A stretch of 64,000 nt of DNA from the NCBI GenBank assembly GCA_977020255.1, contig CDROCS010003917.1:62001-126000 (forward strand), given 5' to 3'. Source of the stretch: Obrimoposthia wandeli (taxonomy: Eukaryota). Shown one piece after another: positions 1 to 64,000 of this stretch (within the stretch, counting starts at the first letter, position 1; every line of letters starts with the position of its first letter). Position numbers and translations under genes: made by a program. Below the pieces are notes generated by a model. The model did not search any database, was not told the DNA's origin, and saw only the letters and a list, made by a program, of their open reading frames with translations.

Positions 1-777
1 TTTAAAGGGCATGCCTACGATCCTCACTGGCACGATACTTATTTGCTAGGTTTTACAGAGCAGGGTGTGCAACAATTTAACTGTCGTCGCAAGCTTTGTA
101 CTTCCATGGCTGGTGGAAACTTTTTAATTGAACCCGGCGAAATCCACGATGGCCGTGCGCCTGAAAATGACGGCTTTACTTATAGACAGTTGTATATCCC
201 AGCACCTTGGCTTAAGCATGAAATGGCGAGTTTATTTCCTGAACTGCCAGATACCTTGCAACTATCCAGTGCCGCCACTTTAATTGAAGATAAGCGTCTA
301 ACGAGTGCTATCGCCGCGGCTTTTATGGCTTTGCAGCAAGGTGAATCAGCCATTGTACGTGAGGCCTGCTTAGATCAATTACTGGCTTGTTTGACAGCAG
401 TTTTGAAGTTACAACAGTTGCATGATAATTCCCACAAAATATCAGTGTTAGCGCGCCAAGCGCGCTCTTTTTTACACGCTAACCTTGAATGCGATATCAA
501 TTTAGAACAATTAGCCAAACAGTTAAACACCGATAGGTTTCGTATCACGAGAGCCTTTAAGCAAGCTTATAATATTGCCCCGCATGCCTATTTAATCCAA
601 TTACGCCTTAGTCGAGCAAGGCAGCTATTGAGTGGGGGAGCAGTGCCTGCAGAAGTGGCCGCAAAGCTATGTTTTGCCGATCAAAGTCACTTAGGGCGCT
701 GGTTTCGCCGTGCTTATCGATTAACTCCAGCACAGTATGCAAAATGCTGTACAAATCTTCCAGACAGGCAGTTTTAA
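1..777 (+). CDS. AraC-family transcriptional regulator (5'-truncated by window edge)
   Basis: Frame open from base 1 (FKGHAYDPHWHDTY, cupin-like N-terminus); C-terminal AraC HTH signature FADQSHLGRWFRRAYRLTP. Confidence 0.92.
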   Translation, partial: FKGHAYDPHWHDTYLLGFTEQGVQQFNCRRKLCTSMAGGNFLIEPGEIHDGRAPENDGFTYRQLYIPAPWLKHEMASLFPELPDTLQLSSAATLIEDKRLTSAIAAAFMALQQGESAIVREACLDQLLACLTAVLKLQQLHDNSHKISVLARQARSFLHANLECDINLEQLAKQLNTDRFRITRAFKQAYNIAPHAYLIQLRLSRARQLLSGGAVPAEVAAKLCFADQSHLGRWFRRAYRLTPAQYAKCCTNLPDRQF

Positions 778-823
778 GCGCCACATAATAACTTCCCATC
801 AAACCACATTTTACCATTAAACA

Positions 824-1444
824 ATGGAAGCTATTATGTTAAGCCTATATCTGAGTTTTACACTTTTTGCCCTACTTGCTTCAATCACTCCAGGGCCCAC
901 CAATATTCTTGCGCTAAGCAATGGTAGTAGGGTGGGAGTCAGTGCAACCGTTCCTTTTGCGATAGGTGCAGCAGGCGCTACTGCGTTTATATTGTTTTTA
1001 GCAGCCACAGGATTGGCCAAAGTATTCATTAACTACCCGCAGTTTAAACAAGTGACAGCGCTATTTGGAGCACTTTGGCTCAGTTATATCGCTTGGTGTT
1101 TGTACAAAACAGCGGCATTAAATGCTGCATACTTGCAGCAGCAACTCAATTGGCGACAAGGTGCAGGGATGCAATTCATCAATCCTAAAAGTTGGATGAT
1201 GGCAATCACAGCTACCAGTTTATTTAGTAGCGAAGCGCTCAGCTTATATCAACACAGTGCGCTGTTGGCACTCATTTTCTTTTTAGTAACGTGTCCCTGC
1301 ATTGCTTGCTGGGCAGCACTAGGGAAATTGATACACTCCCAAACCACCCATAAAAGATCACAGCAGTATTTAAACCGGGTGCTTGCGATCGTGTTATTCG
1401 CTACCGTTTGGTGGCTTTACTATAGCGTTGTTTTTTCAATGTAA
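824..1444 (+). CDS. LysE/RhtB-family amino-acid exporter
   Basis: ITPGPTN and INPKSW motifs, hydrophobic 206 aa, follows the AraC regulator. Confidence 0.9.
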   Translation: MEAIMLSLYLSFTLFALLASITPGPTNILALSNGSRVGVSATVPFAIGAAGATAFILFLAATGLAKVFINYPQFKQVTALFGALWLSYIAWCLYKTAALNAAYLQQQLNWRQGAGMQFINPKSWMMAITATSLFSSEALSLYQHSALLALIFFLVTCPCIACWAALGKLIHSQTTHKRSQQYLNRVLAIVLFATVWWLYYSVVFSM

Positions 1445-2326
1445 ATTGAGAGTAATAAAGTCAATAAGTGAGCGCACCCGCGCACTTTGGTGCTGACGAC
1501 TCGCGTAAACGACATAAATGTCCACTGATTCATTATCATACTGCGTCAGTATTTTTTGCAGATTTCCGGTTTTAATATGCTCATGAACAATAAATTCAGG
1601 AACGCGGGTAATACCTAAGTTATCTAAAGCAAAGCCTAGTTGAATTTCACCATTATTAGTGGTGAAATTCGAGTCAACTTCTACATTATATTTTTGACCA
1701 TCCTTAGAAAAGCGCCAGTTATTTTTATTAGCAGCGTAGGCGTAGCAAATACAATTATGCTTTGCAAGCTGTTGAGGATGGATGATTTTTTCATATTGCT
1801 CAAGATATTGGGGGGAAGCGACAGTAACAATATTTGAAGTGGCCACCTTACGAGCAATCAAACTAGAATCTTCCATTTTAGCGGTGATGCGAATCGCGAG
1901 ATCGAAACCTTCACTGACTAAATCGACCTTGCGATCCGATAAATCTAAATCCAACTTCACTTTCGGATAGTGCACCAAGTATTGGTTGAGCAAAGCGCGT
2001 AACGCGTTGATTGTATAATTTAAGGGCGCGCTAATGCGTAAGGTGCCAGATGGCTCCATTGTTTGAGTAAATGCTTCAGCTTGCTGGGCATCCTGTATTA
2101 GTTTAGTACAGTGCTGATAGTAGAGTTCGCCATCAGCGGTCAGACTTATAGAGCGAGTAGTGCGATTCAATAAACGGCTATTTAAGCGCGCCTCTAATTT
2201 GCTCACTGTTTTACTGATATAAGAAGTAGAGCGATCAGTGGCAATGGCAGCCGCACTGAAACTACTATGCTCTACTACCGCGCAAAAAATGACGATACCA
2301 TCGAATAAATGATCATTAGTAGTCAT
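1436..2326 (-). CDS. LysR-family regulator (CrgA-like)
   Basis: N-terminal HTH (SFSAAA...VSKLEARL...LLNRTTR) and DLVSEGFDLAIR; ATG at 2326 chosen; divergent from azoR. Confidence 0.92.
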   Translation of the reverse strand: MTTNDHLFDGIVIFCAVVEHSSFSAAAIATDRSTSYISKTVSKLEARLNSRLLNRTTRSISLTADGELYYQHCTKLIQDAQQAEAFTQTMEPSGTLRISAPLNYTINALRALLNQYLVHYPKVKLDLDLSDRKVDLVSEGFDLAIRITAKMEDSSLIARKVATSNIVTVASPQYLEQYEKIIHPQQLAKHNCICYAYAANKNNWRFSKDGQKYNVEVDSNFTTNNGEIQLGFALDNLGITRVPEFIVHEHIKTGNLQKILTQYDNESVDIYVVYASRQHQSARVRSLIDFITLNLH

Positions 2327-2456
2327 ATGGAAATAATCCTTTATCAATTGCAGTATTAATTCATATATATGAATAATGTATGCTGTCTCTCTAAATAGCA
2401 AACAATACTCGTGAGATTGTTTTGAGTATTTCTTAACGTTTTAAAAGAGAGAAATA

Positions 2457-3077
2457 ATGAATATATTACAAATAAACTCAAGTCCAATGGGCGAAAACTC
2501 AGTTTCAAAAGGTTTAACCACTCGTTTTGTAGAACAACTAACAGAGCGTTTATACACGGCAAAATTGACAAGTAGAGATTTAGCCGATACCAACGTACCA
2601 CTTTTAACTGCAGCGACAGTTGGCGCGTTTTATACACCTGGAGAAGCATTATCTGATGATCAAAAAGCGCTAATTTCGTTATCCGATGAGCTGGTTGCAG
2701 AGTTAGAAGCAGCAAAGGTCATTGTCATTGGTGCCCCTATGCACAACTTTAGTGTGAGTGGACAGTTGAAAACTTACATCGATCAAGTCGCGCGTGTAGG
2801 GCGTACTTTTCAATACACTGAAAATGGCCCACAAGGATTATTAAAGGATAAAAAAGTATTTGTTATGGTCACGTCGGGCGGCGACTATACTAGCGGCCCA
2901 CTAGCATCATTGGATCATTTAACACCTTACATAACTACAATGTTAGGTTTCATCGGTATAACAGATGTTACTTTTATCCAATGCCCAAGTATGGCGGCGA
3001 ATGAGGAAACCAAAGCAAGTTCAATTGCAGCGGCGAATGAACAGATTGCTCAGGCAGTAGCGCAGCTTACTGTTTAA
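2457..3077 (+). CDS. azoR: FMN-dependent NADH:quinone/azoreductase
   Basis: INSSP, PMHNFSVSGQLKTYIDQVARVGRTFQYTENGPQGLL, FIGITDV. Confidence 0.93.
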   Translation: MNILQINSSPMGENSVSKGLTTRFVEQLTERLYTAKLTSRDLADTNVPLLTAATVGAFYTPGEALSDDQKALISLSDELVAELEAAKVIVIGAPMHNFSVSGQLKTYIDQVARVGRTFQYTENGPQGLLKDKKVFVMVTSGGDYTSGPLASLDHLTPYITTMLGFIGITDVTFIQCPSMAANEETKASSIAAANEQIAQAVAQLTV

Positions 3078-3088
3078 GAAAGTGCTAG

Positions 3089-3116
3089 ATTGTAGTGCTA
3101 AAAATAGCACTACAAT
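3089..3116. terminator. Probable bidirectional intrinsic terminator
   Basis: Perfect 12-bp stem attgtagtgcta-aaaa-tagcactacaat between convergent genes. Confidence 0.7.
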
Positions 3117-3194
3117 GGAACACCGCTACTTCAATCTATTACTAATTTAAACACCCGTTTCGCCTTGGGTTTAGATCTGAAGTTAGGTTTGAGC

Positions 3195-4184
3195 TTAAGT
3201 AATTGCATCAATAAATCGTGCAGGGCTAATATTTCGACCAGAGATAACGATTGCTACTTTCTTCGCGCCAATTGCTTGAAAATCGGTATGTAACAGACCG
3301 GCTAATGCACTCGCGCTAGCGCCTTCCATCATTTGCCCCTCGGCCTCAAATAAAAGTTGCATCGCAGGGCGCAAGCTCTCTTCAGAAACCAGCAACGCTT
3401 GATCCATGAAGCCGCGAACAATGGGGAAAGTATATTGATTATCCAAACCGATACTGCCGCCCATTGCATCCGCTAAACTTGGAGGCTCATCAACCGTCAC
3501 AGGCTTTCCTGCATTTAAGCTTTTCACCATGCCCGGTTCAATTTCCATCGAGATGCCTATTACTTTTATCGTAGGGGAAATCGCTTTTGCGGCGAGTGCT
3601 ATACCTGATAATAGTCCCCCGCCTGAAAGCGGCGCAACAATAGTGTCAATATCTGGGTTCTCATTCAAGATATCTAGTGCAATAGTGCCTTGCCCTGTAA
3701 TTACCTCTAAATCATCAAAAGGCGCAATTACGGTAAGGCCTTGCTCAGCAACTAATAGATCCGCATACGCTTGAGCATCATCTTGTGTTTTACCTATCAC
3801 CCGTAAATCAGCGCCATACTGGCGAATCGCTGCGCGCTTATTATCAGGCACCAACTCGCTCACACAAATAATCGCTTCAATACCCATCATCTTCGCAATA
3901 TAGGCTACTGCTCGGCCATGGTTTCCGCTGGAAACGGCAATTACACCCCGTTGTTTTTGGGCGTTACTGAGTTGCAACATGCGATTTGAAGCCCCGCGCA
4001 GCTTAAAGCTGCCGGTGGTTTGCAAGTTTTCAAGTTTTAGCCAAACCTCACAGTTCGCCAGTTTGGAAATAGCCTCACTATAGATCAGTGGGGTAGGGCG
4101 AATAATAGAATCGATACGTTTGCGTGCTTGCATAACACTTTGCAGTGAAAGGTATTGATTTGGTGAAGTTGCGGTGCTTTGCAT
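3195..4184 (-). CDS. eutB: PLP-dependent threonine/serine dehydratase, EutB (hydroxyectoine-utilisation) like
   Basis: LKLENLQTTGSFKLRGA, SSGNHG, GKTQDDAQ, LSGGGL and GGSIGLDNQYTF resemble the EutB subfamily. Confidence 0.75.
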   Translation of the reverse strand: MQSTATSPNQYLSLQSVMQARKRIDSIIRPTPLIYSEAISKLANCEVWLKLENLQTTGSFKLRGASNRMLQLSNAQKQRGVIAVSSGNHGRAVAYIAKMMGIEAIICVSELVPDNKRAAIRQYGADLRVIGKTQDDAQAYADLLVAEQGLTVIAPFDDLEVITGQGTIALDILNENPDIDTIVAPLSGGGLLSGIALAAKAISPTIKVIGISMEIEPGMVKSLNAGKPVTVDEPPSLADAMGGSIGLDNQYTFPIVRGFMDQALLVSEESLRPAMQLLFEAEGQMMEGASASALAGLLHTDFQAIGAKKVAIVISGRNISPARFIDAIT

Positions 4185-4210
4185 ATAAACCTCTAAATTT
4201 TTTTTCAAAT

Positions 4211-5152
4211 TTAATCAAATATTTTGGAAAAATCAGCAGCACTAATTTGCCGAACATTATCAGCCAGCTTTGTCATCGCAAGATGATGTTCTGACATTTC
4301 AGGAGTTGGATTAACATAATGATAATTTTGGTGACGCCAAAATGCAGTGGCCGTGGCGGCATACACTGTAAAAGCTTGCAACGCGGCCATTTCATTATCC
4401 TGTAGTTGTATTTTTTGCTGGTACCCTTGCAGTAAGCTAGTAGCTTTAGTGAGTGATAATTGCTGATTGTGGCAGCAGCAACCTATTAGCATCATCCCTA
4501 TGTCAAAAATCCGGTAGTAGTAACTGGCTTCTTCAAAATCCATGATGGTCGCTTGTTGGGTAGCTGTATCGATAATGATATTATCAGCAAAAATATCACT
4601 GTGGATCAGTGCTTTCGGTAAATCATTGCTCACAAAACTATCGATGTAAGCTGCGCACACTTGCAGCCAGTGATTAAAAGCAGAATCAGCTGCATATTGG
4701 TTAACAAGGCCAAAATTTTGCCTGCCAAAGCCCACCACATTGGGCAGGTAATTAGGTGCTTGAATAGAATGTAAATTGCCAAGGTTGTTACCTAATCCCG
4801 GTAACAGTGAACTGCTAATATCTTGCAGAATAACGCCGCTAATAAAGGTTTTTACAATCACCGGTTTATCACACCAAAGGCTGGTTTTTCGACCATCTAA
4901 GGTTTTAACAGCACCAGAGGTAGCAAAGTGATGGGCTTGTAAATAATCCAATAAATTAGCGAGCTGGGCGCATTCATCGATACTTTTTTGCTCACATATC
5001 GTCAGTACATATTCAGCCGTGTCGGTTTTTACCCAAAAATTAGTGTTTTCGGAACCGCCACTGAGTAATTTAAAAGCTGCTACAGGGGAAACATCGTAAG
5101 CTGTAAAAATTTGTTGAACCTGCTGCTTATCTAATTGGTTATTAAATATCAT
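4211..5152 (-). CDS. thrB: Homoserine kinase type II (APH/choline-kinase fold)
   Basis: GGSENTNF, IHSDIFADN, IMDFEEA; ATG overlaps thrC stop (TAATG). Confidence 0.8.
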   Translation of the reverse strand: MIFNNQLDKQQVQQIFTAYDVSPVAAFKLLSGGSENTNFWVKTDTAEYVLTICEQKSIDECAQLANLLDYLQAHHFATSGAVKTLDGRKTSLWCDKPVIVKTFISGVILQDISSSLLPGLGNNLGNLHSIQAPNYLPNVVGFGRQNFGLVNQYAADSAFNHWLQVCAAYIDSFVSNDLPKALIHSDIFADNIIIDTATQQATIMDFEEASYYYRIFDIGMMLIGCCCHNQQLSLTKATSLLQGYQQKIQLQDNEMAALQAFTVYAATATAFWRHQNYHYVNPTPEMSEHHLAMTKLADNVRQISAADFSKIFD

Positions 5153-6600
5153 TATCCTTTTGTTAACTCCCAATTGGTTAGCATTGCACTGCGCAGTGCA
5201 GGCTCTAATATCTCGTATTCACATAGGTGCACTTTTTGGCAGAATTTTTTCGCGCTCTCTATACTAGGATGAGTAGCCGCTTCGGGTAACTGATCCAGCT
5301 TAAGTGCCTGTTTTATGATTAGCGGAAATTTTGCAGGGTGAGCGGTCGCTAAACAAATAGTTTTTTCAGCCCCCAGTACTGCTTTTAAAGTATCGCAAGC
5401 TTGTAAGCTAACAGCGCCATGGGGGTCTAGTAAGTAATCTTCATTACAATAAATTTCATTCATCAGTGCTAGCGTTTGCGCATCACTAGCACTGTTAGAT
5501 AAAAAGCCCTGTTGATAACGAGTCTGTACGTCTTCACTAAAGGTTACTTTTCCAGTTGCTTGAAATTCATCCATCCACGCTTTAATACTTTGAGTGTCAG
5601 CGTCTAATTTGAAATATAAATAGCGCCAAAAATTGAAGGGGATCAATATATCAATAGCAGAGGAAACGGTTGAAATTAATGGCTGTTTTGAAAAATCACC
5701 CTTGGAGAAAACACGATCTAAGCAGCCGTTTTCATTACTGGCTGCCACTAGATTCTTCAGAGGTAGCCCCATTTCTCTAGCTAATGCGCCCGCACATAAA
5801 TTACCGAAGCCACCCGATGGCACAGAAATATTTATAGATTCACCTATTTCATCTACCACTTGGAAATAACCATAGAAATAGTGCACGGTTTGCATCATCA
5901 CTCGACCCCAGTTGATCGAATTTACACTGGATAACTTTAGGGTTTCTTTGAACTCTTTATCTGCGTAAAGGTTGCTTATTACAGCATCTAAATCATCTCC
6001 ACCATTAGGGCAATCTGTTACGGCAAAAGGATGAATATTTGGTTGTTGTAGGCTGGTCATTTGGCGTTCTTGCTCAGGCGTAATGAGCTCTTTAGGGTAA
6101 AGTACCCAAGCGTCTAAATTAGATTTCCCGGCACAAAAATGTGCAGTTGCAGGGCCTGTGTCACCAGTAGTGGCGACAATCAGCGATAAATGTTGGTTTT
6201 TTCTTGAGAGGAAATAGTTAACTAAATTCACTAAAAAGGCTAAACCAATATCTTTAAACGAAATGGTAGGGCCATGGAATAATTCCATGATATACGTTTC
6301 ATCCCTACTTTGTAGTTTATGCAGTGGAATAATATCCTCTTTTTCAAAAGGTGCATAAGCCGTAGCAAGTACTTCTTTTAATTCAGCAGCCGACAAAATA
6401 GTGCGATCAATAAAGAGCGATAGTATCTCAAAAGCCAAATCCACATAGCTTAAGTTTTTCCATTGCTCAAGTTGCAAAGCAGTAATGGTAGGGAGTGTTT
6501 CAGGCACATATAAACCACCATCACAGGCAAACCCATCGAGAATAGCTGTTTCGAAATCTACGGCGGGGCTACCGCCTTTGTTACTGACATATTTAAGCAT
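5152..6600 (-). CDS. thrC: Threonine synthase family PLP enzyme
   Basis: DGGLYVPE, ELFHGPTISFKDIG (PLP lysine), TGDTG, NSINWGR, ATAHPAKF. Confidence 0.9.
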   Translation of the reverse strand: MLKYVSNKGGSPAVDFETAILDGFACDGGLYVPETLPTITALQLEQWKNLSYVDLAFEILSLFIDRTILSAAELKEVLATAYAPFEKEDIIPLHKLQSRDETYIMELFHGPTISFKDIGLAFLVNLVNYFLSRKNQHLSLIVATTGDTGPATAHFCAGKSNLDAWVLYPKELITPEQERQMTSLQQPNIHPFAVTDCPNGGDDLDAVISNLYADKEFKETLKLSSVNSINWGRVMMQTVHYFYGYFQVVDEIGESINISVPSGGFGNLCAGALAREMGLPLKNLVAASNENGCLDRVFSKGDFSKQPLISTVSSAIDILIPFNFWRYLYFKLDADTQSIKAWMDEFQATGKVTFSEDVQTRYQQGFLSNSASDAQTLALMNEIYCNEDYLLDPHGAVSLQACDTLKAVLGAEKTICLATAHPAKFPLIIKQALKLDQLPEAATHPSIESAKKFCQKVHLCEYEILEPALRSAMLTNWELTKG

Positions 6601-6683
6601 TTGTATAAATCCAGGTGATGATTAGTCGCAATGAAATAAAGTTTTACAAGCAAATTATAAAGACTATTTTGAAACGCTTATTC

Positions 6684-7634
6684 TCAAATAGCGCTGCAAT
6701 AATCAAATACAGCACTGGCGATCATCAAATCTTGCACGGCCACTCCAGTAAGATCAGCAACGGTAATTTGATCCTCATGACTACGCTGATATTTAGGCGA
6801 TTGAAGAGCGGTGCCTAATTCGATCACTTTATCTGCGGTGATAGCCTTTTGACGTAGCGCTTGGAATACTTCACCGCGGCTTTGCCCTTGTGGAATACTA
6901 TCAACAATCACTAGGTCGGCTTTGGCTAGAATACTACTTGCTAACTCTTGTTTTACTTCAGTATCAGAACCCACCGCTGTGATATGCGTGCCCGCTTGAA
7001 TATCACAAGCTTGAAGTAGTACTGATTCGCTCGGTGTAGTGGTAACAATAAGGTTGGCATTGGCTGCCACCTCTTGGGGACTGCTGGCAACATGGATTTC
7101 AAAATCAGCGTCTAGCTCTCGGGCAAAATCAGCACAGCGCTGGGCATTACGTCCCCATAACCAGACTGTTTTACACGGCGTGTGTTGTTGTAAATGAAGT
7201 AACTGTAATTTTGCTTGGATACCACAACCAATGATGCCAATTGCTTTGATATTCTTTGGAGCTAAGTATTTGGCAGCAACAGCGCCAGCCGCCGCGGTAC
7301 GAATATCAGTAAGAAAGCCTTCATCGAGCAATACCGCTTTAGGTACGCCTGTTTTTTGATCAAATAACAACATTAAACCTTGGCTAGAAGAAATGCCTTG
7401 CTGTGGGTTGTCATAAAAACCAGAAGCTATTTTAACCACGTAGTAGTCATCATTTTTAATATAGCCATATTTAATATGTACATCACCTTTAGGTTTATCA
7501 AACAACAGCTCACCAACAGGGGGCACGACACTATTACCATTACTGTATTGAATAAAGCCATGCTCCATGGCCGCCACTAAATCGATATTCTTAACTGATG
7601 CTTTGATTTGATCCAAATTAATGATGCTGGTCAC
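6684..7634 (-). CDS. Ornithine cyclodeaminase / mu-crystallin family protein
   Basis: LTDIRTAAAGAVAAKYLA, GCGIQA, GTHITAVGSD, DLTGVAVQD. Confidence 0.9.
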   Translation of the reverse strand: MTSIINLDQIKASVKNIDLVAAMEHGFIQYSNGNSVVPPVGELLFDKPKGDVHIKYGYIKNDDYYVVKIASGFYDNPQQGISSSQGLMLLFDQKTGVPKAVLLDEGFLTDIRTAAAGAVAAKYLAPKNIKAIGIIGCGIQAKLQLLHLQQHTPCKTVWLWGRNAQRCADFARELDADFEIHVASSPQEVAANANLIVTTTPSESVLLQACDIQAGTHITAVGSDTEVKQELASSILAKADLVIVDSIPQGQSRGEVFQALRQKAITADKVIELGTALQSPKYQRSHEDQITVADLTGVAVQDLMIASAVFDYCSAI

Positions 7635-7982
7635 GCTATTTCTCCTGCTATTGGGGGCAATAGATAATTCAGTGCTGTACTTTGAATGATTAAAACAATG
7701 ACTAAAATTATAGTTAAAATTTATGCATTAGAGCAGGAGCTAACAAAGGAAATTGATAACAAAAAACGCAGATACTAATGTATTTCATTGTATATATCTT
7801 AGTTTCTATCGTTTCGAATTTGATGAGCGTTTACTTATGCACAGCCCGACACTAATTTTTCAGTCGCTGCGCATAAACTGGGTTTTTCTAGAGTTTTGCA
7901 AGCTATTGATCAGTTCGTTCTCATCCTGAAACGGGGGGCGGGGCTGCGGGTGTGCGAGGCTGCGAGGCTGAGCTAATAGTTC

Positions 7983-8047
7983 GAGATGGGCAGCACTAGA
8001 TGTCGGCGTTTGGTTGTTTTAAATAACGACATCTAGTGGTGATTAGG
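7983..8047. repeat. Dispersed hairpin element, copy A
   Basis: 12-bp perfect stem cactagatgtcg (7994-8005) / cgacatctagtg (8027-8038); aligns with 24999-25060. Confidence 0.65.
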
Positions 8048-8094
8048 TCGAGGGAGTACAACAGCCGTAGTAAACATTTGTTTGTGGATGGAAA

Positions 8095-8910
8095 CTAGTT
8101 AGCACAATCACGCAGTAACATGGCCGCCAACTCTTTATATATTTTGGCACATACCATGGCTGTCATTTCATTGATATCGCAGTTTGGATTGTATTCAACA
8201 ATATCAGCACCAACCACAGGTAAATCAATTTTACTGAGCACTTGCAAAACTTCCCTTACACTCAATCCGCCGGGTTCAAAATGAGAGACACCGGGAGCAA
8301 AGGCCGGGTCCAATGCATCCAAATCAAAGGATATATACAGTGGACCTGTGAGGTTTAAAGGTGTATCCACTTGCCAGTTTTTCATTTCATGTATTTCAAC
8401 ATCAAACTTATCAGCTTGCGCAGCTTGGTGTTTGTTAAGAGTACGTATACCAACTTGCACTAAGCGCGCAGCAAACTTGCCTTCCATGATTCTCGCGAAA
8501 GGGCAGGCGTGGCTGTATCTATTACCGCCTAGATTATCATACAAATCAGGGTGAGCATCAAAGTGCAATATAGTCAGGTTGTCGTGCTGTTTCGCCAGCG
8601 CTTTGATAACGGGGAAGGTGATGGAATGGTCGCCTCCTAAGGTTAATATTTTACTGCCATTAGCGGCGAGTTCTGTGCACTTTTGCTCGATATTTGCAAA
8701 AGCTTGCGCCTCTTCGTTCCAAGTAACAGTGCCTGCATCTTCCACTCTTGCATCTTTAGCTACATCAATACCTGATTCGCTGGTGGTATTAGCAGAGCCA
8801 TTCATTAGTACTTGACGTATTAGAGGGGGAGCTTGGGCGGGACCGCGTAAATGAGATGAGTTAAAGTCTAAAGGGATTTCAAGAATTGAAACCTTACTGT
8901 ATTGTTTCAT
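8095..8910 (-). CDS. Ureohydrolase (agmatinase/arginase family)
   Basis: Metal motifs GGDHSIT, HFDAHPD, SFDLDALDPAFAPG; substrate not assignable from sequence. Confidence 0.9.
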   Translation of the reverse strand: MKQYSKVSILEIPLDFNSSHLRGPAQAPPLIRQVLMNGSANTTSESGIDVAKDARVEDAGTVTWNEEAQAFANIEQKCTELAANGSKILTLGGDHSITFPVIKALAKQHDNLTILHFDAHPDLYDNLGGNRYSHACPFARIMEGKFAARLVQVGIRTLNKHQAAQADKFDVEIHEMKNWQVDTPLNLTGPLYISFDLDALDPAFAPGVSHFEPGGLSVREVLQVLSKIDLPVVGADIVEYNPNCDINEMTAMVCAKIYKELAAMLLRDCAN

Positions 8911-9210
8911 TATTTTTCTCCTAAAATTAAGGGCGAATATTTATGAATCGTAACGAATTGCCCGATTAAATCATTTAAAAAGACTGGTGTCCGCTTTAAT
9001 TTTGTTGTTCTTTAACTCATTGATTTTACGTTAACGACAAATGTTATTTTGCTAACATATATAGAATTAACCAAGATAGAAGTCCACACATCAATGAGTT
9101 CAAAGACTTGCATTATTTAATAGGGACCAATTATTTTTCACCTAATGACAATTTGTTATATAACTGTCACATCTTTTGTTTAAATTAGACTAAACGTTCT
9201 ACAGGAAAAA

Positions 9211-9873
9211 ATGATGAAGCCAGCGCAACCTAAATATATCTTCGAAGCTCAAGAAAAGCCTTCTCTAAAAACTTACCAAGTGCCTTTGATTGTTGCCAAT
9301 GAACAAACGGTTAAAGGTTACGGCTGTTTAGTAGACGATCCCAGCAATTTTGAGATAGAAATTGTGCAATGGCCCGCGCAAGGTTGGCGCGAAGTTGATA
9401 ACAATACCGGTAATGAAGGCGGTTTTGTTGAGGGTGTGTTTCATGGGCAATGGCAAGGCGATATATTGCGTGGGCGCAACGAAGCAGTGAACGGAAATTA
9501 CGTGCTAGGTTGGAGTACCGATCCGCAAAAAGCGAGTAACAAACTGCAAACAGTGCCTCGAGAGCAAGTGCTTCTTTGGCACATGAACTACCACCCAGAT
9601 GGCGGGCAAATGTTTTTCCCACTGGATAAAAAACCTTTTGTAGTACCTGTAGCAATGCCAGGAGATGATTTAGCGCCAGAAAAAGTGATCGCTTTTTGGT
9701 GTGATGGTAGTAAGGGGCTTTATATACACCCAAATATTTGGCACGAAGGCATTTTCCCGGTTGAAGATGAGCAACGCTTTTTAGATCGCCAAGGAAAAGT
9801 ACACGCCAGAGTTAGTGCAGATATAGGTAAAGAATTTGGTGTGTATCTGAGTGTGCCATTGTATTTAAAGTAA
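9211..9873 (+). CDS. Ureidoglycolate lyase-like cupin protein
   Basis: NYHPDGGQMFFP and YIHPNIWHEG resemble the AllA-like family. Confidence 0.65.
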   Translation: MMKPAQPKYIFEAQEKPSLKTYQVPLIVANEQTVKGYGCLVDDPSNFEIEIVQWPAQGWREVDNNTGNEGGFVEGVFHGQWQGDILRGRNEAVNGNYVLGWSTDPQKASNKLQTVPREQVLLWHMNYHPDGGQMFFPLDKKPFVVPVAMPGDDLAPEKVIAFWCDGSKGLYIHPNIWHEGIFPVEDEQRFLDRQGKVHARVSADIGKEFGVYLSVPLYLK

Positions 9874-9945
9874 TGAGTGAGGTCTTTGCATAAGGTATTG
9901 AGTACCGCCGTTATGCAAAAATCTTTCATGAATGTGGGGTTGAAA

Positions 9946-10235
9946 TTATGCTAAAGCAAACTCCACTGCGGCTTGTGCATGTAGCGCAGTAGTATCATAC
10001 AAAGATATCTCAGTGTGGTTTTTCTGCACCAATAGAGCGATCTCGGTGCAGCCCAAAATAATAGCTTGTGCGCCTTCTTGTGCAAGTTGATCTATAGCCG
10101 CAAGATAAATATTCCTTGAGCTCGCGTTGATCTCCCCACTGCATCGTTCAGTGTAGATGATGTGATGGATTTGTGCACGGGTATTGCTATTAGGCACTAA
10201 AACTTCAATACCGTGATTTTGCGTTAAACGTCGCA
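9946..10235 (-). pseudogene. 3' fragment of an Asp/Glu racemase paralogue
   Basis: Aligns without gaps by eye to the 3' end of 14123-14815 (GAQAIILGCTEIALLV...YDTTALHAQAAVEFAL); N-terminal ~135 aa absent. Confidence 0.88.
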
Positions 10236-10279
10236 GGTGAAATTTAGCGGTAAAGGAAAAAGGGTTGCTCAATTGATTA

Positions 10280-10752
10280 GCGCCGCTTCACTTTTATCCG
10301 CAAAGAAGATTACAAATCATTGGTCTTTATGACGAATGATTTAACCCGTTCAGCGGTAGAGGTTGCGGCATTATATAAGCAGCGTTGGGAGATAGAATTG
10401 TTCTGTAAATGGATAAAATAAAATGTGAAGATCAAGCGCTTTATAAGTCAAAATGAAAACGGCGTGATGATCCAAGCCTTGATCGCTCTCATCGCATATT
10501 TGCTTTTAAAAATAAAACACTTAACTGATTTATGTGATCAAACACTCTATCAAATCCGCTTACTGTTTAGTACAAATTTAATGGATCGAAGGCGTATAAT
10601 GGCGTTGCTCAACTCTATTGTTAAGGCCAATTGTTAAGCTCTATATTGTTAAGGCCAATTGTTAAGCCCTAGTGTCAAGCCATTAAAACCCGACAAGAAT
10701 GGCGTGGCATAAATGAATTTTGAGCTGTTAAATACTTAACCGAACACTAGTG
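10280..10752 (+). mobile_element. IS4-family transposase remnant with right terminal repeat
   Basis: LVFMTN...YKQRWEIELFCKWIK*NVKIKRF (YREK motif, in-frame TAA); terminal-like cttaaccgaacactagtg at 10735-10752; 24-nt direct repeat at 10616-10639 and 10644-10667. Confidence 0.85.
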
Positions 10753-10872
10753 ACTCAACTTATTCTTTTGCACCAGCAATACCCATAATTAGGGGCACAC
10801 TGATTCCGCTAAATCGACTGTTTTTGCCTTATCCTATCTGCATTCGCTATGGTATGCAGAGGTCTCCTCATA

Positions 10873-12222
10873 CTAAAACCAGTTATCTTTGACTTTACCG
10901 TATTGGAAAAAACCCCATTGCCCTACGCGCCTTAAAGGTGCAAAAGGAAATTTAGGTAAGGCCTTTTGATACAAAGGCAGGTTGGGCGTCTCTTTACCTG
11001 CTACTTTTTGTGCGAGTCGTTTTCCAGCTTGTACCGAAAATGAGACACCGCTGCCACAATAACCCATTGAATAAAACACACTGTGTTGCTCATCTTGATA
11101 GATGTGAGGTAGGTCATCAAGGGACATGCTCAGCCAGCCTGACCAAGAATAATCATATTTAATATCTGCTAACGCCGGGAAGTTAGTTTTTAATACTGCG
11201 AGTAAGCGTTGAGAAAAGTAAGGGTCTTGTGATCCTTTGCCAGTAATCGCACCACGCCCACCAAACAAGATTCTATTATCAGGTAGTTTACGGTAATAAT
11301 ATTTTAATGCCCGTGTATCCATGATGACATTGCTGGTTAAAAAATTACAGGCTGCAAGTTGGCTAGGCGATAACGGCTCGGTCACAATCACTTGGGATAA
11401 AACAGGTAAGGTTCTATTTTTGATTAAAGTGTGCAAACCTTTAGGTGTATAACCATTGGTGGCAATAATCACTTTCTTTGCCTTCACAATACCCTTAGGT
11501 GTATGTAGCATTTGCCTCGTTTGTTTGCCTTTTCCTTCTACCAGCCAGTTTTCTACCGGGCTAGCGCAATGAATTTTTACCCCTTCTTGGCGAACTAAAC
11601 GCTGATAACCCCAAGCTAGTTTCAATGGATTGAGACCAAATCCATCTTGGTAGCGTATTGCACCATAAGCATTTTGGTCCGCCATATATTGCTGATGTAA
11701 ATCTTGTCTTGATAATACTTGTACATCATAACCAAACATTTCTTGCTGTAGCTTTGCCGCAGCTACTAGCTCGTCAAGCATGCTAGGTTTATGTGCTACT
11801 CGGATGTAACCAGCATCTTGTCGATCACAAGATATGCCTTCATCTATCAGGCTTTTAACAGTATCGACGCCTTCGCACATTTCATTATAAATGCCTCGCA
11901 TCACCTCCTCACCCCACTGTTTTTTCATTGCAGCGTAAGATTTTCTCCCTGAGGATTTTAAAATAAAACCACCGTTACGACCGCTAGCTCCCCACGCACT
12001 TTGGTTGGCCTCTAACACTGTGGCTTTAATACCATGTTCGCGCGCTAAATGCAGTGCACAGGACAAACCAGTATAACCGGCGCCTATAATAGCAACGTCT
12101 ACCTCTATATCTTGTTTTAGTTGACCATCATGTTCAGGTGGGCTACCTGCAACATCAGCCCAGTAACTAGCAGGGTACTTTTCATCGCAACCTGGCGATT
12201 TATCATGTAAAGGATCGTACAT
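10873..12222 (-). CDS. FAD-dependent oxidoreductase (DAO / PuuB-like)
   Basis: IIGAGYTGL, GASGRNGG, IATNGY, GYCGSGV. Confidence 0.88.
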   Translation of the reverse strand: MYDPLHDKSPGCDEKYPASYWADVAGSPPEHDGQLKQDIEVDVAIIGAGYTGLSCALHLAREHGIKATVLEANQSAWGASGRNGGFILKSSGRKSYAAMKKQWGEEVMRGIYNEMCEGVDTVKSLIDEGISCDRQDAGYIRVAHKPSMLDELVAAAKLQQEMFGYDVQVLSRQDLHQQYMADQNAYGAIRYQDGFGLNPLKLAWGYQRLVRQEGVKIHCASPVENWLVEGKGKQTRQMLHTPKGIVKAKKVIIATNGYTPKGLHTLIKNRTLPVLSQVIVTEPLSPSQLAACNFLTSNVIMDTRALKYYYRKLPDNRILFGGRGAITGKGSQDPYFSQRLLAVLKTNFPALADIKYDYSWSGWLSMSLDDLPHIYQDEQHSVFYSMGYCGSGVSFSVQAGKRLAQKVAGKETPNLPLYQKALPKFPFAPLRRVGQWGFFQYGKVKDNWF

Positions 12223-12235
12223 TTTATTGTCCTTA

Positions 12236-13249
12236 TTAATTTTCAACTAAAGTTAACCAATCACCATCACAGACATTTAAGGCGTGAGCGACTTCGGCTG
12301 TGATTAATGCATACTGTGTGGTTAATTTTACATTTATTTGCGCAGCCCTAAACTCAGACAATTTGTGATTACAGGCTAGATATTGCGTCTGATTACTTTC
12401 TATATCAGTTATTTTTATTTGTTTAGTTTCACTTGCTATCACTGTTTTAATTTTGTTAAGAGGACATGTGACTGCGGGGCCTGCATCATTAACTCCTATA
12501 TAGTCACCGTATTTAAAACCTTCTTTTTCTAATAAAACCAGTGCAGGTAAAGTATCGGTGTGTACCTGATTAATAGCATCTTGCGCGCTTTGCGACATGA
12601 GGCGGGTGTACAGCGGGTACTTAGGCATTAGTTCACTAGCAAACCTCATATCCCCTATACCGATACAGTGGTTTGAGGTAGCAAAGCTAATGTTGCAAAA
12701 GTGTTGTTCAAACCAAGACCAAAAAGGTGACTGGTTATGCTGATCAGCATAGCCACGCATTTCTGCCATAATGTTCTTTGAAAAGCGTTGTTGGTGGGCC
12801 GCCATAAATAAAAATCGAAAGCGTGACAAGGTACGGCCATTACGATTAATACGGTAGCTATCTTTTAGATACAAAGAGCAAATTTCTGTGCTGGCAATTA
12901 AGTCTGTGCACAAGGTCAATGTTTGATGCGTTTTACTTAGCCCAAGGGAATCAGAGTGATGTACACAGGACTCGATTCGATGATGATACAAGGGCGTAGT
13001 TTGCCCAACAGATGCCTCAATACCGCTGGTACCGACAACTTCACCACTGGCCAAATCTTGCATCACAAACAGATAACCCTGCTCTCCCGGGGTTGTGATG
13101 TGTGCATTAAAAGAGCGTAACGAGTGTTTAATTCGTTCTTTGAGAGTTTGAGGGTCATCGGGAAAGGAGGTTAACCCGTTACCTGAGTGTATAGCTATTT
13201 GATGCAAGGCATCAAAGTCATCTAGTGAAATAGGACGAATAATTATCAT
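12236..13249 (-). CDS. Arginine N-succinyltransferase (AstA) family, divergent paralogue
   Basis: IIIRPI...GLTSFP, EICSLYL, LSRFRFLF, AEMRG, SPFW, ELMPKYPLY. Confidence 0.85.
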   Translation of the reverse strand: MIIIRPISLDDFDALHQIAIHSGNGLTSFPDDPQTLKERIKHSLRSFNAHITTPGEQGYLFVMQDLASGEVVGTSGIEASVGQTTPLYHHRIESCVHHSDSLGLSKTHQTLTLCTDLIASTEICSLYLKDSYRINRNGRTLSRFRFLFMAAHQQRFSKNIMAEMRGYADQHNQSPFWSWFEQHFCNISFATSNHCIGIGDMRFASELMPKYPLYTRLMSQSAQDAINQVHTDTLPALVLLEKEGFKYGDYIGVNDAGPAVTCPLNKIKTVIASETKQIKITDIESNQTQYLACNHKLSEFRAAQINVKLTTQYALITAEVAHALNVCDGDWLTLVEN

Positions 13250-13441
13250 GAAACCTCATCATTTGACGGTTTTATCGCTGTAACTAACACAGATACTACA
13301 TACACTGTCGTATCAAATGTTGATGTTTAATAATACTTACTATTATCATGTAAAAAGTTGTCATATTTAAGTGGCAAAATTATCAATTTAAACAGCTTTT
13401 TTTAACAAAATGATAAATTATAAGAAAAAAGGGGGTCATTA

Positions 13442-13870
13442 ATGATCACGCAAGCAGAAGAAAAACTTCTCAAGGTTTTAAAAAAGGATGTTAGAGCAAG
13501 TATTTCGGACATTGCCCGAAAGCTCAAAATATCACGTGCGACAGTTCAAGTACGTATTGAAAAACTAGAGCGCACGGGTGTTATTAAAGGCTATACTTTA
13601 GAGCTGGGTGAGACCTATTTGAATAGCTTTATCGCCGCACATGTCTCCATTGCCACCCAACAAGATAAAGCACTACTCGTTAGAGCCAATTTGTTAAAAA
13701 CTCACAATATTACTGAGGTCCTCTCCATTAGTGGAGAGTATGATCTTATCGGGGTAATCAAAACTAAATCTTTAGAAAATCTTGACCTTACTCTATCTGA
13801 AATTGCGTCAATCGATGGTGTGTTACGTACTAAGTCTTCGGTAATACTGGCAACTAGATATGCTGACTAA
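13442..13870 (+). CDS. Lrp/AsnC-family regulator
   Basis: RASISDIARKLKISRATVQVRIEKLERTGVIKGY; ISGEYDL. Confidence 0.92.
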   Translation: MITQAEEKLLKVLKKDVRASISDIARKLKISRATVQVRIEKLERTGVIKGYTLELGETYLNSFIAAHVSIATQQDKALLVRANLLKTHNITEVLSISGEYDLIGVIKTKSLENLDLTLSEIASIDGVLRTKSSVILATRYAD

Positions 13871-14122
13871 CTTCTCTTGAGGTTAGCCTATCGAAAAAAA
13901 GATTGTGGCGCAAAGTTTACACATTAAGGCCTAAGTACAAAAGCGGTATAAAACAGCCATGGAATACATTGAAATATTTGATGTTCAGATAAAAATTTTT
14001 TATTATTCTAAATAAAATCACTTGTTTTGCATTGAACCGCAAACCTTTTGTAATGTCATTCATTTCTAAAAGACGCTAGTTCAGCAAAAGGTTATTCGTG
14101 TCAGCAAAAAATGTATTAATAA

Positions 14123-14815
14123 TTATTTTAAAGCAAACTCCACCGCAGCTTGAGCATGTAGCGCAGTAGTATCATATAAAGGTATGTCAGTATGGCTTTG
14201 TTGCACTAGTAAAGCGATCTCGGTACAGCCCAAAATGATAGCTTGGGCGCCTTGTTGCGCTAGTTGCTCTATAGCTGCAAGATAAACATCTCTTGAAATG
14301 GTGTTGATTTCCCCTTTACACAGTTCAGTGTAAATGATGTGATGGACTTGTGCACGGGTATCAGTATCGGGTATTAAAACCTCAATGCCATATTTTTGCG
14401 TTAAGCGCTGCTTATAAAAATCTTGCTCCATAGTGAAAGCGGTGCCAAGCAAGCCTACTTTAGTTATTTTATCAGCAATTAAGCACTGCGCGGTCGCATC
14501 GGCTATATGCAGTAACGGGATGTTGATCACTTGCTCGATTTGATCGGCAACCTTGTGCATGGTATTGGTGCAAATCAGTAAACAATCAGCGCCACCATCT
14601 GCAACTGATTTTGCACAAGCAGTTAAAATGTCTGCTGTACCTTGCCAATCACCGCTATGCTGTAACGCTTCTATCTGTGCGAAATCAACACTATTAAGCA
14701 CAACTTTAGCACTGTGTAAGCCACCTAAATGAGCATTAACACCTTTGTTAATCAGCTGATAATAGCTAACCGTTGATTCCCAGCTCATGCCGCCTAATAA
14801 ACCAATTGTTTTCAT
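14123..14815 (-). CDS. Aspartate/glutamate racemase family (YgeA/RacX-like)
   Basis: MKTIGLLGGMSWEST, ICTNTMH, LGCTEI (two catalytic Cys). Confidence 0.93.
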   Translation of the reverse strand: MKTIGLLGGMSWESTVSYYQLINKGVNAHLGGLHSAKVVLNSVDFAQIEALQHSGDWQGTADILTACAKSVADGGADCLLICTNTMHKVADQIEQVINIPLLHIADATAQCLIADKITKVGLLGTAFTMEQDFYKQRLTQKYGIEVLIPDTDTRAQVHHIIYTELCKGEINTISRDVYLAAIEQLAQQGAQAIILGCTEIALLVQQSHTDIPLYDTTALHAQAAVEFALK

Positions 14816-14825
14816 AAAAACCTCT

Positions 14826-16031
14826 TTATTGGGTAGCTACATGCACATTGTTTGCAGCACGTTGCCAGCGGTGAATAATTAATAAAATAAGCCCGGGTAG
14901 CAGTAACGACATCGCCAGCCAATTGCTATTTTCCCAGCCGATATGTTGAAATAAGAAGCCTGCTGACAAAGCACCAATGGTGTTTAACACTGCAACCGCT
15001 GATTCATTAACACCCTGCATTTTATGAGCATCGCCATGTAGAGTTGCAACAAGGGAGCTGCCACCCACATACAGCATGTTCCAGCCCAAACCCACGCCAA
15101 TAAGTGCAATTAAAATGCCGGTGTAACTCACCATATAAATAGCCACTAGCATCGCGCTAAACATAGTGACGTAGCCTGCCAGTATTACTTTTTCAACGCC
15201 TATCATAGAAATGATACGGCCCATAAACAGTGAGGGTAAAAACATCGCGGCGACATGATATTGAATAACTATCATAATATCTGCAAAAGGTACGCCCATC
15301 TCATTCATTTTCAAAGACGACTGCATCATCAATAATGCCATTAGCATGTAACCAAAACCAGAGGCATAAATAGCAACGATTAATGCGAAAGGCAAGCGCT
15401 TGTTCGAGTCGTTAGCAGTGCTTGTAGGGGTGGGTTGATCAATTTTAATTTCATTGCCCGATGCTTGAGACAGGTTGTTTTTAGGTATCATTAGCAATAT
15501 AAGCATTACCAATACAGCCAAAATGGTAAAGCTTAGATAACTGGCACTAAAGCTGAAATCTTCAATTAATAAGCGGCTACTTTGCGCAATTTTGGGGCCG
15601 ATAAAAGCCGCGGCAATCCCCCCTAAAGTGACATAAGAGATGGCCTTCGCTTTCTGCTTATCGTCTAGCCCGTCAGTGGCCGCAAAGCGAAAGTAAGCAA
15701 AGGCGCTAATAGTTACGCCAAGCAAGGCATGGCCGAGTAAATTGAGCGTGAACGAATGCAAGTAAATCGATAAAGCACCTAGCAATCCACCTAAGGCTAA
15801 AGTAATAGCGCCTAAAAAGAATACCGGGCGACGGCCAAAGCGTTTCATCGACATCGATAATATATAAGAGCAGGCGATGACCGAGGCAAATTGTGCGCCG
15901 TATGGCAAGGTCGATAATTCTGGATATGGCGCTAAGCTTTTCCCGACAATCGGTGAAATAGACACCCCAATCACGGCACTAGTTAGCGATAGTGCTTGGG
16001 CTAAAGAGTATAAAAATGTTTGTTTGCGCAT
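14826..16031 (-). CDS. MFS transporter
   Basis: About 12 hydrophobic segments, MKRFGRRPVF loop, FRFAATD, QYHVAAMFLPS. Confidence 0.88.
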   Translation of the reverse strand: MRKQTFLYSLAQALSLTSAVIGVSISPIVGKSLAPYPELSTLPYGAQFASVIACSYILSMSMKRFGRRPVFFLGAITLALGGLLGALSIYLHSFTLNLLGHALLGVTISAFAYFRFAATDGLDDKQKAKAISYVTLGGIAAAFIGPKIAQSSRLLIEDFSFSASYLSFTILAVLVMLILLMIPKNNLSQASGNEIKIDQPTPTSTANDSNKRLPFALIVAIYASGFGYMLMALLMMQSSLKMNEMGVPFADIMIVIQYHVAAMFLPSLFMGRIISMIGVEKVILAGYVTMFSAMLVAIYMVSYTGILIALIGVGLGWNMLYVGGSSLVATLHGDAHKMQGVNESAVAVLNTIGALSAGFLFQHIGWENSNWLAMSLLLPGLILLIIHRWQRAANNVHVATQ

Positions 16032-16077
16032 TGCTTAAACCTAATAATGTGAGTGGTGTCGATGGTGTTTTTTGATG

Positions 16078-16851
16078 TTAGTTGTGTGGATTCTCATCGG
16101 CAAACTTAATATGTATGCGCCTATTTCGCTTACCTTTGCTTTCGATCTTGGACACAATAAGCTCGCCAATTTCTGCAGTGCTGCGTACATGTGTGCCACC
16201 ACAAGGTTGCAAATCGACAGGCTCAGTTCCAGCTCCAATCCCGATCATTCTAATATCGCCAACACCTCTCGGCGGTTGCACTGACATAGTACGTACTAAA
16301 GCTGGGTTAGCAGCCAATGCTTGTTCTGAAATAGAATCAGTACTAATAAGATGATTTTGTGTAACTAGCGTATTTAATTGCTGCGTTAGTGTTTGTTTGT
16401 CAATACTGTGTTCGCCTAAATCAAAATCCAAACGGCTTTTAAATTCACCAACAGAGCCGCCGGTTACGCCGCGTGGAATTAGCGAACACAGCATATGTAG
16501 CGCACTGTGCATGCGCATTAAACGGTGCCTTCTTGGCCAATTAAGCGCTAGTTGTACCGTATCGCCCACTTTCAATGTGTGACTTAAAGTGTGGCTTAGC
16601 GTATCAAGTTGATGGCGTATGTGACCGACCGTTAGGCTTTTACGCGTATCAATAATGTCGAGTGTTAAATCCGCGGTAATCAACTGACCTGTATCTCCAG
16701 GTTGGCCGCCACCGTTGGGGTAAAAGATACTTTCTTCACATTCAAACCACTGCTGGCGCGTTCCATCTAAGCCATCTTGCTCATAAATGGCGCTAATTTT
16801 AGTACTAAGCTGCTGCATGTATGGATCACTATTAAACTTCGCGATTGTCAT
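16078..16851 (-). CDS. alaX: Free-standing alanyl-tRNA editing protein (AlaX)
   Basis: FYPNGGGQPGDTG, HSALH and CGGTH zinc motifs. Confidence 0.92.
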   Translation of the reverse strand: MTIAKFNSDPYMQQLSTKISAIYEQDGLDGTRQQWFECEESIFYPNGGGQPGDTGQLITADLTLDIIDTRKSLTVGHIRHQLDTLSHTLSHTLKVGDTVQLALNWPRRHRLMRMHSALHMLCSLIPRGVTGGSVGEFKSRLDFDLGEHSIDKQTLTQQLNTLVTQNHLISTDSISEQALAANPALVRTMSVQPPRGVGDIRMIGIGAGTEPVDLQPCGGTHVRSTAEIGELIVSKIESKGKRNRRIHIKFADENPHN

Positions 16852-16938
16852 AAAAGTTCCTAAAAATAATGTGTAAGCAGAGATTGGATGCTGGAAAACT
16901 AGATGCTAAATGTTAGTTGCCATGGAGTGTTACACAAG

Positions 16939-16980
16939 ATATTGTATGACTCAATTATTTTATTGCATGACATACAATAT
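16939..16980. promoter_or_regulatory. Candidate MocR operator
   Basis: Perfect 10-bp inverted repeat atattgtatg (16939-16948) / catacaatat (16971-16980) in the divergent alaX-MocR gap. Confidence 0.55.
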
Positions 16981-18313
16981 GTGGTTTCCCGAAAAAACAA
17001 CGCAAAAGATGGGCGCGAACGCTTTAGTACAAGCAATTGAAAAAGCTATTTTTGCGCAGCAGCTAAAAATTGGTGATCGCCTACCACCTCAGCGAATACT
17101 CGCCTACAAACTAGATATTAACCCCACGACGGTTTCTAGAGCTTACCAACGTGCAGCCCAAAAAGGCTTAGTTGGCGGGCAAATAGGGCGGGGTACTTAT
17201 GTATTAGCGCAAAGCAATACCGCATTGTTCTCCCACATTATGTTAGAACAACAAGAAAATATTATTGATTTATCGATTAATAAACTGCCCTGTGATGACA
17301 AAATATTTGCCATTAATAGGCAAGTTGAACAAGCGAATTTATATAAAGATCAGCATCAATATTATGAATATATTGCGAATGACATGATCAGCCGCTACCA
17401 GCTCGCGGTTACTCAGTGGCTACAGCGAGTGCGCGATATCAGCTTTAGTCCTACACAAATTTTACCTGTACCGAGCTGCCAATACGGTATTTATTTTATT
17501 TTGCGCCAGCAACTTAAACGCGGTGATGTATTGCTAGTAGAGCAATTTACATCGCCGGGGATTATCGCCGCCGCTAAAGAATATGGCCTGCGTTTGTTTA
17601 ATTGTAAATGTGACGAGCAAGGTTTAATTCCCGCTGCACTGGATTCATTAGTCGCACAAACAAATGGCAAAATGCTGATTACCATTCCCTCTCATCAATC
17701 GCCTATGGGGATTACTCAAAGCGATGAAAGGCGCCAAGCATTAGCCAAGGTTATTATTGATCGTGATTTGCTGGTGGTTGAGGAAGATATCTACGGTATG
17801 TTTGCAAAGCCAGCACCTTTAGCAAAATATGCACCTAACAATGTGCTGTTACTATCGGGTTTTAGTAAGTGCCTTAGCGGCGGCCATAAAATCTCTTTTA
17901 TTGCAGGTGCGCATACGAGGATGCAGGGTTTAACGCAAAAAATTATCGAGACTTTGTGGTTAATATCAGCGACGGCGGCGAGTCATATTATTACAGCACT
18001 AGAGAATAACTTTATTGAGCAAGCGACAGAGCATGTAATCAATGAAAACCGCCGTAAAAACCAACTAGTAAATAGCATTATGAAACTCGATTTAGCGTTA
18101 GATAATCCGCACCATTGGATAAACTGCGATTTAGACTTTGTACAACGCGCGGCTGAGCACGGTATAAAATTAGCGCACCAAGATAATTTTAGCCTTATAA
18201 AAAATGATCAAAAGACGGCTTTTTATCGCTTAAGCGTGCACTGTGTTAGCGACCAAAAGTTAAAAAAAGCGGCGATTATACTGCGTGAATTAATGAAGAA
18301 AAGCCTAAGTTAG
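16979..18313 (+). CDS. GntR/MocR-family PLP-binding regulator
   Basis: GDRLPPQR...TTVSRAY...GQIGRGTYV; aminotransferase-like domain with EEDIYG and GFSK. Confidence 0.9.
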   Translation: MWFPEKTTQKMGANALVQAIEKAIFAQQLKIGDRLPPQRILAYKLDINPTTVSRAYQRAAQKGLVGGQIGRGTYVLAQSNTALFSHIMLEQQENIIDLSINKLPCDDKIFAINRQVEQANLYKDQHQYYEYIANDMISRYQLAVTQWLQRVRDISFSPTQILPVPSCQYGIYFILRQQLKRGDVLLVEQFTSPGIIAAAKEYGLRLFNCKCDEQGLIPAALDSLVAQTNGKMLITIPSHQSPMGITQSDERRQALAKVIIDRDLLVVEEDIYGMFAKPAPLAKYAPNNVLLLSGFSKCLSGGHKISFIAGAHTRMQGLTQKIIETLWLISATAASHIITALENNFIEQATEHVINENRRKNQLVNSIMKLDLALDNPHHWINCDLDFVQRAAEHGIKLAHQDNFSLIKNDQKTAFYRLSVHCVSDQKLKKAAIILRELMKKSLS

Positions 18314-18321
18314 CTATTTGC

Positions 18322-19998
18322 CTATCGCACTATTTTGGTCACTTGAATAGCTAACCTTTTAGCGATGCGACTCAAGTTGGCTCTATCAATTTGCAACACA
18401 CGAGCAGCTTTCGCCCAGTTACCTTGCTGCTGATTAATGGTATTTATAATCAACTGGCGTTGAAATTGATCCGTGGCATCGCGCATAGAGGAGGCCTGAT
18501 TGGCAGGCTCGATGCCTTCTATAAATTCGATACTTGATTCAGAGGTAGGGTTAAACCCTTCAAAAGCCAGCGGCGGTATCGTTGATGCGCCATCAGCTAC
18601 TTCAACTAATAGCTCAGTGCAATCATCTATATCGATAACCACCATTTTTGGTGGGATTGTATGCTCTGCGTATCTCGCATTGATCGAAGTGGAATTAATC
18701 ATCACATAGCGATTTTTTGCCTGTGCTTTAAGGGCACTACGATTCACTAAATGCTCAAGCTCTCGCACATTACCAGGCCAGCCATAACTTTCAAATACCG
18801 CTAATAATGCATTTGATAACTTTAATTGCCCTAAGCCTAGTTTGCGGCGCATTTGCTCAACAAAGTAACCTGCCAATAATGATATATCACCCTTGCGCTC
18901 TCGCAAACTTGGCATAGTAATAGGGTAGGCGCTAAGGCGATGATATAAATCTGCTCGGAAGTTTCCAGCTTTAATTTCAGCAGGTAAATTGCGGTTAGTG
19001 GCTGCCAACACTCTCACTGATACTTGCTGTACGCTATCTTGGCCTACCGGTTGTATTTCTTTACTTTGTAATGCGCGCAGTAGTTTACTTTGCGCAGCTA
19101 AGGGAAGTTCGCCAATTTCATCCAAAAACAAAGTACCTTGATCGGCCAAGGCAAATTTGCCCGTGCGGGTTTTCTCTGCTCCCGTAAACGCGCCGCGCAC
19201 ATGGCCAAATAACTCACTCTCTATCAAATTTTCAGGTAGCGCTGCACAGTTAACATACACTAAAGGCCCATTGCTTCGATTAGATTGGCGATGAATCATC
19301 CTAGCAGCGAGTTCTTTTCCGACGCCTGTTTCGCCAAAAATTAATACAGTGAATTCAGAAGGTGCGGCAATTTCAATTTCGCGTGCCAGCTTTAGCATGC
19401 TGTCACTTTCACCGATCAGTTCACCGCCGTCTCGCTCAAGTGCTTCTTGGGTTAGTTCAGTCACCACTTGCTGGGAGTGGCTAGCGACACTTTCTAAACG
19501 TTCAATCATCAATGCCGTATTCAAAGTTGCCGCCGCTAAAGCTGCCACAACTTCTAAGGTGCGCTTAGAGATATCGTCAAATACGTTTGCCGTTAAGCTA
19601 TCTAGCGTTAATACACCTAATAGGCGCTCATCAAAATAAAGAGGCAAACCCATACAGGCATGCACAGGTAAATCACCTTCACGATCAATTAATAAGCCAT
19701 CATAAGGGTCGGGTAGTTCACAGTCACTGGCAAAACGCACTGCACTTCTAGATTGGCAAATTTGCGCTAGGCGTGGATGATCACTTAATAGAAAGCGTCT
19801 TCCTAGGGTATCGCGGCTCAAGCCTTGTAATGCGATGGGTTTTAAGCGATCAGCATGAAAAGATAACAGTGCCACTGCTTCGCAAGGAATTGTTTTGCGC
19901 ACTGTGTCTAGCAATCGATCGTAACGGGTTTTCATCGCTAAACTAGCGGTTAAATCAGTGGCTAGTTCAATCAATGCGGTCGCGGTTATCTCGTTCAT
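18322..19998 (-). CDS. norR: NO-sensing sigma54 activator NorR
   Basis: GAF domain (LGRRF...HPRL, PDPYDGL, VHACMG), AAA+ domain (GETGVGKE, GAFTGA, LFLDEIGEL), C-terminal HTH; divergent from hmp. Confidence 0.93.
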   Translation of the reverse strand: MNEITATALIELATDLTASLAMKTRYDRLLDTVRKTIPCEAVALLSFHADRLKPIALQGLSRDTLGRRFLLSDHPRLAQICQSRSAVRFASDCELPDPYDGLLIDREGDLPVHACMGLPLYFDERLLGVLTLDSLTANVFDDISKRTLEVVAALAAATLNTALMIERLESVASHSQQVVTELTQEALERDGGELIGESDSMLKLAREIEIAAPSEFTVLIFGETGVGKELAARMIHRQSNRSNGPLVYVNCAALPENLIESELFGHVRGAFTGAEKTRTGKFALADQGTLFLDEIGELPLAAQSKLLRALQSKEIQPVGQDSVQQVSVRVLAATNRNLPAEIKAGNFRADLYHRLSAYPITMPSLRERKGDISLLAGYFVEQMRRKLGLGQLKLSNALLAVFESYGWPGNVRELEHLVNRSALKAQAKNRYVMINSTSINARYAEHTIPPKMVVIDIDDCTELLVEVADGASTIPPLAFEGFNPTSESSIEFIEGIEPANQASSMRDATDQFQRQLIINTINQQQGNWAKAARVLQIDRANLSRIAKRLAIQVTKIVR

Positions 19999-20052
19999 AT
20001 CTTGCTCTTCTAGTTGCTAAATTACATCTATGTAGTTTTTAATAATTATATT

Positions 20053-20107
20053 GTCATTATGACTATTAATAGTGTATTTTACAATAAAAATTACTAGTCA
20101 TAATGAC
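20053..20107. promoter_or_regulatory. Three NorR boxes (GT-N7-AC)
   Basis: gtcattatgac 20053-20063, gtgtattttac 20072-20082, gtcataatgac 20097-20107. Confidence 0.85.
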
Positions 20108-20172
20108 AATATAAAATGAATTATTTATAGGAGTTGTTCTTAAGTAATTGATTTTAATTATTTATAAATACT

Positions 20173-20188
20173 TGGCATTATCATTGCA
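20173..20188 (+). promoter_or_regulatory. sigma54 -24/-12 promoter
   Basis: tggcattatcattgca: GG-N10-GC. Confidence 0.85.
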
Positions 20189-20330
20189 AAGTATCAAAGC
20201 AAATATAAAAATTGATCTAAATCAATATTCATATTTTAACTATTAACAGTGATAGAGATTTTTGTACTGATTTACGAGTGAAAATTTCTGCTAGTAAATA
20301 AAAGTTAAGAGAATAATCAAGGAGCAAGTC

Positions 20331-20606
20331 ATGCTGGAACATAAAACAACTTCCATCAGTAGCACAATTTCAGCGCCCCAAATGCAAGTGCTAAAACGTA
20401 GGATTTGCTTTGGCAATTGTATTTTGTTGTTTACCGCTATCGGTGCAACACTGGCAATCGCAATTGGTTTCTTCTTTGAACAGCATTTCAGCTTAGCTTG
20501 GCAAGTTAGTGCTCACATTAGCATTATTCTTTGCTCTATCACTTTAAAAATCGGCTACCTGTTGCGTAGTTTTTCTTTAAAGCAACTAGGTAGCAGTAAC
20601 TTTTAA
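20331..20606 (+). CDS. Small membrane protein, first gene of the hmp operon
   Basis: RBS aaggag, two hydrophobic stretches, 15 bp before hmp. Confidence 0.7.
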   Translation: MLEHKTTSISSTISAPQMQVLKRRICFGNCILLFTAIGATLAIAIGFFFEQHFSLAWQVSAHISIILCSITLKIGYLLRSFSLKQLGSSNF

Positions 20607-20621
20607 TCATTTGGAAAAAAC

Positions 20622-21803
20622 ATGTTAACAGATCAGCATATCAGTACTATCAAGAGCACCATCCCTTTATTAGAGCAAGCGGGAAGTGCTTTAACCACGT
20701 ATTTTTACCAACGCATGTTCAAGGAAAGCCCGGAGTTGCAAAACATCTTTAACATGAGTAATCAAAGTAATGGCCGCCAGCAAGTAGCACTCTTTGAAGC
20801 AATAGCGGCTTATGCAAAAAACATTGAAAACTTAGCCGCTTTAACCACTGCCGTGGAGCGTATTGCGCAAAAGCACACCAGCTTTGCGATACAAGCTGAG
20901 CACTATGCGATTGTCGGTCACAATTTAATTGAAACCTTACGTGAACTAGCCCCTGATGCGTTTACCGCAGAAGTAGAAGAAGCATGGACAGCAGCGTATC
21001 AGTTTTTAGCGCAAATCTTTATCGATCGTGAAGCACAGCTTTACCAGCAAAGTAAAGCGGCTGCTGGTGGTTGGAATGGCTGTCGTGAGTTTGTAGTGAG
21101 CAGTAAAATAACTGAATCAGCGCTTGTGAAGAGCTTTGTATTTACACCGGTGGATGGCCAAGGCGTTATTGGTTATTTACCGGGCCAGTATATCGGGTTA
21201 GATATTCAACCTAGTGATAGTGAGTATCGTGAAATTCGCCAATATTCGCTATCCAATAAAGCCAATGGTACTGATTATAGGATCTCTGTGAAGCGTGAAA
21301 GCCAGCCAGTATCGGGTGTCGTTTCCAACTATTTGCACGATCATTTACAAGAAGGTGATGTAGTACAGCTGCATCCACCAGCCGGTGATTTTCACTTTGT
21401 TGATCGTGGCCACAATGTTGCACTGATTTCAGCAGGTGTGGGTGTTACACCTATGCAAGCGATGTTAGAGCAGTTAAGTGCTGATGATTATGCGCATAAA
21501 ATATATTATTTACATGCGTGTGAAGATGCGGCTGCGCACTCTTTTGCACTGCGTACTCAAAGCTTGTGTGATAAGGCTAACCGTGAGCAACATAGTTGGT
21601 ATTTAAACGGTGGTAATACTGATGAAAATGGCCATAGCGGTTATATCGATCTTAGCTGTGTCGATATCGCACTACATGAAACAGATTTTTACTTGTGTGG
21701 GCCGGTCGTTTTCATGCAGTTTATGAAGCAGCAATTGCTAGGTTTGGGTGTGGCACAAGAATGCATTCATTACGAAGTGTTTGGGCCGCATCAGGGGTTG
21801 TGA
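20622..21803 (+). CDS. hmp: Flavohaemoglobin (NO dioxygenase)
   Basis: Globin domain (FYQRMF, IAQKH, HYAIVG) plus reductase (PGQYI, RQYSLS, SAGVGVTPM, YLCGP, YEVFGP). Confidence 0.97.
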   Translation: MLTDQHISTIKSTIPLLEQAGSALTTYFYQRMFKESPELQNIFNMSNQSNGRQQVALFEAIAAYAKNIENLAALTTAVERIAQKHTSFAIQAEHYAIVGHNLIETLRELAPDAFTAEVEEAWTAAYQFLAQIFIDREAQLYQQSKAAAGGWNGCREFVVSSKITESALVKSFVFTPVDGQGVIGYLPGQYIGLDIQPSDSEYREIRQYSLSNKANGTDYRISVKRESQPVSGVVSNYLHDHLQEGDVVQLHPPAGDFHFVDRGHNVALISAGVGVTPMQAMLEQLSADDYAHKIYYLHACEDAAAHSFALRTQSLCDKANREQHSWYLNGGNTDENGHSGYIDLSCVDIALHETDFYLCGPVVFMQFMKQQLLGLGVAQECIHYEVFGPHQGL

Positions 21804-21908
21804 TCTTTAAGATACGAAATTTAAGTTACGAGTTAAGAGCTAGAAGCTGAAAAGCTAGAAGATGAGAGCTAAAAGCTACGAGCAAATAGAGTAGCGAAGC
21901 TTTTCAAT

Positions 21909-21937
21909 GATCCGCTATTAGAAGTTAATAGCGGGTT
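21909..21937. terminator. Probable terminator between hmp and ADH
   Basis: Stem ccgctatta-gaagt-taatagcgg. Confidence 0.6.
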
Positions 21938-21961
21938 AATATTTTCAATAGGATCTACTTA

Positions 21962-23122
21962 TCACCAGGCAGCTTGATAAATTTCCAGTGCGTGAGCGAG
22001 TGTCATCTCTCGTGGATTGTTTATCAACAAGCGTGCCTGTTTCATTGCTTCACTGGCTAACAAAGGCAGTGCTGACTCTTGAATATCGTAATCACGTAGT
22101 CTCACTTTCTTGACTAAATCAGTACTGAGTTTGGCTAGTGCATTAATAAATGCGTTACTACGTGCCAAATCGCCTCCAATTTCCGCCAGTTGAGGGAATA
22201 CTAAAGGTGCCAATGCTGCGTACTGAGCAGCGCAAACTGATTGGTTAAAGCGCATCACATAGGGCAGTATTAATGCATTAGTTAAACCGTGGGATAAATG
22301 ATAAATACCCCCTAAAGGATAAGCTAAGGCATGCACAGCTGCCACGGGCGAGTTAGCAAACGCTTGGCCTGCCAGCATGGAGCCTAGCAACATATTAGAG
22401 CGCGCCGTGAGGTTAGTGCCTTCCTTGACGGCCGTTTCTATATTTGCACCTAACATGGCTAATGCTTCTCTAGCGAGTGCCGCTGATATTGGGTTATGAT
22501 TTTGGCTACGCGAAGTGTACGCTTCGATTGCGTGCACCATCGCATCAATGCCAGTAGTGGCTGTGATCATTGGCGGTAAATCAATTGTCAACTGCGCATC
22601 TAACAAGGCTAAATCCGGCATTAATTGTGCCGATACCACCCCTTTTTTTTCAATATCGCCAACAGTGATGATTGCCACAGTAGTGACTTCAGAGCCCGTA
22701 CCTGCAGTCGTTGGAATTTGAATCAATGGCAACCTTTGACCTTTAACTAAATTAACACCGTAAATATCTTGCAGCTGTTCTTTACCTTTAGCGAGTAGTG
22801 CAACCAGTTTGGCAACATCCATCGAAGATCCACCGCCAAGGCCAATCACTCCATCAACCCGTTCATTAATGGCCTTATCTGTCGCGGCGAGTACGATAGA
22901 TTCAGCGGGGTCGGCCAGCACTTTGTCAAACACAATAGGTGTAACACCCGCTTGAATGAGAGTGCTCAAGATGGGTTGCAGTAAACCTGCCTTGATAATG
23001 CCTTGATCAGTGACTATTAACACCCGTTCACCGATCATTCTTATACAGATTTCTCCAATCTGCGTTGCAGCATTAGGTTCACATATTATTTGTTTTGGGG
23101 CATTAAAGACAAAACCATTCAT
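21962..23122 (-). CDS. Iron-containing alcohol dehydrogenase
   Basis: GLGGGSSMDVAK, IPTTAGTGSEVT, DAMVHAIEAY, HALAYP, HG. Confidence 0.93.
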   Translation of the reverse strand: MNGFVFNAPKQIICEPNAATQIGEICIRMIGERVLIVTDQGIIKAGLLQPILSTLIQAGVTPIVFDKVLADPAESIVLAATDKAINERVDGVIGLGGGSSMDVAKLVALLAKGKEQLQDIYGVNLVKGQRLPLIQIPTTAGTGSEVTTVAIITVGDIEKKGVVSAQLMPDLALLDAQLTIDLPPMITATTGIDAMVHAIEAYTSRSQNHNPISAALAREALAMLGANIETAVKEGTNLTARSNMLLGSMLAGQAFANSPVAAVHALAYPLGGIYHLSHGLTNALILPYVMRFNQSVCAAQYAALAPLVFPQLAEIGGDLARSNAFINALAKLSTDLVKKVRLRDYDIQESALPLLASEAMKQARLLINNPREMTLAHALEIYQAAW

Positions 23123-23140
23123 GCAGCTTTCCTTGAATAT

Positions 23141-23325
23141 TTAGGGTGGCAACTGTACCACGCTCTTTTGTGTAAATCTGATCCACTCAATCAGCCGAGT
23201 AGCTGGAGCCGATTCAGCGAGTAATACTGATAACTTTTCATCTTTTAGCGTGTGTGATACGCTCGCCAGGCGTTTTATAATGCTGGTGCAACCCTTAAAT
23301 AAGGCTCATCTAATAATAAGCGATA
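23141..23325 (-). pseudogene. Degraded C-terminal remnant of a LivF-like ABC ATPase
   Basis: Across frameshifts reads LLLDEP..VAPAL / KRLASVSHTLKDEKLSVLLAES / DQIYTKERGTV (Walker B, H-loop region, terminal strands). Confidence 0.65.
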
Positions 23326-23588
23326 ATCATGATTTCATACAGGGAGAAGCTTCAATCTATTTTTTTGTGAGAAATAAACTTTCAAAAGAATCAGTGGTGC
23401 GCCTTAAACTCTTTATAAAAGATCAGAAAAGCTGGTTGATGAATGAGACTACAACACAGTTCAATATCGATAGGGATCAGTATTTGAGCAAACTGTATGC
23501 CTTTTTGTAGTTATCTTGTACGGCACTTATTTTCAGCAAAGCTGTATTACCATTTTCCCCTTTCAAGTCACCCAACTCAGTAGATCAC

Positions 23589-24250
23589 TTAGCTATCTGC
23601 TGTCATGTATGTTTTGTCAGCGTAATCAGCTAAATGTAACCTCTCTTTTATATCCTCGCGAATTTCGCTGCTATCAATCGGATACAAACTACAAACTTGC
23701 AGTGCTTGTCTAATACTGATGTCGTTGTCGAGTTTCTCTAATACCACGTGTGAGCAAAATGGGCGATGATCCAAACCGCCAGAAATAGCGGTTGTTAACC
23801 CTGAAAGGAGATCGATGCGGGTTCTATTAGCGGGGTAATAGATTTGTTGGCCCCAGTTATTTAACGTTGAGCTTTCGCAATCACTGAATACAATACGATC
23901 GCGAATAAGCTGGAGAAAACCGTGGTAGCGTACATTAAAATGTCGCGTTTTATCTTTATGTTTGTAGGGTATCCGCTCGATATACTTTGTTAATGTGATG
24001 CCCTTTTCATCATAGATATAAACCAGTGTGCGTATTAGCATGCCAGGGTTAGAGGGCGAGCAATAATAGTTATGATATAGGCCGTGATAAGGCTTAAGAA
24101 ATTCATAGGATTGCTCTGCACCTTTAATAGCGCTGTTAAATAAATTTTGTAGTGGATGTTGCTCTTGAGGCTGAGCGCTTCGTGGTTTGTGATTGACTAA
24201 TTTTTTAAAATCATCAGGGGGCAGAAACAACTCATCGGCATCGAGAGATT
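23589..24250 (-). pseudogene. C-terminal part of an XRE-family regulator-like protein lacking an intact HTH
   Basis: Begins LDADELFLPPDDFKKLV, the direct continuation of the HTH ORF at 24545-24769. Confidence 0.65.
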
Positions 24251-24544
24251 AATGTATCATTTTGTTTGGATTCAAAGGCATTTGTTGAATATTTGTTGAG
24301 GCGTTTAAAAGCAATTATCCAAAAAATTGGACGAAGGCTATTTAGTTACGATCATATTCATATGGTGAAGTACAGTTCAGATCCAAAAATAGCACCATCT
24401 CATGAGGGGCCCACTGGGGAGGGGAAGCTAAATATTTATTAAACTGTTACGAAAATATGTCGATTGATGTGAACAAAGTGAATTAAATAGTAAGCAGCTT
24501 TTCCTAAAACTCCGGTCGCTTGCGGCCAGATTTTTTTATAATCA

Positions 24545-24769
24545 TCAGGGTAGAAACAACTCATCAGCATCGAGACCAAAGAACTCATCAGCATCGAGAC
24601 CAAAGAAATCGTTTATCTTACGAAGGCTATTTAGCGAAGGGTTACTTTGCCCACCTAAATATTTATTAAACTGTTGTCGATTGATTTTAGCCAGCTTTGA
24701 AACTTGTGATATTGAAGAGTAGTACGAACATAAAGTACGCAAATTTACCATTAAGTTGTTACTCACCAC
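24545..24769 (-). pseudogene. XRE HTH N-terminus, frameshifted or truncated
   Basis: NLRTLCSYYSSISQVSKLAKINRQQFNKYLGGQSNPS; 21-nt tandem duplication (FFGLDADE twice), then premature TGA. Confidence 0.72.
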
Positions 24770-24998
24770 AAAGATCCTCCCACTTAGAAAAATAACCAAC
24801 GCTTAATGAATAAGACGATGTCGACAAGTAATGCGAAAGCGCATCATAAACAAGCGTTATCTAGCTTCAGTTCTTTGGTAGTTGCGAATGCTCAGCGCAA
24901 TAAATAGCCGATATACTAATTTTAATGATAATAACTCAAAAATAATAACTAGTTCCCATCCATAAACTGGGTTCGTCGCGAGAGCGATTCAATAATTA

Positions 24999-25060
24999 GA
25001 GATGGGTGCTACTAGATATAGGCGTTTGGTTATTCCAATTATCTAGATCTAGTCGTGAGT
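24999..25060. repeat. Dispersed hairpin element, copy B
   Basis: gagatggg..actagat..ggcgtttggtt..atctagt.gtga, as in 7983-8047; cataaactgggtt shared at 24961 and 7872. Confidence 0.65.
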
Positions 25061-25349
25061 AGATTGAGTTAGTGAGGCGTTCGCAGTAGACATCCGTTTC
25101 TGAATGGCACTAGTTAGATAAGCTAGCCACTATTATTAAGAACGTCACTATTGTATTGCCTCTATTAACTTTTATACAAATTTAAGCGCTACTATTGCAC
25201 AATGCCTTTCCATGCTGAGGGCTTCAGATGAGCGACTGTAAAAAAATTATAAAATTGAAATTAATCTATTGCAGGTCTAAGCTGATAAATGCGTCCAGAT
25301 GCAGTTAAAAAACCGAACTAAATGAAAATTTTAACTAGGAGGCTTAGAG

Positions 25350-26174
25350 ATGAGTTCAATCAGGAAGAAGCAAATAAGTTTGTTACTAAAAGGCATTGAA
25401 ACGGGTGATGAAAAAGCCGTTGCAGTGGTTGATGAAGAGCAATATATTCAGCATAACCCGCAAACTCAAGAAGGTAGCGAAGGTTTAGCTGCGTTATTTA
25501 AACGCCTCTCAAAAACCTCTCCTAAGGTAAATATTGTACGTGTATTTGAAGACGGTGATTATGTCTTTGCGCATACTGAATATGATTTCGCGCACTCTAA
25601 TATTGGCTTTGAGGTGTTTCGATTTGAAAATGATCGTGCGGTAGAGCATTGGGATAATATACAACGACGAGCCGGTCCTAACGCTAGCGGCCACTCCATG
25701 GTTGATGGGGAAGTGGTTGACGGGAAGGAAATTGACGGGAAGAAAATCGACGGAGCAGTTCAAATAGATGATCTACATCCAACAAAAGCTAGTCAAACAG
25801 AAGTCAATCGAACACTAGTGCAAGCTTTTGTCGACGACATACTCATTAATCGCCGCTTTGGGATGCTGGATAACTATATAAATAACAGGCAGTTTATTGA
25901 GCATAATCCATTATCTACAGATGGAGTCGAGGCACTACAGCAGAGGTTGACAGCATTATCTGATGGAAAACTCATAATAAACTACCAGCATAACCATCGC
26001 ATTCTTGCAGAAGGCAGCTTTATACTTGTGGTATGTGAAGGCACTGTAGAAGGGAAAAACAGCGCGTTTTATGATCTATATCGCGTGCGTGATGGTAAAA
26101 TTGTTGAGCATTGGGATACAATTGAAACGATACCAGCGCGCGAAAGTTGGAAAAATAACAACGGTAAATTTTAA
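25350..26174 (+). CDS. Tandem SnoaL/NTF2-like domain protein
   Basis: Two repeats (YIQHNP...VEHWDN and FIEHNP...IVEHWDT); RBS aggagg. Confidence 0.85.
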   Translation: MSSIRKKQISLLLKGIETGDEKAVAVVDEEQYIQHNPQTQEGSEGLAALFKRLSKTSPKVNIVRVFEDGDYVFAHTEYDFAHSNIGFEVFRFENDRAVEHWDNIQRRAGPNASGHSMVDGEVVDGKEIDGKKIDGAVQIDDLHPTKASQTEVNRTLVQAFVDDILINRRFGMLDNYINNRQFIEHNPLSTDGVEALQQRLTALSDGKLIINYQHNHRILAEGSFILVVCEGTVEGKNSAFYDLYRVRDGKIVEHWDTIETIPARESWKNNNGKF

Positions 26175-26181
26175 ATAATCC

Positions 26182-27075
26182 TTATCTTAAGGATTTTTTA
26201 GGCTGCTTATTCACGACTTTACGCGTTAAGGCGATGCCAGTGAGGATAATTGCAACAGACACTAAACTCAACCATGTCACCTCTTCATCTAGTATCGCGA
26301 TACCACTAAAAAAGGCCAGTACAGGTATCAAGTAATTCACGTTGGATATAAAGCTTGGCCCTGCTCGTTCCACCAGAGAGAAGTAAAGAATAGAAGCCAT
26401 ACCAGTAGGGATGATACCAAGCCAAATAATGGCGTAAATAGCACCAATACTTGGCGCACTTATGTTATCAAAACCTTGGTATAGTGCAACGGGTATTGAA
26501 ATGGCACTAGCAGCTAGCAGCATACCTGCGCCACCTACTAAAGGGTCAAACTTAGGTAATCTTCTAATAAAAATAGTATTACTGGCATAGCTCGCAGTTG
26601 CACAAAAAATGGCGAGCTGTGCGATCACTGAATGGCTACCCTCTATCTGAGGGCCTAGCAGCAATGCGACACCGCAGAAGCTCACGCTACAGCCGATAAT
26701 TTTATAGCGATTAAGCGTTTCGTTGTCGACAAAATAGTGAGCTAAAATCATTGTTATCAACGGCATAAATGCCATCAGCACTCCAGTTGTGCCTGAAGAG
26801 ACACTCTGTTGCCCCCAAGAAATCAAGAAGAAAGGGAGTGCGTTTCCCATCACACCAAATAGCGTGAGATATAGCCAAGACCTTATATCTCTAGGAAGCT
26901 GCTTGCCTCTGATACGTGCAGCAAGTAATAGCACCAATGCACCTAAAGTGATGCGCAAGGTAGAAATTTGAATCGGACTAAACTGCTCAACAGCCACAGA
27001 GGTGATGAGAAAGGAAGTTCCCCACATCAAAACTAATGTATAAAACATTAACCAATTAATTCGTCTAGCGGACAT
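26182..27075 (-). CDS. DMT/EamA-family transporter
   Basis: WGTSF, GNALPF, WGQQ; about 10 TM segments. Confidence 0.9.
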   Translation of the reverse strand: MSARRINWLMFYTLVLMWGTSFLITSVAVEQFSPIQISTLRITLGALVLLLAARIRGKQLPRDIRSWLYLTLFGVMGNALPFFLISWGQQSVSSGTTGVLMAFMPLITMILAHYFVDNETLNRYKIIGCSVSFCGVALLLGPQIEGSHSVIAQLAIFCATASYASNTIFIRRLPKFDPLVGGAGMLLAASAISIPVALYQGFDNISAPSIGAIYAIIWLGIIPTGMASILYFSLVERAGPSFISNVNYLIPVLAFFSGIAILDEEVTWLSLVSVAIILTGIALTRKVVNKQPKKSLR

Positions 27076-27390
27076 GTGGATCCCTTCGATGTGTGTGATT
27101 AAAGAGTGCGATGTAAGTATTATGAGATATGTTTTTGGCGTTTGATATTGTTCGCGCCAAAGTATCTAGTGTGCTGTTAATAGTCAAGCAAATGCTTTGT
27201 GCGCATGAGGGTATTTGTGCTTTGGTTGATGTAAGTTGTTGGGGATCGTACCGTCAGGTTAAAAGAACCTAACTGATATCTTTTGGGATGTATAAAGTAA
27301 GAACTTGAGGGATTTTGGTTTCTAAGTGAAACTTGATTCCCAATCAACCAAGTTAAAAACGACACCCCAATAAAGCCTCATCTACCTTAA

Positions 27391-28254
27391 TTAACTCTGC
27401 TCTTTAAGCCACTGGGCAAACATAGCTAGGGCTGGATGGCTGCAATCATCGTGGTGCAATAAGTAGTAATCACCGGTGGCGATGGGCGGTTGTTCAAAAG
27501 GGCATACCAACGTATTGCTGCGTAGTAGCTCAGTCAAAAATACTTGTGGTATTAACGCAATTCCCAATCCTTCTATTGCCGCTTGAATAGCAAATATTGT
27601 ATTTTCAAAGTTAACGTCCGTCGGTTTTTTCGCTATATTAATCCCGCTACTGTTGGACCACTGTTGCCATAAATCAGGGCGTGTAGTGAAGTGGATTAGA
27701 GGGTGTTGTAGCAGTAATTGTTCTACGTTATCTTTGCTTTTCAACAGCGATGGTGCGCACACTAAATGGCAGAATTCTGTCATGAAAGGGATGCCCTTCA
27801 AACCACTAAATTCCTTGGGGTTGCGGCGTACATGCACATCGTGTCCAGCGTTTAAATCAATGCTGAGAGAAGAGGTTGTTACTTCTATCGTTATATCTGG
27901 GTATTGCTGTTTAAAGTTGGCTAAGCGAGGGATTAGCCAGTGCAAAGCGAAGGTGGGGGGAGTATCAAGTTTGAGTGTTCCTCGCTTACCACTGTGAATT
28001 AACTGTGAGTTAGCGGTACTGATTTGTGCTAGAGCAGGTTGAATCAAGCGGTAGTATTTTTCTCCAGCGGGGCTCAAGCGAACTTCGCGGTAATGTCGGC
28101 TGAAAAGCGCAACACCTAACTGTTTTTCTAAACTGCGAATTTGTCGGCTTACGGCACCTGGCGTGACAAAAAGTAATTCAGCAGCGCGCTTAAAACTAAG
28201 ATACTGTGCGGCAACGGCGAATACTTTGATACTATTGAGTGATATTTGATTCAA
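27391..28254 (-). CDS. LysR-family regulator (GcvA-like)
   Basis: SFKRAAELLFVTPGAVSRQIRSLE, WLIPRLANF, AAIEGLGIAL. Confidence 0.92.
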   Translation of the reverse strand: MNQISLNSIKVFAVAAQYLSFKRAAELLFVTPGAVSRQIRSLEKQLGVALFSRHYREVRLSPAGEKYYRLIQPALAQISTANSQLIHSGKRGTLKLDTPPTFALHWLIPRLANFKQQYPDITIEVTTSSLSIDLNAGHDVHVRRNPKEFSGLKGIPFMTEFCHLVCAPSLLKSKDNVEQLLLQHPLIHFTTRPDLWQQWSNSSGINIAKKPTDVNFENTIFAIQAAIEGLGIALIPQVFLTELLRSNTLVCPFEQPPIATGDYYLLHHDDCSHPALAMFAQWLKEQS

Positions 28255-28388
28255 TACTACTTACCTAATGAGGTGACTAAAACTCAACTAAGTATAGCCT
28301 ATAAGTCGTTTTACAGTAATGTTTATAAGCTAGATAATCCTGCAACTCACCACACATAAGCCGTTACTTATGTACTGTTAAATATGCA

Positions 28389-29264
28389 ATGGAGTTTTTT
28401 TTGGAATTGATAGCGATTTGGGCAGTGGTTCTTTCCGCCGCTTTGCATGCCATTTGGAATTACTTTCTCAAGCAATCATCAGAGCCGAACTTATTTGTTG
28501 GTTTGTCAAAAATAGTTGAAGCGTTGTTATTTGCACCGCTATTTATTTACTTTTACCAACTATCTCCTTTTGGTGCTGACCAGTTGGTAGCCGTTGCGAT
28601 TGCTTCTTTGTTGGTTTTTTTAAATTACTACTTTCTCAGTTTGACCTACCAGCATTTAGAAATGAGCTTGGCTTATCCGATATCGCGCTCCAGTACTTTG
28701 TTTTTACCATTTTTGGTGTGGTTTTTTCTTGGCCAGACGATTGATCTCACCGGTGCCATCGCATTAACGCTTATTCTACTTGGCGTCGCACTGCTCAGTA
28801 CGGTAAAAGCACAGGGCAACGTGGGCGGACTTGCGCAGAAAAAAACGGGAATATTACTCGCTTTGTTAGTTGCCTTTATTGCTGCTTTGCAAACGCTGTG
28901 GGCTAAAATAGCGCTAAATCAATTACACCCCTTTCTATTTTTCTACAGTTATACTTTTGTTGTCGCACTGTGCTATTTAGTCTTTACGCTCAAAAAGTTT
29001 CACCTACATCGAATGAAGACTTATTTTGAGGCACAGTGGCGACCAATTAGTGGAGTTGCGATACTTAACACTGCTAGCTATATGTTGTTTCTATTCGCAC
29101 TTAGTCGCGGAAATACTGCATATGTTGGCGCATTGCGCCAGCTAAGTTTGGTTGTGGCACTGTTACTGGGTGTTTGGCTACTGAGAGAAACACTGGGGCA
29201 GCGTAAATTATTGGGGACTGCAATTGTGATTGTAGGATCAATACTGATCACCTTCGCTGGCTGA
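28389..29264 (+). CDS. DMT/EamA-family transporter
   Basis: LHAIWN, MSLAYPISRS, YVGALRQLS. Confidence 0.88.
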   Translation: MEFFLELIAIWAVVLSAALHAIWNYFLKQSSEPNLFVGLSKIVEALLFAPLFIYFYQLSPFGADQLVAVAIASLLVFLNYYFLSLTYQHLEMSLAYPISRSSTLFLPFLVWFFLGQTIDLTGAIALTLILLGVALLSTVKAQGNVGGLAQKKTGILLALLVAFIAALQTLWAKIALNQLHPFLFFYSYTFVVALCYLVFTLKKFHLHRMKTYFEAQWRPISGVAILNTASYMLFLFALSRGNTAYVGALRQLSLVVALLLGVWLLRETLGQRKLLGTAIVIVGSILITFAG

Positions 29265-29453
29265 ACAGCTATAGATAGCTAGCAATAAATAGTTTTATTT
29301 AAATGCCCCGCTAATGCAGAGATGTCGCGCTTTTCTTGAAGGTTTAGTATTGCTGCTTTGTGCAGGCTGCAGTTTGTGCTATTAGTATTTGATATATAAG
29401 GTTAATATCAGAGTTAAAACTAGTATGATAGCCGGCGAGGATCGCGAGTGTAG

Positions 29454-30068
29454 ATGCTTTACTTAATTTTAATTGTCCTGTTTTCAGCTATTGTGCTGGT
29501 ACCGTTTGCAGGATTATATGCATATAAAAAGCTCCCCAAGCAATATTTTTTCCTATTACTTATTATATGTATTACTGCACCAGTTCTTGTATTCAAGCTC
29601 TATGAAAGAAACTTTATCGTTGGTTCTATCCCTGCTGGATTGCAAGTCGAAGAGTTGCTTTATAGTAAGCAAGAATCTTGGGGCTTTGGACCTGGCGGCA
29701 ATGAAGCAGGCATTGAAGTGTTTCGGCTCAATCAGTCAATCACTACACAAATTACAAATGATGGAATTGAGTTCTTTGAGAATATGACGGTTGATAAATC
29801 GCAAAGGCGAATCACACGCTCGTTTATTAAATGGTCGAAAACACCGATTCAGCCCACCGAGAATTGGAAGAAAAACAAAGCTAACAAACAGTTAGATGTC
29901 TATGATTATATTTGTGCATATGGTTTTTGTATTGATATCGAGCCAACAATGGTTGAGCTAGCAAATCAACTGGTTAACGATCCCGAAAATTTCTATTCAT
30001 TTGGGCGTATAGGTTTGATCATCGTAAGTCCAAGTAAAAAAACGATAATGTATATCTATAATGGTTAA
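29454..30068 (+). CDS. Hypothetical membrane-anchored protein
   Basis: 204-aa ORF with two N-terminal hydrophobic helices; no family recognised. Confidence 0.7.
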   Translation: MLYLILIVLFSAIVLVPFAGLYAYKKLPKQYFFLLLIICITAPVLVFKLYERNFIVGSIPAGLQVEELLYSKQESWGFGPGGNEAGIEVFRLNQSITTQITNDGIEFFENMTVDKSQRRITRSFIKWSKTPIQPTENWKKNKANKQLDVYDYICAYGFCIDIEPTMVELANQLVNDPENFYSFGRIGLIIVSPSKKTIMYIYNG

Positions 30069-30253
30069 AGCAAATAAGGGTAAATTGCGCTTAGTCGCCG
30101 TTTACGACAAAGCATTCGCTTAGCATCTAGCACTTATTATTCAGTATTGTCACCTTTCGCATCAAGATCCGCACAAAAATCTTCATTGCGCTTGCCAGTG
30201 CTATATAATCTAAATAATTATCATCAATGAATAACCCCATCCTTGGAATATAT

Positions 30254-30487
30254 ATGAAATTATTAGTACGCAACTTAGATCGATTAACCACACAAGCAGA
30301 ATTGAACGAGCTATTTGTAGCATTCGGTACAGTCCAATCTTGTAGTCTGGTTGTTGACCAAGTTAGTGGCGAATCTAAAGGCTTTGGCTTTGTTGAAATG
30401 CCTAAAGTAGGCGAAGCAAAAGTAGCTATAACTAATCTTAATAATAAAACAGTTGGCAGCAGCCAAATACGGGTTAAAAAGGCGTAA
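30254..30487 (+). CDS. Single-RRM RNA-binding protein
   Basis: RNP2 KLLVRNL, RNP1 KGFGFVEM. Confidence 0.92.
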   Translation: MKLLVRNLDRLTTQAELNELFVAFGTVQSCSLVVDQVSGESKGFGFVEMPKVGEAKVAITNLNNKTVGSSQIRVKKA

Positions 30488-30772
30488 TTAAGAAATGTCT
30501 TATAAGTTAGTACCCGCTTAAGTATCGGCATAGGTTTCGTGGATGTTTTGGTTTTGTCGCTATAGCGACAACCAGATCGCCCGCGCGATTTAGCAAGCTG
30601 TATTGAATTACAGTAAACCTCTGTAGCGCTAAATAAAGACAAATACCTTCATAAAGCTACCATTCCCCGCTTGTCTATTAATTCCCTCAACATGGATTAA
30701 TAGATATCTAACAACTGATCCACAGCTTTGTGCAATTAAACTCATATTATAGTTAATAATTTGGATAATTAA

Positions 30773-31663
30773 ATGGCAATTGCAGAGCATCCATCAGTAC
30801 TGAGCTTACCGCAGGTTAATCCAGGTGTTGCCACAGTACTGGAATATTTGATCATTAAATTTCCCTATATTGATGCTCATATTTGGCGCCAGCGGATCAC
30901 TGATGGCAAGGTGCACTATCACGATGAATCACTGGTAACAGCGCAATCACTCTTTGAGCCCCAGCAGCGTATTTACTATTATAGAGAAGTTGAAAATGAG
31001 CCGAGTATTCCTTTTAAGGAAACGATTATATTCCAAGATGATCATATCCTAGTTGCCTATAAGCCTCATTTTTTACCCGTAACTCCCGGCGGTATTTATG
31101 TGAATGAATGCCTGCAAAATCGCTTACGACGCAGTACCGGCATCAAGGCCTTACAAACGTTGCACCGCTTAGATAGGGTGACAGCTGGCTTGGTCATATT
31201 TTCTATTAACCCAGCTACTCGCCATGATTATCATCAGTTATTTAAAACCCGCCAAATACGTAAAACCTATCAAGCAATTGCCAATATTCGCACCAGTGAA
31301 AACCTGATAGGGCAAGAGTGGGAAGTTAAGAATCGTATCGTGCAGGGTGAACCGCGCTTTCGCATGTGTTTAGCTGAAGGGGAAGCCAACAGCCATTCTG
31401 TGATTCGATGTTTGCAGCAAACTGCCACCAAGGCACTATTTGAATTAAACCCTGTAACTGGTAAAACCCATCAATTACGGGTCCATATGCAAGCGTTAGG
31501 CTGGCCAATACTAAATGATAAATACTACCCGCAACTACAGTCCTTATCAGCTGATAATTATTCAGCTCCTTTACAGTTATTGGCAAAAAAACTTGAGTTT
31601 GTTGATCCAGTAACTCAGGAAGTAAGGTATTTTAGTTATGAGGGTGATTTATCACTGAGTTGA
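30773..31663 (+). CDS. RluA-family pseudouridine synthase
   Basis: HRLDRVTAGL (catalytic Asp), TGKTHQLRVH, LQLLA. Confidence 0.92.
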   Translation: MAIAEHPSVLSLPQVNPGVATVLEYLIIKFPYIDAHIWRQRITDGKVHYHDESLVTAQSLFEPQQRIYYYREVENEPSIPFKETIIFQDDHILVAYKPHFLPVTPGGIYVNECLQNRLRRSTGIKALQTLHRLDRVTAGLVIFSINPATRHDYHQLFKTRQIRKTYQAIANIRTSENLIGQEWEVKNRIVQGEPRFRMCLAEGEANSHSVIRCLQQTATKALFELNPVTGKTHQLRVHMQALGWPILNDKYYPQLQSLSADNYSAPLQLLAKKLEFVDPVTQEVRYFSYEGDLSLS

Positions 31664-31804
31664 AACTATACCGTGCGCGCTAGCATATACTTGAACGTAG
31701 TGGAGAATATGCGGTAGATTAAAACTTATTTTTAAAATGGAGGCTGAGATAGTCGATAGATATAAATTTCGGCCTTAGTAATTGAGTTATTAGTGTCAGC
31801 CTTG

Positions 31805-32587
31805 TTACTTTATATGATCTTCTTCACTATCACCTAATTGTGCAAGTTCAGTGGCTGCTTGTTGCAGCAAAGGTGTAAAAACTAATAAATCTTGTAAACT
31901 TTTACGCATCACCGGTGCATGACAAAAAAGGCAGGCATACAATTGGCCACGCTCATTTAAAATAGGCACCGCACAAGCCACCATCCCTTCGATAAACTCT
32001 TGATCATCAATACCAATACCCGTATCGCCAATCTGTAACAGGGCGCTGTTTAAACTATGTTCGTCGTCTAAGGTGTTACGGGTGAGTTTATGAAGGGCTA
32101 AGTTGCGGCACAAACGGTTGCGCTGTTCAGGGTTTAAAGTACTTAGATAGAGCTTGCCACTTGCTGTGCACCACACGGGTGTAGTGCTGCCAATAGGTAA
32201 ATGTATTTGCAGTGGCCAATTGGTTTGCGCTCTATCGTAGTATTTCATCTGTGTGCCATCTGGCACTGAAATGCCGCAGGTTTCGCCAATTTGCTCGGCG
32301 AGTTTAGTGAGAATTGCTTGGCGCTCAGCACGATAGTGATTACTGTAAAGCACGCCGGTGGCTATTTTCTGCATCCGCGTGCCAGGGATTAAAGCACCTC
32401 GTAAATTAGTTTGCACAAAACCTTCTGCTTCAAGCTGCTGTAACAAACGATGAATACTCGGTTTAGGGATATTTAAAGTAAGCGCTAAATCGCCTGGGCT
32501 AATTGGGCGCTCGGCATTAGCAACGGCTTCCACAATTTCTAACACTCTAGTGATAGAAGAGCCTTTAACTGCCTTTAAATCGGTCAT
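31805..32587 (-). CDS. IclR-family regulator
   Basis: HTH (LNIPKPSIHRLLQQL), WCTASGKLYL, QEFIEGMVACAVPI. Confidence 0.92.
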   Translation of the reverse strand: MTDLKAVKGSSITRVLEIVEAVANAERPISPGDLALTLNIPKPSIHRLLQQLEAEGFVQTNLRGALIPGTRMQKIATGVLYSNHYRAERQAILTKLAEQIGETCGISVPDGTQMKYYDRAQTNWPLQIHLPIGSTTPVWCTASGKLYLSTLNPEQRNRLCRNLALHKLTRNTLDDEHSLNSALLQIGDTGIGIDDQEFIEGMVACAVPILNERGQLYACLFCHAPVMRKSLQDLLVFTPLLQQAATELAQLGDSEEDHIK

Positions 32588-32766
32588 TTATTTCCTCAAG
32601 CCTTATATCAACGAACGAAGTTAGATTCGCTTGATTAAAAAAGGCTATTATAAGAGCAGCTTGCATTGAAGAGAAGGGAATCCCGCACTATCTTGTATAT
32701 ACTCGGCTCTGTATTTACCTGAATAGATGAGCGCTTGATAAATACCATCACTAATTAATACCGTCA

Positions 32767-33924
32767 TTAATAAATACTGCGGTAAATCTCAACCATCTCA
32801 TCAATACTTGCCACACGCGGATTGTTAGCAGGGGAGCCAGAAGCTTGCGCTTGTTCTGCCATGGTTTCTAATAAATCAAAGTACTGGCTGCGCTGTATAC
32901 CAAACTGTTTAGGCGTTGGCACTTGTAGCTCGTCATTTAATGCATACAACTCATCGATGAGTTTCATGCCAGCCACTGTGTCATTGTCGGAAATTTTTGC
33001 AATAGACATCGCCCGTGCGCAATCTGCGTAGCGAGCACTTGCAGACTCAAGCGAAAATCGGGTGACTTCCGGTAATAACATAGCGTTTGATAGGCCATGC
33101 GGTACATGAAAAGCAGCACCGATAGGTCGGCTCATGCCATGTACTAATGCCACTGATGCATTAGAAAATGCAATGCCCGCTAAGGTTGAACCTAGCATCA
33201 TAGCCTCGCGTGCTGCGCAATCTTCTCCATTGTGATAAGCGGTGCGCAAGTTAGGCGCTAGTAATTTGATTGCCCCCAGTGCTTGTACGTCAGTGAAAGG
33301 GCTCGCCTTTTGGCTAACATACGCTTCAATAGCATGTGTTAGTGCATCGATGCCGGTGTCAGCTGTGGTGCGTGCAGGTAAGCTTTGGGTGAGTTTGAAA
33401 TCAATTAAAGCCGCTTGAGGCATAAACCCAACCCCAACACAGAGCATTTTTTCGCTACTTTTCTCATCGGTAATAATCGTTACTTTTGTGACCTCAGATC
33501 CCGTGCCCGCGGTGGTTGGAATCGCAATAACCGGTAAGCCGCGCTCACTTACAATACGTGGAAAACGATAATCACGCATCTCACCGCCAAAACTGGCAAG
33601 AATTGATATAGCTTTGGCGCTATCAATTGGGCTGCCGCCGCCTAGCGCAATAATTGCATCGTAATCACCCGCTTTAGCCATGCTGACTCCCGCTTGAATA
33701 GACGCAACGGTTGGTTCTGGCAAAGTGTCATCAAATATATCTACTTGAAAGCCTTTATCGCTTAAACAGGCGGCTAATGTACTGGCGTAGCCAAGCTTAA
33801 CCATCATCTTGTCAGTAATAATTAATGGCTTACAACAGCCTAGATCGGCCATTACTTCAGGTATATCTTGTTGTGCATTGGCACCAATGCGCAAAATGCG
33901 CGGCAAAATGATTTGAGCAGACAT
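32767..33924 (-). CDS. Iron-containing alcohol dehydrogenase (second)
   Basis: GGGSPIDSAK, PTTAGTGSEVT, DALTHAIEAY, HGMSRP...HG. Confidence 0.93.
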   Translation of the reverse strand: MSAQIILPRILRIGANAQQDIPEVMADLGCCKPLIITDKMMVKLGYASTLAACLSDKGFQVDIFDDTLPEPTVASIQAGVSMAKAGDYDAIIALGGGSPIDSAKAISILASFGGEMRDYRFPRIVSERGLPVIAIPTTAGTGSEVTKVTIITDEKSSEKMLCVGVGFMPQAALIDFKLTQSLPARTTADTGIDALTHAIEAYVSQKASPFTDVQALGAIKLLAPNLRTAYHNGEDCAAREAMMLGSTLAGIAFSNASVALVHGMSRPIGAAFHVPHGLSNAMLLPEVTRFSLESASARYADCARAMSIAKISDNDTVAGMKLIDELYALNDELQVPTPKQFGIQRSQYFDLLETMAEQAQASGSPANNPRVASIDEMVEIYRSIY

Positions 33925-33971
33925 AGTGACCTCTTGATAGCAGAATAAACTCAATTATTTAATTTATAAAA

Positions 33972-33988
33972 TGATACGAAATGTATCA
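33972..33988. promoter_or_regulatory. Candidate operator upstream of ADH/IclR
   Basis: Perfect inverted repeat tgatac-N5-gtatca about 50 bp upstream of the ADH start. Confidence 0.5.
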
Positions 33989-34190
33989 ATATAACAAATA
34001 ATTGATATTGTCAAATTTACTCAAATAAAAATTAGTGGTGTTTGTACTAGCGCTACATCCTCATTTTCTTGATGGAACAGCGGCTATTAGCCATGCTCGG
34101 GGTGAGTTTAGGGTACTGGCAGGCAAGAATAACCAAGGGAGATGGAAATACTAAGAGGTGGTTTTTGAGGAGTGTGGTTAAGATTTAGAA

Positions 34191-34246
34191 AGTAAAAAGT
34201 AAAAAGTAAAAAGTAAAAAGTAAAAAGTAAAAAGTAAAAAGTAAAA
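34191..34246. repeat. Heptanucleotide microsatellite (AGTAAAA)x8
   Basis: Directly counted. Confidence 0.97.
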
Positions 34247-34304
34247 AGAGGGATATTAAATGTTTGATTCACCTGTCGCGGGCACTATAGTTGGAAGGGT
34301 TATT

Positions 34305-35225
34305 TTATGTTTGAATATTGATTGATAAAGATTCAATAAACGCGTGGCCAGCATTAGATAAGCTGCGCTGTCTGTGAACCAGATAACCTATTTGGCGCGC
34401 TAAACTCAACTGCCCTTGCTTTAAATCATCCAGCTTGCTTTCACTAGAAGTCAGTTCTGCTATCGGTAATAAATGTAATGAATCATCTATTAAACTCTCA
34501 GGAAGCACGCTCCAGCCTAACCCAGCGCAGACTAATACTTTAATCGCCTCCAAATAGTTAGAAGGCGTGCTCGCGTTAATTATTAACTGTTGATCATTAA
34601 ATAACTGATCGATGATACGCCGCGTATAACTATTGGTATCGGGAAGTACAGCAGGATACTGGCTCACTAAAGCTAAACTTAAATCTAATTGCTGCGTGAG
34701 AGGGTGCTCGTTGCTGCACACAAATTTCAACTTTTCTAAGTGGATCGGCACAAAGCGCAAATCACTGTCGATAGTGGTGGGTTCTGTAATCACTGCTAAT
34801 TCCAATTTTCCTTGTAAAACTTGGGTGTATGCTTGGCTTGAGTGAATGAAATCTAAAGAAAACGCCACTTGCGGGTAACGCTGCACATAATCCTTAACGG
34901 GCACTTTAAGGTGATGTAAGCCGATATGCTGAGTGGTGGCTACTTTAAACTCGCCACCGACTTGAGATGACAAGTTAGCCACGGCGTTCAAGCCATTTTG
35001 AGCTGCTTGCAATATGCGGTATGCGTGGGGCAAAAACTCTTCACCTGCTTGAGTTAAAAAGATACGCCGCCCGATTCTATCAAATAGCTGGCAGTGTAAA
35101 GAATTCTCTAAAGTTTGTATGCGCTTACTAATGCCAGGTTGGGTTAAATGCAGTTTCTCAGCCGCTTGGGAAAATGAATTTTCTTCAGTTGCGATGACAA
35201 AAGCTTTAATAGCACTAGTGTTCAT
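34305..35225 (-). CDS. LysR-family regulator
   Basis: SFSQAAEKLHLTQPGISKRIQTLE; GLGWSVLP; divergent from astA. Confidence 0.92.
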   Translation of the reverse strand: MNTSAIKAFVIATEENSFSQAAEKLHLTQPGISKRIQTLENSLHCQLFDRIGRRIFLTQAGEEFLPHAYRILQAAQNGLNAVANLSSQVGGEFKVATTQHIGLHHLKVPVKDYVQRYPQVAFSLDFIHSSQAYTQVLQGKLELAVITEPTTIDSDLRFVPIHLEKLKFVCSNEHPLTQQLDLSLALVSQYPAVLPDTNSYTRRIIDQLFNDQQLIINASTPSNYLEAIKVLVCAGLGWSVLPESLIDDSLHLLPIAELTSSESKLDDLKQGQLSLARQIGYLVHRQRSLSNAGHAFIESLSINIQT

Positions 35226-35351
35226 TATTTTGTGTTCTCGTTGAAATTATCAGATAGCTTTTTGTTATCGATGGTATAACAAAATGAATTATTGATTATG
35301 GATAATGCTCACTATAATCGATTTCTTTGAATTTATTAAGAGATAATAATA

Positions 35352-36416
35352 ATGATGATAATTCGCCCGATTAAGCCTGATGACCTGATTGATTTAAAAA
35401 ACATGGCAATCAATGCTGGCATAGGTTTTACCTCGCTTCCCGCCAATGAAGAATTACTTAAGCAAAGAATTGAAGCTGCAGAACAAGCTTTTTTGGCCGC
35501 TGATGACAGCACCTCAAATCAAAGTTATTTATTTGTATTAGAAGATACCAACAATGGCCATATTTGTGGGGTTTGTGGCATAGAGTCAGCATTGGGGCAA
35601 GATACGCCTTGGTATAATTACCATTTAGGCACGTTAGTCCACGCGTCACCTAGTTTAAATGTGTATGGCAAAAGTAGAACACTTACTTTAAGTAATGATC
35701 ACACTGATTGCTCTGAACTATGCACTTTGTTTTTAGATGCCAATTATCGCCACAGTAAAAACGGCAGCTTGTTATCAAAAAGCCGTTTCTTGTTTATCGC
35801 CAATCAGCCACAGCGTTTTAATCGCCGCATTATTGCAGAGATGCGAGGTGTAAGTGATGAGCAAGGTAACTCTCCTTTTTGGGATGGCCTAGGCGCACAC
35901 TTTTTTGCGATGCCTTTTAGCCGCGCCGATTACTTATCAGGTTTGGGTAACAAGGCTTTTATTGCCGAGCTAATGCCAAAACTGCCTATCTACACCAATT
36001 TATTGAAAGAGTCGGTACAAGAAGTGATAGGCCAAGTGCATCAAAACACAGCACCTGCCCTTAATATGTTAGAACAGGAAGGTTTTGCTAACTTAGGCTA
36101 TGTTGATATTTTTGATGGTGGGCCAACCATTGAAGCAGACATCAAACATATTCGTGCCATTACACAAAGCAGGAGTATCAATGTATCAGTGGAATCAACA
36201 GAAATCCCCCCTGCTGTAACTGACGAGAGCAGCATTTACGTAATTTCAAATCAGTCGCTCAACGATTATCGCTGCACTTTAATCACGCTCACCAAACAAC
36301 AAGCTAACGCAACTAACTTAGTGATAAGCCCTGAATATGCTAACGCGCTGAAAGTAGCACAAGGAGATAAATTGAGACTAGTGCCATTAAAAGTTAAGGC
36401 TAATAGCGAGTACTGA
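35352..36416 (+). CDS. astA: Arginine N-succinyltransferase
   Basis: GFTSLPAN, ELCTLFL, LLSKSRFLF, AEMRG, SPFWDGLG, YVDIFDGGP. Confidence 0.92.
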   Translation: MMIIRPIKPDDLIDLKNMAINAGIGFTSLPANEELLKQRIEAAEQAFLAADDSTSNQSYLFVLEDTNNGHICGVCGIESALGQDTPWYNYHLGTLVHASPSLNVYGKSRTLTLSNDHTDCSELCTLFLDANYRHSKNGSLLSKSRFLFIANQPQRFNRRIIAEMRGVSDEQGNSPFWDGLGAHFFAMPFSRADYLSGLGNKAFIAELMPKLPIYTNLLKESVQEVIGQVHQNTAPALNMLEQEGFANLGYVDIFDGGPTIEADIKHIRAITQSRSINVSVESTEIPPAVTDESSIYVISNQSLNDYRCTLITLTKQQANATNLVISPEYANALKVAQGDKLRLVPLKVKANSEY

Positions 36417-36567
36417 ATTCAACGGTGAATACCGGTTCAAAAACACTTTTTAACCATAACTAACATAGAACATAGCGTCGCTATCAATAGTCGTTCTGCC
36501 CAGTGCTCATACGCAGTAGATATGCCCAAATCTCAATACGCCATAATGTTTGAAATAGGATAATTTA

Positions 36568-37533
36568 ATGAACATAGCTGTTCCTTCAGTTTCGCCGTTA
36601 GCGAATGCTTTATTAATGGTTCGCCCGGTCGATTTTGCTTATAACGAACAAACCGCAGTGGATAATCGATTCCAGCACCGCCCTGAAAACGCCAGTTTGA
36701 TTACACAGCAGGCATTAGTAGAATTCGATAATATGCTACTAAATTTGCGTGCTGCAGGCATTGAGGTTCTCGTATTAGAACCTGATCAACAAGCACCTGC
36801 CACTTCACCAACACCAGATGCAGTATTTCCTAATAACTGGTTTTCAACCACTGTGAATGGCAAGCTTATAATTTATCCAATGCACACTGAAAACAGACGC
36901 CGCGAACGGCGAGTGGCAGATTTAGCCAAGCTTCTTGATCAACAAGGATTTTTTATTGATCAGCAACATTGGCTGGCCCCTGCGCAAGAGAGCCAATATA
37001 TTTTAGAAGGGACAGGCGCTGTGGTGATAGATCATCGCAAACAGCATTTATATGCCACTCAATCTGAGCGTTGTCATCCTCAACAACTACACAATTTTGC
37101 CAAAAGCCAAAACTACACTGATACTTTTTTGTTTCAAACCCAAAGCCCAGATGGCAGTCCTATCTATCATACGAATGTAATGATGAGTATTGGCAATACT
37201 TTTGCAGTGATCTGCGCCCAATGCTTTGTCGATCAGCAAGAGTATTTAGCAGTGCGGGATACTTTAGCGAGTGACAGGGAAGTCATTGAAATAAGCTATC
37301 AGCAAATGGCTGCACATTTTTGCGCAAATATATTACAACTTGAAAATGCAGCAGGGGAGCCGGTTATTGTGATGTCGAAGAATGCTTATCAAGGTTTTAA
37401 CGAGCAGCAAAGAGCACAACTTGAACAACATGGAACGCTAGTCGCCAGTGATATCCATACTATCGAAAGTGTCGGTGGCGGCAGCGCACGCTGTATGATT
37501 GCTGAAATATTTTTACCTAAAAATAGTACATAG
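36568..37533 (+). CDS. Amidinotransferase/pentein-family hydrolase (CtlX-like)
   Basis: LMVRPVDF, PDAVFPNNWFS, LEGTG, YHTNVMM, GGGSARCM. Confidence 0.88.
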   Translation: MNIAVPSVSPLANALLMVRPVDFAYNEQTAVDNRFQHRPENASLITQQALVEFDNMLLNLRAAGIEVLVLEPDQQAPATSPTPDAVFPNNWFSTTVNGKLIIYPMHTENRRRERRVADLAKLLDQQGFFIDQQHWLAPAQESQYILEGTGAVVIDHRKQHLYATQSERCHPQQLHNFAKSQNYTDTFLFQTQSPDGSPIYHTNVMMSIGNTFAVICAQCFVDQQEYLAVRDTLASDREVIEISYQQMAAHFCANILQLENAAGEPVIVMSKNAYQGFNEQQRAQLEQHGTLVASDIHTIESVGGGSARCMIAEIFLPKNST

Positions 37534-37639
37534 ACGCAGCTTTTTAGCTTTGCTGTTTATTGGCAAAGCTAGTTTGAATGCTTTAATAACAAATAAGTAT
37601 AGTTAGTGGTATAAAATTGAAAAGTATAAAGAGATAACT

Positions 37640-37979
37640 CTAAATTTAAATTATTTAACGCCACTAACGCACTGGGCTGCATTATAATTTGAGTGGCTAA
37701 ATCATGGCCGACTTGAACCGCAGTCTCATAAGAATAACCGCGCAGTTTAGCTGCTAAAAAGCCCGCATTAAAATAATCACCTGCCGCCGTATTATCAATC
37801 TATCAATAGGCGTTAAGCTTTTAAACGACAGCGTTTTGCTATTATTTCCCTAGAGAGCAGTGCAGCTTTGCGCGCCATTTTAGTTCCTATATCGGCAATC
37901 CTTAAAGCCGAATAATGATTGTGGATAAGTTTGGACATTAACTTCCAGCGTACATTCGCCTAGGGGGAACAACTTTCAT
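37640..37979 (-). pseudogene. Internally deleted PfkB/KdgK-like sugar kinase remnant
   Basis: N-terminal LGECTLEV..FGF followed about 100 bp later by the C-terminal signature IDNTAAGDYFNAGFLAAKLRG. Confidence 0.72.
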
Positions 37980-38193
37980 GCACTCCCCTTTAAATTAGCA
38001 CTATCTTTATATACAGCTGAAGTAGCTTCGAAAGATGGTGATTGTTAGCCGGAATAATCCCGTGTTTTACTGCAGTTTAAGGTACGAGGCATGATGTGAG
38101 CTGTTGATATATAATGTTAATATTGAATTATGTCATTAAATAAAACATGATAGGCGTAGCCGTTAGGTTTTTAAATCAGAAAAGGATAATCTC

Positions 38194-38430
38194 ATGAAGA
38201 CAATGAATTGTAAGCAACTCGGTGGTGCATGTGATAAAGAGTTTCACGGCCATACCTTTGAAGAAATCGTTGAACAGAGCAAAGCGCATGGAATGCAGAT
38301 GTTTCAAAAACAAGATAGTGAACATCTCGAAGCAATGCGTAAAATACAAGAGCTTATGAAAAGCCCAGCAGCAATGACAGAGTGGTTTGAGAGCAAGAAA
38401 AAGGAATTTGAAGCATTGTCAGAAAATTGA
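38194..38430 (+). CDS. DUF1059-like small protein
   Basis: MKTMNCKQLGGACDKEF...SKAHG; RBS aagga. Confidence 0.75.
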   Translation: MKTMNCKQLGGACDKEFHGHTFEEIVEQSKAHGMQMFQKQDSEHLEAMRKIQELMKSPAAMTEWFESKKKEFEALSEN

Positions 38431-38548
38431 GAAGAAAATCATCACAGTTTAGAAAACTAGCAATCAGTTGTTACCCCCTCAAGTTGTTGATCACTATTTT
38501 TTGCTGTTCTTACCAATTGTATTCATACAAATAAGTACCAGGAGTTTC

Positions 38549-38881
38549 ATGGCTGAATATAAAACAATCATTCTTTTTGTTATTACAGCGATAGCTGAGA
38601 TTGTTGGTTGTTATCTACCTTATCTTTGGCTTAAGCAAGACAAGAGCATATTACTGCTAGTTCCAGCTGCTTTAAGCCTCGCATTATTTGCATGGCTACT
38701 CACGCTTCATCCGACTGCAACGGGTCGTGTTTATGCTGCATATGGTGGTGTCTATATTTTTGTTGCGATATTATGGCTTTGGGTAGTTGATGGTGTAAAA
38801 CCCACTATGTGGGATCTTGTTGGAGGCTCTGTTGCATTGCTTGGTATGGCAATAATAATGTTTGCGCCAAAAAATATATAA
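38549..38881 (+). CDS. ynfA: YnfA (UPF0060) SMR-like membrane protein
   Basis: [25 protein letters not shown]; RBS aggag. Confidence 0.93.
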
Positions 38882-39018
38882 CAAAAGTTGCCTGCCTTGC
38901 TACACCGTTGTGATGAGCGTTATCACTCTATAAGAAAAATATGATTAGCCCGATAATTATTGGCTTTAACGACCTCACGCTACCAGCGCTAATAGTTAAA
39001 TAAGATAGAGCACCTTAC

Positions 39019-39651
39019 ATGATAGATATTACTGTTTTACCTTTGTTTTTTACCGCTATTTTCTTTCTAGCGATTTCACCGGGCCCTGATTTGGTGTTGA
39101 TTTCAACTTATTCATCTACCAAAGGTTTTAAAGCAGGGCTGATGATCTCTATTGGTGTTTTTGGTGCCGGTATTTTACAAACGCTACTGGTTGCATTTGG
39201 CCTAGGGCAATTGATGCAATCAGTCCCTATGTTTGCGTATGCTATTAAAATTGTCGGTGCGTTATATTTAAGCTATTTAGGGGTGAAGATGTTACTCAGT
39301 TGGTATCGTAACAATTTAATAGATGGCTCAACTAAAACAGCCGCAAACATAGCTAATTTAAATCTTATCAATAAAGGTTTCTTAAATAATTTACTTAACC
39401 CCAAAGCTTTGTTGTTCTTTAGTTTATTTTTACCGCAATTTACGACAGGTAGTGGTTTACTTTCAGTCCAAATCCTAATATTAGGCTGTATGCTAAGTTG
39501 TTTTGCTTTGTTGGCTAATAGTTTGTTTTCTATAACATTTAGCCGGTTTGGTAAGCTGATCGGTGATAAGCTAAATTTAGGACGGCACATAGATGGTTTA
39601 TTGGGTCTTATTTTTTTAGGTTTGGCTACGCGCTTAGCTGCTAGTAAATAA
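39019..39651 (+). CDS. LysE/RhtB-family exporter
   Basis: ISPGPD, NLLNPKALLFF. Confidence 0.9.
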   Translation: MIDITVLPLFFTAIFFLAISPGPDLVLISTYSSTKGFKAGLMISIGVFGAGILQTLLVAFGLGQLMQSVPMFAYAIKIVGALYLSYLGVKMLLSWYRNNLIDGSTKTAANIANLNLINKGFLNNLLNPKALLFFSLFLPQFTTGSGLLSVQILILGCMLSCFALLANSLFSITFSRFGKLIGDKLNLGRHIDGLLGLIFLGLATRLAASK

Positions 39652-39709
39652 CTGAGTAGGCAGTTCATTAAAGAGCTTGCTAGAGAGCTAAGTAAAATGA
39701 GGAAGTTAA

Positions 39710-40045
39710 ATGGCAAACCGTGATTGGTATTGTGAAGATGTTTTATCTGAAAAAATAGTCGTTAATAAAATCTGGGAGGATGATTTAGTACTGGCCTTTG
39801 ATCATCCCCAGCCTCTCGCTGAGATACATGTGGTTGTGATACCTAAAAAGCATATTACCTCGTTGTTATCCCAAGAAGCTAAGGATGGCGCGCTGCTTGT
39901 TTCAATGGTAGAGGCTATTCAGCAGGTGGCGCAGATCAAAGAGCTTGAAGAAGATGGATTCTATGTTCGCGCTAACGCGGTTGCAAAAGGTGTAACACCT
40001 CATATGCATTGGCACATTATTGGCCCTGGAATAGCGGATGCCTGA
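39710..40045 (+). CDS. HIT-family nucleotide-binding protein
   Basis: HVVVIPKKH and PHMHWHII histidine triad. Confidence 0.9.
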   Translation: MANRDWYCEDVLSEKIVVNKIWEDDLVLAFDHPQPLAEIHVVVIPKKHITSLLSQEAKDGALLVSMVEAIQQVAQIKELEEDGFYVRANAVAKGVTPHMHWHIIGPGIADA

Positions 40046-40190
40046 AGTAAGCTAGATAAGAAAAACCTTGGATAGATCTGATTGATAGTCATTGTTTGTG
40101 TAGTAAGGTTCCCCTAGGGTCAGGATAGCTATTTCTAATTGGCGGCAAAATAACTATCATGCAATTAAAGTATTTAGGATCTTAGTGGTT

Positions 40191-42146
40191 ATGAAAAAAA
40201 CAAAGCGCTTAGGTATTCGCGTACGTTTGTTTATGGTATTTGGGGTGTTAAGTGCCCTTACGATATCAGCGAGTATAGTAGGTTGGGTTTCTTATAATCG
40301 ACTTGGAAGTGAGCTAAATCGTTTAGCTGAAGAAAATATTTCTACTTTAGGATTGATGGCGGATCTAAAAGAGCGCGGCACCACTATTACTATTTTAGCA
40401 CCTACGTTGCTCGCCGCTATTAATGAGCAAACACGGGTGAAAATTGGCCGCCAATTGAACTTTAATATCTCTACTATGAGGAAGCTTTTGCCGAGCCTAA
40501 CCGAGCTGACTCAAAATGATCAAGTGATATCTAAAGCGCACTTAACTGCGCAAATTGATCGATTACAAGGCACCATGCAAAAGCTAGATGACAACGTATC
40601 TCGCCGCCTAGGCGTACAGGGGAAAAAGCTATCTGATAACCAACGCTTGCGGTGGGCAGCAACCGTTTTTCTCAATGATATTGATGCGTTGCTAGAAGTG
40701 GTACATCACAAGTTGTATGGGCGTTTTGATCAGAAGTTGCCGGTGCAAGGGATCAACTGGAGCAACGTTGACAAAAGTATCGTCAGTGCACTTAGCGCAG
40801 ATATACAAGCACTGTATCGAATCAAAGCGGATGTTAACTTACTGATAAACTTGGTGGATCGCGCCCAGTATTTACCCGATTTAAATTCATTAGTGGCCAT
40901 TAATATTCACTCTGGCGAAGTGGTGCAGCGCATCATGTCTGATTTGGCGTTAATTGATAATGTTTCAGGCATTACTTCAGGGGTTAGAGCTTTAAAACAA
41001 ACTATCTTAAGCATTGTTAGCCTCACCCAAGGTGACAGTAATATTTTTAGCTTGCGTCGTGAAGAGCGTAAAACGATCGCTTTTGGTGAGCAATTGCTGA
41101 CGCAAGTACACAGTGATTTAGTTGCCTTTAACCAGCTGGTGGGCGCTGAAGTTAATTTAGTGGAACTGGCGGCGAAAACGTCTGTAAAAAATGCGCGTGA
41201 AACGATTAAAAGCGGGCGTATTTGGCTGGTCGCGATGGTGGGTATTAGTTTGCTGTTTTCAGGATTAATCATTTGGCTATATGTTGGGCGAAATATGGTG
41301 GCGCGTATAACTCAGCTCGATAGCAGTATGCGCTCTATTGCCAATGGTAATTTAAATCAACAAGTGCCAGTCAAAGGGCGAGATGAAATTGGCGCGATGG
41401 CACGATCGCTAGTGAGTTTTCGCGATCAATTATCGACGTTACAAGAAGAGTTAGTACAAGCGGGAAAATTAGCCGCGCTTGGCCAGCTGTCTGCAGGTAT
41501 TGCTCATGAGATTAACCAGCCTTTATCAGCTATTGGCCACTATGCACATAACGGTTTACGTTTAAACGATGCACAGCGTTATAGTGAAACTTCAGATAAC
41601 TTGCGCCAAATATCGAGTTTAACTAAACGTGCTACCACGATAATTACGCGTTTAAAATCGATGGGGCGCGAACAATCGTCGGCGTTGGTTATCGTTGATT
41701 TAAGTACTGTTATCAATAATGTGTTGGCAATGTTAGAAGGCGATAAAGTACGCCAAGTAACCGACATTGAAGTGGAACTTGCAGCAGGTGACATTCAAGT
41801 AATGGCAGAGCCTATTCAACTAGAACAAGTGGTACTGAACTTAGTGACCAATGCTTTAGACGCAGTGGCTGAAAGGGAGCAAAAATGGATAAAAATTAGC
41901 GCAGTGACCGTTAATGATAGTATAGAAATTTATATAGCAGATAGCGGAGTAGGGATTGATGAACAATCAAGAAAACAGATTTTCGACCCATTTTTTACCA
42001 CCAAAAGACGCAGCCAGAATTTAGGTTTAGGTCTTTCTATTTCGTTTAATATCATCCAAAATTTTGGTGGGAAGTTGAGTTTGAACACCCCAGCACAAGG
42101 TGGTGCTTGTTTTTGTATTGCGCTACCTAAAAGAGGCAAGTTATGA
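40191..42146 (+). CDS. Sensor histidine kinase (DctB/NtrB-type transmitter, large helical periplasmic domain, HAMP)
   Basis: Two TM segments, HAMP (GRDEIG), AHEINQPL, N box LVTNALDA, DSGVG, FDPFFTTK, GLGLGL. Confidence 0.92.
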   Translation: MKKTKRLGIRVRLFMVFGVLSALTISASIVGWVSYNRLGSELNRLAEENISTLGLMADLKERGTTITILAPTLLAAINEQTRVKIGRQLNFNISTMRKLLPSLTELTQNDQVISKAHLTAQIDRLQGTMQKLDDNVSRRLGVQGKKLSDNQRLRWAATVFLNDIDALLEVVHHKLYGRFDQKLPVQGINWSNVDKSIVSALSADIQALYRIKADVNLLINLVDRAQYLPDLNSLVAINIHSGEVVQRIMSDLALIDNVSGITSGVRALKQTILSIVSLTQGDSNIFSLRREERKTIAFGEQLLTQVHSDLVAFNQLVGAEVNLVELAAKTSVKNARETIKSGRIWLVAMVGISLLFSGLIIWLYVGRNMVARITQLDSSMRSIANGNLNQQVPVKGRDEIGAMARSLVSFRDQLSTLQEELVQAGKLAALGQLSAGIAHEINQPLSAIGHYAHNGLRLNDAQRYSETSDNLRQISSLTKRATTIITRLKSMGREQSSALVIVDLSTVINNVLAMLEGDKVRQVTDIEVELAAGDIQVMAEPIQLEQVVLNLVTNALDAVAEREQKWIKISAVTVNDSIEIYIADSGVGIDEQSRKQIFDPFFTTKRRSQNLGLGLSISFNIIQNFGGKLSLNTPAQGGACFCIALPKRGKL

Positions 42147-43528
42147 GTACTGATATGGTCATTGTGATTGATGACGAAGAAATTGTGCGCCAATTCATGC
42201 TACAAACCTTACAGATAGAAGGGTATAACGCACAGGCATTTGAGGATCCATTATTGGCTCTGGCACAGTGTTCTAAAACTTGGCAAGGCGTGGTGATTTG
42301 TGACGTGCGGATGAACTTGATGGATGGTTTAGAAGTGCTGCGCAAAGTGATGGAAATAGATACTGAAATCCCGGTCATTATGTTTAGCGCTCACGCAGAT
42401 ATTGCGGTGGCTATTCAGGCAATTCGTATGGGCGCTTATGATTTTTTAGAGAAAACAGATGACCCACAGCACCATTTGAATACAGTACAGCGTGCGTGGA
42501 AAAAACGGCAGCTGGTGCTAGATAATCGTAATTTGCGCCAGGCAATTGAAGGTCAGCATGAAATAGACAAGCGTTTAGTTGGGCAAAGTGTGGTGATGCA
42601 GCGCTTGCGTGAAATGGTGTTACAGTTGGCGCAAGTAGATGTTGATGCGGTGATCAATGGAGCAACTGGCACCGGTAAAGAAGTAGTTGCTAAATGTTTG
42701 CATGACTTTAGTGATCGTGCAAAAAAGCCGTTTGTGGCGCTTAATTGTGGCGCGCTGGCAGAATCGGTGATTGAAAGTGAGCTGTTTGGCCATGAGGCAG
42801 GCGCTTTTACAGGCGCTGTAAAAAAGCGCATTGGCAAAATTGAGTATGCCAGCGGCGGTACGTTATTTTTAGATGAAATAGAAAGTATGCCACCATCGCT
42901 ACAGGTAAGGTTGTTGCGGGTGTTACAAGAGAGAACGCTGCAACGTCTTGGCGGAAATCAAGAAATCGCGATTGACATCCGAGTGATAGCAGCCTCTAAA
43001 GTAGATTTACTGGCGGCAGCTAACAAAGGTGATTTTAGAGAAGATTTGTATTATCGGCTCAATGTTGCCTGTATAGAAATCCCTACTTTAGAGCAACGCA
43101 AAGAAGATATCGCACTGTTGTTTAATCACTTTTTGGAGCTCGCTTGTTTGCGTTTCGCCCGTGAACATCGTGCTATTTCTCACTCGCAGTTGCAGCAACT
43201 AAGCCTTAAACGTTGGCCTGGCAATGTACGTGAATTGCGCAATGCTGCTGAGCGCTGGGTTTTAGGGTTACCTCTAGAGATAGAAATGGTGAATGCTGCT
43301 GAATATCAAACTATTGAAGAAGGTTTAAATGAAGAGCTGGATGCAGGTTTTGATGAAGGGCTAGACGAGAGCATTGATCGTTTTGAGCGTGATGTAATAA
43401 TAAGAACGCTAAAAAGCTGTGAAGGGCATATAGAGCAAAGTGCACAAGCACTTAAAATTCCACGTAAAAAATTGTACTTAAGAATGAAGAAACACGGCTT
43501 AGAACGACAGCACTATATGATCGAATGA
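42143..43528 (+). CDS. dctD: sigma54-dependent response regulator (DctD-like)
   Basis: Receiver domain (CDVRM), GATGTGKE, GAFTGA, LFLDEIESM, WPGNVRELRN, HTH; 4-bp overlap with the kinase. Confidence 0.88.
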   Translation: MSTDMVIVIDDEEIVRQFMLQTLQIEGYNAQAFEDPLLALAQCSKTWQGVVICDVRMNLMDGLEVLRKVMEIDTEIPVIMFSAHADIAVAIQAIRMGAYDFLEKTDDPQHHLNTVQRAWKKRQLVLDNRNLRQAIEGQHEIDKRLVGQSVVMQRLREMVLQLAQVDVDAVINGATGTGKEVVAKCLHDFSDRAKKPFVALNCGALAESVIESELFGHEAGAFTGAVKKRIGKIEYASGGTLFLDEIESMPPSLQVRLLRVLQERTLQRLGGNQEIAIDIRVIAASKVDLLAAANKGDFREDLYYRLNVACIEIPTLEQRKEDIALLFNHFLELACLRFAREHRAISHSQLQQLSLKRWPGNVRELRNAAERWVLGLPLEIEMVNAAEYQTIEEGLNEELDAGFDEGLDESIDRFERDVIIRTLKSCEGHIEQSAQALKIPRKKLYLRMKKHGLERQHYMIE

Positions 43529-43647
43529 GTCAAAAGTGACATGTATCGGTAGGTTTACTATGTCAAGTTTGACTTGTGGTATAAATTTTATTTTGTCCTG
43601 TTTTTATAAGTTATTGTTTGTTATATGATATTTTCGGTTTAAGTTAT

Positions 43648-43664
43648 TGGCCTGCAAGTTGCTA
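43648..43664 (+). promoter_or_regulatory. sigma54 promoter of the TRAP operon
   Basis: tggcctgcaagttgcta (GG-N10-GC); upstream palindromes gtcaaaagtgac (43529-43540) and gtcaagtttgac (43562-43573) are candidate activator sites. Confidence 0.75.
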
Positions 43665-43723
43665 TAGTAAAGATAGCTAATGCCTTTGGTATCGCTATAC
43701 GACTATTTCTTGGAGGAAAAATA

Positions 43724-44716
43724 ATGACAATATCATTTAAAAAAGCGTCAACTTTATGTGCATCACTATTCGCTATTACATTGGCGAGCAGCAGCAATGT
43801 ATTGGCAGAAGATCGTTGGGATATGCCACTTCCCTACGGCGATGGAACTCATCAAACACAAGTAGCGCGCAGCTTTGCTGAAGAAGTAAATGCTAACTCA
43901 AAGGGTAAACTAACGATTAAAGTTCACTCTGGTGGATCTTTAATTAAGCACCCTGAAATACACCGTGCTGTAAAATCTCGCCAAGTACAAATAGGCGAAG
44001 TGTTTATTGGCCGTTTAGGTAACAATGATCCGGTATTCAAGCTTGATAATATTCCTTTTCTAGCAACTGATTTTGACAGTGCTGAAAAGTTATACGCCGC
44101 TTCAAAGCCAGCACTTGAAAAAGCATTGAGCAAAGATAAGCTAAAACTACTTTATACATCACCTTGGCCTGCACAAGATTTGTATTCAAACAAGCCTGTT
44201 GAGAGCCTAGCCGATATTAAAGGTTTGAAAATGCGTTCTTACAGCCCAACCACTTCACGTCTTGCTGATTTGATGGGTACTACGCCAGTTAACATTCCCT
44301 TTAGCGATGTTGCGCAAGCATTCACGACTAATGCTATTGATGCGATGATCACTTCACCAAGCACAGGTGTTAACAGCCAGAGCTGGGATTACATCTCTCA
44401 CTTCACAACAGTGCATGCTTGGATCCCTAAGAACATGTTGTTTGTTAACCAAAAAGTGTTTGATCGTTTAGATGCTGATACACAACAAGTGATTATTACA
44501 GCTGCTGCCAATGCTGAGAAGAAAGGCTGGGCACTAGGACGTAAATTAGCGGTAGAGCACACTGATACGCTTAAAGCTAATGGCATGATAGTGGCAGAAC
44601 CTTCTGCTAAGTTACAAAGTGAAATGCAAGCGATTGGTAAAACCATGGTCGCTGAATGGTTAAAAGAAGCAGGCGCTGAAGGCCAAGCAATTATCGATCA
44701 GTTCAAAGCTATGTAA
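43724..44716 (+). CDS. dctP: TRAP transporter solute-binding protein
   Basis: Signal peptide, WDMPLPY, GLKMRSY; RBS ggagg. Confidence 0.92.
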   Translation: MTISFKKASTLCASLFAITLASSSNVLAEDRWDMPLPYGDGTHQTQVARSFAEEVNANSKGKLTIKVHSGGSLIKHPEIHRAVKSRQVQIGEVFIGRLGNNDPVFKLDNIPFLATDFDSAEKLYAASKPALEKALSKDKLKLLYTSPWPAQDLYSNKPVESLADIKGLKMRSYSPTTSRLADLMGTTPVNIPFSDVAQAFTTNAIDAMITSPSTGVNSQSWDYISHFTTVHAWIPKNMLFVNQKVFDRLDADTQQVIITAAANAEKKGWALGRKLAVEHTDTLKANGMIVAEPSAKLQSEMQAIGKTMVAEWLKEAGAEGQAIIDQFKAM

Positions 44717-44768
44717 ACTTTTTAATGGATGAGAGAAATGCGCTCTCATCTAAAGAACGTTGATACAT

Positions 44769-44797
44769 AGGCAGGTCTCACTTTTGAGGTCTGCCTA
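44769..44797 (+). terminator. Intercistronic stem-loop after dctP
   Basis: aggcaggtctc...gaggtctgcct; second hairpin gatgagag...ctctcatc at 44728-44750. Confidence 0.5.
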
Positions 44798-44830
44798 AGT
44801 TGTTAAATCGAACGATTTGAGACATTTATA

Positions 44831-45346
44831 ATGCAAACGATCAGACACTACTTTTATATGGCTTCGCTATTTTTATCTGGTAGCTGCTTAGTTATCATGA
44901 CGTTGCTAATTCTGGCACAGATAATAGCGCGCTTACTGGGCATAATTATACCCTCGTCAGAAGATTTTGCTGGCTGGTTGTTGTCTGCCACAGTGTTCTT
45001 CGGCCTCGCTTATACCTTTAACAGCGGTGGTCATATTCGCGTCACCATATTATTAACGCGGTTGCCAAGCTTTAGTCGACGTTGGTTAGAATTATTTAAT
45101 TTAGTCGCTGCAGTGCTGATCAGCGGTTACTTAATGTTTTACACAAGCTATACCGTTTATGACTCTTTTAGTTATGAAGAGGTAACAGATACGTATTTAG
45201 TGATGCCGCTGTGGATAGTACAAACGCCAATGGCTTTAGGTTCTCTGTTTTTATTTATAGCAGTACTTGATAACTTCGCCACTGCATTGTGCGGGAAAAT
45301 GCCTGGATTTATGGCACAAGAAGAACAAATGAACGCGTCGGAGTAG
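44831..45346 (+). CDS. dctQ: TRAP small permease
   Basis: Four TM segments, GGHIRV motif. Confidence 0.9.
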   Translation: MQTIRHYFYMASLFLSGSCLVIMTLLILAQIIARLLGIIIPSSEDFAGWLLSATVFFGLAYTFNSGGHIRVTILLTRLPSFSRRWLELFNLVAAVLISGYLMFYTSYTVYDSFSYEEVTDTYLVMPLWIVQTPMALGSLFLFIAVLDNFATALCGKMPGFMAQEEQMNASE

Positions 45347-45349
45347 CAG

Positions 45350-46654
45350 ATGGATATTAGTTTAATAGGCATTATTTTATTTGTCAGCATGATTCTTATG
45401 CTGACTAGCGGCATTTGGGTCGCTTTTACGTTAACCGGAATCGCGATTCTTGGACTTAGTTTAATTGGCAACACTAGCATTGGACTGTTGTTAGGCACCT
45501 CTTCATGGAGCGCCATGACTAGCTGGTCGTTAACGGCGTTACCGCTATTTATCTGGATGGGTGAAATTCTATTTCGAACCCGTTTATCACAAGATTTGTT
45601 TGAAGGTTTAGCACCACTTCTGTCTAAGTTGCCGGGAAAATTGTTACACGTTAATATTTTAAGCTGCGGTATTTTCGCAGCGGTTTCGGGTTCATCAGCA
45701 GCAACTGCTGCAACAATAGGGCGCATGACATTACCGGAACTTAAAAAACGTGGTTACGATGATTTAATGTCCATTGGTACTTTGGCAGGTTCGGGCACTT
45801 TAGGGTTATTAATTCCACCTTCTATTATCTTGATTGTATATGGCGTTTCAGCTGAAGTTTCTATCGCGCGATTATTCCTAGCAGGCGCTTTGCCAGGTTT
45901 AGTGTTGATCATCCTGTTTATGAGCTACACCATTGGCTGGTCTTTATTTAAAGGCAAGCCGATCAAAGACACTGAAGAAATTAAATACAGTACGACAGAT
46001 AAAATAAAAGCATTGAGAAAGTTAATTCCGATTGTACTGTTAATCGGTGGGGTACTAGGATCAATTTACCAAGGTGTGGCAACGCCAACAGAAGCAGCAG
46101 CCTTTGGCGTTTCAGGTTCGTTGTTATTATCAGCAGTATTAGGAAGCTTTAGCATAAAAGGTTTTCTCGATAGCATCGTAGGGGCGGTTAAAAACTCTTG
46201 CATGCTAGGTTTGATTTTAATTGGTGCTCACTTTTTGACTTTGGCAATGGGCTTTATCGGTATACCTAATACGCTGGCAGAATGGATAGCGTCATTAGGG
46301 TTATCACCCATTGAATTGATCATCTATTTAACTGTGTTTTTTGTGGTATTAGGTTGTTTCCTTGATGGAATATCAGTGATAGTGCTAACAACTTCGGTGG
46401 TTTTACCGATGGTTACGCAGGCAAATATTGATCTAATATGGTTCGGTATTTTCTTAGTGTTAGTGGTTGAAATGTCGCAAATAACGCCACCAGTAGGCTT
46501 TAACCTATTTGTGATACAAGCACTGACAGGCAAGAATATTTTATATGTTGCCAAAGCTGCGTTGCCATTTTTCTTTATGATAGCCTTTGCAATTGTGCTG
46601 ATCACGCTATACCCACAAATCGTCTTATACCTGCCAACGCTAATGAGTTCATAA
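45350..46654 (+). CDS. dctM: TRAP large permease
   Basis: ALPLFIWMG, SGSSAAT, GLLIPPS, ITPPVGFNLF. Confidence 0.93.
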   Translation: MDISLIGIILFVSMILMLTSGIWVAFTLTGIAILGLSLIGNTSIGLLLGTSSWSAMTSWSLTALPLFIWMGEILFRTRLSQDLFEGLAPLLSKLPGKLLHVNILSCGIFAAVSGSSAATAATIGRMTLPELKKRGYDDLMSIGTLAGSGTLGLLIPPSIILIVYGVSAEVSIARLFLAGALPGLVLIILFMSYTIGWSLFKGKPIKDTEEIKYSTTDKIKALRKLIPIVLLIGGVLGSIYQGVATPTEAAAFGVSGSLLLSAVLGSFSIKGFLDSIVGAVKNSCMLGLILIGAHFLTLAMGFIGIPNTLAEWIASLGLSPIELIIYLTVFFVVLGCFLDGISVIVLTTSVVLPMVTQANIDLIWFGIFLVLVVEMSQITPPVGFNLFVIQALTGKNILYVAKAALPFFFMIAFAIVLITLYPQIVLYLPTLMSS

Positions 46655-46723
46655 AGAAGTTGTAGCTAGGCGGTGAAATAGTAGATACTCTGATTTCAAA
46701 TTTGAATTCAGAGTGTTTCATTC

Positions 46724-47794
46724 GTGTTTCGCATTATCAGCTCAAGACTAAACCTAAATACCAAACTGTTGATGTGTGTATTACTGTTGTGCAGTTTTCA
46801 GTTACAAGCCAGTGATACTATTATCATTAAAGCGGTGGGCACTTGGGAATATTTCACTAACTTTCAAAAACACGAAAGACCATTTTGGAATAAGCGTATT
46901 GCGAAGGTCACTGGCAATAGTATTGTCGGGGAAATTAAACCGCATACTCAACTAGATTTGCGCGGTACCGAAATCATGCGCTTAGTGAAAAATGGGGTGT
47001 TCGATTTTGCCTTTGGCATGTCGGGTTATGTAGACCCTGAAAGCGCTATTTTTGAAGGCGCTGATCTTTCCTCGCTAGTGCAAGATATTAAAGTACAACG
47101 CAAAGTTGCCAATGCATACTTTCCTACCTTAGAGCGTGCTTTTGAAGAAAAGTACAATGCTAAACTGATGCTGCTTTATCCTTTCCCCAGCCAAATGATT
47201 TGGTGCAAACAAAAGATAGCTAACATTAAAGATTTGCAAGGTAAGCGTATTCGCGTTTACTTAACTACCTTAAGTGATTTTGTAGAAAGTGTGGGCGCGA
47301 TTCCAGTGAGCGCACCTTTTAGTGATGTGCCTAAAGCCTTGGCTGAAGGTAATATTGACTGTGCAATTACGGGAACTATGTCAGCTTATACTAGCAAACT
47401 GTATAGTGTCACTAACTACGGATTTACCTTAAGGGTGGGTTGGGGCTTAGCCTTTGGTGCTATGAACTTAGATAAGTGGCAGTTATTAAACCCAGAGCAA
47501 AAAGATATTTTACTCAGTGAAGTGGCAACACTAAGTGATAATATGTGGCAGGAAACGACCACAGAAGATGCGATCGCTTTAGCATGCCTTGCAAACGGGC
47601 CGTGTCAGTTAGGCGAAGTTGGAAACATGCAATTGGTGGAGCCATCAGCCCAGGACTTGGTGGTGCGTGATAAGATAGCCCAAGAAGTTATTTTACCGCG
47701 TTGGGCTAAACGCTGCGGCCCAGAGTGCGCCGCTAACTGGAATAGAACAGTCGGAAAAATATTACATAAGAGAGCACAAGCTACATTCGAATAA
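46724..47794 (+). CDS. Second TRAP solute-binding protein (start may be 46772)
   Basis: Signal-peptide-like N-terminus, DLQGKRIRV, ALAEGNIDCAITG. Confidence 0.85.
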   Translation: MFRIISSRLNLNTKLLMCVLLLCSFQLQASDTIIIKAVGTWEYFTNFQKHERPFWNKRIAKVTGNSIVGEIKPHTQLDLRGTEIMRLVKNGVFDFAFGMSGYVDPESAIFEGADLSSLVQDIKVQRKVANAYFPTLERAFEEKYNAKLMLLYPFPSQMIWCKQKIANIKDLQGKRIRVYLTTLSDFVESVGAIPVSAPFSDVPKALAEGNIDCAITGTMSAYTSKLYSVTNYGFTLRVGWGLAFGAMNLDKWQLLNPEQKDILLSEVATLSDNMWQETTTEDAIALACLANGPCQLGEVGNMQLVEPSAQDLVVRDKIAQEVILPRWAKRCGPECAANWNRTVGKILHKRAQATFE

Positions 47795-47800
47795 TGAACT

Positions 47801-47849
47801 TTGTAGCTTGTAGCTTGTAGCTTGTAGCTTGTAGCTTGTAGCTTGTAGC
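47801..47849. repeat. Heptanucleotide microsatellite (TTGTAGC)x7
   Basis: Directly counted; complementary to acaagctaca at 47776-47785. Confidence 0.97.
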
Positions 47850-47856
47850 TTTAAAT

Positions 47857-49350
47857 TTATTTTTTTATCACGCTTTTTATCGTATTCCCCGCGCCTTTTG
47901 GTGAGGCTAATTTTCGATGGTGCTCTTCAATAAGGTCTAGTTTATTTTGGATAACAGCATCACTAGGGCAACTCTTGCCTAAATTCAAATCTATATGTAG
48001 CAGCATGTGTTCACCAGTTGCTAGTAATACATTCGTTTCAGGTTGGTATAGGCTGTGAAAGAGATGTAGTTTTTTACTGTCATGGCTCATTAGCTGTGTT
48101 TTAACCGCTAATGGCTCGTTTAATTTCACTTCATCTAAGTGCCTAATGTGCGTTTCTACAGTGAAATAGCTCTTGCCGTCTTCAATGTAAGCTTCATCGG
48201 CACCAATAAATGACATGAAGTTATCAGTGGATAAACTCATTACCTGCAAATAGTTTGACTCATTCATATGACCGTTATAATCGATCCATGCAGGCAATAC
48301 TTTACCTTTATACATTGGCAATGCAGCGCTGAAATCTGTAAGTGCCTCTGCTGTAGGTGTTTGGCTTAATAAGCGTTGATCATGCTCTTTAAGCATTTCA
48401 CCCACGCCCCAATTGGCATCTTTTTGCACGCGCATAATGCCGACTAAGTTATCATCGCGAATACGTTCTAATTCACGAATAGTGTGCTTGCCAGATTGCT
48501 GATCGGATTGGTCTGCAATTTTTTTAATTAGCTCTTCAGTGAGTTCTGGAACATCCATTAGCTTGGTCCAAGGCCAAGCTAATGCAGGTCCAAATTGAGC
48601 GATGAAGTGTGCCATACCTGCTTCACCACCGGCAATACGGTAAGTTTCAAACAAACCCATCTGTGCCCAACGCAAACCAAAGCCAAAGCGAATCGCATCA
48701 TCAATTTCTTCGGTGGTTGCGATATCGTCTTTAATCAGCCATAACCCTTCGCGCCAAACCGCTTCAAGTAAACGGTCGGCAATATGCGCATCAATTTCTT
48801 TGCGCACTAACAAAGGCTTCATACCGATACTGACAAGAATTTGTTGGGCTCTAGCTATGATTGAATCGTTCGCAGTAAGATGACTAAACTCGTCACTGGG
48901 TACTAGTTCAACCAAAGGTAATAGGTACACAGGATTAAAAGGGTGTGCGACTAAAATTTGCGCGGGGTTAGTGGAGCCCTGTTGTAATTCGCTCGGCTTA
49001 AAGCCTGAAGTGGATGAGCCAATAACGGCTTTTTCACTGCAACTTGCTTGAATTTGAGCAAACACTTTCTGTTTTAAGTCTAGCCTTTCAGGGACGCTTT
49101 CTTGAATCCACTGCGCTTCGCTAACCGCCATTTCTAAAGAGTCACAATAAATGAGCTTACCTTCAGCGGGCATGGCTACATCTGCTAGTGCAGGTAGTGA
49201 GTGTCTGGCGTTGCTTAATACTTCGCTGATTTTACGTTGTGCATCGGGTGCTGGATCAAATACATTAACATCCCAGCCGTGCAATAGGAATCTTGCTACC
49301 CAACCGCCGCCAATAACACCGCCGCCAATACATGCTGCAATTTTTTTCAT
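47857..49350 (-). CDS. lcdH: L-carnitine 3-dehydrogenase fused to a thioesterase (CdhA+CdhB-like)
   Basis: GGGVIGGGW, QESVPERL, HPFNPVYL, GLRWAQMGLFETY; C-terminal WIDYNGHMNE thioesterase. Confidence 0.88.
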   Translation of the reverse strand: MKKIAACIGGGVIGGGWVARFLLHGWDVNVFDPAPDAQRKISEVLSNARHSLPALADVAMPAEGKLIYCDSLEMAVSEAQWIQESVPERLDLKQKVFAQIQASCSEKAVIGSSTSGFKPSELQQGSTNPAQILVAHPFNPVYLLPLVELVPSDEFSHLTANDSIIARAQQILVSIGMKPLLVRKEIDAHIADRLLEAVWREGLWLIKDDIATTEEIDDAIRFGFGLRWAQMGLFETYRIAGGEAGMAHFIAQFGPALAWPWTKLMDVPELTEELIKKIADQSDQQSGKHTIRELERIRDDNLVGIMRVQKDANWGVGEMLKEHDQRLLSQTPTAEALTDFSAALPMYKGKVLPAWIDYNGHMNESNYLQVMSLSTDNFMSFIGADEAYIEDGKSYFTVETHIRHLDEVKLNEPLAVKTQLMSHDSKKLHLFHSLYQPETNVLLATGEHMLLHIDLNLGKSCPSDAVIQNKLDLIEEHHRKLASPKGAGNTIKSVIKK

Positions 49351-49439
49351 TTCATTTTATCTCTGTTATAAAACCCAAGCAGTGAGCTGTTTAGGTGGAA
49401 TTTACTATTAATTTTGTTTTCAGGTTTCAGATTGTTGAT

Positions 49440-50201
49440 TTAAGGCGCTAGTGTTTCAGTGTGTCCATCAATACTAAGTGCTTGGCCAGAAATTTTATCC
49501 CCGGCACTGGAGGCTAAAAAAATCGCCATATTGGCAATATCTTCAGCTTTTACCCAAGTGCGCATAGAAACCCCGCGCACATAAAAATCGCGTACTTGTT
49601 GTTCTTCTAATGATTTCGCTTGCGCTTCATTTGCAATCACTTGATCCATGCGCTCGCCTTCAACAGCACCTGGGCATAATGCGTTAACCCGAATATTAAA
49701 TTCACCTAGCTCCATCGCTAATGTTTTCATCAAGCCAATAATGCCCCATTTAGCGGTGGCATAAGGGCTGCGATAAGGATAACCCATCAATCCAGCAGTA
49801 GAAGACGTGAGTATTAATAGGCCACTGCGCTGTGCTTTAAAACATTTAGCCGCTTCTTTTGCGGCTAAAAAAGCACCATCTAAATTAACATCCAAACAGC
49901 GTTTCCAATCGCTTAACTGCAAAGTGTCTATAGCGCCAGCAGGACCTGCTATTCCGGCATTAGCACATACCACATCAAGGCTGTGCCACTGAGCTAGCAG
50001 CTTATCAAACACCGTTTTCATTTGTAATTCATCAGTGACATCTGCAGTAAAGCATATAGCATTAGGCTGCTGCTTTTGAAAGGCGGCAATAGCTTTTGCA
50101 TCCACATCAACCACAGCGACTTTATCACCGCGGTCAATGAATGCGTTTGCCATTGCAGCGCCAATGCCACTAGCACCAGCGGTAATTAGTACTTTTTGCA
50201 T
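49440..50201 (-). CDS. SDR oxidoreductase
   Basis: TAGASGIG, ANAG, YATAKWG (YxxxK), VNALCPG. Confidence 0.92.
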   Translation of the reverse strand: MQKVLITAGASGIGAAMANAFIDRGDKVAVVDVDAKAIAAFQKQQPNAICFTADVTDELQMKTVFDKLLAQWHSLDVVCANAGIAGPAGAIDTLQLSDWKRCLDVNLDGAFLAAKEAAKCFKAQRSGLLILTSSTAGLMGYPYRSPYATAKWGIIGLMKTLAMELGEFNIRVNALCPGAVEGERMDQVIANEAQAKSLEEQQVRDFYVRGVSMRTWVKAEDIANMAIFLASSAGDKISGQALSIDGHTETLAP

Positions 50202-50237
50202 GCGATTTCTCAATAGTAACTATTTTATCTAGTTATT

Positions 50238-51155
50238 TTATCTAGCTAGAGGCGCTCTCTTAACTAATTGCATTTTTTCTCTTACTTGGGCAGCACTCAT
50301 CAGTGTTGCGCCCATATTGGTGGCAATAGTAGCGGCTTTTTCAACTAGCTGTGCGTTGGTGGCTAATTGACCTTTAGCTAGCCATAAGTTGTCTTCAAGG
50401 CCAACACGGATGTTGCCGCCAGCGAGTATTGCCGCTGCAGTGAAAGGCATTTGGTTACGGCCAATTGAAAAGGCAGAGAAAGTCCAAGATTGTGGAATGT
50501 TATTAACCATCGCCATAAAGGTATTAAGGTCATCAGGTGCACCCCATGGAATACCCATGCACAATTGGATCATGACTGGATCTTGGATAATGCCTTCACT
50601 GACAAGTTGCTTGGCTAGCCATAAATGACCGGTATCGAATGCTTCGATTTCTGGTCTTACACCCATGTCTGTCATCATTTGGCCCATCGCACGTAACATG
50701 CCTGGGGTGTTAGTCATGACATAGTCCGCTTCTGCAAAATTCATAGTGCCGCAATCTAGCGTGCAAATTTCAGGTAAACACTGGCGTACATGCTCCACGC
50801 GCTCACTTGCTCCTACCATATCCGTAGCTGCTGCATTTAGCGGAAAAGGTGCTTCGGCATCTCCAAATACGATATCGCCACCCATACCTGCGGTTAAGTT
50901 AAGCACCATATCTACTTCAGACTCGCGCACGCGCTCGGTAAGCTCTCGATACAATTCGACATCACGGCTCGGTGCGCCCGTTTTCGAATCTCGCACGTGG
51001 CAATGCACTACTGCAGCGCCCGCTTTAGCTGCATCAATACAGCTTTCGGCAATTTGCTTAGGGGAGCGGGGTACATGAGGAGAGCGATCTTGAGTAGCAC
51101 CCGATCCTGTGACAGCACAAGTTATAAAAGGCGTGAGATTTGCTTGTAATGGCAT
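50238..51155 (-). CDS. cdhC: Beta-keto acid cleavage enzyme (BKACE; dehydrocarnitine cleavage CdhC-like)
   Basis: ITCAVTG, VVHCHVRD, PEICTLDCGTMNF, IRVGLEDN; upstream of carnitine dehydrogenase. Confidence 0.85.
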   Translation of the reverse strand: MPLQANLTPFITCAVTGSGATQDRSPHVPRSPKQIAESCIDAAKAGAAVVHCHVRDSKTGAPSRDVELYRELTERVRESEVDMVLNLTAGMGGDIVFGDAEAPFPLNAAATDMVGASERVEHVRQCLPEICTLDCGTMNFAEADYVMTNTPGMLRAMGQMMTDMGVRPEIEAFDTGHLWLAKQLVSEGIIQDPVMIQLCMGIPWGAPDDLNTFMAMVNNIPQSWTFSAFSIGRNQMPFTAAAILAGGNIRVGLEDNLWLAKGQLATNAQLVEKAATIATNMGATLMSAAQVREKMQLVKRAPLAR

Positions 51156-52074
51156 AATGAAATTCCGTGAAAGAGTTGAGTGTTTTATTCCTTCAGCAAC
51201 CGCCTGTTATGTTCTAGCTTTTTACACTATCACTTCTTATGTTATAAACAGTGGCAAGCTGAGGAATTCTTGTTATTTTGATATAAGTTATAAAATCATT
51301 AGAGAGATAGTGTCATGTGAGAACTTAAACTGTTTAACGTTTATTACCTTTTATTTGATAATAAGCGAAGTCATGCGGTAAAAGTTAATAGTTGGGTGTT
51401 TATGCGCTATCTAACTAAGTGTTAGATATATCAAGTTTAAGCTTCAATTGCTGACTGAAGATCACTCTAGCTTATGCTGGCAATATTGAGTGCTGGATTT
51501 AACGCTTTTTTTTCAATTTGAGTCATTACAAGATAGCTAGAAAATCACCTCACACAGATTCGTAATGCCACTGATTCATTTATTTTGGCAACCAACGTTA
51601 GGTGCACAATGAAATGCCCAACAACATTGAAGATACATTTAGTGGGCTATATTAGGTGACTACTTCAGTTGACATACTCTTATCCGGATATTGATGCAGC
51701 TTGTAGCTATCTTGGTTATGCACACATATTGCAGGTAACTATTTTAAATTTGCAAAGCTAAGGTGGGCTATTCTACTTGATGCCAATGGCTATGCATCTG
51801 TTAGGGTTTACTCTCAAGAGCTGGAATAAGCATTTGTGCTAAATAAATTTGTGTTGATGGTTTGGATCGTTGTAGTTCAGTGTTCGTTACAATAATTAAT
51901 AGGAAATTGGGAAGAAAAAACAAAATTGGGTTTGCTACTGGAAAAGATAATAGAATTAATCAGTCCATTAAGAGATAAACTTATAATAGAAGGTACAGTT
52001 CATAACCAAAACTGGTCAGCTATTAATGAAAATAGCACCAAACTAACTTTATTTGAAAAATTTTCAATTATCAG

Positions 52075-52110
52075 TTGACGCCAGCTCCCGTATCTATATA
52101 ATTCGCCTCC
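52075..52110 (+). promoter_or_regulatory. rrn P1 promoter
   Basis: TTGACG-16 bp-TATAAT with GC-rich discriminator and A/T-rich upstream tract. Confidence 0.85.
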
Positions 52111-52271
52111 TCGCTAACGGGGCAACCCGAAAAACGAGACAATAACTAAACATTAAATGCTTTATAAAGCATTGTTTTAAAATGATTAATTGTTGTTATG
52201 GTTGAGTTTCGATCATCGTTTTTGAGTTTTGTCTTCACTGAAAACAAACTTAAAAATAAACGAATAAATGA

Positions 52272-52307
52272 TTGACTTACCGAGCTGCGAATATATAATA
52301 CGCACCT
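52272..52307 (+). promoter_or_regulatory. rrn P2 promoter
   Basis: TTGACT-16 bp-TATAAT-acgcacc. Confidence 0.85.
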
Positions 52308-52385
52308 CACTTAAACGGAGTCGCAAACATCAGCGATTCAGTATTAAGAATTACTTTCAAGTAACGCTTAATTAAACGTTTATAC

Positions 52386-52397
52386 GCTCTTTAAAAA
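52386..52397 (+). promoter_or_regulatory. Leader boxA antiterminator
   Basis: gctctttaaaaa; spacer boxA gctctttaacaa at 54416-54427; leader gtcagataattcgtgtg complementary to cacacgaattatctgac just after the 16S (RNase III stem). Confidence 0.8.
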
Positions 52398-52664
52398 TTT
52401 GGTCAGATAATTCGTGTGGGCGCTTGTCGATATTAGCTACAAAAGCTTAATAGCATTGTAAGTAACTTAAATTTTTTGGAAACAAAAAGTTAACGTTGAC
52501 TTGCTAATATCAAGACAAGCAACCACGTGAAATCATGCAAAATATTATATTTTAAAGGATGAATAAGTTTACTTGTTTATCTGAATGAAAGAACACCTAT
52601 TTATAGGTCAAAGGTTAGCAAATCTTGAGCCGTTTTTAACTTCGGTTAAAAACACAAAATTCTT

Positions 52665-52906
52665 AAATTGAAGAGTTTGATCATGGCTCAGATTGAACGC
52701 TGGCGGTAGGCTTAACACATGCAAGTCGAGCGGAAACGATGTAGCTTGCTACAGGCGTCGAGCGGCGGACGGGTGAGTAACGCGTAGGAATCTGCCTAGT
52801 AGTGGGGGATAGCCCAGAGAAATTTGGATTAATACTGCATACGCCCCACGGAAAGGAGGGGACTCATTTATGAGCCTTTCGCTATTAGATGAGCCTGCGT
52901 AAGATT

Positions 52907-52943
<37 letters not shown>

Positions 52944-52956
52944 TCTTTAGCTGGTT

Positions 52957-53030
<74 letters not shown>

Positions 53031-53158
53031 CACAATGGGCGCAAGCCTGATGCAGCCATGCCGCGTGTGTGAAGAAGGCCTTCGGGTTGTAAAGCACTTT
53101 CAGCTGTGAGGAAAGGTTGTACATTAATACTGTGCAGCTGTGACGTTAACAGCAGAAG

Positions 53159-53214
<56 letters not shown>

Positions 53215-53215
53215 A

Positions 53216-53249
<34 letters not shown>

Positions 53250-53441
53250 TTATTTAAGTCAGATGTGAAAGCCCTGGGCTCAACCTAGGAACTGCACCTG
53301 ATACTGGATAACTAGAGTACAGAAGAGGGTGGTGGAATTTCCTGTGTAGCGGTGAAATGCGTAGATATAGGAAGGAACATCAGTGGCGAAGGCGGCCACC
53401 TGGTCTGATACTGACGCTGAGGTGCGAAAGCGTGGGTAGCG

Positions 53442-53482
<41 letters not shown>

Positions 53483-53577
53483 TCTACTAGCCGTTGGGGA
53501 GCTTGTCTCTTTAGTGGCGCAGCTAACGCATTAAGTAGACCGCCTGGGGAGTACGGTCGCAAGATTAAAACTCAAAT

Positions 53578-53646
<69 letters not shown>

Positions 53647-53704
53647 AACTCTTGACATCCAGAGAATTCGCTAGAGATAGCTTAGTGCCTTCGGGAACTC
53701 TGAG

Positions 53705-53778
<74 letters not shown>

Positions 53779-53872
53779 TCATTAGTTGCCAGCGCGTTAT
53801 GGCGGGGACTCTAATGAGACTGCCCGGGTTAACCGGGAGGAAGGTGGGGATGACGTCAAGTCCTCATGGCCC

Positions 53873-53904
<32 letters not shown>

Positions 53905-54029
53905 GCGGTACAGAGGGCTGCAATCTCGCGAGAGGGAGCTAATCTCACAAAACCGGTCGTAGTCCGGATCGGAGTCTGCAACTCGACTCCGTGAAGTTGG
54001 AATCGCTAGTAATCGTGGATCAGAATGCC

Positions 54030-54083
<54 letters not shown>

Positions 54084-54204
54084 GATTGCACCAGAAGTAG
54101 CTAGCTTAACCTTCGGGGGAGCGGTTACCACGGTGTGGTTCATGACTGGGGTGAAGTCGTAACAAGGTAGCCCTAGGGGAACCTGGGGCTGGATCACCTC
54201 CTTA
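52665..54204 (+). rRNA. rrs: 16S rRNA
   Basis: agagtttgatcatggctcag ... gtgccagcagccgcggtaa ... ggatcacctcctta. Confidence 0.99.
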
Positions 54205-54713
54205 AACGATTAGCTTTTATCGGCAAGCGTTCACACGAATTATCTGACTTAAATTAATAGAAAGCAAAGACGTGAGTCTTAACTCATTATTTATCCCTTA
54301 ATATTAATTAAAATAATCGGTTAAAGCTTAGTCTTCGATGTTTAACGACTATTATAGCTAACTTGTTAGATTTAATGCTTTATCTTGACATTATTTGCTT
54401 TGCAAATACGAAGTCGCTCTTTAACAATGTGGATTTGATGAAAAAAAGTCTTTAGGTTTTTTCTAATCAACTAAGTAGAATTTATTCTATTTATGAGACA
54501 AGAAAAGATCTTGTTTATGATGATGTACCGTCGAAAAGTACATCAACCAGTCATAAACGAAAATTTGGATTAAATGATTATCACTGATCGTTTAATCCTA
54601 TGTAGTTTAATCATACATGCCAAAAAATGATTAATAATGCTTACCCGCATTGTTAATCGGTGATTTTATCGTTACGAGAAACATGTTTCTTGCCAGACGC
54701 CTTCGGGTTATAT

Positions 54714-55754
54714 GGTCAAGTGACAAAGCGTGCACGGTGGATGCCTAGGCAGTCAGAGGCGAAGAAAGACGTTGTAACCTGCGATAAGGTGAGGGGAGCT
54801 GGTAAACAAGCTTTGATCCTCACATTTCTGAATGGGGAAACCCACTCTATTTATAGAGTATCCCATAGTGAATACATAGCTATGAGGAGGCGAACCCGGG
54901 GAACTGAAACATCTAAGTACCCGGAGGAAAAGAAATCAACCGAGATTCCCTAAGTAGCGGCGAGCGAACGGGGAGTAGCCCTTAAGCTAGATAGAAGTTA
55001 GTGGAACAAGCTGGGAAGCTTGGCCGTAGTGGTGATAGCCCCGTACACGAAAAGGCTCTTAAAATGAAAACGAGTAGGACGGGACACGTGATATCCTGTC
55101 TGAATATGGGGGGACCATCCTCCAAGGCTAAATACTCTGGACGACCGATAGTGAACCAGTACCGTGAGGGAAAGGCGAAAAAGAACCCCTGTGAGGGGAG
55201 TGAAATAGATCCTGAAACCGTGTACGTACAAGCAGTGGGAGCGGTCCTTGAGACCGTGACTGCGTACTTTTGTATAATGGGTCAACGACTTAATTTCAGT
55301 AGCAAGCTTAACCGTTTAGGGGAGGCGTAGGGAAACCGAGTCTTAATAGGGCGTATAGTTGCTGGGATTAGACCCGAAACCGAGCGATCTATCCATGGGC
55401 AGGTTGAAGGTTGAGTAACATCAACTGGAGGACCGAACCGACTACCGTTGAAAAGTTAGCGGATGACCTGTGGATCGGAGTGAAAGGCTAATCAAGCTCG
55501 GAGATAGCTGGTTCTCCTCGAAAGCTATTTAGGTAGCGCCTCGTGTCTCACCATTGGGGGTAGAGCACTGTTTCGGCTAGGGGGTCATCCCGACTTACCA
55601 ACCCGATGCAAACTCCGAATACCAATGAGTGCAATCACGGGAGACACACGGCGGGTGCTAACGTCCGTCGTGGAAAGGGAAACAACCCAGACCGTCAGCT
55701 AAGGTCCCAAAGTTACAGTTAAGTGGGAAACGATGTGGGAAGGCTTAGACAGCT

Positions 55755-55806
<52 letters not shown>

Positions 55807-56593
55807 AGTCGAGTCGGCCTGCGCGGAAGATATAACGGGGCTAAAACTGTACACCGAAGCTACGGACGCATGCTTGCATGCGTGGTAGAGGAGCGTTCTG
55901 TAAGTGGATGAAGGTCAAGGCGGGAGCCAGGCTGGACATATCAGAAGTGCGAATGTTGACATGAGTAACGATAAGGGGGGTGAAAAACCTCCCCGCCGGA
56001 AGACCAAGGGTTCCTGTCCAACGCTATTCGTGGCAGGGTGAGTCGGCTCCTAAGGCGAGGCAGAGATGCGTAGTCGATGGGAAGCGGGTTAATATTCCCG
56101 CACATTTTATAACTGCGATGGAGAGACGGAGCAGGCTAGGCGAGCGCGGCGATGGTTGTCCGTGTTTAAGCCCTTAGGCAGATATCTTAGGTAAATCCGG
56201 GATGTCCACTTTAGTGTGAATGCTGAGAGGTGATGACGAGGTCCTACGGGATTGAAGTCGTTGATGCCATACTTCCAGGAAAATCTTCTAAGCTTCAGGT
56301 TATAAAGTACCGTACCCCAAACCGACACAGGTGGTCAGGTAGAGAATACTAAGGCGTATGAGAGAACTCGGGTGAAGGAACTAGGCAAAATGGTGCCGTA
56401 ACTTCGGGAGAAGGCACGCCACTGAGGGTGATGGGATTTACTTCCTAAGCTATCGGTGGTCGAAGATACCAGGTGGCTGCGACTGTTTATTAAAAACACA
56501 GCACTGTGCAAACTCGAAAGAGGACGTATACGGTGTGACGCCTGCCCGGTGCCGGAAGGTTAATTGATGGGGTTAGCTTCGGCGAAGCTCTTG

Positions 56594-56687
<94 letters not shown>

Positions 56688-56949
56688 CGATGGCCACACT
56701 GTCTCCACCCGAGACTCAGTGAAATTGAAATCGCTGTGAAGATGCAGCGTCCCCGCGGCTAGACGGAAAGACCCCGTGAACCTTTACTATAGCTTCACAC
56801 TGGACTTTGACATTATTTGTGTAGGATAGCTGGGAGGCATTGAAGCGTTGACGCTAGTTGATGTGGAGCCAATCTTGAAATACCAGCCTGATAATGTTGA
56901 GGTTCTAACTCAGTTCCCTAAGCGGGATCGAGGACAGTGTGTGGTGGGT

Positions 56950-56992
<43 letters not shown>

Positions 56993-57095
56993 ACGAAGGT
57001 ACCCTCAGCATGGTCGGAAATCATGCAATGAGTGCAAGCGCATAAGGGTGCTTAACTGCGAGACAGACACGTCGAGCAGGTACGAAAGTAGGTGC

Positions 57096-57169
<74 letters not shown>

Positions 57170-57195
57170 TCCTCCCAAGAGTTCACATCGACGGG

Positions 57196-57241
<46 letters not shown>

Positions 57242-57243
57242 CC

Positions 57244-57276
<33 letters not shown>

Positions 57277-57353
57277 TGGTACGCGAGCTGGGTTTAGAAC
57301 GTCGTGAGACAGTTCGGTCCCTATCTGCCGTGGGCGTTTGAGATTTGAGAAGA

Positions 57354-57385
<32 letters not shown>

Positions 57386-57435
57386 GAACCTCTGGTGTTC
57401 GGGTTGTCACGCCAGTGGCATTGCCCGGTAGCTAC

Positions 57436-57478
<43 letters not shown>

Positions 57479-57613
57479 CCTTCAAGATGAGATCTCGCTG
57501 GGAACTAGATTCCCCTAAAGAGCCGTTTAAGACTAAGACGTTGATAGGTTGGGTGTGTAAGGGCTGTGAGGTCTTGAGCTAACCAATACTAATTGCTCGT
57601 GAGGCTTGACCAT
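54714..57613 (+). rRNA. rrl: 23S rRNA
   Basis: ggtcaagtg...cggtggatgcc start, peptidyl-transferase-centre sequences, gaggcttgaccat end. Confidence 0.99.
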
Positions 57614-57679
57614 ATAACGCCAAAGGCGTTTGGAAGAGATTGGTAACGTGTAACAAAAAGATAAAATCACATTAGGTTG

Positions 57680-57715
57680 TTGATTTGACTACATAAAAGA
57701 CTATAATACGCGCTC
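57680..57715 (+). promoter_or_regulatory. Putative internal sigma70 promoter before 5S
   Basis: TTGATT-16 bp-TATAAT-acgcgc, same architecture as rrn P2. Confidence 0.55.
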
Positions 57716-57801
57716 TAATAAAGCGACATCAAATCCAGATTGATCTGTAGAGGTAGGTTATCGCAAGGTAACAAAAGAAAACCTTTAGAGATAACAGTTT
57801 A

Positions 57802-57919
57802 TGTTTGGCAACCATAGCGAATTGGACCCACCTGATCCCATCCCGAACTCAGAAGTGAAACGATTTAGCGCCGATGGTAGTGTGGGGTCTCCCCATGTGA
57901 GAGTAGGTCATTGCCAAGC
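57802..57919 (+). rRNA. rrf: 5S rRNA
   Basis: tgtttggcaa...ccgaactcagaagtgaaac...gccgatggtag...ttgccaagc. Confidence 0.97.
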
Positions 57920-57932
57920 TTTTATTCCGATG

Positions 57933-57966
57933 AACCCCAAGTGCTGTGAAGTGCTTGGGGTTTTTT
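57933..57966 (+). terminator. rrn terminator, repeated at 58146-58179, 58359-58392 and degenerate at 58460-58491
   Basis: ccccaag...cttgggg stem followed by T6. Confidence 0.85.
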
Positions 57967-58062
57967 CGTTTGGGTACACAAAATAAGTAGGTAAAGCTCA
58001 GTTGATTAACGGCTGTGCTCGTGCAGAGCAATCCCATCCACTCTTTATCCGCCGCGGCACGT

Positions 58063-58132
58063 AGAAGTGAAACGATTTAGCGCCGATGGTAGTGTGGGGT
58101 CTCCCCTAGGGATACGTAGGTCATTGCCAAGC
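58063..58132 (+). pseudogene. 3'-half 5S rRNA copy 1
   Basis: agaagtgaaacgatttagcgccgatggtagtgtggggtctcccc...gtaggtcattgccaagc without the 5' tgtttggcaa strand. Confidence 0.85.
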
Positions 58133-58275
58133 TTTTATTCCGATGAACCCCAAGTACTGTTAAGTGCTTGGGGTTTTTTCGTTTGAGTACACAAAATAAG
58201 TAGTAAAAGCTCTGTTGATTAACAGCTGTGCTTTTGCAGAGCAATCCCATCCACTCTTTATCCGCCGTGGCACGT

Positions 58276-58345
58276 AGAAGTGAAACGATTTAGCGCCGAT
58301 GGTAGTGTGGGGTCTCCCCTAGGGATACGTAGGTCATTGCCAAGC
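58276..58345 (+). pseudogene. 3'-half 5S rRNA copy 2
   Basis: Identical by eye to copy 1, 213 bp downstream. Confidence 0.85.
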
Positions 58346-58810
58346 TTTTATTCCGATGAACCCCAAGTACTGTAAAGTGCTTGGGGTTTTTTCGTTGAAC
58401 ACCTCATTAACAGCTGTGCTTTTGCATTCTCTTTATCACGTGCATGGTAACGTAGGTTACCCCAAGTACTGTTAAGTGCTTAGGTTTCTTTGTTTTGATG
58501 GGAAAAGCAATATGAAAATTAGCATTCTCTTCCTACATTCGGTACTGTCAGTGCCGTCAAAGATTCTATCGGATCTATATTTTCAAATGTAAAGAAGCGA
58601 ATCACGCTGCATAGATCAATTATGCTAATTGGACACTATCACTATGCAAAGTCGCGCGAACCATAAATACAATAGTGTCTGAATTTCTTTTCTGAGGCTA
58701 ATTGCAACCAGAAGCGGCGTAGACCAATCCAGTTATAAAAAAAGTGATTTAGATAAAAAAATGATATGTAGCTAGCAGGCTAATTTTATGTCAAATTTAG
58801 CCAGCTGAAT

Positions 58811-59953
58811 TTATGCTTTAAGTGCTTGCTCCATATCGGTAATTAAATCATCAACGCATTCAATACCGATAGAAATGCGCAGTAGATCTACAGGGCAAGG
58901 CGTTCCAGGACCTTCTACGCTTGCGCGATGCTCAACTAGACTTTCTACGCCACCCAGTGAAGTTGCGCGCTTAATCAATGTTAGATTAGCAGCGGCTTTA
59001 ATAGCTGCTTGCTCACCACCTCTCACTCTAAGACTTAACATGCCACCAAAAGCACCTTTCATTTGTTTTTTAGCAAGTGCATGACCTTTAAAGCTCGGTA
59101 AGCCTGGATAGAGAACTTCTTCAATAAGAGGATGTTCTTCAAAGGCCTGTGCAAATGTTAATGCGTTGGCAGATGCTTGCTTAACACGTACTGATAGGGT
59201 GCGCATCCCGCGCATGAGCAACCAAGCTTCAAATGGGCCAAGTACTGCTCCACCTGATGCGCGAATGCCGCGCATTTTTTCCCAATGCTGATCTTCAGTC
59301 TTACAGACTAGAGCGCCAGCAAGTACATCTGAATGTCCGTTTAAATACTTGGTTGCCGAGTGCATAACAATATCAGCACCTAGTTCTAAAGGGTTACACA
59401 AAAGGGGAGTCGCTATCGTATTATCGACGGCTAAGCGTGCATCTATACTTTTTGCAATTGCCGCCCAAGCGGCTATGTCTTCAATTTCCCAAGTTGGATT
59501 TGCTGGCGTTTCTAGCCACAACAGCTTTGTTTTTCCTGGGATGACGGCGGCTTTCACAGCTTCTATATTACCGTTTTCGACAAAAGTAGTTTCGATACCC
59601 CAATCACTGGCAAAGTTCATTAACCAGTTACGAAATGACCAATAAATGACTTTTGGAACAACAACGTGGTCACCTGGTTTTAATGACATAAAAACGCAAA
59701 CAGCAGCAGACATCCCCGAAGAAAAAAGCATGGCAGCAGCCCCTTTCTCTAAACTGGCTAATACTTGCTCTGGTTGTTCGTAATTAGGGTTGTGATCACG
59801 CGTATAAATTTTACCATTTGGATAGCTGTTATCTGCTGATCGTTCAAATGTTGTACTTGGAAATATACCGGGTATTACGCCTAAATGTTGTTCATCCATG
59901 AAACCTAGGCCATGTGCTAAAATTGTTTCGTCAGCGTGTTTTTCAATACTCAA
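58811..59953 (-). CDS. Cys/Met-metabolism PLP enzyme (cystathionine gamma-synthase/lyase family)
   Basis: FSSGMSA, ETPANPT, VDNT, HSATKYLNGHSDV, SLGGVESL. Confidence 0.9.
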   Translation of the reverse strand: MSIEKHADETILAHGLGFMDEQHLGVIPGIFPSTTFERSADNSYPNGKIYTRDHNPNYEQPEQVLASLEKGAAAMLFSSGMSAAVCVFMSLKPGDHVVVPKVIYWSFRNWLMNFASDWGIETTFVENGNIEAVKAAVIPGKTKLLWLETPANPTWEIEDIAAWAAIAKSIDARLAVDNTIATPLLCNPLELGADIVMHSATKYLNGHSDVLAGALVCKTEDQHWEKMRGIRASGGAVLGPFEAWLLMRGMRTLSVRVKQASANALTFAQAFEEHPLIEEVLYPGLPSFKGHALAKKQMKGAFGGMLSLRVRGGEQAAIKAAANLTLIKRATSLGGVESLVEHRASVEGPGTPCPVDLLRISIGIECVDDLITDMEQALKA

Positions 59954-60135
59954 TGTCTATCGCCTCTTAAATTAAAAAAATCTTGGTAAATATGTGAATG
60001 ATCTTTTGAAGTGTTTTTTAACTGTGCTAGTTATTAACTGCTTTAGTCTAACTGCTAGTGTTTGGCTAAAGCGAGCTTGGATTTAATCCAAAATAGAAGC
60101 TACAAACTATCACCAGAAGGTGAGATTTACTAATT

Positions 60136-60987
60136 TTAAAGTTGATAAAGCAGCTTAGCATTATCATGCATCAATTTCTGTTTTTGGTGCTCTGTTAAAT
60201 CTAGAGCATTATAGCTAAGCCACAATTGTTGGTAAGAGCAACTAAATAAACAAAGTGGAAAATTACTGGCTAACATGATTTTGTCAATGGCAAAATGTGT
60301 CAGTAAAAAATCAATAATTAGTTGCACATATTGTTGGGAGTATTGACGATCAATCATCTCCCATCCTGAAGCTTTTATGTAAACATTATTATAGGCAGAT
60401 AATGCTTGTATGTGGCACTGCCATTGTTCGTACTCACATTTTGCAGGGTTGGGAAAGGCGCCGTGGTTAATAACAATTTTAAGTGTTGAAATAACATTTA
60501 AAATATCTATAAGTGCTGTTAGGGCAGGTGTATCTGAGCCATTTAACTGACATTCAAAAATACCGTAATGATCAGCAATTGTTTGTAAATTTTGTCGTAC
60601 CTGCGGTATGTTTAATAGATCAGCTGCATCATCATCCAAAATATGTCTAAAACCTATAACTGAATTTTGCTGATTTAATCGTTTGATAAGTGTTAAAAAA
60701 TCATCAGTTGGTAGCGTTAAATCGATATTGGCAATAGTTTTAAATTGACCAGTGGCTATTGATTCTAACCATTGAATTTCACGCCAAGGTGCTATGTTAT
60801 CAAACCCCGCTTCTATATGAATAAAACCGGCATGTTCAAGCGGCTGTTCTAATGATAAATCGATTGGGGTGAAGTTTTTATTGATAACTTGTTTATCAGG
60901 CCAGTGTGGCGGGTTCTTTGCTTTTAACCATGAATATTGACCTAGGTCTAAGTCAAAAAAATGTAAATGAGGGTCAATAATTTTCAT
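60136..60987 (-). CDS. Amidohydrolase_2 family (sugar-lactonase-like)
   Basis: IDPHLHF, GFRHIL, VINHG, MLASNFP. Confidence 0.82.
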   Translation of the reverse strand: MKIIDPHLHFFDLDLGQYSWLKAKNPPHWPDKQVINKNFTPIDLSLEQPLEHAGFIHIEAGFDNIAPWREIQWLESIATGQFKTIANIDLTLPTDDFLTLIKRLNQQNSVIGFRHILDDDAADLLNIPQVRQNLQTIADHYGIFECQLNGSDTPALTALIDILNVISTLKIVINHGAFPNPAKCEYEQWQCHIQALSAYNNVYIKASGWEMIDRQYSQQYVQLIIDFLLTHFAIDKIMLASNFPLCLFSCSYQQLWLSYNALDLTEHQKQKLMHDNAKLLYQL

Positions 60988-61056
60988 AGAGTAGCCTTTT
61001 TTTAACTGGATGATCATTAGCTTGTTAAAAAAAGCTAAGTAGGTAGTTACATTTAA

Positions 61057-61785
61057 TTATGCAACGCTATATCCACCATCAATCATTTGTAAGCTACCTG
61101 TAGTGAAACTGGCTTTATCGCTAGCCAAAAATAGTACGTACTCTGCAACTTCTTCAGGCTGCCCTAAACGACCCAGTGGCTGAAGTGCTGCTTCTTGAGC
61201 GTGAACTTCACTTTTATCCGCACCTGTATTTGTACAGTATTTATCTATAGCACTATGATAGAGCGCAGTTTCAATAGTACCTGGGCAAACTGCGTTTACT
61301 CTAATATTGTATGAGGCATAATCCAGAGCTGTGGTTTTACAGATTGAAGCTAATGCATGTTTGGATAAGTTATAGGCAAAAGAATTTCTTTTAGCAATAA
61401 CTGACTGATCTGAACCAATAATAACGATGTTTCCTTTGTTCTGAGCTTTCATTGGCATAAGGCTCGCTTGAATTGCAGCGTAAGCCCCCTTTACATTGAT
61501 AGCGAAAAGGTGATCAAAGTCATCTTCAAGCGTGTTCTCGATGCTTGCAGAAAGATGAATCCCTGCATTGCAAACTAACACATCTAAGCGCCGTTCAGTT
61601 TCAATAATCTGATTTATTGCAGATTGTACTTGTGAAAAATTACTCATATCACAGTGATAGTGTTCACCGTATTCTGAAAATGACAAATCTAAGTTATATA
61701 CTTTATATTGAGCTTGGATGAAAAGTTTGACAATGGCTAAGCCAATTCCTTTCGATCCACCCGTTACTATCGCTACTTGTTTCAT
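61057..61785 (-). CDS. SDR oxidoreductase
   Basis: TGGSKGIG, CNAG, YNLSK, VNAVCPG, GRLGQPEEVA. Confidence 0.92.
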   Translation of the reverse strand: MKQVAIVTGGSKGIGLAIVKLFIQAQYKVYNLDLSFSEYGEHYHCDMSNFSQVQSAINQIIETERRLDVLVCNAGIHLSASIENTLEDDFDHLFAINVKGAYAAIQASLMPMKAQNKGNIVIIGSDQSVIAKRNSFAYNLSKHALASICKTTALDYASYNIRVNAVCPGTIETALYHSAIDKYCTNTGADKSEVHAQEAALQPLGRLGQPEEVAEYVLFLASDKASFTTGSLQMIDGGYSVA

Positions 61786-61941
61786 AAACCAACACTGTCG
61801 TTTCTCGAGAAAAGCTATTATATGCACAAGCAATAGGCTTGAATACAATATAACTAATATCTAGCTAATCATTTTATAGATCAAAGTAGAATTTTCTTGC
61901 TTTTTAGCCCTGTTATTTGAGTAATTCTTCATTCTATAAAT

Positions 61942-62206
61942 GAGGAGGTATGGATGCTTCTTGTAAAAACCAGTAGAAGAACGTAAAATGATCAGCGGGC
62001 GGCAAAAAGCGGTTGCAAAGGTTAAAGAAGCCGCCAGTAGAGAAATTTGTCGTACTTTCTGAAGCTTGTTATCTTGCTTAATAGTGATAATGAGCTTATT
62101 GCAGATTTATTAGTCGCTTTAACTCAAAATCAACGAAACTGGGGTTTTGGTTTGTGTTTTTTATATTTAAGAAATGTGAAGGGCTATCACTGGAACCACA
62201 AGCGTG
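61942..62206 (+). mobile_element. IS3-family (IS407-like) remnant
   Basis: OrfA trace GGMDAS; OrfB NELIADLLVALT..RNWGFGLCFLYLRNVKGYHWNHKR; breaks off before the DDE domain. Confidence 0.85.
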
Positions 62207-64000
62207 GTTGGCAATTAAAAAATCTAATTGCTCTCTCGTTTCAATACCTTCTGCTACTACGGATATGCTTAATGCTTTTGCCATAGAAAAAATAGCTATT
62301 ACAATAGCAACGTCATCTGAATCGTTTGGTATTTTTCGGATGAAAGAACGATCAATTTTTAGTACATCTATTGGCAGCTGCTTGAGGTAACTCAAAGAGG
62401 AATAGCCAGTGCCAAAATCATCCATAGCAATAGTGATACCCAAAGACTTTAAGCGCTTTAATGTGTAAATAGAGCTACTTATATCCTCTATAACTGCACT
62501 TTCGGTTATTTCCAGCTCTAATTGGCCTGGCTGAATTTGATGCTTGTTGACAGAATCTTCTAAAAAGCTAAACAATTTTTCGTCTTTAAATTGTTTAGGA
62601 GACAAGTTAATTGCGATACTAATGTTATTAATATCAATGGAACGCCATTGTTTTATCTGCTTGCACGCTTGCTCAATAACCCAGTAGCCAATATCGAAAA
62701 TTAAATTGTTTAACTCTGCTATGGGGATAAACAAATCGGGCGGATACAGAATTTTGCCGTCTCGATGCCAACGGATTAAAGCTTCTACGGAGCGAGTAGC
62801 GAATTGCTCTTTACAAAGAGACACTTTAGGTTGCAAGTACAGCGAAAATTCATCAGTCTTTAAAGCTCGCTGTAAGTCATTAATAATTTGTAAATTTTGA
62901 TTTTTTTTATTTTCAGTGTCATGAGAAAAAAAACACACTTGACCGCGCCCTTGTTGCTTTGCTTGAAACATCGCTGAATCTGCATGCTTTATTAGCTCTT
63001 CCGAATTATTCGCATCTTTAGGGTAGGTAGCGATACCTATGCTTGCGCCAGGGCGCAATAAATGGGTGTCAATTGTTAATTCTTTAGCAGCTTGTTCAGC
63101 TAATCTATTTGCAAAATCGCTTAAATAATTATCACTTTCGAAGTGCTTAGCGATAATTGTAAACTCGTCTCCACCAATACGGTATAGGGTTTCATTTTCA
63201 CTTAGAAGTAAATTGAAACGATTACTCAATTCAATAAGTAATTTGTCACCTAACTGATGGCCGAAACTGTCATTTGTCCATTTAAAATTATCTAAATCTA
63301 TGAAAAAAAGTGCTAAATTCGAATTGTTTTGATTTGAATTTTTAATTTCCAACTCAAGGTTCTGCATAAATGAGTAGCGATTGGGGATTGTCGTTAACGT
63401 ATCAAAATAGGCGAGTTTATGTAAGTTTTGTTGTGTCTTTAATTTTTCCTCTATATTATTTAAAACGGCTACATAGTGAATAGAGTTGTCTTTACTTACT
63501 ACTTTATGGACATTTAACCAGCCCGGAAATTCACCACCGCCTTTTCGTTGGCAAACAACCTCTCCCGACCAATTATTTTCCGAATCAGCGTCTAAATAAA
63601 CTAACTCTATAATCGATAGTTGAGGGTGTTCCTTTGAATATAGTGTAGGGCGATGATTATGCACATTTTCAGATGAAAAGAGCGTCATCTTTCGATAGCT
63701 GGGGTTAACATCAATTAATAATCCCACATCGTTAATCACAAACACAGCTTCATCTAAAGCATTTAAAGCCTGGTGAGCTAATTGTAAGGATTGCAGAGGT
63801 AAAACTAATGCTCGTTTCAATATTAGATAAAGCGAAAGAACAAACAGTAAACCTACAATTGCTACCTGGGTGATGTCTATCACAAGGCTATCACGCAAAT
63901 TGGACGCAAATCCGGCGTCATCGTAAATTATCTCGATATTACCGATGGTCATGCTCCCTTCTTGAACAGGATAGCGTAAGCGTTTATCGTTAGATATCCA
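62096..64000 (-). CDS. Membrane-linked PAS-GGDEF-EAL c-di-GMP enzyme (5' part outside window; last ~36 aa from the IS antisense strand)
   Basis: PAS, FIDLDNFK, RIGGDEF, VEALIRW, DDFGTGYSSL, VAEGIET; frame open to base 64000. Confidence 0.92.
   Translation of the reverse strand, partial: WISNDKRLRYPVQEGSMTIGNIEIIYDDAGFASNLRDSLVIDITQVAIVGLLFVLSLYLILKRALVLPLQSLQLAHQALNALDEAVFVINDVGLLIDVNPSYRKMTLFSSENVHNHRPTLYSKEHPQLSIIELVYLDADSENNWSGEVVCQRKGGGEFPGWLNVHKVVSKDNSIHYVAVLNNIEEKLKTQQNLHKLAYFDTLTTIPNRYSFMQNLELEIKNSNQNNSNLALFFIDLDNFKWTNDSFGHQLGDKLLIELSNRFNLLLSENETLYRIGGDEFTIIAKHFESDNYLSDFANRLAEQAAKELTIDTHLLRPGASIGIATYPKDANNSEELIKHADSAMFQAKQQGRGQVCFFSHDTENKKNQNLQIINDLQRALKTDEFSLYLQPKVSLCKEQFATRSVEALIRWHRDGKILYPPDLFIPIAELNNLIFDIGYWVIEQACKQIKQWRSIDINNISIAINLSPKQFKDEKLFSFLEDSVNKHQIQPGQLELEITESAVIEDISSSIYTLKRLKSLGITIAMDDFGTGYSSLSYLKQLPIDVLKIDRSFIRKIPNDSDDVAIVIAIFSMAKALSISVVAEGIETREQLDFLIANHACGSSDSPSHFLNIKNTNQNPSFVDFELKRLINLQ

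Follow-up and report, generated by a model that had tools for sequence, protein, structure and literature searches.

Do genes that resemble those of threonine biosynthesis still make threonine when they lie between a gene of the OCD/mu-crystallin family and one for an EutB-like enzyme, or do they serve the breakdown of an amino acid? In the window (the whole stretch of 64,000 nucleotides analysed here), reading of the ORFs revealed a putative operon on the minus strand, which opens with the OCD/mu-crystallin family gene (7634-6684, GTG start, 316 aa), continues through the genes of a ThrC-like PLP enzyme (6600-5152, 482 aa, with Thr_synth_N, PALP and THR4_C domains) and an APH-fold kinase (5152-4211, 313 aa), and closes with that of the EutB-like PALP enzyme (4184-3195, 329 aa). 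A ureohydrolase gene (8910-8095, minus strand, 271 aa, arginase/agmatinase fold) precedes them. All five ORFs are intact and co-directional, with a plausible ribosome-binding site before every start and gaps, from the ureohydrolase on, of 460, 83, -1 and 26 nt, exactly the coordinates, spacings and direction that the earlier note had given. The ThrC-like stop and the kinase ATG share one base in TAATG, and the kinase is accordingly predicted to be translationally coupled to the ThrC-like gene. Catalytic motifs are present in the translations of the ThrC-like enzyme (SFKD, with the PLP lysine), the kinase (HSD..DN and DFEE), the OCD enzyme (GIIGCGIQA), the EutB-like enzyme (SFKLRG) and the ureohydrolase (GGDHS, DAHPD and DLDALDP). 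Homoserine dehydrogenase and EutD/DoeA, said earlier to be missing from the window, are both absent from its contig (C3917).

Contigs C3914 and C1089 of the same organism, a marine bacterium, bear hom-thrC and a true type-II thrB (thrB_alt), respectively, and the window genes are paralogues beside this housekeeping set. Likewise, a separate and higher-scoring ThrC is held by 10 of the 10 other cluster-bearing genomes tested, and the canonical threonine set is retained in every genome examined, in line with the earlier proposal of a non-housekeeping unit of catabolic type. Furthermore, the order OCD, ThrC-like, kinase is kept in about 45 of 75 loci (Bacteroidota, Oceanospirillales, Desulfobacterales), the module being found in Flavobacteriia, Saprospiria, Cytophagia, Rhodothermales, Oceanospirillales and Desulfobacterales; with recurrence in several phyla, such an arrangement can hardly be due to chance. 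The trees of the three core genes are congruent, with a gammaproteobacterial clade nested in Bacteroidota. We favour the reading that the cluster moves horizontally and serves the catabolism or salvage of a hydroxylated alpha-amino acid rather than threonine biosynthesis, and would put the chance that this is right at about even.

The principal alternative, unlikely though by no means negligible in our judgement, is a homoserine funnel through threonine, in which the kinase yields O-phosphohomoserine, the ThrC-like enzyme is a threonine synthase, the EutB-like enzyme, as a dehydratase, breaks the threonine down to 2-oxobutyrate and ammonia, and the OCD enzyme is upstream or accessory. It has a precedent in evolved E. 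coli, which detoxifies and uses homoserine via threonine and then degrades the threonine (PMC9792984). The ThrC-like protein indeed passes TIGR00260 (207 vs a cut-off of 167; housekeeping ThrC copies, 275-305), and retains the PLP lysine and 56 ThrC-invariant positions. Against a synthase, however, speaks the loss of six canonical-ThrC invariants (F201, Q205, K209, Y240, N264 and S322), as does the tree, where the ThrC-like family (76 sequences) is monophyletic, has a long stem and is nested, with support of 1.0, within the clade holding animal THNSL2.

The resemblance to THNSL2 that the earlier note had suggested was thus borne out. The two share 35-37% identity, the domain order and the joint replacement of ThrC invariants (F201 to S/G, Q205 to D, Y240 to H, N264 to A/G and S322 to Y/F), and the resulting signature of G/S201, D205, H240, A/G264 and Y/F322 occurs in none of the canonical ThrC sampled; 118 tips within the ThrC-like/THNSL2 clade, and 0 outside it, carry the D205 signature. 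To our knowledge, the physiological substrate of THNSL2 is unknown. Phospho-lyase activity is attributed to murine THNSL2 in a note to a published work (PMC2748086, note c, citing Donini 2006). Unlike THNSL2, the window protein is bacterial and shares its putative operon with genes for a kinase, a dehydratase and an OCD-family enzyme. Further substitutions also set it apart (K209 to A/S, E325 to W, S145 to T, A114 to S, and a 2-residue insertion at 197-198). We predict that it is an O-phospho-hydroxy-amino-acid phospho-lyase acting by gamma-elimination, an extrapolation inasmuch as the family departs from animal THNSL2 at the first three of these positions. Because the alpha-carboxylate loop (ATTGDTG) is kept, a gamma-phospho alpha-amino acid would be the expected substrate.

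The kinase matches PF01636 at 7.5e-23, and the label of type II ThrB given to it earlier had to be withdrawn, both ThrB cut-offs being missed by far (ThrB_alt, 103 vs 255.9; PRK05231, 134 vs 271). Type-II ThrB is nevertheless its nearest named family, a point for the funnel through threonine, and its best PDB match, 2PPQ, reaches merely 57 bits; homologues are named in the sources only 'phosphotransferase' or, automatically, 'homoserine kinase type II'. Judged by these scores, it would be an APH-fold small-molecule kinase, a relative of type-II homoserine kinase and not its equivalog. With the ThrB (type II)/ThrC pair, the window pair shares the folds and likely the first reaction, in which a gamma-hydroxyl is phosphorylated at the expense of ATP before a PLP enzyme removes the phosphate; apart from the failed ThrB models and the lost ThrC invariants, the window genes differ in being linked to OCD and dehydratase genes and not to hom. 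A protist protein carries a THNSL2-like domain and, fused to it, a related kinase domain (28% identity, E=1e-17). At the level of strategy, the pair may also be likened to animal HYKK/PHYKPL, where an APH-fold kinase activates an amino-acid hydroxyl that a PLP phospho-lyase then removes. PHYKPL, however, is of fold-type I (class III aminotransferase-like) and acts through the epsilon-amine, whereas the window lyase is of fold-type II and has the alpha-carboxylate loop.

The OCD enzyme matches PF02423 at 1.4e-61 and falls under every NCBIfam cut-off (PRK06823, 393/438; EutC, 250/471.65; true ornithine cyclodeaminase, 124/350). Among solved structures, it comes closest to archaeal AlaDH 1OMO (149 bits), followed by iminosuccinate reductase 6RQA (116) and Pyr2C reductase 6T3E (114), with P. 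putida OCD at just 65 bits, and its next-nearest relatives are bona fide EutC adjoining EutB and EutD (401 Pseudomonadota genomes). It is predicted to be an EutC paralogue, a NAD(P)-dependent 2-imino-acid reductase. The EutB-like protein stays under the cut-offs of both EutB models (NF005680, 407/413; TIGR02991, 362/413), is closest among solved structures to catabolic threonine dehydratase 2GN0 (207 bits), as the funnel would have it, and to serine racemases, and is probably a fold-type II PLP beta-hydroxy-amino-acid dehydratase. In raw locus counts, which ignore phylogeny, an adjacent dehydratase occurs in 25 of 55 loci with OCD and in 0 of 20 without it; Flavobacteria have a different, PRK06815-type dehydratase, sited upstream. 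Two non-orthologous dehydratases were thus recruited, solely where OCD is present. This distribution, together with the kinship to EutC beside EutB, fits the role of an imine-reductase partner and makes it unlikely that the OCD enzyme releases a hydroxy-amino acid, as had been supposed. The funnel, moreover, leaves the OCD enzyme without a role although it is the most tightly linked partner (55 of 75 loci, kinase-less ones included), and two thirds of the 75 loci have no adjacent dehydratase.

EutB and EutC of hydroxyectoine clusters have been proposed to act as a dehydratase and an NADH reductase (PMC5924519). They are the nearest paralogues of the window pair (45-50% and 35-40% identity, respectively), are encoded side by side and would follow the same logic of dehydration and then reduction; the window proteins, however, lie under both cut-offs, and the ThrC-like and kinase genes stand between the two. 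In BhcB/BhcD of the beta-hydroxyaspartate cycle, an OCD-family reductase likewise turns the imine from a PLP dehydratase into an amino acid, and 6RQA is among the best structural relatives of the window OCD enzyme; yet the scores are far under the cut-offs (223/550 and 168/500), BhcA and BhcC are missing from the window cluster, and hydroxyaspartate is unlikely as the substrate.

For the catabolic module, we infer a pathway modelled in its last step on BhcB/BhcD and the proposed EutB/EutC reaction. Homoserine, or an analogue with a gamma-hydroxyl, would be phosphorylated on that group by the kinase, and the THNSL2-type enzyme would eliminate the phosphate, with an enamine forming first and turning into a 2-imino acid. 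Where present, the EutB-like dehydratase would start from the beta-hydroxy isomer and arrive at a 2-imino acid of the same kind; the isomer might be taken up directly or come from the ThrC-like enzyme if some synthase activity is kept. The EutC-like enzyme, with NAD(P)H, would finally reduce the imine to the de-hydroxylated L-amino acid. As a counterpoint to the module, about half of the OCD-bearing loci have no dehydratase among the adjacent genes, and in one Saprospiraceae clade the ThrC-like gene occurs without OCD and dehydratase alike.

Quite improbable, in our estimation, is a pathway like that of SbnA/SbnB that builds a non-proteinogenic amino acid, through PLP replacement on a phospho-amino acid and oxidative processing of the adduct by the OCD enzyme; the product might, for instance, be a diamino acid that goes into a siderophore or another metabolite. 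Pairs of fold-type II PLP and OCD-family enzymes do make L-Dap (SbnA/SbnB, CmnB/CmnK), weak matches to SbnB (96 bits), SbnA (64 bits) and CmnK were obtained, and in one Desulfobacteraceae locus a PLP decarboxylase is present as well. The SbnA/SbnB model scores, however, are far under the cut-offs, the OCD enzyme is nearest to catabolic EutC, and genes for NRPS, siderophores or export do not recur near the loci, which are instead repeatedly accompanied by genes for peptidases, importers of amino acids and regulators of the Lrp/AsnC type. Still a little less probable is a variant hydroxyectoine utilisation cluster acting on hydroxyectoine-derived intermediates, with the ThrC-like enzyme and kinase as add-ons. 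In its favour, the dehydratase scores nearly at the EutB cut-off, and genes for an MFS transporter and an Asp/Glu racemase of the EutA-like family are found upstream both in the window and in the 9NakV-11 MAG. However, EutD/DoeA is absent from the contig and an ectoine transporter from the window cluster, the OCD enzyme is far from the EutC cut-off, flavobacterial loci have their different dehydratase without ectoine genes, and such transporters as were detected belong to the Lys/Arg/Orn type, not to EhuB. Finally, redundant or condition-specific isozymes of threonine biosynthesis, for which the passed ThrC model and the ThrB-like kinase might speak, are very improbable given the retained canonical set, the long stem and THNSL2-clade position of the ThrC-like protein, the linkage to OCD and dehydratase genes and not to hom or asd, and Zobellia laminariae AS94, where the cluster copy is frameshifted and the housekeeping genes are retained.

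As to the substrate, the earlier note had speculated on a canavanine feed through the ureohydrolase. This enzyme (PF00491 at 5e-67; TIGR01230, 188 vs a cut-off of 174) has plant arginases as by far its best solved relatives (6VSU, 234 bits; 6VSS, 215; guanidinobutyrase, 112), and among the loci compared it adjoins the cluster solely in the window and in its closest relative, the 9NakV-11 MAG; it is a lineage-specific neighbour, and the proposed feed would not be part of the conserved unit. The gene is probably its own transcription unit. Past its stop, an intergenic stem-loop with a perfect 12-bp stem (7975-8095, minus strand) folds at -24.1 kcal/mol (z = -3.96; 0 of 200 shuffles as stable); it has no T-run and the terminator scan gave no call there, and it is possibly a terminator or a REP-like element parting the ureohydrolase from the operon.

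For the module itself, homoserine is a tentative candidate, some other compound is just as possible, and a basic gamma-hydroxy amino acid (gamma-hydroxy-arginine, -ornithine or -lysine, for example) is slightly less so. With homoserine, the product of the reductase would be 2-aminobutyrate, for which there is no obvious use. Hints of a basic substrate come from ABC transporters of the Lys/Arg/Orn type at two loci without a kinase, from a YfcC basic-amino-acid antiporter, from a GntC-like enzyme in locus L034, from the likeness of the ureohydrolase to plant arginases, and from an AstA-like gene, which also lies within the window; the transporter and arginase hints are weak, fall below family cut-offs and are restricted to particular lineages.

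Our literature search found no paper on this cluster; the four-gene unit of a kinase, a THNSL2 relative, a dehydratase and a reductase is widely shared but unstudied. Should the ThrC-like protein indeed be a THNSL2-type phospho-lyase, threonine would be dispensable as an intermediate.

The five co-directional genes of the earlier note were all confirmed in coordinates and spacing, on the minus strand of the window: an intact ureohydrolase gene (8910-8095), an intact OCD/mu-crystallin family gene with a GTG start (7634-6684), an intact ThrC-like gene (6600-5152, 482 aa), an intact APH-fold kinase gene (5152-4211), the ATG of which overlaps the ThrC-like stop as TAATG, and an intact gene for a EutB-like fold-type II PLP enzyme (4184-3195), with successive gaps of 460, 83, -1, and 26 nt. 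The gene labels proposed there agreed with the family scans, but several of the scores lay under the curated cut-offs. Judging from spacing and synteny, the four genes from OCD to EutB-like are putatively co-transcribed. The 460-nt gap 3' of the ureohydrolase gene contains a perfect 12-bp hairpin (z = -3.96), which suggests that the ureohydrolase is probably a transcription unit of its own; this enzyme passed the agmatinase model TIGR01230 (188, cut-off 174), and among solved structures it comes closest to plant arginases (234 bits to 6VSU). The feed of canavanine or canaline through it, once suggested for the operon, is probably wrong or at least unproven. No Rfam families or riboswitches were found in 3000-10900, and the promoter and terminator scans remained at background level. 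The A+T-rich region between the ureohydrolase and OCD genes also carries a G+C-rich block at 7933-7972, in which the 8-nt unit GGCTGCGN (plus strand) occurs in about five tandem copies.

The assembly itself (1.35 Gb, 6912 contigs), in which the window spans positions 62001-126000 of contig C3917, is in effect a metagenome, with at least 20 ThrC genes over the cut-off. The nearest public relative of the window is the Oceanospirillaceae MAG 9NakV-11, to which the ThrC-like protein is 97% identical and the DNA 86-89% identical, with full synteny except for a 3.9-kb insertion in the window. The shared synteny includes the gene for a 220-aa cupin weakly similar to ureidoglycolate lyase (9211-9873, plus strand), divergent from the ureohydrolase, and, further upstream, those for an Asp/Glu racemase (14123-14815) and an MFS transporter (14826-16031), both on the minus strand. 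The block missing from the MAG (10230-14121) encodes a pipecolate-oxidase-like FAD oxidase (10873-12246), an AstA-like arginine/ornithine N-succinyltransferase (12236-13249; TIGR03243, 381 against a cut-off of 284), and a divergent Lrp/AsnC regulator (13442-13870), and has the appearance of an arginine-type catabolic unit that was inserted.

The housekeeping threonine genes of the same organism lie elsewhere. A canonical hom-thrC pair was located on contig C3914 (hom, 90990-91526; thrC, 92102-93154), the ThrC of which scores 277.6 bits and is 97.6% identical to the housekeeping ThrC of 9NakV-11, and a true type-II thrB (273 bits, cut-off 255.9) was located on contig C1089, where the DNA identity to the thrB locus of the MAG (86.6%) equals the divergence of the window itself. 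A separate ThrC of 267-305 bits also occurs in all ten other carrier genomes, where the cluster copies score 208-219, and in the three flavobacterial genomes checked a GHMP thrB adjoins the housekeeping ThrC. Since a separate thrB, a hom-thrC pair, and second ThrCs exist, the cluster does not hold the only thrB and thrC of its genome, and the unit is distinct from the housekeeping genes, as had been proposed. Another copy of the module, diverged and from a different organism, is present in the same assembly (contig C2737, 587-5086), with 70% (OCD), 71% (ThrC-like), and 50% (kinase) identity to the window proteins and a convergent EutB-like gene at 43%.

The ThrC-like protein is not the sole-copy, hom/thrB-linked threonine-forming enzyme of its organism, and it passes the threonine synthase model TIGR00260 (EC 4.2.3.1) only modestly (207, cut-off 167.1), clearly under the housekeeping copies of ten genomes. 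In a tree with 21 housekeeping ThrCs, its family formed a monophyletic group with a long stem. Besides the PLP lysine K116, 55 further ThrC-invariant positions are retained; residues invariant in canonical ThrC are replaced in all 76 family members at F201 (to G/A), Q205 (D), K209 (A/S), Y240 (H), N264 (A/G), M316 (I), and S322 (Y/F), and a further such replacement in the family is E325 to W. When 1.84 billion representatives were searched exhaustively with HMMER, one scored 524 bits and the next about 350, so that the family stands isolated. About a quarter of those next matches bear the same correlated signature, and all signature carriers that can be placed taxonomically are eukaryotic (a Capsaspora 'threonine synthase-like protein', Creolimax, a choanoflagellate, a diatom, Diplonema, an alga, and a fish). 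Animal THNSL2 proteins (threonine synthase-like 2) are in turn the closest homologues of the one from Capsaspora, and with 14 animal THNSL2 sequences added, all non-human, the family and THNSL2 formed one clade of 122 tips with support 1.0 and with no housekeeping ThrC inside, the immediate sister being a Creolimax protein (0.996). The THNSL2-clade signature S/G201, D205, H240, A/G264, and Y/F322 is present in the ThrC-like protein. Because of this single clade, and because D205 is found in 118 sequences inside it and in none outside, the resemblance of this protein to THNSL2 stated in the earlier note is real, although the motif quoted in its support is general to long ThrCs. The family differs from THNSL2 at positions 209, 325, 145, and 114. 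Phospho-lyase activity, which yields a 2-oxo acid, phosphate, and ammonia from a phospho-amino acid, is known only for murine THNSL2 (PMC2748086, note c, citing Donini 2006).

The kinase failed both type-II ThrB models by far (TIGR00938, 103 against 255.9; PRK05231, 134 against 271), compared with 273 for the organism's true ThrB_alt. It has an APH fold (PF01636, 7.5e-23), with the catalytic motifs HxD...N and DFE read as IHSDIFADN and MDFEE. A protein-atlas search with it returned only 'homoserine kinase family', and one with the kinase domain of a protist fusion returned unnamed proteins. This fusion of an APH kinase and a THNSL2-like protein (778 aa, 8001-10337) occurs naturally on two eukaryotic metagenome contigs, which also bear DOCK-family and GST genes, and its kinase domain is 28% identical to the window kinase (E = 1e-17). 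It is an independent link of the Rosetta-stone type between such a kinase and a predicted THNSL2-like activity.

The OCD-family enzyme fell below every equivalog cut-off (PRK06823, 393/438; EutC TIGR02992, 250/471.65). As an ornithine cyclodeaminase (EC 4.3.1.12) it was rejected: it reaches 124 of the 350 required by NF005762, and its best solved relatives are archaeal AlaDH (149 bits), the iminosuccinate reductase BhcD (116), and pyrroline-2-carboxylate reductase (114), compared with about 65-70 bits for true cyclodeaminases (65 for P. putida OCD, 1U7H). Among 401 Pseudomonadota genomes sampled, the next-nearest relatives, at 35-40% identity, lie directly beside a EutB-like gene in 10 of 11 loci. 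Three of these pairs were scored: two reach 526-576 on EutC TIGR02992 and the third passes only the cyclodeaminase cut-off PRK08291, the EutB partners score 466-553, and EutD (ectoine hydrolase) accompanies two of them. Since its nearest OCD relatives adjoin EutB, the OCD and dehydratase of the window are paralogues of the EutC/EutB pair of hydroxyectoine utilisation, the difference being that here they form the first and last genes of the operon, with the lyase and kinase between them. The dehydratase likewise fell short of EutB (TIGR02991, 362/413.35), narrowly so for NF005680 (407/413), and the flavobacterial dehydratase is a different one, PRK06815-type, about 30% identical, and situated upstream of OCD. 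With OCD a EutC paralogue, the role assigned to it in the earlier note, the release of a hydroxy-amino acid, is probably wrong or unproven. BhcB and BhcD of the beta-hydroxyaspartate cycle dehydrate and then reduce, acting on beta-hydroxyaspartate. For EutB and EutC, a dehydration followed by a reduction with NADH has been put forward as a hypothesis (PMC5924519).

A scan of species-representative genomes yielded 79 loci, 75 of them with a ThrC-like family member, and within 5 kb of the ThrC-like gene in these 75 we counted 55 with OCD, 57 with the kinase, and 25 with a PALP dehydratase. The order OCD, ThrC-like, kinase is kept in nearly all loci with these genes. The dehydratase is adjacent in 25 of the 55 loci with OCD and in none of the 20 without it (Fisher p = 7e-5, loci counted without phylogenetic correction). 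Other neighbours vary, and the recurrence of M28 and M14 peptidases, a Xaa-Pro-dipeptidase-like amidohydrolase, Lrp/AsnC regulators, and amino-acid transporters gives the neighbourhood a catabolic rather than a biosynthetic flavour. The carriers comprise Tenacibaculum, Aquimarina, Maribacter, Zobellia, Saprospiraceae, Cytophagales, Rhodothermales, Nitrincolaceae/Oceanospirillaceae, Marinomonas, Alteromonas, Desulfobacterales, and the Osedax symbiont Rs2, which has two module copies (the kinase is also present in Rs1). The Oceanospirillales form a single clade in each of three trees, with support of 0.99 for ThrC-like, 0.88 for OCD, and 0.77 for the kinase, and in the ThrC-like and kinase trees this clade is nested within Bacteroidota sequences, which suggests that the module moved as one block. 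No coherent neighbourhood was found in the Saprospiraceae clade loci or in the Desulfobacterales loci examined. Full-text searches of the literature turned up no description of the cluster. The module brings known kinds of enzyme together in a combination that is new and widely distributed.

Several variants were also observed. In a Desulfobacteraceae MAG (8001-13199), the order runs from ThrC-like and kinase to a DUF819 membrane protein and then a group-II PLP decarboxylase; OCD is absent, and this may represent a different use of the kinase-lyase pair. The kinase is missing from the second copies in the Nitrincolaceae DT_73 MAG and the Osedax symbiont Rs2 and from the locus of a Marinomonas MAG; in these variants a Lys/Arg/Orn-type ABC transporter adjoins OCD and ThrC-like, followed in DT_73 by a GntC-like/VioD-like PLP enzyme. 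OCD and ThrC-like are separated in an uncultured Tenacibaculum (5374-7976) by the inserted genes of a YfcC-type transporter and of an Fe-S protein that resembles reductive dehalogenases. In the complete genome of Zobellia laminariae AS94 (CP130738, locus 8001-10357), ThrC-like is frameshifted near residue 157, the genome search reported an internal TAA stop in the kinase, and the housekeeping thrB-thrC is intact; the cluster seems to be decaying there.

As to what the module does, we propose that the kinase would phosphorylate a gamma-hydroxy alpha-amino acid, that the THNSL2-type enzyme would eliminate the phosphate, leaving an enamine that turns into a 2-imino acid, that the dehydratase would make the same kind of imine from a beta-hydroxy isomer, and that the OCD-family enzyme would reduce the imine to an L-amino acid. 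This scheme gives every conserved gene a role and accounts for the fact that, of all partners, OCD accompanies the lyase most consistently. The simpler explanation, conversion of homoserine to threonine or 2-oxobutyrate, may also hold and has a precedent in evolved E. coli (PMC9792984); in the four-step scheme, homoserine would give 2-aminobutyrate, which is not obviously useful, so that a substituted substrate is favoured. A ThrC-kinase pair beside kbl-tdh, considered as support for a threonine route, was set aside, its ThrC being of the housekeeping type in the tree. Four independent hints from context point weakly to a basic amino acid: the Lys/Arg/Orn-type ABC transporters of two kinase-less loci, the YfcC 'basic amino acid antiporter' of flavobacterial loci, the plant-arginase-like ureohydrolase and AstA-like succinyltransferase in the window, and the GntC-like (gamma-hydroxyarginine cyclodehydratase-like) enzyme of DT_73. 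In the lyase K209 has been lost and D205 gained, changes that would fit a cationic side chain. Hydroxyectoine was rejected as substrate, as no EutD was found on the contig of the window and the transporters are not of the Ehu type. 5-Hydroxylysine was discarded, by inference, as a direct lyase substrate, on the grounds that the enzyme retains the alpha-carboxylate loop whereas this hydroxyl would lie delta to the alpha-amine.

It is conceivable, though in our estimate less likely than not, that a hitherto unrecognised route of 'reductive de-hydroxylation' is encoded here, which turns gamma- or beta-hydroxylated amino acids into ordinary ones at the expense of ATP and NAD(P)H; gamma-hydroxy-arginine, -ornithine, and -lysine from marine animals and algae are offered, just as tentatively, as example substrates. 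The core of the earlier homoserine-funnel interpretation is right, in that this is a catabolic, THNSL2-like unit separate from the housekeeping genes, but the role given to OCD and the ureohydrolase feed are probably wrong or unproven. The annotations 'threonine synthase', 'homoserine kinase', and 'ornithine cyclodeaminase' of these genes are probably wrong, and may mask true gaps or create false redundancy in reconstructions of the threonine pathway.

The route would add catabolism or salvage to abundant marine heterotrophs and symbionts, namely Flavobacteriaceae, Saprospiraceae, Nitrincolaceae, and the Osedax symbionts. To our knowledge, THNSL2 is an orphan animal enzyme, with phospho-lyase activity shown in vitro but with no known pathway. 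Here a bacterial enzyme of the THNSL2 clade stands in a conserved operon beside a kinase of its own, a partner of the imine-reductase type, and often a dehydratase, a context that makes the function of THNSL2 a directly testable question. Furthermore, animals have counterparts of the operon's lyase (THNSL2 type), reductase (mu-crystallin family), and PLP enzyme (serine-racemase/dehydratase type), so that the operon, if it does encode reductive de-hydroxylation, could point to what animal THNSL2 does physiologically.
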